DNA from: Zygnema circumcarinatum SAG 698-1b
Lineage: Eukaryota; Plantae; Zygnematophyceae
NCBI GenBank assembly: GCA_037447605.1
Contig: CM074820.1
Span: forward strand, 620,001 to 684,000
Length of the DNA stretch: 64,000 bases
Direction of reading: 5' to 3'
A model generated the notes under the pieces. That model saw nothing but the letters and a program-made list of their open reading frames with translations, was not told the DNA's origin and did no database searches. The translations under genes were made by a program, and so were the position numbers. Below are positions 1 to 64,000 of the stretch, piece by piece; the first letter of the stretch is position 1, and each line of letters starts with the position of its first letter.

Positions 1-1208
1 GCGGCGTTCTGAGCACTCTAAAGGACCTCATAAAGTCCTTCAACAAACAGAAGCAGCCGCGCAGGTCCTCCCTCCCTCCCTCCCTCCCTCTCAAATGAGC
101 TTAAAAAAAAAAAAAAAAAATGAAATGGGTTTGTCAGAAATGAGTTTTTAGAAAGGTTTGCAGGTCTGTAACTAAACAGATTTGCAGGTTTGCAAATCAG
201 CAGGTTTATAGATTCTCCTTTATTTATGTATATCTATTTTTTATTTTTTCTTTCTGCAGCCACCTGGTGGACTTGGTGCAGACAACGCACTTGGCGCTGA
301 GAATGGTTGAAGATATGATCGAAGCAGATGGAGAACTGAGAGTGAGCGAGCTTTCCTTCAATTTTGAAAAAAAATACTAAAAAACAAACATTCAAAATTG
401 TCCGACGTTGGTGTTTAAAATACAAGAATCTGGTTGTAAACTTATGTAACCTTTTTCATTTTTGTAACTTTGCTAACCCAAAGTAGCTCAGCTCAACAGC
501 CCTAAAGTTAAAAAGTAAAGTGACTCGGGAAATTTCTCTTCACAGGTGCTTGCGAAGAAGCGGAATGTGCGGAAAAAAGGAGGAAAGGGAGGTGTGGGAG
601 AGGGAGGAGGTCAGGGAGAGGAAAAGAGAGAGAGTGCAGGAGAAGCTTTGAGAGATGGGAACGGAACAAATGCGGACAATCTCAGGGAGGGAGATGGTGA
701 TACTGCTGATAATAGACATAGTGGAAGGGGAGGGAGAGAGAGGGAGGGAGAGAGGGAGGAGAGCGGTATAGAGCGAGAGCAAAATGAGAGAGAACGAGAG
801 GGAGAGCAAGGCCCGAACGAAGGCGATGAGGATGACCAAGGAGAAGGAAGACAAGCAGCGGGTGGAAGAGAGAGAGAGAGAGTGAGAGAGCGAGAGCGAG
901 AGGTAGATGGAGCGGTAGAGGGAGAGAGAGAGGAGGGTGATGCGAATGCCGATTCGGAGAAAGAAGATGATGATCGGACGATGGAAGTTTCGCTTAATTT
1001 TGCGAAAGTTTTGCGAAGTTTCTGCGACTGCTCGGTGGTGCAGAGTCTCTGTTGGCTATTGGAGTCGTACGGACAGAACAGCAAACAGACCACCTACTGC
1101 ATTGTGAGGACGCTGCAAAGGATATGCGACGACTGCGGGATGGAGCCAATGCTGTACCAGGTAATCACTCCCACTCTCTCTTTATCTATCTCTCTCTCTC
1201 TCCCCTCC

Positions 1209-1292
<84 letters not shown>

Positions 1293-1295
1293 CCA

Positions 1296-1329
<34 letters not shown>

Positions 1330-1384
1330 CCTCCCACTCTCTCTCTCTCTCCCTCCCACTCTCTCTCTCTCTCTCTCCCTCCCA

Positions 1385-1436
<52 letters not shown>

Positions 1437-1438
1437 CT

Positions 1439-1535
<97 letters not shown>

Positions 1536-4500
1536 CAGCTCCTTTGTCTCTCTTTGGTCTGTCTTTTCAGACTCTCCCACATGTAACTGTCAAAAAGACC
1601 ATAGAAACCACAATCCTTTTCCTCATCAATTGTGTTATAACTTTTCTTATTTCCTTAAATCTCGAAGCAGGTTTCCATTTTATCGACATTTTATCGCATT
1701 ATGTCGGATTCCACGATTCAACGATCAAAAGACCACAAAATGCTTTTGGACTTTGTTACCAAAGTGGTCCGTGGGCTCTTCAAAAAACTGAAGAAGCAAC
1801 CTTCTCTATTTGTTGAGCTTCTCTTTTGGAAGGGCCGTACGGACTGTCACAACATTACGGCGGACTACATGCTCCACGGTTGGAACGGAAAACAGAAAAA
1901 CCGCAGAAATTTCTCGGTCAGAGTTGCACTTGGAGAAGACGAGGCAGGAAATGGTTTACATGATGATGATGTTTTTGGAGATGTTGGGTGAGTTTGTTTG
2001 ACTTTGCACGGGAGAGGGAGGGGGAGGGAGGGTGGAGGGGGGAGAGGGAGGGTGGAGGGGGGGGGAGGGAAAGAGGGAGAGGGGGGAGGGAGTGGGAGGG
2101 AGAGGGAGGGGGAGGGAGGGCAGAAGGGGAGGCGGACGTGGAGAGGGAGAGGGGGAGGGGAGAGGGGAGAGAGGAGGGTAATGGAAGGGAGAGATAGAGG
2201 GAGGGGCAGAAAGGGAGGGGAAGGGGGAAGGGACGGGAAGGGAGATGGAGTAGGAAGAGTGAGAGAGGGAGGGGGTGGGGGAGGGAAGGGGACGATCGAG
2301 AGTGGCGAGCGGAGGCAGAGTGAAAGATATAGACAGAAGGGAATAGAAAGAAAAGCTCTCTGTTAAGATTATCAATGGATCTCTGTATGTTATGGAAAAC
2401 AACTTTCAGTTCTCGGAAATTGCAGAAAGTGAAACTGTAACTGAATCAGTCAGTTTGTACTGAAACTGTGGCTTGATGTGCAGGCGACGCTCCGCCGATG
2501 AAGCTCCGAACCTCTCCGCAAAAATTCAAAAAGAGGCGAAAAAGAAGAAGGGTCTCGGTCCCTTCAGTGAAGAGCAGAATGAACAAATCAAACAGCTTTT
2601 TGAAATGTAAGCTTTCTATTCTATTGGAAACCCTAAAATTTAAAATTCTTAGTAAATATTCGAAAGAAATATATTCAAATAGTAAAAGGTTTTGACATTG
2701 CGAGAGAAAACGGGCCTTATTTTTTCTGTTTTCTTTTTTTTTTGGTGGGTCGGGGGGGCGGGTAGACATAAATCGAGGAAAAATGTTGCTGAGCTCATAA
2801 CCAATGAGCTTTTGCCACGTGGCACCTTCACAAAAGTACAGGTGGCGCGCCGTCTGAAGGTGCTCGGCCTCAAGCGGGAGCCTCTGAATACGACAAAACG
2901 GAAATTTACGTTTTTGGACTCTGACGATGACAACGAGAACGGCGAAAAAGAGAGCGATCCATGTGGAAATTTGGAAAATGTGGAAAAAAATAATAGTGTA
3001 AATCGATCGGATTCAGTGAAATTGGGAAAGAAGAGAAGAAAGTCTTTTTTTTCAGAAGGTGACGATAAATTAATTGCCGAATTAGCCGCCAGGTACGGCC
3101 CTTTTTCCGTTACATTGTGTCCAATTTTTTATTTTTAATGTTTGCACATTTTCATTTTTAAAGAAGTTAATTACTTCAAATCTTATTGAGATAAGATTTT
3201 TTCTTCGTTTTGTCTTTTCTTGTGACGTAGGTACAACGGAAGGCGAGGTATTGGAGATTCGATTGCACAAGAATTGGGAGGAAAGTTCACAGCTGCCCAA
3301 ATTCTTCGGCGGATGAAAATTTTGGGCATTAGTAAGAAGCCATCTGTTCAGGGGGCAGAAAAGAAACAAAAAATATTTTCGGGCAGCGATGAGTTTGAGG
3401 AAGATGAGGATGGTCTTGATGCCATCAGTGAGGCAGCTGTCAAGTGGAGCACTCAGAAGCTCCTCCTTGATGGTCAGTTCTTCCCTCTCTCCCTCTCCTC
3501 TCCCTCTCCCTCTCCTCTCCCGCTCCCTCTCCTCTCCCTATCCTTCTCCCTCCTCCCACTCCCTCTCCTCCCTCTCCTCTCCCTCTCCCTCTCCTCTCCC
3601 TATCCTTCTCCCTTCTCTCCCTCTCCCTCTTCCTCTCCCTCTCCTTCTCCCTCCTCTCCCTCTCCCTCTCGCTGCTCTCCATCCTCCTCTCCGTCTCCCT
3701 CGCCCTCTCCCTTTCAATCCTATTTTCCCTCTCAATCCTCGTCAGCCCCCTCCTTTTCTCCTTCCTCCTCTCCTTCTCTCTCTCCCTATTCCTCTCCGTC
3801 TCCTCTCCCCTCTCCGTCCCCCTCTCCTTCTCGCCCTCCTTCCCCCCTCTCCCTCTCCTCCGTGCCTCACTTCTCCTCTCACTTGCTCACCTTATTCCCC
3901 CCCTCTTCCTTGGCCCGCCCTTGCTACTACTTTCCCTTTCCTACCTCTGTGTCTCTCCCATTCCTCTCTCCCTCGGCACTCCCTCCCTTTTCTGTCTTTA
4001 AATGGTGGAGTAAATGCTGTACTTTTCTGCCTTCCCTCTACCTCTCTGCCTCTCGCCTCTCCCTCTATCCCTCTCCCCTTTGCCATTTTTCAACCTGGGC
4101 ATCTTCAGTATTCTTACAATGTGTGCCTTTGTTGATTGCAGGAACAAAAGATGGATCTAAATGTTTGGATTGGGTAACTGAGCACATGGAACGAGCTCTC
4201 GCTTTACGGAAACTGTCAAACGAGCGCGTACATGGAGACTCCATTGTCGCCCTTGAACCCGACGAAAATTGGGACGTCAGAAATGGCAAAAATTTGAGCA
4301 ATCTTTTATCAGGTGAGACTTTATCCTTATTCTATGTCAGTTTCAGTTTCAATCTCCGTTTTTAAGCCCTCCCGGATTCCGCTTTGATGGGGAAGAACAA
4401 GATGGAGGGTCCAAACTGATAACTAATATTTCAAATTTTCTAATCAATTAATCTGCTGTTTCTTCTTTTTTTTTTTTAAACTTGCTCGTTTTTACCTTCA

Positions 4501-5235
4501 TGCATCTATACATAATGTTTTTTTTTCTTGGCAGCTCTATGCTTTCAAAAATCCGGAAATGGCAGTGCCAGCTGGCAAATTCCCGGAACATGTACTTCGG
4601 AACAACTGGCAAGTTCAATAGAGTGGATTGAAGCAGCTTCCAAGAACCTTCCTGTGGAAATTCCATCTTCCTTGGAGCGAAAAGGACGAACAGGGAGCGG
4701 AAAGAAGGGAAAGAAGAAGAGAAGCAGCCTTGTGGACAATGTGGAAAATGTGAAAAAGAAGAGAAAGAATAAAGAAAATGGGGTGAAAGATAAGAGGCGT
4801 AGAAAGGGGGGGGTCGGAATGGATGAAGATGTGCTCTCCCTTGAAAAGAGAGAGGAAGAGCGGGAGGGTGAGAGGGAGCAGGGGGGAGGAGATGAAGGAG
4901 AGAGCAGAGACAGAGGAGAGAGCGGGGAGGGGGTAAAGAGGGGGGAGAGTGGAGAGCGGGAGGAGATTGGGGAGAGCAGCGAGGGAGGAGAGAATGGAGA
5001 GAGCGACGGTAGTTTGAAGGTAAGGAGAATTGGAGGAAGAAAGCGAGCTGTGGAGGAGAGGAGGGCAGGAGAGGAAGGAGAGGAGAGAAGAGGCGGAGAG
5101 AGAGAGAGAGGGGGAGGTGAAGGGAAGCCTAAGAGACTCAAGCGAGTAGGAAGCGAGGAGGACGATCGTGTAGGGGATGCTGATGTTGATGAGGTGATGT
5201 ATGACGAGGATGATGTTTCTTTGGAGATATTATAA
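1..5235 (+). CDS. TIMELESS: TIMELESS/TIM1-family protein, 3' part (gene starts upstream of window)
   Basis: Exons 1-64, 260-341, 546-1160, 1671-1987, 2484-~2607, ~2767-3092, ~3232-3472, 4142-4312, 4535-5235 join in frame at GT/AG sites. Motifs KSFNKQKQPRSHLVDLV, MEPMLYQVSILSTFYRI, KKQPSLFVELLFWK and Myb-like TIMELESS_C repeats (TKVQVARRLKVLGL, TAAQILRRMKILG) match plant TIMELESS as I recall it. Confidence 0.85.
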
Positions 5236-5820
5236 GAGACAGAGACGTAAGGAGGCGGCATCTATGGGGAGTAAATGTCGCAAATAACTGACAGGGTGAT
5301 GTTTCCAAAGGGAAGAATTCGAGTGATGTTGTGGACAGAAGTGATGTTGTGGAAAGTACATAATGTGATGTAGACTTGTCAGAAGAGTATGAGGTGGGAA
5401 ACGCATTCAGGAGACTTAGATACCAAATTTTTGTATACAGAAGATAGAATTCTTGGACCCTTCGTTTTTTGCTTTTTTATATTTTTGTTGCTGACTGTCT
5501 TTATTGATTTTCAACGGAACAGTGAAAAAATGTACATAGGAATGACACTCTAAAGAGCCCTCCTTTATTCTGCAACTGGTGACATATCTCCGAAGGTGTC
5601 AAAAAGAAAATATCTTCTATCTACAAAGATGGACCCAATTTGGTTTTTCAAAGGAATGAAAAAATGCTACAGAACTGTCCCAAGGAAAAAAAAGTAGAGA
5701 AACCAAAGAACATGCTCTTTACAAGTCTAGACGCTCCTTTTATTATTTGTAAACCCCTTCCTATACTCCAAAAACAAACATGAGAGAGGGGGAGAGAGAG
5801 AGAGAGAGAGAGAGGTCAAG

Positions 5821-7036
5821 TTAGACAGTTCGGAGGTCACGGTGGAGGGTAGAGCTGAGCGAGGACTGCTGGCGATGCCACTTTGAGAGGAGGCCCTCAA
5901 ACTTGGAGACGAGGGCGTCCTTGGCTCTCAGCTCGCTCTCAAGATCCGCGATCTCCTGAAAGAGTGGGAGGAGAGAGGAGGGGCGGAGAGGGAGTGTGGA
6001 GGAGAGGGAGAGGAGGGGAGGAAGAGAGGAAGGGAGAGGAGAAGAGTGGAGAGGAGAGGGAGAGGACAGAGGAGGACGAGAGGGAGAGGAGAAGAGAGGA
6101 GAGGGAGAGGTCGAGAGGAGGAGAAGAGGGAGAGGAGAGGAGAGGACGAGAGGAGGAAGAGAGAGAGAGAGGGGAGAGGAGAGGGAGAGGACGAGAGGAG
6201 GAAGGGAGGGAGAGGAGAGGAGAGGGAGAGGACGAGAGGAGGAAGAGAGGGAGAGGAGAAGAGAGGGAGAGGACGAGAGGAGGAAGAGAGGGAGAGGAAA
6301 AGAGAGGCAGAGGAGATGGATGAATAGGAGAGTTAGGGTGGAACATAACTGAAACAGAACAGCAGCATAGAAACTAAGCCCTGCAGAGGGAGGCGGCACC
6401 TGTCTGAGCCGGCCCGCCCTGTCCCTCCGCCTCCTCGCGTGCAGTTCGCGCACGAACGAGAGCTCGAGCTCCTTCGCAGAGGCAGCGAACTGCCGCGCGT
6501 TGCGCTCTATGTCCGCTGAACGCATGCACACACATGCACAAATTAATCTATATAAACCTAATGAAATTTCAAAACATTCGCACAGCAAGCAGACAAAGCA
6601 CAACAAGCATCCATTTGGGATCGTTTATACGGAGCGTACTCAGAACAATGCATGCCTGTTTTTCTCCAAATTTGAGTAACGCAACAAGCGTGTGAGCATA
6701 CAGTGAAGGTGAAGGTCTGTCTGAATCAAGTTCCTCAAAAGCACTGCAAGGAAGCATGCACCAACATGCAAACCCTAAAAACCGAAAACTTAAAAACCAA
6801 AAAATAGAAACCCTAAAATGTGGAAGAATCTTCAACCCTAAAAACTGAAATCTGCAAACCCTAAAAACCAAAACCTGGAAACCCAAAAGCAGGGAGAAGC
6901 GCTGACCCGCGTCGGCGCCATGGCGGTCCGAGACCTGCAGCTCGCGCAGCGGCAGGAGGGCGAGCAGCGCGGCATCCATGGCGTCAACGAGGCGGAGCGC
7001 GCGCCACGTGTCCATCCCCTGCGCGTTTTCTGCCAT
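5821..7036 (-). CDS. MED28: Mediator subunit 28 (3 exons, 126 aa)
   Basis: complement(join(5821..5955,6400..6515,6907..7036)) = 381 nt, in frame. AMDAALLALLPLRELQVSDR / DIERNARQFAASAKELELSF / EIADLESELRAKDALV / LHRDLRTV resemble plant MED28 (ALEAALLPCLPARELQ, DVERHARDF, HRDELEKV). Confidence 0.85.
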
Positions 7037-7066
7037 GGTTCGCCGAGAAGTCGACACGTGGCACTC

Positions 7067-7189
7067 TTTAGGGTTTTAGGGTTTAGGTTTTAGGGTTTAG
7101 GGTTTAAGGTTTAGGGTTTAAGGGTTTTAGGGTTCCGGTTTTTAGGGTTTTTAGGGTTTTTTAGGGTTTAGGGTTTTTAAGGTTTTAGG
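7067..7189 (+). repeat. Degenerate telomere-like (T3-6AGGG)n array just upstream of MED28 start codon
   Basis: About 15 imperfect TTTAGGG/TTTTAGGG units read directly; reads as AAACCCTA telo-boxes in the MED28 sense direction. Confidence 0.9.
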
Positions 7190-7283
7190 ATCCTCCGCTT
7201 CGTCCTCCTCCCTTGGCGCGGAGGCGCTCTATGTCGCAGTTACGCGCTAGTTCGGTCGCCAGTTTGTAATCACGCTTCGGGAC

Positions 7284-7662
7284 TAGGGATGGATTAGTTA
7301 CGATTATATATTATATATTATATTATACAAGTGTGACGAATAGATAACGGCTGATATATATTAATTTACAACGCCTTTACAACATGTACGTGCGTACGGT
7401 CGTACGACTGTACGGTATTATGCGGCCCGAGCACGAGCAGACAGAAAACCAGACGAACGCATTTCGCAACGCCAACGCCAAAACGACCTAATTTTGGTAT
7501 GGTACGACCGTACGACCGTACTCGGTCGTACGGTCGTTAATTGTTCAAAACGAGTGGGTATAATATATGTAATAAATTGTTTTACTTTGTAATATATTAC
7601 TAATTTTAAACCCGTTGTAAATTATATAATATATTCGGAATTTATAACGCGGGCCATCCCTA
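7284..7662. mobile_element. Non-autonomous hAT-type element (MITE), 379 bp
   Basis: TIR TAGGGATGG...CCATCCCTA; perfect 8-bp TSD TTCGGGAC at 7276-7283 and 7663-7670; internal GTACGACC-type repeats; no ORF. Confidence 0.9.
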
Positions 7663-8352
7663 TTCGGGACACATAAATAGGTTTTAGAGCTGAATGGTTG
7701 TCAACCCTTGCCCCGTACGTATCGGTTCCCATACTGAATTTTAGATGTTTTGTGTAAATACCGTCTGACGATACGAGATGATATGACTTCTCAAGTGGTC
7801 AGTACTTGGTGATTACACGGTGAACTAAGATGCGAACTCTTAGGGAGTTTTCAAGGAGGTGCTTGTTCAACACGACTTTCATGCATGCCAACAATAATCC
7901 ACAGTGCATAACTCAATGTTTCTTTGGAGGAAATTGTCATTCTATATATATTAACATCCTGTTTTGCATACACAGTAAGTAGCTCAATATTTCTTTGGTC
8001 ACTCATAGCTAGCTTATCCAGAACATTGGCTACATGGGTATACATGTTATAGATGGGTGGGTGTAGGAACTGGCTATCGGCTATAGCTAGCTGTACATAT
8101 GATAATTGTGCGACCAATGCCACATCCTTTGCATTTTCTATATAAAGCAGGGCTAACGAAGCTAGTAACTTTACACATAATAGAAAACTCACGCCTCTCC
8201 ATCAACAATAGCAAGTAAACTGGCAAGTAAGACCATGGTACAAGTGGCTGCTGGCAAACTTTCATACACTCTCTTGCATACAAACGTAAGCATGCACAAG
8301 TACAAGTACAATCTTTTTTGTAAAGAAAAAGATTTGAAGTCGCGCAGCTTCT

Positions 8353-8917
8353 TCACGCATGCGCAGTTTGGCGGCGAGGAGTGATCATTTGAAGCTTCGC
8401 CGACTTATTCGTGGGGCGATAGATCGGCAAGCAGCCAAAGGCAGAGGATGTCTGCAAGTATGTACAGCAGCGCCAAGAAACATCAAAGAAACGAAGAAAA
8501 GAGAAGTTAAAAGCAGATATAATATTTATTGAAAGCTGCTTTATTCTTTCATTCCAAATTTTCTTTCACATTATTCATTTGATTTTAAGGGTTTTAGGGT
8601 TTTTAGGGTTTTCGTGGCATCAAGCTGAAAGTACCTGCGCGTCGAGGATCCTTTCGAGTTTCTTCACTTCGTTCTGCAGGTCGTTGTTCCAAAGCTTCTC
8701 CTGCACCCAAGTTTGCATGAAGAGAGGTTTCTGTGAATCGCTGTGACAAGACTTCCTCTCTAACAAGGCCGCTCTCCATGATCATGTGCGGTGTGCTGCA
8801 AAGCGCATGTGCGCACCATGCAATTGAGAACATCATTTTGCTTAAATGCATGATGGGAAGAGATCAGGGGAGTGAGGGAGGCAGCAAGAGAGGGCCCAGA
8901 GGTTTGGGAAAGGTTGA

Positions 8918-8969
<52 letters not shown>

Positions 8970-10678
8970 GAGAGAAAAGCAGAGAGAGAAAGCACCTTGT
9001 TGAGTTCCTCTGACACGGAGAGAATCTCCTCCCTGAGCATTACGCGCACAGTGTTGGCGGACGCATCGGCGACGGTCACTTTCTGTTTGAGCTCCGCGTT
9101 CTCCTTGTGCAGCCGTTTGGCCTCCTCCCCCACTGTGCTCAAAATGGAATTCATGGCTTCCTCCTTCTTCACTGCTTCCGCGAAATGCTCCGCCAAACGC
9201 TGCGAAGACACACACAGGGCTCAGCAAAAGTAGTTCAAAAAAAAAAGCATACAAAAAAAACACTAGGGTATTTTTAAAGGTAAAGGTATAGGCGTATAAA
9301 GATTCTGAATGTGTGATTAAGGAGGGTAGCGTTAGGTAGAGTTTAATAGTCGTAGACCAAGATATAATTTTGGTAATTTTGATATAATTTTAATAGTTTT
9401 AGATCACCAAGATCATCCGAAGAGTCTAAGAGATATGCACATGAACTCTGTCAATAAAATAAAGCATAAGCAATTCTCAGAGGATGCGTGGGTCTGTGGA
9501 GTTTTTTCCAAAAGTAGATTGGATGAAGGTTTGCTCTTACCTGCTTGTGTGTGCGAAGAAGCTCCACTGTGAAGGTGATGGGCCACACACTTTCGCTTGA
9601 AGCGGCCTCCAAACACTTGTCTGCATGTGTGCTTGCGCTCCATTATTCCATTAAACTGGTTATAGGAGTGACTACTCATTAGTCATTAACATTCCGCTAA
9701 GAAAAAAGTTTACAGGGGAGAACAGAAGAGGTGAGAGGGTGAGAGAGGAGGGAGACGAGGAACGACCTTTGGAGGAGAAAGTGATACGAGTGCGGGAGAG
9801 GAGGAAGGTGTTGGAAACTTAGCGCAAAACGGAGTGATATAAGACGACGGATGAGAGAGAGAGACAGAGGAGCGGGAGGGTCCTGAGGGAGAGGGAGAGT
9901 GCTTAAAATTTTGATGGAGCATAGGTGGGAGAGAAGCTGCTTACTCTGCGTAGTCATAACCTTTATTTTAGGGTTTTAGGGTTTTGACATGACATCCAAT
10001 AGCATGCAATGTTTTGCAGGAAAGTTTGTATGAGAAAACCTGAAAGTTTTTCAGTAGTAATGAGGTCGATGAGCTCCATAAACTTCTCCTTATTGGGGGA
10101 TTCCTTGTGCTTCAGAATGTAAGCATGCACCGCATAATATAAGTTGTCATGTAACAGTCGAGCACTGTCAGGAATTTTTTGCACAAGGCTTTCAAATGTT
10201 TCCATTGATAATGTTTTATCACGGCTAGATAACTCCTGCGCAATATTAAAAAATAAAAGATATCAGATTAACAATTTTTTCCAAGTGAAATGTCTTTTGT
10301 TTTCACTTTCCTGCTGAATAAAGACGACATATTTCCACTTTCCTTCACAAGGGTACAAGCATTACACCTTCAGATATCGGTCGATGAGATTCGCTGCTTC
10401 GTGCATGGCTCCGGAATTTGACATCTCCTCAATGCTTTTCGGAGTCACAAACTTCGACAAAAAACTTATAATTTCGTCGACATTTAAGCGCAAGAGATCC
10501 TCCACACTCGCACGGTTGAATTGCTCTGCGATTTGGCTGCACAAACCCTAAACCAAGTTTCAGTCAAATTTTCCTATTTCCAGGAGGATTTTAGGGTTTT
10601 TAGGGCTTTCAGGTTCAAGAAAGTTCACTTGTACAGTTGGCAGATGCGTAAAAAGATAGACTCTCTCTCTCTCTCTCG

Positions 10679-10773
<95 letters not shown>

Positions 10774-12734
10774 GTTATGTTGAATAATACGGACATAGAA
10801 CCGCACCTTTCTAACTTCTCTCTGCATTCAGTCGTTGTCTCTATAGAAGTCGCCGCCTTGTAAAGATGAATAAAATATTCCATCGTGAGGGAGTTGGTGT
10901 TTGCTGGAAGCAGCTCAACGAGCTTTTCAACGAGGACTCTCCATTGTTGCAATTGAGAAGGGTTCACAGATTGCCGGTCATTTTTTATGTCCTGCCATGT
11001 GTTTCACATTGGAAAAGGTTCTGTCAGGACTTTCAGGGTTTAGGTCAAACCTGCACGAAGGGATTTTTTAAGAAGTTGCTATTCTGCTTGACATTTCATA
11101 TTCTGTTGAATTGAACTCACTTGAATATTCGGCAGCAGCCGCCGACCATATAGCTCCATCGAATGGTTTATTTCTTCTTCAAGTAAGCCCTTCCTTCTAC
11201 AGAACAAAAACATAAAAGGAAAATTAATTATACAGAAAACGGATAACAAAAGGGAAGTCTTGGTGATGTTCCTTGTCTTTCCTTCCCTTTTTCCCTTTTA
11301 CCAGTAACAGTGTGTAGAACGAAAATCTCAAAGCAGGTTCAGAAGAGGGATATTTGACTGCTTTCAAGAAACCTTGAATCCCTAAGAGAAGAAAGACTTC
11401 AAGGAACTCAACTTGAATCCCTCGATGAGTCGCAAGTAGAAGTCAGATCGGAGGCTCAGGAAAACCTCGGACATATGTATCTTTTCCTCCTGCACATACA
11501 TACATACATACATACATACATCCCATTAGACGCCAATCAAAACTGGAACAAAAAACCCCTAAAAACCCTAAAAAACAGAAACAAAATCTTCAAGTATCTT
11601 CTGATGTATTACAGTACGATCGATTCTTCTCTCTCACCGGATTTTGAATTCCCCCGTCAGTGATAGCATCGATGCACTGCCCCACGATGCCCGCATACTG
11701 CGCATGGGGAGGCAGTTCCTCGCAGCTCTTCAATATGGCGAAGGCATCTTGCCACTTAGTCTCCAGAATCCTCCCAAGAGAGTTGCTTGCAATGCTAGCC
11801 AAGTTTCCTTCTCGACTCGCTCCCGACGATGATGCATCAAACATTTCCAAGTGCATTGCTGCGCAGAAGATGTAAGAAACACACCGATTAGTAATTTGAT
11901 TACTCTCCCTGGAAGTTCCCTTTCTTGAAGTTCTATCAAACGAATTCAAATTTTGTAAGAGAAAGCAGCTTCCCTAGCTAGTTGAAGATTCAAGCTTGTA
12001 TGCATACTGGTTCCTAGATTTGAGGACTATTACCAAGCATTTTTAAAACTGCATTTTTTCTTACCCGCGCACAGTAACGGAGCCACGTTCCGCGCGTCAA
12101 TGTCAACATTGGCGGTGTAGCAGAAGGCCGCCACAAGCTTGAAGGCCTCCTTGCCACCTGGCAGGTCTGAGAGGTCCACACGTGTCTTGCCAGTGTTCGT
12201 ATCAAGGGCAGCAATGCGGGAGAGGAAGTCGGTCTGCGCCAAAAAAGAGAGTTAAGACTTTAAATAATTTTATGTTGCTGAAGCTATTTAGACAAAGATA
12301 CACACCTTTTTTTAACGTTCCAATCATTCACATTTTCATAATACATGTTCCTCAGATATCTGAAACTTGCGAGTTATGAAGTAGGAGAAATAATTAGACT
12401 ATCAAATTGAAGGTGTCGTGCATAAACTCACCTTGCAGTATAGCGGAAATTTGTGAACCGGAAAGTCGAAATTTGGGTCAAAATGGACAGTTAAGTCGCT
12501 TTCCATGCCAAACCCTTTCATCCCTGCAATCTCCATCCCGTCACTTGCGCCTTGTTTGGAGGGGAGTTGGCTATTCCTGATTAGCTTCGTGGAACCGTCC
12601 TTTCCAGTCCTGAGCATGGCCATCTCCGTATCCTTAATGATTTCGTTCACGGGCTGCAAGTAAGCTAAATCTGCAGCACTTAAAGTAGTGCTCGATGATA
12701 GTGATCCTGTCTGAGGCCGTTGCTTTGTAGCCAT
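8353..12734 (-). CDS. NPH3/RPT2-like (NRL) BTB/POZ + NPH3 domain + coiled-coil protein, 12 exons
   Basis: Exons 12432-12734, 12065-12233, 11638-11858, 11413-11489, 11121-11196, 10807-10991, 10368-10536, 10040-10235, 9541-9620, 8996-9199, 8635-8700, 8353-8451 give a continuous frame. BTB (FPVHKFPL, DLPGGKEAFKLVAAFCY, EGNL), NPH3 (ASVEDLL, ARLLHDNLYYAVHAY, KLS) and a C-terminal coiled coil are visible. Confidence 0.85.
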
Positions 12735-13378
12735 ATTGCTCGGACCAGGAAGAAGCTTAATTCGTAAAATGAAAAACTTGCAATGCTACTTTCTTGAACC
12801 CCAATAGTAACAGTGAAGGAGCCTAATTTATGTGCTCCATGTCCTGAGGAGGCATCGCTTTCCAGCGGTCGATCGCGCGACTTGGGTCGCCAGAGCGGCA
12901 CTGCGCGTCGACTTCAACGGCCGCGATTGACGGCAACTTTTCGCTGTCGGGGTTTAAGGTTCGACGGCTCTTGGACGGCCGGCCAATGGGAAGGCGCGAA
13001 AGTGCATGTCGCGGCAAATTTATCGCTGCCCGCGGGTCCGGGCAGACCGAGAAAGAAAGCTGTATGTCTGGCATTGGACTGCGATGGCCTGGAAGGTCAG
13101 TTGTGCTCATGACTCTTTTATTATTTTCGTCCTTAGGTCAACTGTGAGCGGTTTTTTCCTCGTGGTTCTTTCTCCATGTTGTTGCTGTTCTTGTTGGCCA
13201 TGCATGCATGTTTATGTTATGGCATGGCTATCATGAGACCCATGCCAGATCCTTCCTATTCACAATACAATGCTTTGGGAGTTGCGATGCGACGCATGCT
13301 GGCATGTGCCATGGTCTGATGTAGGGATGTATGTGGAGGTGTAGAGTTACGATCGCTAAAGTACGGCCATCAAATAGC

Positions 13379-13690
13379 GTTTCGTAATTCGTTTTTTCTT
13401 GTCAGCCAGTCACACGGCGATGCGCAGTTCACTCGGTCGATGGAAGGCCAATTTGTAGGTCAAAACGAAAATTGGGTCCCACTTCATTCAACTGGTTGAA
13501 GGAATGCTGCCCTTGCTCAACTTTGCTCATGTAACTTCACACAAGGGGACATTTTTTATTCAACTGGTTGAATGAAGTTGGATTAGGTTTTGGAGGGTGA
13601 AAACTCGACGCCTCAAGTTTCCAACCCAACCAGTTGAATGGAGTTGGACCATGGAATTACACCCTCAGAACCTACTCGGTATTACGTCAC
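13379..13690 (+). repeat. 312-bp direct repeat, copy 1 (copy 2 at 24087-24398)
   Basis: Near-identical by eye to 24087-24398, with one visible difference (gtaattc vs gtacttc). Confidence 0.9.
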
Positions 13691-13711
13691 TAACAGTCAT
13701 ACGTCATATAC

Positions 13712-15614
13712 CGTCAACTACTGCGCATGCCACTTTGTCAAACCACACCTTGCAGCCTTCCTCGCAGATCTGACTCACAGAAAGGAAATTATTCTGCAGT
13801 CCTGGAGTGTGCAGCACATTCCCTACGGTCAATACTGCCCCTACACCCCCATTGAGTACCTCCAACTCGACCGATCCTCCTTGAGTCACCTGAACTCCAT
13901 CTCCAGTGGCAGAGTAGACAGACCGCGCATGCTGCAACGCCTTCTTCTCCACAAAGAGTGACTCATCCACGCACATATGCTTGGATGCTCCTGAATCAAT
14001 CAGCCAAGGTCTCAAGCCTGAATCCTTCACGTGGATTCCATTGACAAATTCTGAATACTCGCCTTCAGCAATCATCAGATTCTTGTCAGAATTGCCGTCA
14101 GGACAGTTTGCCTTGAAGTGGCCAAACTTCCCACATTTGTAACAAGCTCCTTTGACCTTCTCCTTTGCAGCCGGCCTAGAAGGCCCCGCTCCACTGGCAT
14201 CGTCCTTCTTCGGCTCCGTGCAATTGGTCCTCAGGTGTCCCAGCTTCCCACAATTGTAACAACTCAAGTTCTTCTTTGGGCCCGGGCCACCCCTTGCCCG
14301 CCTTGGGTCTCCCATCTCCTTTGGGCTTATGCTGACTCCATCTGAGCGCCAGCACCTTGTCAGCTTCTCCCTTAGCCTCCTTCTCCTTCTGAGTCTCATC
14401 ATCATCTTTCACCCTTCCCTTCAACTCGCTCACGGTTAGTTTTGTAACGGTGAGTAATGATTTAAGGGAAACGACTGTTAGCTCAAATCTCTTCGGTAGA
14501 CCCAACAGAAAGACACTGATCTGATGATCTTCGTCCAATGGCTTCCTAGCAATAGCAAACCTGTGCATCAAGCTATCGAACTTCTCCATATAATCAGTCA
14601 GTTCTTCATCTTCGGCCATTTTCAGCTTGCCTAGTTCTGAATATAAGTGGACAGCAGTTGTCTCAGACGGCCTATCATACACCTGCTGCAAACTTGTCCA
14701 TATTTCAGCACTAGTTTCTAGTTCTTGCAACGGAACTGACCGTGCATCACTCACGGTTATGGCAAAGAGGGTCTGAGCTTTCCTGTCCTTTCGGAGCCAC
14801 TCCTTGGCTTCTGCACCGGAGGTTGGTCTCTCCTCCGAGCCATCAACGACTCCAAAAAGGTCCTTGCTCAGCAGCACTTTCTTCATTCGCCACCTCCATG
14901 TCTTGTAGTTAGTGCCAGTAAACAACGGCACTCCAATCTTTTGACTGTCTCCACCTTCTGCCTGGTCCAGCGCTCTGATACCACTTGTTGAAACGGTGCC
15001 CCCTGACCTGCTGGAGGATGCCTCTGATGAGGACATCTCTCCACGCCTAGGACTAGGAGACGCCACCTTTGCGGAAGCACAAGATCTCACTCACAAAGCT
15101 TAAAACAGCCCCAAGCAAAGAATGAAAGACAGAACAGAAAGAAATGAATTAAGAGAAAGCACAACGGCCTAAAACTCTTAACTTTCAGATTGAAGTACAA
15201 GCGTGCAGCAAGAGCCCCTCCCCTGCACCTCTACTCCACTACAAGACTACCACCCTCAAGCTGTGAGGCTCCACCACATTCCGGCAAGCTACACCTACTG
15301 CTTCTCGCAGTCTACACTCAGGGTTAAGTCTCAAAGTTCTCCCTCTTAACTTATACTTCGCCCAAAGCAACAACCATGGGCGACTACTAACCCCGCACTA
15401 GCACACACTAAGAGCGCACTAGCACACACTCAGCGCTGATTTCGCCACGCGTCTGCGCCTGCACGTCTGTCACGTCACGCGCCTTTGTTTCGCGCCTGTC
15501 ACGTCACACGCCTTTAGTTGCGCGCCGCGCCACGTCGCGCGCCCTTAGTTGCGCGCCGCGCCACGTCACATCACTCCGCGCCATTTCGAACTCCGTCGCC
15601 ACAGCCGGCCGTTC
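13712..15614 (-). mobile_element. Ty1/copia family A, copy 1: 5' LTR (truncated by gap), PBS, gag, protease
   Basis: LTR boundary at 14986; tRNA-iMet PBS TGGTATCAGAGC at 14972-14983 (minus); gag (PLFTGTNYKTWRWRM), two CCHC knuckles, protease WLIDSGASKH; frameshift in gag; truncated at left. Confidence 0.9.
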
Positions 15615-15624
15615 NNNNNNNNNN

Positions 15625-16071
15625 GGATATAGAGGGCTGAAGCGCCTTGCAGATGAGCAGTTAGTCAGAGGACTAGACTTGGAGGACGTTAAGGGAGAAG
15701 GACACGGAGTTTGCGAGAACTGTGTCGCAGGAAAAGCTCATAGGCGACCGTTTGGACAAAGAGCGGAGGCACAAATTTCTCGTGAGAGACTAGAGCTGGT
15801 GCACACGGACTTGTGTGGCCCCGTGTCCCCTACAAGTAAAGGTGGGGCAAGTTATTTCATCTCTTTTCTTGATGACTGCTCAAGGAAAGTATGGGTGAAA
15901 TTACTCACTAAGAAATCGGAAGCCTTTGATGCTTTTAAAGAGTGGCAGCTGCGGGCTGAGAGAGAGACAGGATTGAAGTTGAAGACTCTTAGGTCTGACA
16001 ATGGTGGGGAGTACACCTCTCATCAGTTCAGAGACTACCTGAAGTCCCTAGGAGTGAAGCACNNNNNNNNN
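15625..16071 (+). mobile_element. Copia family A integrase fragment between gaps
   Basis: CENCVAGKAHR, LVHTDLCGP, LRSDNGGEY; reverse complement of part of 21487-21863. Confidence 0.85.
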
Positions 16072-16081
16072 NGTGCGTGAG

Positions 16082-16316
16082 CTTGTGGTTGAAGGAAGAA
16101 TCGTTGTAGCTTATGTTGGCACGAAAGACCAGGCAGCAGACATGCTCACAAAAGGGGTCAATGGAGAGACGTTGTGGAAAAACAGCATGCTCTTAGGATT
16201 GGGGCCTCAAAGGAACTAAGTACCAAGAGGGGGACCAAAAGGACATATGTCGGTATATGGTATGGTATGGTATGGCAGTAGTATAACAGTCATACGACTC
16301 ATACGTCACACTAACA
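16082..16316 (+). mobile_element. Copia RNase H C-terminus, polypurine tract and 69-bp TG...CA LTR-like end
   Basis: VRELVVEGRIVVAYVGTKDQAADMLTK; AAGAGGGGGA at 16225-16234; TGTCGG...CACTAACA at 16248-16316. Confidence 0.65.
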
Positions 16317-16669
16317 CTTCTTCACGTGACTGGGGTGACATTGCCGCTGAAAGCCTCTGGGAAGGATCCATGGGACTTGTGCATGGAGTGCACTTGTCCA
16401 TTCTGAATTTAGCCAAGACATCCTTTGCATACTTCTCTTGACTAAGGAACAAACTGCCATCTGGCCCCCTCTTGAGCTGAATTCCTAATAAGTATTGAGC
16501 CTCCCCTAAGTCTGTCATCTGAAAGTTCTTCTTCATCAAGTCCTTCAAACTCTGAATGCTTTCCATGGAAGAACTAATAATGATCAGATCATCAACGTAA
16601 ATGCCCACATACAAAAGCTCTCTCCCGGTACCTTTGCTATAGACTGAGTGGTCCGATTGGAAGCGCTTG
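16317..16669 (-). mobile_element. Copia reverse-transcriptase fragment, interrupted at both ends
   Basis: KRFQSDHSVYSK...YVGIYVDDLII...MTDLGEAQYLLGIQ. Confidence 0.85.
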
Positions 16670-17784
16670 TGTAGCGAAACGCTACAGTCACCCCAAGGGG
16701 GAAGGGTTACTTAGAGCCCGGCGTGGCTTTATGTTTCCATCCAATGCAATACCTAACGGTTAGGGCATCGGATACCCTATAGGACGACGGAGGTCCTAGG
16801 TTCGAACCATAAGAACTGGTTCACCCGTGGGGCCGCCACATAATCTCTATGGGCCCCACGTCAGCGGCCAAGGTCCCCTCCTCTCAGCGTAGAGGAGGAT
16901 CACGGACTAACGGCACCACGGGACCAATCCGGTCTCGCGGTTGGATCTCGGGCCGCGGCCCGGATCCCCCTTTTGGACTTCTCCGTTCGTCCGTACAATA
17001 ACGGTTACCCGTTGGTACGGACAAGCTGACAGTCGGACCCCGCGCCGCGCGCGTAGGATCCGACCGTGCACTGACATACGGCGGCGCGCCGCGTCGCGGC
17101 GCACGCCGCGGAATGCGGCAAGCATTTGTACGTTGNNNNNNNNNNCTCGGAGACTACGCCCGTCCCTATGGAGGGGCCGAGTCCCGAGCCCACGGGTGAT
17201 CAAGGTCACCCGGAGAACACCGCCCCTCTCCCCACCCAACCGGAGCCCGTGGCTCCGGTAGAAGCCTCAACTGGGCCCTACCCCAGGATCGGGCCCACAT
17301 CACCGTGGGCGCGGCCCAGAAAATGAGAAACAGGATTGAGGATCTGGGGAAGAGTGTAAGGGAGCAGAACGTGAATACGTTGAGCTGCTCAAGGAAGGTG
17401 GACGACATGGAGCTCACGGTCCGCCGTCTGGTGGACACGCTCCAAATGGAGTTCCGGAGCCTTTCGGACAGGCTCCGAAGGATCGAGGAAGGTATGCCCC
17501 AACCCCCTCGTGCCGTAGAGGCAAAGGCGGGATGACCGTGTCCCGGGAAGGGGTTAAGTAAAACCATCTGCGCCGCCTCGTCCCCGACAGCTTCAACCGC
17601 TGCCTGGGCAACCGCGTGAAGTCCTGACCCCCGTTTTTCCATGGGGTAGTCACTCCACCTGGTGGAAGTAACCACCCAGCTAGTTGGGACCCCGCTCTGG
17701 GGCAAATTGCCAGCTGAGGGAGATCCCAGCCCCTGGATCGCCCCCAAGAACCTATCGAGGATACCCGACTAATCGGGCTAATAG
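16670..17784. mobile_element. Unclassified GC-rich insertion (probable LTR-element fragment) with Pro-rich/coiled-coil ORF end
   Basis: Starts TGTAGCGAAACGCTACA exactly where the copia RT ORF breaks; plus-strand Pro-rich then coiled-coil ORF pieces at 17146-17535; spans a 10-N gap. Confidence 0.5.
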
Positions 17785-20700
17785 TGTTAGTGTATGATAG
17801 TAGCATGTTTTGTTGGAACATTAGTTTTGTGTGTTTGTGTTGTGTGTTTCTTGAGTATGTGCGCCAAATTTTTCAAGTTAGTAGGCTGCACGGACATTTG
17901 GTCGGTGGAAGAGGTGGGCGCCCTGAGTCGGCACGTAGGGCGCCGACGACGAATCGGAAAGTGACGTGGCGCGGACGCCGCCGCTGAGCCAATTGAAGAT
18001 GTGGCGCGACGCTACACCCGCGCTGCTGACCGAAGCGACGCCGCGCGCGCCAACCTTTGATTGAACGACGCCTGACTTGACGCGAGCGCGGGCGCCAAAA
18101 TGTCGGCTGATTCATCACAAAATGGAGCGCCGATGTCGCAGGGCGTATGCACGACGCTGAGTTTTGACGCTGGGCCATCAATCTTGGAGGCGGGTCAGAT
18201 CCTCACGGGCGCGAAGACGGGATTAGCTTAGAGGCCGAAGTCGGATCTGACGGAGGGAAACGTGACGATCCGTGCAGGAGTCGACGCAGGACCGCACGCA
18301 GGATTAGGATCTGAGAAATCTTTGTGTCGCCAGCCGGCTGTGAGCTTCGTGAACATGGTAGTGTCACTTGATGTTGTGACATCGTATATAGTGTGTTGTT
18401 TTACTTGGTTGTAATCTTTACTGACATCAACGTAGCTATCAGAGACAGAAGTCGATGCTCGTGGTTGGTTTAACATTACACTCTGGTTTGTGTCATGGTG
18501 TAAGTGGGCTTTTGAGTTTATTGGGCTATTTGAGAGGGGGTCTCTCATTTTGTGTTGATAGTGATTTTCATTATTAAGGAGTTTTGGGGAGCTCTAGAGT
18601 TTTCCTATCCTTTTCTCTCCTCAAGTATTCCCTGTGCATATTCTCGAGAGGTTCACTCGTGAGTAAAATGGGCTATGAGTGAATGTGAGTTTGGGAAATG
18701 TCATCAATGATTGGAACGCTAAACCCGGCGGAAGGTGATGCGAAAGTGGAGAAGCCGGGTGCAGTGGAGGAGTCCCTGCACCAACAAGTGGTATCAGAGC
18801 TCATGGAGACTCGGAGGACCACGTCAAGTTCAGCATACCGGCGTTCGATGGGCAGGATTACAAGGCATGGAGATGGAGGTTGGTGCCTTTGCTTGTGGGC
18901 AAAGGGTTGCTTGGGTACGTTGATGGCAGCATCAAGGCGCCGGAGTTACCGGTTGGAGCCTCAGCGGAGCAGCAGTCGGAGCACGACGTGGCGCTCGCAC
19001 GATGGAAGGCCAAGGACAACAAAGCCCTGACGCAGATTGTTATGAGCGTAAGAGGAAGTCCATCCTCTATGCTGTATGATCTGAAAACCTCTCATGCTAT
19101 GTGGAAGTGTCTAGAGGAGATGTATGATGTGAAAGACAATGTGACTATAGTCAGTCTTTACACTCAGCTAGGCAAGATGAAGATGACTTCAGAGGAGAAA
19201 CTAGAAGCTTATATGGTCAGATTTGATGCATTGATGGAGAGGTTCATAGCCTTGGGGAAACCGTTAGATGCAGACCATAAGATAAGCCAGTTTCTAGGGG
19301 GTTTGCCCGGGAGATTCGAAGTTTCAGTGGCAGCCTTGAGGACAGTTCTGACTAATACCTCTATGACGCTTGAACAAGTTAAGCGTAGGATAAAGGAGGA
19401 GGATTCGATTCAGGATGTCGGCGGCCACGAAGAGAAGGTGCTCGCGTTGCACACTCGACCGAATCGAAGAGGAGGAGGCGCCCCGAAGTCAGCCCGAGGA
19501 GAACGCTCGAATGTGACATGCTTCACATGTGGCAAGACCGGCCACTACTCCAGCGACTGTTTCAAGAACAAAAGCAGTCCAGAGAAGGGAGGAAACGCGA
19601 CTTCATCCGGCAAGAAGGAGAAGAAGGCGTTCAGCGGCACTTGTTTCAAGTGCAAGAAGAGAGGTCACAAGAGTTCAGACTGCAAGGTAGCAGTTGAGAG
19701 CAACCTCATGCTGGCAGAGAATACTGAGCACGATTTTGTGNNNNNNNNNNGGCTGTGGCTAATTGACTCCGGCGCATCCACACACATGTGCAGGGACACA
19801 TCGATGTTCTCCAAGCTCGACAACGTGGAGAAGACAAACTCAGTCCATTCAGCAACTGGTGAAGGAGTCACCGTGACAAGAGGTGGAGCCGTGAGGATGG
19901 TCCTCGAAGACGGCTCAGTCATCAATGAAAAAGACATTGAGGAAAAACTGTCAATTGGTGATGTTCTTCACACCCCTGGCTTCATGCAGAATTTCATGTC
20001 TGTGAGCCAAGTGTGCAAGAAGGGATACAGTGTTCTGTTTGAGGAGAAGTCATGTGTGGCTATCCATTCAGAAACTAAGAGACAGTTATTCAGGGTTTAT
20101 GAGAGAGGAGGGTTGTATTATCTTGATTATACGAGGGAGAATCATGAGGAGGTGAATGCAGTTTCAGAGAATGCTGTAGAAGTATGGCATCGTAGACTTG
20201 GTCACTTACACCACAGAGGCATGAAGGTGTTGGCTGAAAAGGGGTTAGTCCGTGGGCTAGACCCGACTATAGTGGAGAAGAAGCTGGGTGTTTGCCGAGA
20301 ATGTGTGGAGGGCAAGGCGCACAGGAAACCGTTCGTGAGAAGTGGAGATGAGTCCTTTCGAGCGAAGGAGTGATTGGAGCTAGTTCATTCCGATTTGTGC
20401 GGGCCTGTTACACTGGCGACCAGTGGCGGAGCGCGGTGCTTCGTCACCTTCCTTGACGATTATTCGAGGAAGATTTGGATTACGCTCCTGAAGAACAAGT
20501 CAGAGGCTTTCAGAGCCTTTCGAGACTGGTTGAACCAGGCGGAGAAGGAGACGGGACAGAAGCTGAAGGCTTTTCGTTCGGACAATGGTGGCGAGTTCAA
20601 ATCGAAAGAATTCGCAGCGTTTCTGAAGAACTGCGGTATAAGGCATGAATTCTCAGTCCCCCTATTCCCCACAGAGTAATGGAGCAGCTGAACGTGTGAA

Positions 20701-21475
20701 TAGGATATTGGGGGACATGGCCAGGACCATGTTGATTGATTCCCCCTTTCCGACTTCCTTTTGGGGAGAAGTAGTTTCTACGGCTGCTTACATTAGGAAC
20801 AGATGTCCATCTTCTGTCTTGAAAAACCGGGTCCCTGAACAGNNNNNNNNNNATCTCCCTTGAAAGAATCAGATCTTTGAAAGAGTTGCTTCAGGCAAAT
20901 TTCAAAATGTCAGATCTGGGAGAGGCGCAGTATCTGCTGGGAATGCAGCTGAAGAGGGGGCAGGATGGAAGCTTGTTTCTATGTCAAAGGAAGTATGCTT
21001 CAGATGTGCTTGCCCGTTTCGAATGGAGGATGCTAGGCCGTGTTCCAGCCCCATGGAGATCGGCACTAGGCTTTCGAAGGAGATGTCACCTTCGTCGGAT
21101 GCGGAGGCACAAAAGATGTTCGGAGTGCCATACAGATCCGCGATTGGGAGTCTAATGTACTTGATGATCGGAACGCGTCCGGACTTGGCGAAAGCGGTGA
21201 GCTCGGCCAGCCGATTCATGGAGAATCCGGGCCTCGAGCATTGGGAGGCAGTGAAGAGGATTTTCAGATATGTGAAGGGGACGCTCGATTACGGAATCAG
21301 GTATGAGAGGGGGCCAACCAGAGTGATTGGCTATACAGACTCAGATTGGGGAGGAGATGTCGATACGTCACGCTCAACTTCAGGTTTCGTTTAGGACTCG
21401 GTGGCGTTATCGAGCACGGAGGGCGAGTACATGGGTGCTTGTCATGCTTCGAAGGAAGGAGTGTGGTTCATGCAG
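17785..21475 (+). mobile_element. Ty1/copia family B: ~1-kb 5' LTR, PBS, disrupted gag-pol, RT/RNase H fragments
   Basis: LTR TGTTAGTGT(17785)...CCAACA(18786); PBS TGGTATCAGAGC 18789-18800; gag with two CCHC knuckles, WLIDSGAS protease, GAG-pre-integrase WHRRLGH, integrase LVHSDLCGP/RSDNGGEF, RT/RNase H (YTDSDWGG, SSTEGEY). In-frame TGA at 20371-20373 and several frameshifts. Confidence 0.9.
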
Positions 21476-21486
21476 NNNNNNNNNNC

Positions 21487-24086
21487 ACCATTGTCAGACC
21501 TAAGAGTCTTCAACTTCAATCCTGTCTCTCTCTCAGCCCGCAGCTGCCACTCTTTAAAAGCATCAAAGGCTTCCGATTTCTTAGTGAGTAATTTCACCCA
21601 TACTTTCCTTGAGCAGTCATCAAGAAAAGAGATGAAATAACTTGCCCCACCTTTACTTGTAGGGGACACGGGGCCACACAAGTCCGTGTGCACCAGCTCT
21701 AGTCTCTCACGAGAAATTTGTGCCTCCGCTCTTTGTCCAAACGGTCGCCTATGAGCTTTTCCTGCGACACAGTTCTCGCAAACTCCGTGTCCTTCTCCCT
21801 TAACGTCCTCCAAGTCTAGTCCTCTGACTAACTGCTCATCTGCAAGGCGCTTCAGCCCTCTATATCCAAGGTGTCCTAGTCTGCGGTGCCAAAGCTGAAC
21901 TTTGGGATCCTCTGCAACTGCATTGACCACCTCAACCAGCCCCTCCCAATTTAGAAAGTAAAGAGCCATTCTTTTGCATGCCTCTACAAAGGGTCCTTCC
22001 GGTATTCTCGTCAACTACTGCGCACGCCACTTTGTCAAACCACACCTTACAGCCTTCCTCGCAGATCTGACTCACAGAAAGGAAATTATTCTGCAGTCCT
22101 GGAGTGTGCAGCACATTCCCTACGGTCAATACTGCCCCTACACCCCCATTGAGTACCTCCAACTCGACCGATCCTCCTTGAGTCACCTCAACTCCATCTC
22201 CAGTGGCAGAGTAGACAGACCGCGCATGCTGCAACGCCTTCTTCTCCACAAAGAGTGACTCATCCACGCACATATGCTTGGATGCTCCTGAATCAATCAG
22301 CCAAGGTCTCAAGCCTGAATCCTTCACGTGGATTCCATTGACAAATTCTGAATACTCGCCTTCAACAATCATCAGATTCTTGTCAGTATTGCCGTCAGGA
22401 CAGTTTACGCCCAAGTGGCCAAACTTTACATTTGTAACAAGCTCCTTTGACCCCTTCTCCTTTGCAGCCGGCCTAGAGGCCCCGCTCCACTAGCATCGTC
22501 CTTCTTCGGCTCCGTGCAGGAGTGGTCCTCAGGTGTTAGCTTCCCACAATTGTAACAACTCAAGTTCTTCTTTGGGCCCGGAGCCACCCTTGCCCGCCTT
22601 GGGTCTCCCATCTCCTTTGGGCTTATACTTTGACTCCATCTGAGCGCCAGCACGCCAGCTTCTCCCTTAGCCTCTTCTCCTTCTGAGTCTCATCATCATC
22701 TTTCACCCTTCCCTTCAACTCTCGCTCACGGTTAGTTTTGTAACGGTGAAGTAATGATTCAGAAACGACTGATGTAGCTCAAATCTCTTCAGTGGGCCAA
22801 CAGAAAGACACTGATCTGATGATCTTCGACCAAAGGCTTCCTAGCAATAGCAAACCTGTGCATCAAGCTATCGAACTTCTCCATATAATCAGTCAGTTCT
22901 TCATCTTCGGCCATTTTCAGCTTGCCTAGTTCTGAATATAAGTGGACAGCAGTTGTCTCAGACGGCCTATCATACACCTGCTGCAAACTTGTCCATATTT
23001 CAGCACTAGTTTCTAGTTCTTGCACCGGAACTGACCGTGCATCACTCACGGTTATGGCAAAGAGGGCCTGAGCTTTCCTGTCCTTTCGGAGCCACTCCTT
23101 GGCTTCTGCACCGGTGGTTGGTCTCTCCTCCGAGCCATCAACGACTCCAAAAAGGTCCTTGCTCAGCAGCACTTTCTTCATTCGCCACTTCCACGTCTTG
23201 TAGTTAGTGCCGGTAAACAACGGCACTCCAATCTTCTGACTGTCTTCACCTTCATGCCCGGTCAGCGCTCACAATTACCACTTGTTGAAAACGGTGCCCC
23301 TGACCTGCTGGAGGATGCCTCTGATGAGGACATCTCTCCCACGCCTAGGACTAGGAGACGCCACCTTAGCGGAAGCACAATATCTCACTCACAAAGCTTA
23401 AAACAGCCCCAAGCAAAGAATGAAAGACAGAACAGAAAGAAATGAATTAAGAGAAAGCACAACGGCCTAAAACTCTTAAATTCAGATTGAAGTACAAGCG
23501 TGCAGCAAGAGCCCCTCACACCTCTACTCCACTACAAGACTACCACCCTCAGTGTGAGGCTCCACCACATTCGGCAGACTACACCTACTGCTTCTCGCAG
23601 TCTACACTCAGGGTTAAGTCTCAAAGTTCTCCCTCTTAACTTATATACTTCCTTTAAAAAACAACAACCATGGGCGACTACTAACCGCACTAGCACACAC
23701 TAGAGCGCACTAGCACACACACTCAGCGCTGATTTCGCCACGCGTCTGTGCCTGCACGTCTGTCACGTCACGCGCCTTCGTTTCGCGCCTGTCACGTCAC
23801 ACGCCTTTGGTTGCGCCGCGCCCGTCACGCGCCCTTGGTTACTGCGTCGCGCCACGTCATCACTCGCGCCATTTCGAACTCCGTCGCCACAGCCGGCCGT
23901 TCACATTCGGTACGGACTCTTGTTCCGACGGCCTCTCGTTACTCGCGCCTCCGGTGTCTTTATGCACACCTCTGAACTCCTAGCTTGACACTAGTTCGAC
24001 CCTAGCTCTACCGCCTAGCCCTTCTAGACTCTTAAACAAACACATGCACTCACTAACTATGTACCACTAACTAATGTACACTAACA
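21487..24086 (-). mobile_element. Ty1/copia family A, copy 2: complete ~804-bp LTR, gag, protease, integrase N-part
   Basis: LTR 23283-24086 (minus TGTTAGTGT...TTCAACA); degenerate PBS; colinear with 13712-15614 but with many 1-2-bp indels. Confidence 0.9.
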
Positions 24087-24398
24087 GTTTCGTACTTCGT
24101 TTTTTCTTGTCAGCCAGTCACACGGCGATGCGCAGTTCACTCGGTCGATGGAAGGCCAATTTGTAGGTCAAAACGAAAATTGGGTCCCACTTCATTCAAC
24201 TGGTTGAAGGAATGCTGCCCTTGCTCAACTTTGCTCATGTAACTTCACACAAGGGGACATTTTTTATTCAACTGGTTGAATGAAGTTGGATTAGGTTTTG
24301 GAGGGTGAAAACTCGACGCCTCAAGTTTCCAACCCAACCAGTTGAATGGAGTTGGACCATGGAATTACACCCTCAGAACCTACTCGGTATTACGTCAC
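24087..24398 (+). repeat. 312-bp direct repeat, copy 2, abutting the copia LTR
   Basis: Begins at the first base outside the LTR (gtttc); matches 13379-13690. Confidence 0.9.
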
Positions 24399-24956
24399 GT
24401 CACGTCATGTCACAACGTCCCTTTCCAACGTGAAACCACGAGTGATTTTAACGGAGCTGTGACGGTAACTGTCACGGTACAGTCGCCTTTCGCTGCGCGC
24501 TGTTTTATGTGTTCACAGTTTAGCGTTGTTTTCGCATGGATCCCGTTTGGCTGTAATTCCTGTCAAGCTCTGTCCGTTCGCCACGTGGCGGCAAACGAGA
24601 GGCGGGTCACATCAATGGCTCTCGTCACGTCATGTCATGTCACGTCGGTTCACATCATGCGATGACGGCGGCGGCGCGGCGAGGCTTAAAGCAGTCGCGC
24701 TGCAGTGCCAAACGCAGGAGGGAGAGAGAGAGAGAGAGCGAGATAGGAGAGAAAGAGCGAGAGAGAGAGAGAGGATAGCGAGATAGAGAGAAGAGAGAGA
24801 GAGGAGAGTGAAAGAAGCGTCAGAGATCAGGTAGAAAGAGAGAGTGAAGGTGGCTGCACGTTTCAGTGGGAGCCATTAAGATTCGTGTACTGTGGGAGGA
24901 AGATAGACAAAGATATAGGGAGAGCGAGAGAGAGAGGGAGGGAGAGAGATTGGAAG

Positions 24957-26707
24957 ATGGCTCCTTCACTTAATTCAAATTCATCCCAGGCTGGAAAATG
25001 CGAAGGATCCGACCTCGTTCCAGTTCAGGAAGTAGGCGATGACAACACCCAAACGCACCTGAACATCTCAATGCAGAGCTCACTCACGTCTTTGAGTTTT
25101 CTGACTCCTGCAGCTCAAATGAGAGACCCTTCTTCCAGGGATTCCAAAAAGGAGGGATTGGGGTTCCACGGAACCTCGCATTCAAGTGCCAAAACTAGCT
25201 TGAATTCATCAGAACCGTTGGATGGAGAAAATTCGACTCGATCAAACGTGATCCGTTCAACTACGGCATGTAACCTCTCACATGAAGACACGTGCTATCA
25301 TGCTGAAGATCGTACTACTAGGGAGACTAAATATTCTATGGGGCTCCCAATCTCCACTGAAAAAGACATGGAGAGAAGAGCTGCTGCGTGTAGCGCTAAC
25401 ACTGTTTGCCCTGTCTGTCTGGAAGAGATTATGCCGAACTCCAAAACATGGAACCTTCGAGCAAGCAGCACCAAGGAGGATGATAAAATGGAGAAGAGGT
25501 TGGAGACCGTAACATTGAGGTAAACATAGACTTCTTCGAAACAATTTTTTTCCCTCTCCACAAAGAAATGATAGACAGTGATTAGTGCAGATCATTCGCC
25601 TTTCAAAGAAGCTTAAATTAAAACGTAGGAATGGCATTATTCGTAAAGATTCCATGGAGTTATCAAAGTACTTTGAAGGCTGCTTTGGGTTTCACTATGA
25701 GGCGTAGGAGAATTTCAAGTTCGTCTTCAGTAGTCAAGCAGAAGCAAGTCAACTTGAAACATATTTTGAAGCATTGACTGATTTTGTACTTTTGCGACAG
25801 GTGTGGCCATGAGATGCACCTCTCCTGCATGCTGCCAGGTGTCATCAAAAGAGCAATTCTGGATGACTTCGCCTCCATTGAGTCCCAACAAAGATGCCCT
25901 CTCTGCCGCACCTCTCTCTCTCCCTCTCTCCTCCTCACCCTCTCCGACTGCCGCAGAGTCAGTCAGGAATACTCTCCCTTTATGTGTTCCCCTCAAAACA
26001 ACCACCTTCCTTCGTATATCTATGCAGCCAGTGAGCCACAATTCGTAGATAGCAACATGGAGGTCTCCCAAACTAGACAAAGGCGAGTGAGGGAGTCTGA
26101 GCAAACCACTTGGAATGCAAATTTTGCTCCAACAATTTTTGATGAGCATCAATCCCCGCCTATAGGAATCAACGAGAGGGAAGGACAATACTTTGGAGAC
26201 ACAGTCTCCTCCCAAGGAGAGAGCTTTTCTATTGGTTCTCCCTCTGCACGCTTGATGGAGTCCTCTGCTGCAGCAAGCAGCAGGCAGCTACTGCGAAACT
26301 TTCATGCCGAGGAGGATGATAGGGAGCAGATTGATTTGGAAAGGAACGAACTGCCCCGTCTAGCAACTGAAGGTGTGTACATGGACACCTTGTCACATGC
26401 ATTGATTCGCTATTGAATAATGAGAGGATTAGGGAGAGAGGAAGGCAGGAAGGAAGGGAGTTAGAGGGCCCTAATGAATGCATGAAAGGATATTTTGGCA
26501 ATAACATGTACTGTAAGTAGGGACTGTGAACATTTATTTATATTGAGTGGCCTTTTCTCTCCTTTTTCAACAGAAGCACTGCAAATTGCAGAGGGGACCT
26601 CCCATAACCACTTCACCCGCAGGGCGAGCTCCGCAGCGCACCTTTCCAGCATCTCGCCAAATGCAACAAGGATTCCTATACTCTCAAGAACTGCATTGGA
26701 ACTCTAA
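24957..26707 (+). CDS. RING-H2 zinc-finger protein, paralogue 1 (putative E3 ligase), 3 exons
   Basis: Exons 24957-25519, 25801-26372, 26574-26707; C-x2-C-x34-C-x-H-x2-H-x2-C-x22-C-x2-C split by a phase-2 intron (LR|CGH). Third exon supported by similarity to the matching exon of paralogue 2. Confidence 0.75.
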
Positions 26708-26726
26708 TCAGACGTGCTGAGATCAG

Positions 26727-26802
<76 letters not shown>

Positions 26803-27699
26803 TGAGAGGGGAGGGGGAAGCGAGGGAAAGAGGAACTGAGAGAGCGGAAAAGGTAGAGGGAAGTGGTAGAGAGAGAGGGAGGCCAGGATAAGGAGAGACA
26901 GAGAGATAATACCTTAGACCGTACCTTCAGGTTTACGTTGATTTACTAAATCTATGGACTAAATTATAACGCTAGTAGCTCCCCAAGAAGCTCCCCAGAC
27001 CCCCCAACCCCCCCAACTTGCCGATTCCTTCAAAAAACCACGAGTTCCACTCTTTCACACCTCTCTCTTTCACTACCTTATTACTTTTAAAGGGGTTTAA
27101 GGCATCAACTGCCAGCACATCAAGTTGGCGGGAATCCAAACTTTGTGTGAAATTGGCCTCAAATTATTTCTGTAGAGTTGATGTTATTAAGGGAAAATGG
27201 CCCATACGATTATTCCCTTGTTTTCTGTGGAGTTTTAAAAGGATAGCACCAAGGATTGTTGACGAGCGTGCCAAGATCTGAAGCGATTTGAATCTAGTTT
27301 GTGATTTATGGGTCCAACATGGGTTATTATTGGCTGTCCCTCTTCTAGGGAGGTAACTCATGATTCCATTCCTATCCAGTTCGCTTGTTCAACAAATTTT
27401 CACACTTGAGCCTTCATCGACACATTGTTTGAACTAACCTCGAGCATGAAAGAAGAAGGGGTGGAGACTCCCCACTAAGCTTACTGTCGAGACTGGACGA
27501 ATCACGACCTTCCATGTCAGCACGTCGTACACGTGGCAAATCGTGACTGGCTTTCCGCTTCACGGGGCGGACGCGTTTCACCGACGTGGCGCTGACATGG
27601 CGCTAACGTGGCTGCCACATCACAAGTCTGCCCCTCGCTCCTCCCCCTCTGGCTTTCCTCCTCCTCTGAACCCTCTCCCTTTCTCGCTTTCCCCTGCCA

Positions 27700-28025
27700 C
27701 TGCCACTCCACTCCCACTGCCACTCCCACTCCCACTCCCACTGCCACTCCCACTCCCACTGCCGCTCCCACTCCCACTCCCCATCCCCCTCCCACTCCCC
27801 CTCCCACTCCCACGCCCACTCCCCATCCCCCTCCCCCTCCCCCTCCCACTCCCACTCCCCATCCCCCTCCCCTCCCCTCCCCTCCCCTCCCCTCCCCCTC
27901 CCCCTCCCCCTCCCCCTCCCCCTCCCCCTCCCCCTCCCACTCCCACTCCCACTCCCACTCCCACTCCCCATCCCCCTGCCCCTCCCCCTCCCACTCCCAC
28001 TTCCAATCCCCCCTTTCGACTCCCA
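27700..28025 (+). repeat. C-rich hexamer array (CCCACT/CCCCCT)n
   Basis: Read directly. Confidence 0.85.
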
Positions 28026-28446
28026 ACCCCTTCTTCTCGTAGGGTTTTTTGCTCTTGTAGGGTTACCGTAATAGGGTACGTAGGGTTTCAGGTATTGTTA
28101 GGGGTTCGAGCTGAAAGGCGATATATCTAAATGTACTGAGTCAAGGTATATCGAAACGAGCTGAAATGAGATAATCGATTTTTTTGTGCCAAGGTATATC
28201 GAGTCGAATCAATCGACCGGCGTCCATTTCCGCCGGCAGGCCCGTCCACTCGTCCGCCGAAGCGAGAGAGTGGGAGGGTACCACTCCCAGGCAGAGTACC
28301 AACGTTCCCGACCAATCACAGCCGGCTAAATGGACGGTACGCCGGTTTAGAGCCGGCCGGCGAGCGTCCAATAGCCCCTGCCATCATCGGCTTTCCCTGA
28401 ACCCTCGCTCCCCCCCTTAACCCTTTCTTCCTCCCTTTCTCCCTCT

Positions 28447-28555
28447 TTCAGGGTTTTTAGGGTATATCGGGTTTATGGTTTTTAGGGTATTTTGGGTTAT
28501 AGGGTATATTTCGGGTTTTAGAATATTTCGGGTTTTAGGGTTTAGGGTTTTTAGT
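28447..28555 (+). repeat. Degenerate TTTTAGGG-like cluster
   Basis: Read directly; complementary AAACCCTAAAA units follow at ~28650-28680. Confidence 0.7.
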
Positions 28556-29201
28556 GTTTGCCTTGTTCCGCTTCCCCTCCCCTCCCTTTAAAAACCATCC
28601 TCCACCCTTCTCCCCTCATATCAGAAGCGCTTTGTGAACCACTTTCCCCCAAACCCTAAAATCCCTAAAACCCTAAAAACTTGAACGATTAGACGACGTC
28701 TCGAGCCGAACACTTTTATAAGACACTCCATGGAAGATCATCTTCTCATTTGCATCAACAACAAAAGACTCTAAGAAGCAGCAACAATGGCCTTCATTGA
28801 CATTCATCCTTCAAACAACACGACATGGTTCCGACAATGTCGCACAACAAACAATTGCCCATCAATCTATAATTGCAAATTTAAAATAAAATAAAAATAG
28901 ACATGCCCAAACTCTCCTCCCTTTACATGGCTCGTCCTGAACCCCACTCTCAAATGACTCTTAAAAAAAAAAAATGCTACTGACATTAAACTCGAAACGC
29001 TAAACCCTGCAGCTCTTGCAAAAACGAAAAGGACTGCAATGACTCGTGATTGGAGAGGCCCACTTTTGTGATTATTTTCCTTCGAGAAGAACGGTTAACC
29101 TCTTCGCCTTTTTTCCATGAATAAGAAATTTCCACCTTCGCCCACTGAAATCTTCCCCTTCAGACTCCGAATCCATCCCCTCGAAACCATCAAATCCCAC
29201 T

Positions 29202-29312
29202 TCACACTTTTCGCGCTCTAACGGATTTCATGAACCCACAAAGGACCCCAATTTTTATTTGCCTTATTGCCCATATGTTCCACATCGGCCTCATTATCAA
29301 TTCCAATTCCTC

Positions 29313-29346
<34 letters not shown>

Positions 29347-29445
29347 ATAGAAAGAGTGAGAGAGGCAGAAGAGAGAGAGCGAGAGAGAGTGAGAGAGAGA
29401 GAAAAATAGAAAGAGTGAGAGAGAGAGAGCGAGAGAGAGAGAGAG

Positions 29446-29504
<59 letters not shown>

Positions 29505-30660
29505 GAGAGATTCTCCTCCTGCTCCCAAATGACCCCCATCCATCCATCCATCTCACCTCATCTACGCCTTTGCGTCACCTTCAGAATGCCTCCCCCCTTT
29601 ACCTTCCCTTTGGCCCTACTACCTCCTTCACCTTCACTTCGGGAAGCCCACGATTTTGTGACACCGGAGGACTATTCCGCTGAACTTTATTCATCAAAGC
29701 GGAGGTCAACGAAGATTCCGAATCCTGAATTCGGGACCTTGAGTTCGCCCTTCCAGTAAGGTTAAATAGTTGTTCCGGGAAGATTTGAGAAACCTTGAAC
29801 TCGCCAGGGCTGGGAGGGCTGTGATTGTGGGCAGTGCCGCGGTAAATCACGCGGATGAGATTGGAGGCCACCCGCTCCACCTGTTCCATGCAGCGGAAAT
29901 CCGTCGTCAGTCAGCCTTCGGGGAAATTTGCGATGATGCAGCATAGGTTTTCTTACAGCGGAGGGGGAGGAGAAGGGGGGAANNNNNNNNNNGGAGTGAG
30001 AAAGGGAGAGGTGCATTCTCAGTTGCTGACTTTACCTGCTTTTTCATTCTGCAGCTGGGAGCTTTGCATTTGTAATAAGCCCTGCAGTCCAATGCAAGGC
30101 CACTGTCTGAGCGAGAGGGAGAGAGTCGAGAGTCACGCGGGTGAGGGATGTAGGCTGGAGGTGCAGGAGATGAGGCAAGTGACGAGGAGGCGGGAGGACA
30201 AGCGAGCATAGATGGATAGGGGTAGAATAGGATTCGGAAGGAGTAGCAGGCAGGGGGGAGGGAAATAGAGATCTACAGGCTCGTGAAGGTGGGTAGAGAG
30301 AGAGAGAGAGAGAAGGGGGGGAGAGAGAGTGAAAAAGTGAGTTAGACAGTGGGAGGGGAGAGTGAGAAGTAAGTGGAGAGGGAGAGCATCAGGTAGCAAT
30401 AAACAAAGTCTACCGTAGTCTACCTCCCGCCCGTGCCAGACCCAGGTTCCATTTCTTTAGTTATCCAAAATCCGTTTTTTCAAACGCCCCAAAATGTGTA
30501 CTCCTCACCTGGGATTCGGGCTCGCCTTTGGAACCTTCTGTCCGTACTTGCGCCAGCTGTAGCCGTCTGATAGGTTGTCGTCCGTCGTGGGAACCTCGAT
30601 GGCGCGGATGGGGGTCATGGGGGTCATGGGGAGGCCCCCGGCGGGCTGGGGTTTAGACAT
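29202..30660 (-). CDS. Single-domain WRKY transcription factor (C2H2 finger); 3' end uncertain
   Basis: Exons 30509-30660, 30036-30081, then from 29880: DGYSWRKYGQKVPKASPNPR|AYYKCKAPSCRMKKQ|VERVASNLIRVIYRGTAHNH, giving C-x4-C-x22-H-x-H. Last exon and stop not resolved. Confidence 0.85.
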
Positions 30661-32109
30661 GGATCAAAATTTTAGGGTTCAGAGCAATGTAGGGGCTAGG
30701 ACAGAAGTGAAATTAATTATAGATGTCACAGGAGGGTATATGTTCGTTTCTAAAATTTGAATCATCTTTCCATCACTTCACATTTCCTGAACCCTTCCTA
30801 TTCCTGTCTTTGAGGGGACTTCAGATCGGCCGAGGCCTTAACCCTAAACCCTTAACCCCCCCCCCCGAACCCTGCCTCCCCCCAGAAGCCCTACCAAAAC
30901 CCCGACCAATCAGAGGGCTCGAAACTGCGAGGGAGGGGACACACGGCGGGCGGCCATTTGGGGGCAGAATTTTTTTACGGATGCGGACGTAATTCGTTTC
31001 TTTTGGTGACGTCATCCATTTGAATTTGATTCTTCATCATTCAGTTCCTTCGATTAGAAATTAGGACCGGTGAGGCGCACACCAACAACAGATTTTGTGA
31101 CAGCTGTAAAGTCACTAGATTCTTTTATTCGACCAATCAGAAGCCACCGACAAACTGACAGCTGTGCAGCTTCCGTGTTGTGGGAATCTGGTCGGGCGGG
31201 AAATTTGTCGTATATTCATAAGTTCTGAGATATCGTCAGCTCACCGTTATACTGACGATATCGATCGGTTGGTGCCGCAGGTCACCTGCGGCAGGTGACG
31301 CTGATACCGGCCGGCCACAGTTCTGCCGTCCGGCGGACCCTGCTGTACATTGCGGGGTTGCCAGCGCCGGCAAGTTCTGTCGGTCAACCGGCTGGATCGG
31401 GGCGATACGTCGGTGATATTTCGATATTTGTGGGCGTTACGCAAATGACAAACCAATCTGCCAGTCGAAAAAACGACAGTGGTTCGTGGAGGATTTCAAT
31501 GTGCGTGTAGCGCTCCTGGCTGTGGGGCTTACATAGTACTATGTTAATTTGTACTATCTACACACCTTTTTGTCTAAATACACACCTTTTAAAATTTAAA
31601 AAAGAACCCTTGCAATCATTGGCGACCAACCATTGGCAATCAATAGTTGGCCATTATATGCACATCCCATGACTCGATCTGCGCAGTGTCTGGCATGTCC
31701 TTCGGTCCTTTGCGCCCAGTTCCTCGTAGTTTCCCATGATGATGTTGGCCATGTACATTTGATGGCATCATCGCCATCGTGAGATCAATGCCACATCCTC
31801 CCTCTGTCAAGGCACAAAATGGCATGGCATAAAAAAAATCGGTAATGGTAGTCCCAACGAAAATTCAAGTCTTTATCTATACATTGAAGATTAACTTAAC
31901 CTGTTTAAAAAGTCTAAATTCCATTAGAACATATTTCAACAACCATTTCTGATATTCGTTGAATGCTGCTCCCTATTCTGGTTTCACCGAAAACGTAGAT
32001 ATGCTGCAGATTATGTGTTAAATAACCCTGAAACTTCTCTACCATTGATCTCAAGTTTAGTCACTTAAATTTAGTCACTGACTCAAACGTCGTTCTTGAT
32101 ACGAAAAGT

Positions 32110-35596
<3,487 letters not shown>

Positions 35597-35989
35597 GTCC
35601 TGTTCATTCACATGACATACAAAAAGAACGAAAAATTTAGTTACATCTAAAAATTAAACCTCACTCAGTCAATGAACAATATAGTTAGTCTATTTCCAGT
35701 ACGGATTTCATCAAACTTTTAGGTTCATTCCTTGTACTGATTCAGAGGCGAAACATAGAACGTTCACTTACGTGGACTTAAGCTCCTCGTTCTTCCCCTA
35801 AACTCGCCGCAGAAGCACGTTTCTTTCCTTTTCTTCTTTGAATTCGTCCTATCCTCCTCAACTGTGACGTGATTCCCTCTACCTTCCCTCAATCAGTTTC
35901 GCTCCCTTTTTCTAGTTTAGCCCTTTCGCTCTCCCTTACCGTGTCTTGTCACTCCCTCGGTGACTCCTACCACCGTAGGGCTCCCGCTC

Positions 35990-36880
35990 GCTTCTTTATT
36001 TCTCTCGAAGAATCTCTACTTTTCTTGGTTCCGTCCTTAAAACCTCTCCCTCTCTCGATCTCCCTTTACCGCTACTTCTCCCTCTCCCTCTCCCACTGTA
36101 GCTCTCCCTTTCCCCTCGCACTCCCTCTTCTTTCTCCTCTCTCCCTCTCCTTCTCCCTCTCCTTCTCCCCCTCGCCCTCCCCCTTTTCCTCTCTCTCTCC
36201 CACTCCGACTCCCCCGCTTTGACCCTCCCCTTCCCTCTCCCTCTCCCACTCTCGCTCTCCCTTTCCGTCTCCCTCTCCCTCCCTCGCTCTCCCTTTCCCT
36301 CTCCTCCTACCTCTCCCACTCTCGCTCTCCCTTTCCCTCCCGCTCTCCCTCTCCCACTCCTCTCTTTCTCACTCTCCCTTTTTCTCGCTCTTCCTGTCCG
36401 ACTCCCACTCCCTCTCCCCTTACACCTCTCCCTCTCTCCCTCCTTCCTTCCTCTCGCTTTTCCTCTCCTTCTCCCTTACCTCTCCCCCTCTCCCTCCCTA
36501 CCTTTCCCTTTCCCTCTCGTTCTCCCTCTTGCTCTCCCTATCCCCTTCCTTCCCCTTCCCCCTCTACCTCTCCCACTCCTACTCCCTCTCCCTCTCTCTC
36601 TCGCTCTCCCGTGCTCCCTCGCTCTCCCTCTCTCACTCCTCTCTCTCTCACTCTTCCTGTCCGACTCCCTCTCCCTCTCCCTCTCCCTTTCCCTCTCCCC
36701 TTAACACCTCTCCCTCTACCCCTCCTTCCTTCCTCTCGCTTTCCCTCTCCTTCTCCCTTACCTCTCCCCCTCTCCCTCTCGACCTCTCCCTTTCCCTCTC
36801 GTTCTCCCTCTCACTCTCCCTCTCCCCTTCCCCTTTTCCTCCCACTCCCTGACCCTCTCCCTCTCCCTCTCCGTGCATGC
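35990..36880 (+). repeat. ~0.9-kb polypyrimidine low-complexity tract upstream of RING paralogue 2
   Basis: Almost only C/T; internal imperfect duplication (~36390-36500 vs ~36655-36780). Confidence 0.85.
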
Positions 36881-37114
36881 AAGGAGCGCCGAGCGGAGCG
36901 GCTTTTCAGTGCCCGCCGACGGTCTCGTCTAGTGCTCGCCCGATGTGTCGCGTGACAACACGTGACGCGACGTGGTGACGTGACGTGATAGGACCGCCGG
37001 TCGCGAAATTGACATGAAACCTGCGACCTCAAAAAATTCGTTCCAAATCCATCTCTAGCGCGGGGTTTGGCTCCGACAACAACAATGGAACAATGCATGC
37101 AGGTGCATGCAATA

Positions 37115-37328
37115 GGGGGAGTCAGACTTTGACCATCGCCAAATCAATTGAGCAAGCCTGTCGGGCGAATTTAAAAGCGTTGGCTAGGTACGCATTTCGG
37201 TACGGCTGTGTACAGCGGAGCCGCGGATCCCAACCTGGAATTCGTACGGTACACGAAATTTTGATTTTTAGTACGGTATACTAAAATTTGGGAATTTAGT
37301 ACGGCTTTGGTCAATGGCTGACTCCCCC
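37115..37328. mobile_element. MITE, 214 bp, TA-flanked
   Basis: TIR GGGGGAGTCAGactTTGACCA vs GGGGGAGTCAGccaTTGACCA (21 bp, 2 mismatches), TA on both sides; internal GTACGG repeats. Confidence 0.75.
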
Positions 37329-38483
37329 TAATGCTTGCTTCGTGTCGTTTGGAATTTCGATTCAACATGGTGGGGCGGTTTTGGTTCTCAAAATTCAGAT
37401 TCAAAAACGAAGCAACCGATGTTTTATAATCGTTTCGACTGTGAAACATTGTCCTGTTGCGCTTTCCATTGTGTTCCATGCCCATGTTTTTCAGTTCATG
37501 CTTTACATGAACCAAATTAATGGCTTTCTATTCAATGTTGGCGTTGTGAACAATTTTGAAACACAAGTATGAATGTAACTCGAACATCAAATCCAAAATT
37601 TTAGAACACATGTCAAATCACGCATGACTATACTGAAGACGCGAGAACAAACAAGAATGGAAATAAAATGGCAATTACCTCCTTTTTAAACGACATAAAA
37701 TATTCAAAATCAAAAGTAAACCGGAACTACTTTCTAATTACATGTTCACAAGCAGAACCCATTACACACAATATACAATTTGTACGAAATTTGGCTCTCT
37801 GCTACCTGCAAGGTAGATCACGGAATTACTTACTGGGTGTAACTAAACAATCTGCACATGGAAAGTACAAAACNNNNNNNNNNNNNNNNNNNNNNNNNNN
37901 NNNNNNNNNNNNNNNNNNNNNNNNNNNNNNNNNNNNNNNNNNNNNNNNNNNNNNNNNNNNNNNNNNNNNNNNNAGTCCTCCTCCCTCCTCTCTCCCCCAC
38001 TCCCTTCTCCCCCTCTTTCCCCTCCACCCCCCTCCCTCCCTCCCTCCTTCCGTCCCTCCACTCCCTCCCTCCCTCCCTCCCTCCGTCTCTCCCCCACTCC
38101 CCTTCTCCCCCCTCTTTCCCCCTCCCTCCCTCCCTCTCTCCCTCCCTCCCTCCCTGCCTCCCTCCCTCTCCCTCTCCCTCTCACCCATCCATTCCTCCCT
38201 CCCTCTCTCCCGCTCGTCCTCTCGTCCCTCTCTTTCCCCCTCACCCCTCCCTCCCTCTCCCTCTCCCTCTCACCCATCCATCCTCCCTCCCTCTCTTTCA
38301 CTCCTCTTCATCCTCTTCTCCCTCTCACCCCTCCTCCTCTCTACCCCCAATCTCCCTCCTTCCCTCCTCCCTCCTCTCTTTCTCTCCTCTCTCCCTCTCC
38401 CTCTCTCCCTCTCCCTCTCCCTCTCCCTCTCCCTCTCTTTCCCTCTCCCTCTCTCTCCCTCTCTCTCCCTCTCCCTCCCCTAC

Positions 38484-40306
38484 CTCGCGTGGTTGCCCTC
38501 CCTCATCCGGTGGATGTAGTCGTAGAGAGGGAGGAGGCGGCCCTTCGACGCAACGCAGGCGCGTCGCATGGAAGGGGGGGCCAGTTCGGGACACGTGGCA
38601 GCCGCCAGAGGCGCCACGAAGGCACACAACGCCTCTCCGAAATGTTTTGTCGCCTGCCCGGAAAAAGAAATAAATGAGAAATTCGGAAAATTGGGCACTG
38701 AATTTGACATTTGAGACAGATTTTGGGACGGATTTTGAATGGAAAGAGCATGGACCCGCACCTCTTTGGGAAATTCCGCGGGTAAAATATCGACTGCAAG
38801 AAATAACAATCCTGGGCCGCCCATGTCTTTGTGGTAGACCTCCTTAAGGGGATCGTACCTAAAAAAAAGGAAAAAAACATCTTTTTACTTATTCCACTAG
38901 CACTTTCTTAGAAATTTCTTCAGGATTATTAGGATCTGATTGGGTTTCTAGATCATGGTAAAATAAGAAGCCTGTAAGAAAAATATTTATTACAGGAAGA
39001 AGGGGTCTTCAATTGTCGTGGAGCGGTGAAGGCACTCTATGGACCCTCCGACGTCACATGTGATGTCAGCAACGCCCAACAGCCGCCGTTCCGTAATTTT
39101 CTTCAACTGTTCCGTTGTGAGCAGCCGAGGGTACATTGGCTCCCAATACATGCAATTAACTTCAAAAAAAAAAAAAAGGGGTAAGCCAAAAAGTATACAA
39201 ATCAAATAAAATAGCCGTAAAGAGAATCACATTGAAGGTCAACGTTCGAGTCAAGTTTGAGTTTTTCGCATCAACAGTACTGAGCGACTGAACTGCGCAT
39301 ATAAACGGTAGATAGAGCGAGGTCGAAACTAGCTAACCTCGCGTGCTTAACATGTGAGATACATGTGAAAGGCCTAAAATCCGTTACCGATAACAGACGC
39401 ATACGGAGCGATTTTCTCATGGAACACCGGTCGGTACAGTTCCGGACGCAAGTAGTACTCCCCCTGCATCATGCAACACAACATTGACATTGTACGGAGA
39501 AAGTCCCTCCCCCTCCCCTCCCCCTCCCCCTCCCTCTCCCTCTCCCTGTCCCTCTTCCCCTCCCTCTCTCTCTCCCTCTTCCCGTCCCTCACTCTCTCCC
39601 TCTTTCCCTCCCTCTCCCTCTCCCTTTTCCCCTCCCTCTCCATCTCCCTCTTTCCCTTCCTCTCCCTCTTCCCTTCCCTCTCCCTCTCCCTCTTTCCCTT
39701 CTTCTCCCTCTTCCCCTCCCTCTCCCTGTCCTTCTACCTCTCCTATCTCCTTCTCTCTCATCCTCTCTCCCTTTCCACCTCCGTTCAGATCACATGTAAC
39801 TCTTTCCCCTCACCAAACAGAACGTAGATCCTTATCTTAAAACAATAGACACAAAAAGAAAAGAAAGGCAGAAAAAAGAACCTTATCAAAAGTGGCCTCC
39901 GGGTTCAAAGGTTCAACCATTTCCTTCGCACTCACAACAGTTCCGTACAGAAGGAAAGAAGATTTTCCCCACAAATTTTGCTGAAAAATAATACTCCAAA
40001 AAAAACACATACGTAAAATTTTCCGGTTTTCGGCACCTTGACATCGACCGAGGCTCAAAATGACACCTCAATTCCTTCAACAAGAAAAAAAAAATGAAGT
40101 CGTTTTGAATCCCGTGCAGGAAATTAGACAAGATAATGCAAATTTTATTTTTTTTAGGGCCTGCGATTTGTGGAAGCAGCACATTGGGACGTGACGTGAC
40201 ATCCTCCACCAGGCGAGGGAGGTCGGAAGCTTCCACCATGCGGTGAGGGAGGAGGCGGAACACCTCCTGCGCTCCTTGAGATACTGGAGGGAGAGAGAGA
40301 GAGAGG

Positions 40307-40356
<50 letters not shown>

Positions 40357-42066
40357 NNNNNNNNNNAGAGGCGCCACGAAGGCACACAACGCCTCTCCGA
40401 AATGTTTTGTCGCCTGCCCGGAAAAAGAAATAAATGAGAAATTCGGAAAATTGGGCACTGAATTTGACATTTGAGACAGATTTTGGGACGGATTTTGAAT
40501 GGAAAGAGCATGGACCCGCACCTCTTTGGGAAATTCCGCGGGTAAAATATCGACTGCAAGAAATAACAATCCTGGGCCGCCCATGTCTTTGTGGTAGACC
40601 TCCTTAAGGGGATCGTACCTAAAAAAAAGGAAAAAAACATCTTTTTACTTATTCCACTAGCACTTTCTTAGAAATTTCTTCAGGATTATTAGGATCTGAT
40701 TGGGTTTCTAGATCATGGTAAAATAAGAAGCCTGTAAGAAAAATATTTATTACAGGAAGAAGGGGTCTTCAATTGTCGTGGAGCGGTGAAGGCACTCTAT
40801 GGACCCTCCGACGTCACATGTGATGTCAGCAACGCCCAACAGCCGCCGTTCCGTAATTTTCTTCAACTGTTCCGTTGTGAGCAGCCGAGGGTACATTGGC
40901 TCCCAATACATGCAATTAACTTCAAAAAAAAAAAAAAGGGGTAAGCCAAAAAGTATACAAATCAAATAAAATAGCCGTAAAGAGAATCACATTGAAGGTC
41001 AACGTTCGAGTCAAGTTTGAGTTTTTCGCATCAACAGTACTGAGCGACTGAACTGCGCATATAAACGGTAGATAGAGCGAGGTCGAAACTAGCTAACCTC
41101 GCGTGCTTAACATGTGAGATACATGTGAAAGGCCTAAAATCCGTTACCGATAACAGACGCATACGGAGCGATTTTCTCATGGAACACCGGTCGGTACAGT
41201 TCCGGACGCAAGTAGTACTCCCCCTGCATCATGCAACACAACATTGACATTGTACGGAGAAAGTCCCTCCCCCTCCCCTCCCCCTCCCCCTCCCTCTCCC
41301 TCTCCCTGTCCCTCTTCCCCTCCCTCTCTCTCTCCCTCTTCCCGTCCCTCACTCTCTCCCTCTTTCCCTCCCTCTCCCTCTCCCTTTTCCCCTCCCTCTC
41401 CATCTCCCTCTTTCCCTTCCTCTCCCTCTTCCCTTCCCTCTCCCTCTCCCTCTTTCCCTTCTTCTCCCTCTTCCCCTCCCTCTCCCTGTCCTTCTACCTC
41501 TCCTATCTCCTTCTCTCTCATCCTCTCTCCCTTTCCACCTCCGTTCAGATCACATGTAACTCTTTCCCCTCACCAAACAGAACGTAGATCCTTATCTTAA
41601 AACAATAGACACAAAAAGAAAAGAAAGGCAGAAAAAAGAACCTTATCAAAAGTGGCCTCCGGGTTCAAAGGTTCAACCATTTCCTTCGCACTCACAACAG
41701 TTCCGTACAGAAGGAAAGAAGATTTTCCCCACAAATTTTGCTGAAAAATAATACTCCAAAAAAAACACATACGTAAAATTTTCCGGTTTTCGGCACCTTG
41801 ACATCGACCGAGGCTCAAAATGACACCTCAATTCCTTCAACAAGAAAAAAAAAATGAAGTCGTTTTGAATCCCGTGCAGGAAATTAGACAAGATAATGCA
41901 AATTTTATTTTTTTTAGGGCCTGCGATTTGTGGAAGCAGCACATTGGGACGTGACGTGACATCCTCCACCAGGCGAGGGAGGTCGGAAGCTTCCACCATG
42001 CGGTGAGGGAGGAGGCGGAACACCTCCTGCGCTCCTTGAGATACTGGAGGGAGAGAGAGAGAGAGG

Positions 42067-42131
<65 letters not shown>

Positions 42132-44040
42132 AGAGAGAGGGAGAGAGCGAGAGAGAGAGGGAGAGAGAGGAGAGGGAGAGAGAGAGTGGGGGGGGGAAAG
42201 AGAGTGGGGGGGGGAGAGAGAGAGAGGGAGGGGAGAGAGGAGAAGATGGGGAGAGAGAGAGAGAGGGGAGAAAGAGAGGGGGGGAGGGGAGAGCGAGAGG
42301 GGAGCAGGGGAGAGAGAGGAAGAGAGGGGGAGAGAGAGAGGGGAGGGGAGAAAGAAAGAGAGGAGGGAGGGGAGAGAGAGGGAAGAGAGGGGGAAGGAGA
42401 GAGAAAGGGGAGGGGAGGGTTTAGTAAAATGAAAAACTCCAATCTTCTGTTCTGTGAGAGGGGGGAGGAGTGAGAGGAAGAGAGGGGGAGGGACATAGTT
42501 GGGAGAGGCGAATGAGGCCGGGAGAATAGGGACAGCGAGCGACAAAGGACGGGAGGGATGATAGGAACAACAAAAGAAGCAGCAGTAGAAGAAGCAACAA
42601 AAACATACACTTTTCAGTACCTAATGATCCCTAATGAAACCAATCAAGTAAAAATTCATATATCTTTTTAACTATGAAAATCACAACCATGGCATGCATA
42701 GAACCTTGGGTGGTTCCTTGTGTTTACCGTTCCCAGTTCCCGTAAAAACGAACACAAGCGGACATAGAGCGGGCGGGAGGCCGACGGAGGCTATCTCCTC
42801 CCCCACGGCCAAAACTGCGGATTTTGCGGAACTGAGACACGTGTACATGTAGGCGGAGCCCAGGGAAAGGAACGGGGTTGAATATCCCATTCTCAAAAAA
42901 CCTGAAAAAACATAATGTATATATAAAATGTAAAAGCTTCTTATAAACACTGTACGTGGGGGTTCAATTGGATTAGTGGGAATATAAATGGAGTTTTAAT
43001 GGGGTAGAAATGGGGGTAATAAAGGAACATTACGTTCTCCGAGACCCCTAAGAAAATCAATCATTCCGGCCCGTCCGGCATACTCCCCAAAGGCCACAAT
43101 TCGAGACCCGTTCTCGCCGACAATTAGTTCGTAGTCGTACAAAGTGACTCGCTTTTGAAGGACCTAAAACATGCACAAGCAAAAACAATTCGAACCGATT
43201 AAAGAAGTATGACAGAGAGTAATGCGTTTGTAGTCATTTAACTGATTTCAGGACATTGACAGTAACATTGAAAAACGTGCGCGCGAGTGTGAAGGAACTA
43301 CTACATAATGAAAAAGGGAAAAAAGGAAAAGGAAAATAAGCTGTTGTTGGCAGCTTACCTCGTCGAGGAGGGGCATGCTTTCAGGCTGCGCCTTGTGGGT
43401 GTGGGAGAAGAAGGCATACGACCGGTCAGGGAGGAGGCTGCCCACCTGCCGCAGGGAGGCAAGGGAACAGGACGGGTGAGAGAGGGAGAGGAGGGGGGGG
43501 AGGGGGGAGGGGGGAGGGGGGAGGGGGAGGGGGGAGGGGGGAGGGGGGAGGGGGGAGGGGGGAGGGGGAGGGGGAGGGGGAGGGGGAGGGGGGGAGGGGG
43601 AGGGGGGAGGGGGAGGGGGAGGGGGAGGGGGAGGGGGAGGGGGAGGGGGAGGGGGAGGGGGGAGGGGGAGGGGGAGGGGGAGGGGGAGGGGGAGGGGGGA
43701 GGGGGAGGGGGAGGGGGAGGGGAGGGGGGATGGGGGAGGGGGGAGGGGGGAGGGGGAGGGGGAGGTGGGAGTGCTAGAGTCCAAGGGAGGAGGGGCTAAC
43801 CGGAGGTTGTTTAACTCCAAAAATGAGGCCACATTCTGAAAGGTCGTCCGAAACTTCGCATCCGACTTCCGTGTATTGTGAGTCGGGAAAAATTCGTTTA
43901 GCGGAAGGTTGAATTATGATTCGCATTTTGTTGTCGTTTTGTCGGAGGATGCGGGAGCAATGGGAGGGAGTGAGAGGGGCTCTCCGTTCCCACGTGTGAC
44001 GATTTTCCCGCAAAATACCCACTACTCTATTTCCCTCCAT
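38484..44040 (-). CDS. LKR/SDH: Lysine-ketoglutarate reductase domain of LKR/SDH (alpha-aminoadipic semialdehyde synthase); SDH half not seen
   Basis: [96 protein letters not shown] in successive exons. Runs into a CT tract and the 100-N gap at 37874-37973. Confidence 0.9.
38607..42116 (+). repeat. 1,760-bp tandem duplication inside LKR gene, copies joined by a 10-N gap (probable assembly artefact)
   Basis: 38607-40356 repeats at 40367-~42116; ORF track is offset by exactly 1760 (38990/40750, 39374/41134, 39417/41177). Confidence 0.9.
43483..43770 (+). repeat. (GGGGGA)n G-run array in LKR intron 1
   Basis: ~290 bp of G5-6A units. Confidence 0.9.
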
Positions 44041-45271
44041 TTTACGCTACTGCTTTTTTCAGGAGACGAATTTTAAGATTTCCGCGTGAAGCTCCTGGAA
44101 GTTTTAAACAAGAGGTATAAGATTTTATTCGAATTTTCTTTTTAAAGGAAAACATTAATGGGTGCCTGCGTGCAGAAGAAGAGAGAGTGGAGAGGAGAGG
44201 GAGGGAGAGAGTGATTAGATGGATGAAGATTAATATATTAAAATGCGTGATGGCAGAGCGAGAGAAAGTGAGAGAGAGAAAGAGGGGGGGGGTGAGAGAG
44301 AGACGGAGCTGCGCCAGCTGTCCTCTCGTCTCCCTCAAATTCAGCATTTTCTTTTTCCCTTTCATGCAGCCACTCACATGCATGCGCTGTCGGAGCATGG
44401 GGTCATACGGCCATGGTGCCATGCATGGGGCCATCCCCCCATGGGCATGATAGGGCCATGCCCACCTCGAGTCAATGGCGGACTGTCTCCTTCGTCCTTC
44501 GGACGACGACAGGGGAGGGAAGAGGGGAACCCGGGCGCCTGGCTTCAGAGACGTTCCATGTCGCTGTTACCGTTATCAACGGCGGCCGTAACTTCTCTTT
44601 TCATTAGAATGCGTACCTTACACGTTTAAATACAGTGAAAAATTTCCTTTGCGCGATACTGAGTGTGAAGGTTAAGCAGGATTTTGAGTCAAGGTCAGTC
44701 AAGTGTTAGCGCTGACGTGACTCACGTTCGCAATTCGCTGGAATGTCCACGTCATCAATTTCCGCCAATCAGCGTCTCCCGTTTGGTGCTAAATGCAGCT
44801 CTATGTTCTCAATTGAACAGGTTTATTACTGTTGCCATTCCCTGTCACATGGAATCTCTCACAGTTGTCTCCTTTGATGGGACTTTTTTTGTCTTATCTC
44901 AACTGTACATCTCGTCTACCATTTACATTTGGAGTAAAATCTGCCCGACAGAAAAAGGTGCTCACGGCGCTCGGCCGCTCAGGAGTAGCGTGTATCGATT
45001 CCAAAAAGATGTGAAAAAAAAGGTGAAAAAAATAAAGGTGTGAAAGGTGTGAGAGGTCTGTGTGTAGACAAAAAAGGTGTGAGAATAGAATTTTCCTACA
45101 TTTAACGGTCACTGTACGGAGTTCCTCGAACCGACCAACAGTTGTACGGAATGTCACGTCACGCCTTGCTCGGACTCTCTGGAACAGCCCACCCAACCGA
45201 CCGTTCGGTCGGCCACGTGGCAACCTGTAACGGCCTTTTCGTGCCATGTAGGCGCCACGTGGCATATCAAC
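44041..45271. promoter_or_regulatory. Divergent intergenic region shared by LKR/SDH and NUS1, with G-box palindromes
   Basis: Head-to-head start codons at 44040 and 45272; GCCACGTGGC at 45212 and 45254; CATG-rich cluster ~44380-44465. Confidence 0.55.
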
Positions 45272-48200
45272 ATGCTACTCGCACGTGTGATTGCCACGTG
45301 TCTGTTGGGGATCCTGCACGGCATATTCCTGCTGCTGAGCTGTCTGCGCTCCCTCTTCCGAGAAGCTTCCAGGAGGCTATCTCCCTCGCAGCCATGGCGG
45401 CGGCGGCTTCCTGCGAAGAGGCCGCGCCACGTGGCAGTCGTGGTGGACGGAGGGGGCGCGCGGGGGGGAGGGGGGAGGCTGGCGCAGCTTCTGCACTGCT
45501 TGGCACGTGCAGGGGTGGAACACGTGGCGCTCTACGATGCGGAAGGTGGGGGGGAAGGGGAGGTTTAGGGTTTTAGGATTTAGGTTGGGAGAGTGAGTGG
45601 AGGGGTTTGGGGTGTTGGGGCTGGATTCTAGGGGTTAGGGCTAAGGGTTAGGGTTAGGGTTAGGGTTAGGGTTAGGGGTAGGGGTAGGGGTACGGGTAGG
45701 GGGCAGCTTCTGCACTGCTTGGCACGTGCGGGGGTGGAACACGTGGCGCTCTACGATTCGGAAGGTGGAGGGGAAGGGGAGGTTTAGGGTTTTAGGGTTT
45801 AGGTTGGGAGAGTGAGTGGAGGGGTTTGGGGTGTTGGGGCTGGATTCTAGGGGTTAGGGCTAAGGGTTAGGGTTAGGGTTAGGGTTTATGGGTAGGGGTA
45901 CGGGTAGGGGTAGGGTTAGGGTTAGGGTTTGGGTTAGGGTTAGGGTTAGGGGTAGGGGTAGGGGTAGGGGTAGGGGTAGGGGTAGGGGTAGGGTTAGGGT
46001 TAGGGTTAGGGTTAGGGTTCGGGTTAGGGTTAGGGTTAGCTTTAGGGTTAGTTTTAGGGTTGAGGTTAGGGTTGGGCTTAGGGTCAGGGTTAGGGTCAGG
46101 GTTAAGGTTAGAGATAGTGTAAAAATAAGGTTAAGGTTAGGGTTAAGAATTAGAGGTTATAGGTAGGGTCAGGGTTATGATTAGAGTTAGGGTTACAGTT
46201 AGGAAACTCTTAACCTTAACTTACCTTGAAATCAACTAATTTCTAAACTCGTATTATGATCCTTTTTTCCTCTAAATTGAGTGAGGGCCTTGCTTTACCT
46301 CTTCTGAATCATTTTAAGTATCCGTTAAGATGCATTTCTCTTATCTATCTTCATCAGCGCTTCCTAAATGCCAATACTTAGACTTAATTTTGTTTGTTTG
46401 CATAGCACGTTTTCCAATTTTGAAATTCTCCATTTTTTCCATTTTTTCCGTTATTTCATTACCACACACATCTGAAGGTCTGAGTAGAGTATACGTCTTT
46501 CTCGTTTCGTGATGCTGCAGGAATTTTGAAGCAGTCGCAGCAAAAATTAGAAAAGAAATTGAGCGAGTACAAAGTGACAAGAATGGAGTACGAAGTGCTT
46601 TTTCTCCTCCAGGTGGCCCACTTCTCTACCCTAATAGTAAACTTTCTTTTGTGAATTTCGAAATTTGCAGCCCAGTATTCAAATTATTCCACTATTCCAT
46701 TTCCAAAATTGCAGAGTTCTTCACTCGCCGAAGGAACAAAAAGTGTCATCCCATTGGTCGGCGCATCAACGGCCAGTGAGGAACCGCCACGTGGCAGAAT
46801 ACCCCTTCTAGAAGAAGGAATCTCAGCACTTCCATCAGCTTCCAGAGAGAAGGCACTTCTATGTGGGCTGTCGCCGAAATTCCGTCGAAGAATCGGTAAA
46901 CCGGTAAATCATCAACAGCGAGAAAAAAACGTTCTGAGAAAGTTGACTAAGTTGCCAAAGCTATTAACAATTTCGGTCAAAATTTTGTCTGCCAAAGATG
47001 GGATGGAGGGGATGGCAATGGCTGCTGCGAGAATTGTAGTGGAAGCTGTGAAAGAGGAGATGGTAGAGGCGGGGACGAGGAGGGAGGGGGAGAGGGAGAG
47101 AGCGGGAGAAAAAACGTGGAAGGGAGAAAGTGAGGTGGAGAGGAGAGAGGGAGAGATAATGGAGGGAGAGAGGAAAGGAGAAAGGAGGGAGGGAGAGAGG
47201 GCAGAGGAAAGAAAGAGAACTAAGGTGGGAGAATTGGATGGAGAGTGGGAGGGAATCGAAGAAGAAGTTGGTAAGAGGGAGAGGAAAGGTGAAGAGAACG
47301 GGAGGGATTGGAAGGAAGCGGAAAGAGGGAGAGAGGAACAGCTTGGAGAGAGAGATGATTTCGCTAATTCTGCCGACCAGAGCGCGGAGGGGACTTTCTG
47401 GAGCAAAGAGAGAACGGAAGAGAGAAAGGGCGGAGGAGAAAGAGAGGGAGGAGGTGGGAGAGAAAGAGTGGGAGAGGGAGAGAGTGGGAAAAGGGGAGAG
47501 GGAGGAAGTGGGAAGGGGGGAGAGAGTGGGAGAGGGGGAGAGGGAGGAGGTGGGAGAGGGGGAGAGGGAGAGGGAGAGAGTAGGAAAGGGGGCGAGGGAG
47601 GAACTGGGAGAGGAGGCGAGGGAGAGGGTGAGGGAGAGGGTGGGAGAGAGGTCACTGTGTGTGAGAGGGAGGAAGTGAGGCCGGGCATGGGGAAGCGAAG
47701 GAAGCTGACGGAGGGAGATGTGGAAGCTTCCATGAAGGCTGTAGGTGATTTCCTAAAACCCTAAACCTAAAACCCTGAACAAGTCAGCACATCGGGGCAC
47801 TTTGGCACTTGTTTTTCTTTTTACGTTTGTATACAGAAAGCTATCTTATAAATCTCCAATTTTCAATCATATTCCGTAGGGCTGCCATCATGAATGCCAT
47901 CATCAACATTTCCCTCTTTTTTCTTCCGTCGATTTGGTTTTTTTTCTGATGGCCAGTTCTCACAGGCATAGGGAGTGGGGGGGGGTCCAACTTTTTTTTT
48001 TATTCTTTTTTTGCTCCACATTTTATGAAATTAGTTATTTCTGATCCTCCTATTTCTTCTATTTTTTTTTATCTGACAATTTTTTATGTCTGCAGGTGCG
48101 TATTGCATTGAACCTGACCTAATTTTGGTGTTCGGCCAAGTTCTATGTCTGAACGGGTTCCCGCCGTGGACGACCCGGCTCTCAGAAATTGTGTAAGCGG

Positions 48201-48394
48201 ACTCGTTTTGCAATTTTTTTTTGCTTTCTGTTTTTTTTTTTTTCTTGTTGAGGCCGCTGTTTTCATCATAATCACAACGTTTTTTTTTTTTTTTTTCGGG
48301 CAGATTTATGGGACCCTTGGGCAGTTTCAATCTTTCTCGGTTCTACGACGCTTTTGAACACTACGCCAACACCACCCAACGATTGGGAAAATGA
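45272..48394 (+). CDS. NUS1: NUS1/LEW1 (Nogo-B-receptor-like cis-prenyltransferase accessory subunit)
   Basis: N-terminal TM, RPRHVAVVVD, GVEHVALYDAE|GILK, ISVKILSAKDG, EPDLILVFG..GFPPW..RLSEI, terminal QRLGK* (RxG motif). Exons 45272-45545, 46521-~46575, ~46715-47745, ~48096-48194, 48304-48394; middle boundaries approximate. Confidence 0.85.
45563..46200 (+). repeat. Intronic (TTAGGG)/(GTAGGG) array plus 219-bp tandem duplication of the exon 1/intron 1 junction
   Basis: Runs of TTAGGG at ~45635-45675, 45865-45885 and 45915-46040; 45484-45702 duplicated from 45703. Confidence 0.9.
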
Positions 48395-48933
48395 ATGCTT
48401 GAAATGTTCTGAATTTTTCGAACTTGTTTCTCAATTTTGACTGAACTAATGAGCGTGAATGGGCATGGGACTATGAGAGACATGTCAATGAACAATCGAA
48501 AACTTGGGAACTTGTACATCCTTGAACAACATGAAAAGCGTGATTCATAGAATAACAAGCATAGCTGTTCTCAGTTTTTGTTGGTAAAAAGGGCAAACGA
48601 CGCGAATTTTTTTCAGCCTGAGTTCAGAAATTTGTTCAAAAGGGGGTCGATTCCATTTCCTAAACTTTCCATCTTCTGCAACTGTACACTGAGAAAAAGG
48701 AAAGGGACCCAGCCCTTAACACTCCTAAGGTTGCCCGAATCCAAATTTGATTGGACCTTGAAGCAAAACTTTCACGTCAACCTCTCCAGCTTCATCTCAC
48801 CTTCACCTACAGATTACACCCCTTTATTACAAACTATAATACAGAAAATTAAACAAAAATCTGCTTCCAAAACTCAAACCTTTCACTCCCCTTCACGTAA
48901 AATTTTCACATCTCCCTCCCTCCCTCCCGCTGT

Positions 48934-49365
48934 TCAGAACTTCAAATTTCCTCTCAACCTCCTTGAAGGGACTCCCTTCAAACCGTCCCTCCCCTCCGCC
49001 GGTTCTATGCGGCGGACTCCTTCGGCCGCCAGTTTTACGGACCGTACAACTGAGGCCACATGTAGCCGCTGCGTCGTCTCCCGTTCCAGAGCTTCATCGT
49101 AGCTGTCGTCCACCACTTCAACGGAGTCCAAAAAAAAGGAAAAAGGAGCCGCCGGAGAGGAGGAGGGGTTGGGAAGGGTGGTCAAAGGGAGGGGTTCCAA
49201 GGCTGGTTTTCTTAGGGCCAATGTGGGGCCAATTTTGGTATTACTTGGGAGAATTTTGGGGTCTGTATTTAGGCTGTGCGAGGATGCGGCTGAGACAGTC
49301 GCCGCTAGGGCGAGGAGGGAGAGAAGAAGGAGCTTGGGGTGGGGGAGGGAGGGAAGGAGGGCCAT
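48934..49365 (-). CDS. Hypothetical secreted protein (143 aa if unspliced)
   Basis: ATG followed by a signal-peptide-like segment (KLLLLSLLALAATVSAA); upstream G-rich UTR-like region; no family recognised; a donor near 49040 could add an exon at ~48545-48618. Confidence 0.4.
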   Translation of the reverse strand: MALLPSLPHPKLLLLSLLALAATVSAASSHSLNTDPKILPSNTKIGPTLALRKPALEPLPLTTLPNPSSSPAAPFSFFLDSVEVVDDSYDEALERETTQRLHVASVVRSVKLAAEGVRRIEPAEGRDGLKGVPSRRLRGNLKF

Positions 49366-50128
49366 GAAGGGAGGGAGAGGGAGAGGAAGGGAGAGAGGGA
49401 GACGGGAGAATGGGGAGAGGGAGGGATAAAGCGGGAGGAGAGCGCGATAGGGGAGAGAGAGGGAGCGGGAGAGGGGGGGCGAGAGTGGAGAGGAGAGAGA
49501 AAGAGAGGGAGAGAGGGATTGAGATAGCGAGAGAGAGAGAGAGGAAGAGCAGAGATTGGAAGAGCGAGTGGGAGAGCGAGAGGGGGAGCGGAAAGGAAGT
49601 GGGAGAGAAAGGGAGAGACAAAGTGGGAGGGAGGGGGAGGGAGAGCGCGAGAAGGAGTGGGAGAGCGGCGAGTGTTCGTGTTTTTAAGATCAGGCGGCGC
49701 CGCCGGCGGCTGGCGGTTGTCGGTGAATAAGGGCTAGACGACAAATTAGGCCGTTGGCCATTCCGCGGGCGGCGCCAGGTGGCACCCGGACAGTTATTTT
49801 GTAGGTACGAGATTTAACGGACGCAGATGCGGACAAACTGCGCCGTTTTTTGAGTGGACCGGGGCACTAAAGAGTCTGCATGCGGCCAAAATAGCCGTAT
49901 GACCGTACAATTTAGTGGATATCCGTACAGGGTCTTACATTATGTTCGTACAGATAGGGTTCAGGATTCGCCTTCAGATCGGATCGGATTCTATGCGAAT
50001 AAAAGAGTGAAAAAAAATAAATTCCAAGGGACGAATCGGAGGCGGTGATTCGTAACTGGATTTTTGAAACTGGGAACTTCATGGAGCCTTCGAGAATTTC
50101 TGCTTTTTGGCAGTGATTAGGAGATTTA

Positions 50129-52605
50129 GGGTCAGTTTCCATCAGCCCGTTATTCCGACGTGGCGTCGTAATGGACGACGACCCATGGGTTCCATCAGGC
50201 CGTTTCCACCAACGTGGCGCCGACGTGGCTGCCACGTGGTAACGAGGCACCGTTCCCCAGGACGGTCCGAAGAAGGTGGTGTAACGCCATTACGACCATT
50301 CGCGTGCCGCCACGTGGCTACCAAAGATGCGCCAGCGTGCGACTGCCACGTTGGCTGGAAGCCGTCAACGCTCGGTGACCGCCGGTCGTGGTCGCAGGTC
50401 GCTTCAGCGCCGAGGAAACTTCCGAAGGTGCAGCCATGGCTGCCAACTTATCTGGAAAACCACGAGGAGAAGCCCGAGTGCCTGCGAACGGACAACGGGC
50501 GTTCCATGAGTCAGTCAGCCAAAGGGCGTAGAAGCTCGTTGCAGGAGGGAGGGCTGCAGAGTTAAGCTCTGGCACTTAACCCTAGAATAGGGGATGAGCA
50601 CGGAGGGGGCTCTCTTCCCATTCTCGCCTTAGGATTAGGGTTTGGAGACGGCTCTGGAGCATGCCGGAAGGGGGGGGGGTGTGTCCCTTTACTTCTCGTG
50701 CCGATGGAGATTTTTTGTTAGAGGGAGGAGGGAGATCGCACTCTATGAAGGTCTAATGGTTGTGTCGCTACTACTCCTCGGTTTAGAAGCAATTTATTAG
50801 GGTTGTAATTATTATTATTCTTTTTGTTTAATTAATTTGAGTACGTGATTGGCAATTTTTCATTGTCAGATTTTTGCTTCCATTCTCTTGGATGGCTTTT
50901 TCTAATGATGCTTATGTTTTGGAGAGGAAAAAAACGAAATTGGAGTGGCTTTGCGGCACCAAAGCCAATGGCTAAAAAATGAGGGAAAAATAAAGGGAAA
51001 GAAGAAAGATTGAGGAAGGGGAAGAGAAATAGAGGTGTGCATAGAAACCATTGCCTCTTTGTTTTTGATTTTCGAAAATGATTTTTTTTCGCTTTATCTT
51101 TGCCATTTATTGGCTCTTTGTGTGCCTTTGTAGTCTGTAGTTGTTTATGTAATAATTTTTCCGTAGGGTTGTATGTAATTCGCAATAAGCAATAAGCAAG
51201 CAGCAAGAAGCAAGAAGCAAGAAGCAAGAAGCAAGAAGCAAGAAGCCAGAAGCCAGAAGCCAGAAGCCAGAAGCCAGAAGCCAGAAGCCAGAAGCCAGAA
51301 GCCAGAAGCCAGAAGCCAGAAGCCAGAAGCCAGAAGCCAGAAGCCAGAAGCCAGAAGCCAGAAGCCAGAAGCCAGAAGCCAGGAAGCCAGAAGCCAGGAA
51401 GCCAGGAAGCCAGAAGCCAGGAAGCCAGAAGCCAGAAGCCAGAAGCCAGAAGCCAGAAGCCAGAAGCCAGAAGCCAGAAGCCAGAAGCCAGAAGCCAGAA
51501 GCCAGAAGCCAGAAGCCAGAAGCCAGAAGCCAGAAGCCAGAAGCCAGAAGCCAGAAGCCAGAAGCCAGAAGCCAGAAGCCAGAAGCCAGAAGCCTCTTGA
51601 CAACAAAGAGAGAAATCAGCCAATGGAGAATAGACATACGTGTCTGTCTATGGCGGAAACACGACCAATCAGACAGAGCTGAGCTTTGAAACATTCCTGA
51701 CAGCAGCCAGACTCATTCTGGCTCTAGCTCTACTTTTCAAGATTAATGTATCAACTGTGCAGTAATGTGCCTTGATACGGAATTAGCAAAAAATGGAGCT
51801 CAGTGTCTGCAAGCACGTAATGAAGCCCCTGAACGTTCTCAAGGTGCAGGTGCAGGAATGGATTGAGCACTTAGTGGCGTCGGGGGACAAAACAGACTTC
51901 CCTCGAAATGTATTCTCTCTCACAGTCGTGAATGGGGGGCCATACACAATTGTGATTTGTAATGCTTTAGCTCACCCGTTCAACATACATATCCTCTCAA
52001 TTTCTCAGTAATGGATTCAGCTGAACTTAATCTTCATGCTCTTTGTTGGAAACAATTCAGAAGTTGTTCCATGTGTACCTGCTGTTGAGAAAGTACATCA
52101 CCGAGCACAAGATGGCTTACGAACGAGAGTGGCCAATTGGTGGTGTGCAGATTATGAAGGCACCAGCATTAGTGGAGCATTAGTGGAGCACCAGCAACAA
52201 GAGGGCTCTTCGATCCATACTGTTGCCGGAGAGTGTTGCTAGTACTACCAAACCTGGGAGAAGACGACGCAGAAAGGGAACGGAAGCCTCCGGCCGTGGA
52301 ATTGCGAGGCAAACGCCGCGAATGACGTTGCCGCGAAAGGTAGGGAAAGGAGGGGACGAGAAGGGAGGGGGGAGGTGGCGGCTGCAGTGGCGGCGTCCGT
52401 CGCCTCCTGCAAACCCTAAAAAATTGTCGACGGTGACGCGCGTACGGTAACCGCGGTGGGCCACGGCGGACGCTTCAAATCGTGCACGTGGCGATCGCTG
52501 ATTGGAAAACGGCGTTTTGATGGAACTCGTCATTTTATCTGCAAAACGGCGTCCTACGTGGACCGTAATGAGCTCGTTACGAAACGGGCTGATGGAAACT
52601 GACCC
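50129..52605 (-). mobile_element. PIF/Harbinger-type DNA transposon derivative, 2,477 bp
   Basis: Perfect 23-bp TIR GGGTCAGTTTCCATCAGCCCGTT at both ends; TTA TSD at 50126-50128 and 52606-52608; subterminal TIR-like copies (~50190, ~52510); minus-strand remnant LHYVLADTELHFLLIPYQG (51768-51840) resembling the Harbinger YxLxD...LLxPY transposase motif. Confidence 0.85.
51182..51594 (+). repeat. Heptamer satellite (GCCAGAA)n, ~58 units
   Basis: Read directly; left end GCAATAA/GCAAGAA variants, four GCCAGGAA octamers in the middle. Confidence 0.95.
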
Positions 52606-52830
52606 TTAATGTGTATTAATTTCAGACTACTGCATCGTCCAATTCATGTTTCATGTTTTTGTGTCCGGCTCATATTAATTGTCTTTTTGTCCATGTCCAT
52701 GTGACGACATCGTCATCATGACGTCACTTCCCAATGCATTCTCCATTTTGACGATTGTTTTTGCCGTTTTTGTGCAAAACTTTGATGACGTAAGCTCGCA
52801 CGCGCGGGCCGTTGAAGTATTTTATAGATC

Positions 52831-53343
52831 GAACCATTGGATCGATTATTTGGAATGGTTGCGAGCCATTCGATTTGCGACCCAGCCAAACATTGGCAAT
52901 GGTGCCAACCACTGGCTGAGTTTAGTTGTTACGTTTAGGATTGCACGTGGCAGTCCAAGTAAGTCTGCTAAATAATGGTTAGAATGAGTATGTCGCACTC
53001 ATACACTACGAGACATGAGTTCGAATTCTGACAATATGGCAAAATAACAAGTGCACATTAGATGTAATGGTTCCATCCATTGCAATAGTAGCCAACCATT
53101 GGATTCGTCATTGGTTGCCTCCAATGGTTGCGATCCGCTGGCCTCGGAGTGAATCAACCATTGCCAATGGTCGCAACCATTGATTGGCAATGGGTTCCAA
53201 CCATTCCAATGGTTGCAATCATTTGCGTCGGACCGAGTCAACTATTGCAAATGGCCGCAACCATTGGATGGCAATGGTTGCCAGCCATTGGGACTTCCAA
53301 CCATTGCCATCCAATGGCTGTCCAATGGTTGCCCATCCCATGG
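52831..53343. repeat. Degenerate array of inverted CAACCATTG / CAATGGTTG units
   Basis: More than 15 copies of CCATTG or CAATGG in alternating orientation, e.g. caaccattgccaatggtc, caaccattccaatggttg, caaccattggatggcaatggttg. Confidence 0.75.
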
Positions 53344-53885
53344 TCCGCCCTGTGCATTTTTTACCCAAGTTTTGTCGCATGGCACGGCCAAACATTCTCC
53401 ATTTTTTCTGCCACGTGGCAGAACCTGGCTGGCCACATCCGTATTTCTATTCAAGATCGACGGCCACAATCACTCGCCCTCCCTTTGGCCAAATCCCAAC
53501 GGAAACTCCCACACTTGTGGCTCGCCAGTTCGTGCAGACGTGGCGTACCACGTCGTCCGTTTCTTGCCATGTCACTCACCACGTGTCGATGTCCCGAGAG
53601 CATCGCCTGCCTGCACGCCACGTCACGCCCGCTGTACAAAACGAACTTCCAGAACCGACATGTACGGACACACGAAGTGTACGGTCGTGTCGGTGGGTGC
53701 CTATAAAAGGTTGACTCCAGTTCGATTGTCCGAGGTTCGCTCCCGCACAGTGCAAGGCTTCGCAAGCGCCGGCGGAAACGGACGGAGCCGAAGGTGGAGG
53801 GTTTAGGGCTTAAGAGCTTTCAGGTTGTTGAGGGAGGGCTTTGGGTTTAGGGTTTAGGGTTTAGGGTTTTGGGTCCTTCGAGGCA

Positions 53886-56353
53886 ATGTACAACTTCATC
53901 GTGGTGGAGTTCGAGGCCGGAGGGCACAAAAACGACCTCCGCAATGCGAACGCGTGGCGGGCGACGGCGGCGGAACTGATCGGAACGCTGATCTTTGTGT
54001 TTGTGGGGGCGGGCTCCGTCGTGACCAGCGGTGAGAGGGCGCATGGAGCTGGGGGGGGGGGGGAGGGAGAGGGGGGGAAGGGANNNNNNNNNNGGACAGG
54101 GAGGGAGGGGAGGGGACGAGAGGGGGGGAAGAGGAGGGAGGGGAGGGAGGGACAGGGATGGAGAGGGGAGGAGAGGGGCAAGGAGGAGGGAGGGGAGGGA
54201 GGGACAGGCAGGGACAGGGAGGGAGGAGACGGGAGGAGTGGGGCAGGGAGGAGGGAGGGGAGGGAGGGACAGGGAGGGAGGAGAGGGGAGGAGAAGGGGG
54301 AGGTGGAGGGAGGGGAGGAAGGACAGGGAGGGAGGAGAGGGGAGGAGAAGGGGGAGGAGGAGGGAGGGGAGGAAGGACAGGGAGGGAGGAGAGGGGAGGA
54401 GCGGGCTGGGGGGAGGAGGGAGGGGAGGGAGGAAAAGGGGGGCGGGGAGGAGGGAGGAGCAGACAGAAGCAAAATGGGAGTGGGGCAGAGGGGCATATGG
54501 AGAATGCGCAGAGAGGGAGGAGGCAGGGAGAGGAGGAAGAGAGAAGGACAGTTCAAGTAGACGAGGGGTGAGGATGACAACACCAATATGTGCAGTAGGT
54601 GTGTCAAGGAAAGGGAGAGAGTAGGATGAGGAAGGAGGGGAGAGACAAAGCTGGGCGGATGGGGTTGCGTTTGTTGGCGAGGAAAAAGCAGACGAAAAGA
54701 GGGAGAGAGAGAAAGAGCATAAAAAAAGAGGAACGGTGTCAGTTCCATTCTTTCTCATGGTCACCACTTTGTATTAACTACGAAAGCAGGTAGTGTGATT
54801 AATTTCATTTTTTTTTTTTCTTTTCAATAGTAAGATTGAAGGGTAGAGAAACCTTAGCTCTCCACAAGAGGTAGCTGCTACTTTGCCACTCTCATCCATT
54901 ACAGCAGAATAGCAAGAAGCACTGAAGTAGCCTCCCTTTTCCTAAGTGGGTTGATTTGCCTTCTCACCTTTTAACCCTCCCGATCATGTTTCTTCACATA
55001 AATTCCCAATACTTCAACCCAACCTCACCCCGCCCCCCATCGCTATGCCCCTTCTCTATGCCCCCCCTTCCCCCCATCTCATCTGACCTACTCCAACCCA
55101 ACCCAACCCGTTCCCCAACCAAAGCATTCCTCGTGGTCCCTTCCCCCAACCAAAGCATTCCTCGTGGTTCCCCCCCCCCCCACTCTCGTCCAGGCCTTGC
55201 TCTACAAAACCAAACTTTACTCGACCCTGCTCGAATTTTACTCATTGCGTTGGCCCACGGCCTGACCATCGCCATCCTCGTGGGCACCCTCGGGTCGATC
55301 TCGGGCGGGCACATCAACCCGGTCATCACCCTCGCCTTTGCGATCACGGGGCGGCTCAGCCTCGTGCGCGGGGCCATGTACTTCATCGCGCAAATCAGCG
55401 GAGGCCTCATCGGAGCGGGACTGCTGCGCGCCGTCACCGCCGGGACTGACTACGTGAGTGCCTCCAACCTTGTTCAACATGGTTCAACATGGTTCATATG
55501 TTGTGGACATGTTGGAATTTCGTGTTAGAACTGTCCAAAGGTTGTGTTGTAACCATCTCTTCTGACGTTCTCATGACATTGCTCTAACTTTGTCCTAACA
55601 TTGGTATAGACATAGCTCTGAATGTGGTTGCAACCTTGTTGTACATTTCTTGGAACTTTGCGATCACATCGCCTTAACCTCGTCCTTACATTGCTCTTTA
55701 CTTGCGTTGTCGTTTCATCGCCCTGATATTGTACTCGCTTTGTCTGAACAATGCTTCAAAGCTTGCCTCACCATTCCTACAACAATCTTTCTAACACTTT
55801 CACGAACCCTCAAACCTCTATAACCCACACTCCCCAAAACCCAAAACCCAAAACCCAAAACCCAAAACCCAAAACCTAAAACCCTAAACCCTCCATGCAG
55901 GGCCATTTGGGTGCCCACGCCGTGGGCCACATCGGCGAAGGCCAAGCCCTTGTTGTGGAGATTCTCATCACCTTCATCCTCGTGTTCACCGTGTTCGGCA
56001 CCGCCATAGACCAGCAAGGGCCGGGCCTCATCGCCTCAATCCTCATCGGCTTCGCCATTGGCATCGCCCATCTCCTCGCTGTGCCCCTAACCGGCTCCTC
56101 CATGAATCCTGCCCGTTCATTCGCCCCCGCGGTCTGGTCCGGGTATTGGCACAACCATTGGATCTATTGGCTAGGGCCGGCGATTGGTTCCGTGGCTGCC
56201 ACCTTAATATATGTGCATGTGCTCAAAAGGGGAGTGCGTGACGCGACACTTCCTGGGCATTTGGAGGAAGAAGCGACGAGGCAGACGGGGAGAGTGAAAG
56301 GTGATGTGACAGGGGAAGGGGGTGCGGGTAACGCGGCTACGGACACAGTCTAA
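53886..56353 (+). CDS. Aquaporin (MIP), HIP-like hybrid of TIP/PIP features, 3 exons
   Basis: join(53886..54030,55194..55453,55901..56353) in frame; AELIGT, SGGHINPV, EILIT, GSSMNPARS, HWIYWLGP. Confidence 0.9.
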
Positions 56354-57382
56354 TACATTTTGGGGAAGGGTCGTGTGGTGTGATTTTAGATTTTTTTGGC
56401 GTTTGTTTTTCATTTCTGCCAATGTTTTTAGGTGGGTATGGTAGATATGTACGTATTTAAGTTTTTGAATTTTTTTTTTTTTTTTGATGATGAGGTTTTA
56501 GAGTTTTCTTTTGTGATTGAGGAACATTTGTAACGTGAGACGTAGGTTCGTTTTTATTTCCTCATTTCTGTGGGGAATTTCACTGAACTAAAGCGTTTTT
56601 TTTGCTCCATGCCAATGTTCAGTTGAAGGTTGCGTATTGAATTTTCAATTTCGTCTTTGAATCTAAATTGATCCGAAATTGACGTACACCTTTCGAAATT
56701 GCAATATTTGCAAACAAAGACGAGAAGTGAGGATGTGTTAAATTACACATATACTGAAAAAGCATCTTACGTTCACTGTCGACGAAGTTACGTTCTCGCC
56801 TTGTGAAAGTCGACATGTAAAACATCACTACCCGCTTTACTTCCACGGTATATGAAATTAAGCAATGATGGATTACATAGCACATCCGTACAAACAACAA
56901 CCCTACATTACCTGAAAGATTTTATTCTTGATGTTTTACGGAAACCAATACATTAAAATTGTCTTTAACCGTATAGCCACCTTTCCGAAACATCCACTTT
57001 TCTTTTTTCCCCCCTCATTTCATACCTCCCAATTAAGGACAACATTCAATCCACCCCCTCTAATTTCGAGAGGGATCGAAGGCCCACACAGGACCCAGTC
57101 ATCCGCTAACGAGTTTTCAACATCCCTTAAATCCATATACAATACATGGCCTCTCATTGGTCCGTACAAGGCCTGGTTAAGGGCACACCTCCTCCACACA
57201 CCTCTTCGTGATCAACTCATAATGATACATAGATTTTTTCTACTCTAATGCTTTATCATGACTTCATTTGTCGCCCCTGGGAGATTGCGAGAGAGAGAGA
57301 GAGAGGGAGAGAAACAGAGTGAAAGAGTAAGGGAGAGGGCGAGAGAGAAAGCAGGAGAGGGAGAGGGAGAGAGAGCGAGGGA

Positions 57383-57463
<81 letters not shown>

Positions 57464-58440
57464 TCAGCTGCACACCAAGGCTCCCTGGAAGATAATCTCC
57501 AGAACTTGTTGGCCTCCAAATGCCGTATGTGAAAATGATCAATTCTGGAAAGCCGAGGTGTATTGTTGACTCCTTATTAGGTGATGACGAGGATGATGTA
57601 AGCTTCGCTGAGGATGATGTCACTTGTGATGATGTACACAACATCATGTTATAGTTAGTGATGTTGATGATGAGCCAACCCCTCCCCAACATCACAAAAT
57701 CTCTCCTTCAAAACTCCTCATCTCTCATTCCTGCACAAAAAAAAATGACAAAAAAACAGTTAGTTGACTACAATAAAACGCAACTTCGTTTACAGTATTA
57801 AAAAAAAAAATGTTAAGCCCTACATATGCAATATACAAACAGAATGTTAAGAACCTTAATGTCATTTTTCGATTGCATTGAGAAAATCGACTTACATATT
57901 AAAAATGCTTCGTCACGTCCCGCTTCCATATTCAAACCTCATTCTCTCCTCCCACCTTCGCCTTAATTGCAGCTTCGCTTTTAACTGACTTCACGGATTT
58001 TCTGAAACAGAAAATGTACCAAGATTGCGCACCAGATTTAAACTAAGAAAATTCTCAGACTTCAAAAACTCTGTCAGCATTACTCCCGGACACAATCAAC
58101 TGAAACTGATGAAAATTTATAATAATTTTCAGGCGTTTGTTGTTGCATTTTCAGACCCATAGCCTTTCCCTTCCACCTCGGCCTCTCCTCCAACCCTCTC
58201 CCTCTCCCTCCCACCTCCCTCTCCTCCGCTCCCCCTCCGCCAGCTGTCCTCTGGCCGTCTCCCTCTCTCCTCCCACCCTCTGTCACACTCTCTCCCCCCT
58301 TCTCCCTCTCAACATCTCCTCCTCCACAGCTGTCCTCTGCCCCTAACCCTCTCCCTCCCACCACCTTCACAAAAGATGCCTTTTGTTTCGACAAGAAATA
58401 TAAACTTTTTTGTCGTTTTTATAAAAGAGGTTGAAGGTTC

Positions 58441-59699
58441 TCACAGTGAAGGTGGTTTCGCAGCCTTCAACTTCGCCGTCCGAATGTGCTCCGCTTGAAT
58501 TGCAGCCGCATTATGCTGTGGGCAAAAAAGGTGAAAAAAGAAAGGTGTAAAAATTCGAGTTGATTCGAGTTGGCGGATAGACAATAATCTAGAGGACAAA
58601 AAAAATATTTTCATATTTAATCGTGCAGTTTTTATCCTTAGCTTATTCCTCACCAGGGGCCGGTTGGAGAGGAGTCTGAATAGCCTCTCGGTTGCGAGTT
58701 TAACGAAATCGAGAGGGAAATAAGATATGAGGCAATAGAGCCACACCACTCCCGCCCAGCCCCACCCGCAGCCCTTTATGGGCACAAAGGGCCAGTCCGC
58801 GTACACAGCGATAAAGGTAGCCGACTGCAAAGCGGAAAAAAATAAGGAGAAATAGGAAAGGGAATGAGAAATATAGATCCGATTGAGCACTTTGGGATAG
58901 AAATGGGAAGGGAGGTGCAATTGATATTTCAAATCCTTAAAGAAACGCCAACGGAACGTTTTGAAGGTTTTCACGGGAAGAGGGAGGGGNNNNNNNNNNG
59001 GGAGAGGGAGAGGGAGAGGGAGAGGGAGAGGGAGAGAGGGAAAAAATGAGATGAGGATAAGGCTTTCCAAGTATAACAGAGAATTGAGGATTCCGACGTT
59101 TAAATAAAGATGACTGGAGATGAAGGGAGGAAGGGAGGGAGGGAGGGAGGGAGGAATGCATATAATCTTACAGAGAAGTAATTGGTCCTGACGCCCTCAT
59201 AGAACAGCGTGGTGCAAGCCGCCTGGTATGCGCCCATAGTGCAACACGTGGCAAAAATCTCCACAAGCCCCCACGAGTCCGGCGTCTGCGACGGCCTCAC
59301 CCTATCCTTCGATATCGCCATGATGGTGCCGTTATTCAGAAACGCGATAATAAGCACCAGGAACGGCGGCGTGTCGAACTTCCATATCAGTGCCAGTAGC
59401 ATGAACCCCACCACTATCCGCACAGTCCCCGCCGTGTCGTACAGCACGTAATTCCGCATCCGTTGGAAGATGACGCGGCTGCGGATTATGGCGCTGATGA
59501 TGGTGCTGAGCCCCGGCTCCGTGAGGACGATGTCGGCGGCGTCCCGGGCCGCGTCGGTGGCCCCCGCGACGGCGATGCCGACGTTGGCGGCCTTGAGGGC
59601 GGGGGCGTCGTTAACGCCGTCGCCGGTCATGCCCACGAGGTGGCGGCCGCGCTGGAGGGTCTGGACGATGTGGTATTTGTGCTCTGGGGNNNNNNNNNN

Positions 59700-59737
<38 letters not shown>

Positions 59738-61047
59738 GGGAGAGAGGAGGGGGAAAGGGGAGAGAGAGAGTTCGGAAAGGGGGGAGAGAGAGAAAGAGAG
59801 AAAAAGAGAGAGGGAGCGGGGGGTAAAGGGGTGCGAGAGAGATTCGGGAAAAGGGGAGAGATAAAGAGAGCGGGAGAAGGAGAGAGAGAAAGAGAGAAAG
59901 AGAGAGAGGGAGAGGGGAGTAAAGGGGCGCGAGAGAGAGAGAGAGGGTAAAAGGTGGGGAGAGAGAGAGTACCTGGAAAGACCCCTGCGAAGCCGTCCGC
60001 GCTCTCCACCAAGTCCTCGAGAGTGGTCCCGGGCGGCAGGTTGTCGCGGTGCGTGAGGACGGAGGCGGGGTACATGTCCGCGCCCATCCCCAGCCGCCGG
60101 GCCATCTCCTTCCCAATAGCGAGCTGGTCACCTGCAACCCACGCATTTCCCCATGCTGTCAATTCATTTCATTGAAAAAAAAAACAATGGGCCAAAGAAA
60201 AAAAAAACTTGCCTTTTAATAACGCGTGAAAATCATCAGAAATTTTACAATTTTATATTTTTTTGGGCCCTAAAGGAGAGGAAAGGTGTGGCGGGTGGGA
60301 GGGAGTGCCTGTGATCATCTTGACGCTGACCCCGAGCGTGATGGCGTCAGCAATGGTCTCCGCGGTGTCAGCACGCGGCGGGTCGAGCACGGGCAGCACC
60401 CCCGCCACCTCCCACCGCCCCCCGCCATGGCCGCGGGCACCCACGGCCTCGCCCTCGGGGACAGCCTGGAGGGAGAGAGGGGGGAGGGAGAGAGAGAGGG
60501 AGGGGAGGGGGAGAGAGAGGNNNNNNNNNNGGGGTGAGGTGAGGGTAGAGATGGAAAATATGTGCGATAGGGTGAGGTGGAAAGAGGTTTGTCGTCAGGG
60601 AGAGGAGGTAAAGGAGATACGAAAGGAGGTGAGATGACAAGGGAAGGCGGACAAGAGGGGGATACGAAAGCAAGGAAAGATTTCATTAGTTAAGGAGGCT
60701 AATGCACTGCTGAAGAACGGCTATATACTGACTTCGAAAGAGATGGCCCTCATTTTATCACGAAATCCTTCAAAGAGAGAGGTGAGAAGATGTAGAAGTG
60801 CGAGAAGAGGGAGAAGAGCTCGACGAGCGAGATGAGGGAAAAAGTTTGAGAAGAAAGAGATGAGAGAAAACAAAGAAGTGAGTAAAGAGAGACAAGCGCG
60901 AAGATAGAGCAAAGCTGAAAAGACACGATAAAGGAAAGAGAGTGAGTAGATAGAATATAAAGAAGAGACGGAAGGGGAAGAAAGAAGAGGAGCAGTAATA
61001 GAGAGACTAGAGGGAAGAATGAGAAGCGAGAGAAAAGCGAGAGGAGG

Positions 61048-61103
<56 letters not shown>

Positions 61104-63023
61104 TACCTGGCGAGCCACAGCGAGAGAGCGGAGCCCTCTGTCTGCGTAGCTGTTGATGAGTTCGTGCACCCTGTCTTCGATTTGCGCTTTGTTCCAAGCC
61201 AGACTCAAAACCTAATAAGAAATAAACAAAGAGAATTTGGAAAAGGAACAGTAAGAGAGACAAGGGAAAGCCTAAAGAAAATTTGACTCCATATGTGTAG
61301 AAATAAGCAATAATACTCTTTACTTTTCTTTGTATTATGAGGTGGTTTCTTACTTGTTCAGGCGCCCCCTTGCAGGCTCTCTCCACTCTCCCATCTTCCA
61401 AAACGTAAGTCGTAGCAGCTCTCTTATCCACCGGATTGAATGGGAGATGATGGATTTCCCTAATGCCAGCTCTTGCCTGCAAAACATATCAAACAGAGTA
61501 AGAAAAACAGAGAAAATCAAGAACATTGATCGAATTATGTGGGTAAGAAAAGCATAGATAAGTACAGTTTTGAGCCTTGCACATGTTCAAGTAAATGAAG
61601 GGGATGAAAGAGGACTAAACTTGCTCTTCTATTTACCTTCTCCACATCTCCTATGGTATCAATAAGAGCTTTGTCAATAGGGTCAGGATGATCCGTACGA
61701 GCAGCTCGAACAGCAAGTATGAGAACATCTTCCTTTGTCAAATCTGGGAGGAAAACCTGCAAAAAAAATAAGCAAAAAAACACAAAATAGTTACCCCCAA
61801 AACATAAGGTCAAGGATTTAGGTTGGAAGCTTGTCAAAAAAAAAAAAAAAGTCGGCAACAACATAAACGGAAAGGAAACTAGGGTTATTGAGATGGCGCC
61901 ATAGCAAACTGCTATACCTCGATGATGTCAGTATCCACAGAGAGCTGATTTAGGGTTAGGGTTCCGGTCTTGTCACTGCAGAGAATGTCCATTCCGGCCA
62001 TCTCCTCAATAGCAGTAATTCGCTTCACTATGGCTCCCTGCATAAACTCAAGTCCGGACTGTATCAAAGGAGAACGGAAAAAAAGCAGAAAATAAAACAG
62101 CAGCTCACATGGCAACAAAAACCATTTCACTCCCACTTCTCTCCTCCACTAGTCTCACTCTCCTGTCCACCCTCTCCCTACCTTGACATCCCAATTCCTC
62201 TCCATCTCTCCCACCCCCACCTGACCAATTCCTCCCCATATTCCACCTCTCTCTCTCACTCCTCTTCTCCCCACCATCTTCGTCCCCCTCCCCATTCTCA
62301 ATCTCCAGTTCCACTTTCCTTCCTCCCCTTCCCCCTCCCCCCACACCGTCTCCCCTATTGCCTTCCCTTCCCCCTTGCCTGTTTCCCCCTCCACCCCCCC
62401 ATCCCCACTTATTTCCTTTTCTCTCCCCCCTTCCCCCTTCCTCACTCTCTATTTAGCTATTCCCCCTCTCCCTACTCACTCTCAAACCCCTTCTCCCCGC
62501 TATCCCTAACCACCTCTCCCTCTACCCACGCCTTTCCAAGTAACTCCCCCTCCACCTCACCCTCTCTCTCTCCCTCCACCTCCCGCCCCACTGCCCCTCC
62601 CCCTCCCNNNNNNNNNNCCCCCCCTCCCTCTCCCTCTCCCTCTCCCCCTGCTGCCGCACGTGCCTGTCCCGCGAGGTGGTGGCTCCCTATGGCCATGGTG
62701 ACGGAGAGCACGGTCGGCATCGCGATGGGGATGCCCCCCACGAGCAGCACCAAGATGTTGTCGATGCCGCGACGGTACGGACGCCGCTGTACGGCGAACA
62801 TCACAATGATCTCGATCACGATGCACACCGCGATCAGGACGATGCAGAACGCGCCGATAAGCGTCAGCACCTGCGGGAGGGAGGGAGGGAGGGAGGGAGA
62901 GGGAGGGAGCGAGGGAGAGAGGGAGGGAGGGAGGAGGGGAGATATGAAGAGTGTTAGAAGGGAAAAGGGAGAGGAAACAGGACAAGGGAGACCCATTTGA
63001 TGGGCAGAGATGGAGAAAGTGAA

Positions 63024-63085
<62 letters not shown>

Positions 63086-64000
63086 TGAGACAGAGAGAGC
63101 ACCGACCATCTGAAAGTGTCCGGATGCAGCCGTGTTCTCCACCATTTGAGCCGCTCTCCCAAGGAAGCTGTTGGGTCCGGTGGCTATTACCAGAGCCTGC
63201 AGCTCCCCCTGCTTGCAGGTCGACCCCGAAAAGACCAACTCGCCGCTTGACTTGCTCACAGGGAGAGCCTCGCCAGTCAGGGCGGACTGCGGAAAAATGT
63301 CCAGAAACGAAAATAAGTAAAGAGAACGTAAAGAAGTGGAAAATGAAAAATGGAAAAAAGCTGTACAGGAAAAAAGCCCAATCTTTAGATAGGATGTAAT
63401 GAGGGTCTAAGATGGTGTGAAGGTTTTCAGGTGTGTGTGTGTGTGTGTTTTTTTTTCTTACTTGATCGATTTTTAAGGGCTCCCCCTCAAGCAGGCGAGC
63501 ATCGGCCGGCACTATGTCCCCTCCGCGGATGGAAATTATGTCTCCGGGAACGAGCTCTCCGGCGCTCACTTCTGTCCAAGTTCCGTCTCTCACAACCTGA
63601 GAATTTCAATCAAAAAAGAAAAAAAATCAAAAGGAAAAAAACAAAAGACAAACAGACATATAAACCATGCAGACTCAAATTGGTGTGTAGAAAGAAAAAA
63701 GGGCCATTGACTCGCAGGAAAACTGAAACAATCATCAATAAAATTACATAGTTGTGCCCGAGTGGAAGAAAGATAAAGTCAGCGACTCAGTAATTTTCCC
63801 ACACTTTCTTTCTTTAGTCTTTAGTTTTTTTCTTTAGTTTTTTTTTTCGTACTTTAGCGTTGAGTGCGAGGTTCGCCATTAGACCCGCCGCCGCCTTTCC
63901 AGCATTGCGTTCTTCCACGTACGAGAGAGAGGCGTTGACCACGAGGAGGAACACAATGCCCAGGAAGTCCTGCCAGTCCGGGGGCTCGCCCTGGGGAGGG
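58441..64000 (-). CDS. P3A-type (plasma-membrane H+-ATPase family) P-type ATPase, divergent; 5' end beyond window, one exon probably in a gap, C-terminus uncertain
   Basis: [84 protein letters not shown] across at least 13 exons. The M8 exon is missing, with a gap at 58990-58999. Confidence 0.92.

Follow-up and report, generated by a model that had tools for sequence, protein, structure and literature searches.

A P3A-type ATPase gene of a streptophyte alga with asparagine at the M6 proton-acceptor position and an aspartate in M5: a possible relocation of the essential carboxylate

A multi-exon gene for a P3A-type ATPase, of which 13 exons are visible, lies at positions 58441-63999 on the minus strand of the window (the whole 64-kb stretch of DNA analysed here). 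Its predicted product has lost the M6 aspartate of the plant and fungal proton pumps and carries instead an asparagine, together with an aspartate at the M5 position that contacts this site in Pma1. As judged from the sequence, our best reading is that the gene is a real, selectively maintained and fast-evolving P3A-I paralogue of a streptophyte alga. It may encode a P3A pump that works without the canonical M6 Asp, the carboxylate being relocated to the contacting M5 position in a paralogue devoid of the R domain, and we give this reading a probability of roughly 0.35.

The M5 and M6 substitutions in their sequence context

In M6, the minus strand reads CTG AAT AAC GGC ACC (59339-59325), that is LNNGT, and the AAC codon (59331-59333, minus strand) places an Asn at the proton acceptor/donor position, the equivalent of AHA2 Asp684 and Pma1 Asp730. 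In M5, the GAC codon (59436-59438, minus strand) of the triplets TAC GAC ACG (Y-D-T) places an Asp at the equivalent of AHA2 Ala649 and Pma1 Arg695. These correspondences were read from phmmer alignments against all PDB chains, in which exon 11 aligned end to end with AHA2 (5ksd, E 2.9e-70); the AHA2 numbers given here are the positions in the 5ksd chain plus an offset of 11. The same searches put the Asn under Asp730 and the Asp under Arg695 in the Pma1 chains of Neurospora and yeast (1mhs/7ny1, 7vh5). Both codons are present in the assembly as the original prediction had described them, and its mapping of the two residues onto AHA2 684/649 and Pma1 730/695 was correct.

The original prediction had also listed the M2 Asn, the M5 Arg, PIAMP, DKTGT, KGAP and GDGVND as intact, and the in-frame translation bears this out. 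The phmmer alignment shows that the Arg at AHA2 Arg655 in M5 is retained (CGG, 59418-59420, minus strand). The Asn at AHA2 Asn106, the gatekeeper of M2 (AAC, 63934-63936, minus strand), is retained too and was found by tblastn within VVNASLSY. M4 contains GGIPIAMP (62715-62738, minus strand), a published synapomorphy of clade P3A-I (PMC9708826). The phosphorylation motif DKTGT (61960-61974, minus strand) and the P-domain motif in exon 11 (GDGVND region, 59592-59624, minus strand) are unchanged, and so is KGAPE. All the P-type catalytic motifs are in frame, the A-domain one being present as TGEA instead of TGES (63266-63277, minus strand), a form found in 4 of the 35 aligned sequences that include the motif (34 representatives plus the window gene).

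Among the membrane segments present in the window (M2-M7 and M10), the M5 Asp is the sole new charged residue. The changes around it are grouped: in the cytoplasmic half of M5 (AHA2 positions 644-654), 7 of 11 residues depart from the plant consensus, whereas the outer half of M5 follows it. From sequence comparison, this cluster looks like a local remodelling of the ion site.

Family placement, conservation and search for relatives

TIGR01647 (plasma-membrane proton-efflux P-type ATPase) was the best family for each of exons 1 to 11. These exons tile positions 54-690 of the family model without gaps and together score about 713 bits, above the cut-off of 615.5; the score is a rough sum of exon-by-exon scans without the N-terminus and without M8-M10. 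At every exon, the best match was to the AHA2/land-plant and streptophyte P3A-I pumps (TIGR01647; 5ksd), with which the gene shares GGIPIAMP, Asn106, Arg655 and the P-type motifs; identity to these pumps was about 56-63% overall and 66% in the exon encoding M5-M7, which as a rule varies very little. The gene differs from AHA2-type pumps by Asn for Asp684 and Asp for Ala649, by the lack of an R domain and of the YTV end, and by M8-M9, which are absent from the assembly.

In a maximum-likelihood tree, the window gene was sister to the angiosperm AHA representatives (SH-aLRT 100), inside the rows carrying the P3A-I M4 motif, and it falls into clade P3A-I by the criteria of Steger et al. (2022). 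Its end branch was 0.57, roughly twice the path to canonical AHA. The nearest nameable outgroup was a stramenopile pump (Hondaea), the tree being drawn from a library clustered at 50% identity in which bryophytes and streptophyte algae have no representatives of their own.

Conservation was measured in an alignment of the gene model with 44 full-length representatives of all P3A clades, in which 115 columns are at least 90% conserved. The window gene is among the best-behaved rows and deviates at 1 of these 115 columns, namely at the M6 Asp. In contrast, recognisably decayed sequences of the same alignment deviate at 12-23 columns. When exon 11 was compared within 409 aligned sequences, D684N was again the only deviation at columns conserved to at least 90%. 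General decay was thus ruled out by the conserved-column counts, with the 115 columns as well as with the 409 sequences of exon 11. The divergence from the nearest AHA is about 37-44%, and since neutral drift over such a distance would be expected to alter dozens of the conserved columns, this divergence appears to have arisen under purifying selection. The view that the gene does not look decayed, already expressed in the original prediction, is therefore upheld by the single deviation in 115 conserved columns, the lack of any stop or frameshift and the retention of GC3 (see below).

The M6 Asp was found in 97.6% of the 409 aligned sequences, and the exceptions that we inspected were decayed or truncated models. 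It was present in every intact sequence examined (150 representatives, about 190 fragments of 94-616 aa and 80 metagenome loci). A 2020 paper describes both Asp684 and Asn106 as conserved throughout the known pumps of land plants and algae (PMC6985207). Among about 340 other proteins, only 3 have Asp or Glu at the M5 position, and the pair formed by the M5 Asp and the M6 Asn was absent from these ~340 proteins and from the 80 metagenome loci, all of which have the M6 Asp and most of which are intronless or fungal. A degenerate DNA pattern for LNNGTIM.ISKDR gave 0 matches in the JGI metagenomes. The original prediction knew of no natural example; the ~340 proteins, the 80 metagenome loci and the pattern scan supplied none either. 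From these comparisons, it seems to us that the observation is explained neither by decay nor by chance.

No relative of exon 11 with more than 70% identity was found in the representative library, which clusters at 50% identity so that closer full-length kin would sit behind a generic AHA representative, nor in word-index searches that covered billions of predicted proteins in the length ranges 94-299 aa and 194-616 aa. As for the streptophyte algae, the P3A-I genes listed for them in the 2022 survey of streptophyte P3A genes are all R-domain-bearing ones (PMC9708826).

Several sequences with a changed M6 site or with an Asp or Glu at the M5 position occur naturally in P3A-I, and in this they resemble the window gene. 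Papaver nudicaule has a full-length plant-type P3A homologue (P0086, 877 aa) with LNQGS in M6. Its motifs are degenerate (NKTGV for DKTGT, TGDC for TGES and GHGVGD for GDGVND), and it is an apparent pseudo-ATPase or decayed copy, still predicted as an intact ORF. A Ceratopteris model (P0141) is another exception with a changed M6 site and is decayed or truncated. In Arachis hypogaea, two models annotated as 'plasma membrane ATPase 2-like' (P0039 and P0055) have an Asp at AHA2 Ala649 (NYTIYDVSITIR) and retain the M6 Asp; both stop just after LND. These copies thus differ from the window gene, since they have lost catalytic motifs or are truncated models and none of them combines the M5 Asp with the M6 Asn, whereas the window gene retains every universal residue but one.

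Gene structure, missing exon and C-terminus

The gene model was built by tblastn with a 954-aa plant AHA (Corymbia, P0004) and by inspection of the splice sites. All exons are on the minus strand. The first four are at 63999-63853, 63596-63462, 63286-63107 and 62870-62664, exons 5 to 8 at 62037-61918, 61756-61637, 61476-61354 and 61211-61107, and exons 9 and 10 at 60465-60309 and 60131-59973. Exon 11 (59172-59683) encodes the end of the P domain, M5, M6 and M7 and alone scores 256.7 bits with TIGR01647; exon 12 (58654-58824) encodes the tail of M9, M10 and the start of the C-terminal tail, and exon 13 (58441-58515) the short remainder of this tail up to the stop codon TGA (58443-58441). The spliced translation is 736 residues long (2.2 kb of CDS) with zero stops or frameshifts. 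About 90-92 N-terminal residues, including M1, fall outside the end of the window. GC3 of the ATPase gene is 0.72 compared with an intron GC of 0.46, and the neighbouring MIP gene is alike in this respect.

GC3 is not uniform along the gene. It is only 0.30-0.57 in exons 5-7 (61354-62037, minus strand), which belong to the N domain, while most other exons have 0.70-0.90; we record this dip as compositional heterogeneity inside one gene. The MIP (aquaporin) gene has two exons (54956-56353, plus strand), and it and the ATPase gene are arranged tail to tail. Its two pieces score 111.7 and 80.7 bits with Pfam MIP; its first pore motif is NPV and its second NPA.

Two of the 12 introns require GC donors, both of the form CAG|GCAC: intron 4 (62658-62663, minus strand, CAG|GCACGT), for which there is no in-frame GT alternative, and intron 9 (60303-60308, minus strand, CAG|GCACTC), with no GT nearby. 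GC-AG introns can be functional; we nevertheless counted the two donors against the reading as a functional pump.

About 58 codons, corresponding to M8 and most of M9, are absent between exon 11 (which ends ..TNYFS) and exon 12 (which begins SATFIAVYA..), so that the membrane segments present are M2-M7 and M10. What we call intron 11 (58825-59171, minus strand) joins the two exons in frame. No M8-M9 coding sequence was found anywhere in the window by tblastn, which gave only noise elsewhere. An AHA-like locus of the liverwort Riccia, which has intron positions in common with the window gene, has phase-0 introns at both edges of the missing piece and one exon between them, meaning that precisely one ancestral exon is missing. 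This locus (Riccia sorocarpa, L081:8001-10400, CM100796.1), for which the annotation gives two short hypothetical proteins, is interrupted by in-frame stops and by a frameshift around M7-M8 and is probably a decaying AHA copy.

Intron 11 contains a run of 10 N (58990-58999) flanked by CCCTCT-type repeats, which is either an assembly gap hiding an exon or a collapsed repeat. There are 14 N runs within 15615-62617 of the window, thirteen of them exactly 10 N long and the other 100 N. Those within the ATPase gene, at 58990, 59690, 60521 and 62608, are all in CT/CCCT microsatellites of introns. A CT-type repeat occurs in almost every intron of the gene and seems to break the assembly systematically. 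Because N runs interrupt the CT repeats of 4 of the 12 introns, a small contig bearing the exon may have dropped out, and we put the chance that the M8-M9 exon is hidden in an assembly gap at a little over half. A clean in-frame loss of the exon, joining M7 to M10 with topology preserved, is a possible alternative, in which case the protein would probably not be a normal pump.

At its other end, the protein stops about 40 residues past M10 (..KAAKPPSL*) and has no penultimate Thr (YTV). A tblastn search of the window with an R-domain-bearing AHA found no autoinhibitory R domain (~100 aa) downstream. The missing exon, the absent C-terminal R domain and the two GC donors had all been overlooked in the original prediction.

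Possible functions of the altered ion site

The proposal that fits the retained and the altered residues is the following. The machinery for ATP hydrolysis and phosphoenzyme formation is kept along with the M2 Asn and the M5 Arg of the proton path, and the ion site would have been rebuilt. In M6, the Asp through which AHA2 and Pma1 take up and release the proton has been replaced by Asn. The M5 Asp would then be the new protonatable group and would form a pair with the M6 Asn comparable to that of Asp684 with Asn106, and the product would be an ATP-driven, constitutively active pump of H+ (or of a small cation) with altered pKa and coupling. That the M5 Asp has assumed the protonatable role in a protein that still pumps, though without regulation, is a tentative idea to which we grant somewhat less than an even chance.

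Structures of the known pumps bear on this proposal. In Pma1, R695 points into the central cavity and is salt-bridged to D730 in E2P (PMC8580308, PMC11051447), and the two papers back the pairing of Arg695 with Asp730 put forward in the original prediction. In AHA2, the backbone of Ala649 binds a water molecule beside the central cavity (PMC5387105). Given these contacts, the new M5 Asp and the M6 Asn would, by homology, be neighbours in the proton path. From helix geometry, position 649 should share a helix face with Thr653 and be one turn closer to the cytoplasm. As a counterpoint, six residues, or 240 degrees of helix, separate the M5 Asp from Arg655, and the Asp is displaced from the canonical site towards the cytoplasm; the 'plug' logic of this Arg may thus not carry over.

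Fungal Pma1 (7ny1, 7vh5) offers the closest parallel for the geometry, with a charged M5 residue facing M6 at the same two positions. However, Pma1 has Arg in M5 and Asp in M6, whereas the window gene has Asp in M5 and a neutral Asn in M6; Pma1 also belongs to P3A-IIc and not to P3A-I, and the window gene in addition retains the M5 Arg655. Changes at this pair are reportedly tolerated in yeast: the double mutants R695D/D730R and R695A/D730A of Sen Gupta et al. 1998 (J Biol Chem) are said to fold and to pump. For the plant enzyme, the laboratory mutant AHA2 D684N, reportedly described by Buch-Pedersen et al. in 2000 and 2003, has the same substitution at the same residue as the window gene. According to a title in the reference list of PMC6985207, the substitution reportedly puts an end to pumping and leaves the enzyme trapped in E1P, which counts against the reading as a pump. 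Nevertheless, the mutant has no second-site change, whereas the window gene has the adjacent M5 Asp and several further changes in M5 and M6.

The same report supports a different reading, in which the gene encodes a P3A paralogue that is catalytically competent and yet does not pump, being uncoupled or regulatory; the Asn would mimic a permanently protonated site, and the protein would have been kept for another role, for example as a hetero-oligomer partner of a canonical pump. Such a role would agree with cytoplasmic domains that are perfectly conserved beside an altered ion site, and with the finding that P3A pumps are oligomers (PMC8580308). There is also a model for it in PH1 of petunia and Citrus, a tonoplast P3B protein that binds the P3A pump PH5 and promotes pumping, and that is a conserved relative with no known transport of its own (PMC6391481); PH1 serves as a model for the non-pumping role only, being a P3B protein of flowering plants whereas the window gene is P3A-I. 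Nevertheless, Asn106, Arg655 and the whole PIAMP region of M4, which matter mainly for transport, are retained, and the rare M5 Asp beside the lost Asp looks compensatory. We consider a non-pumping paralogue rather unlikely. The M5 position, which we take to be one helical turn above the equivalent of SERCA Asn768 on the ion-binding face, would instead favour a change of ion specificity, the M5/M6 site binding Na+, K+ or a divalent ion instead of H+ or in exchange for it, and the concentration of the alterations at the ion site points the same way. But the site offers one carboxylate only, without the extra ligands that P2 pumps have in M4, M5 and M6, and Arg655, typical of H+ pumps, is still there. 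As we also know of no precedent within P3A, a changed specificity is to our mind quite improbable.

The remaining explanations would deprive the substitution of functional meaning. The gene might be a pseudogene, a redundant paralogue inactivated only very recently, whose early lesions would be the D-to-N change, the disappearance of the M8-M9 exon and the switch of donors from GT to GC. This would account for the missing exon and the GC donors of introns 4 and 9, and it agrees both with the lack of any close relative or fragment among the billions of predicted proteins (94-616 aa) and with the existence of decayed plant P3A copies whose M6 site is changed (Papaver P0086, Ceratopteris P0141). 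However, these decayed copies deviate at many universal columns and the window gene at 1 of 115; it has neither stop nor frameshift and its GC3 is retained. Moreover, the missing piece is exactly one exon situated at an N gap, which fits an assembly artefact, the GC-AG introns may work as such, and the ~40% divergence clearly accumulated under purifying selection. A pseudogene of this kind therefore seems unlikely. Finally, AAC could be a base-call or assembly error for GAC, the gene then encoding an ordinary pump, since the two codons are a single G-to-A difference apart and the assembly is rich in gaps (14 N runs in 64 kb). But the prior for an error at exactly that base is tiny, the gaps are confined to CT repeats and spare the exons, and the same site is unusual in two further, independent respects, the rare M5 Asp and the clustered M5/M6 changes; we find such an error hardly credible.

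Every current model of how plant and fungal P3A ATPases pump protons is built around the M6 Asp, and the window gene amounts to a natural double mutant in which only this one universal residue has been lost and an Asp has been gained at the contacting M5 position. If the protein pumps, M6 is not the only possible place for the acceptor, and the new geometry would allow the roles of Asn106 and Arg655 to be tested. If the carboxylate has indeed been relocated, this would be the first natural P-type H+-ATPase whose proton acceptor has changed place. If the protein instead does not pump, it would represent a novelty of another sort, namely a conserved pseudo-transporter within P3A.
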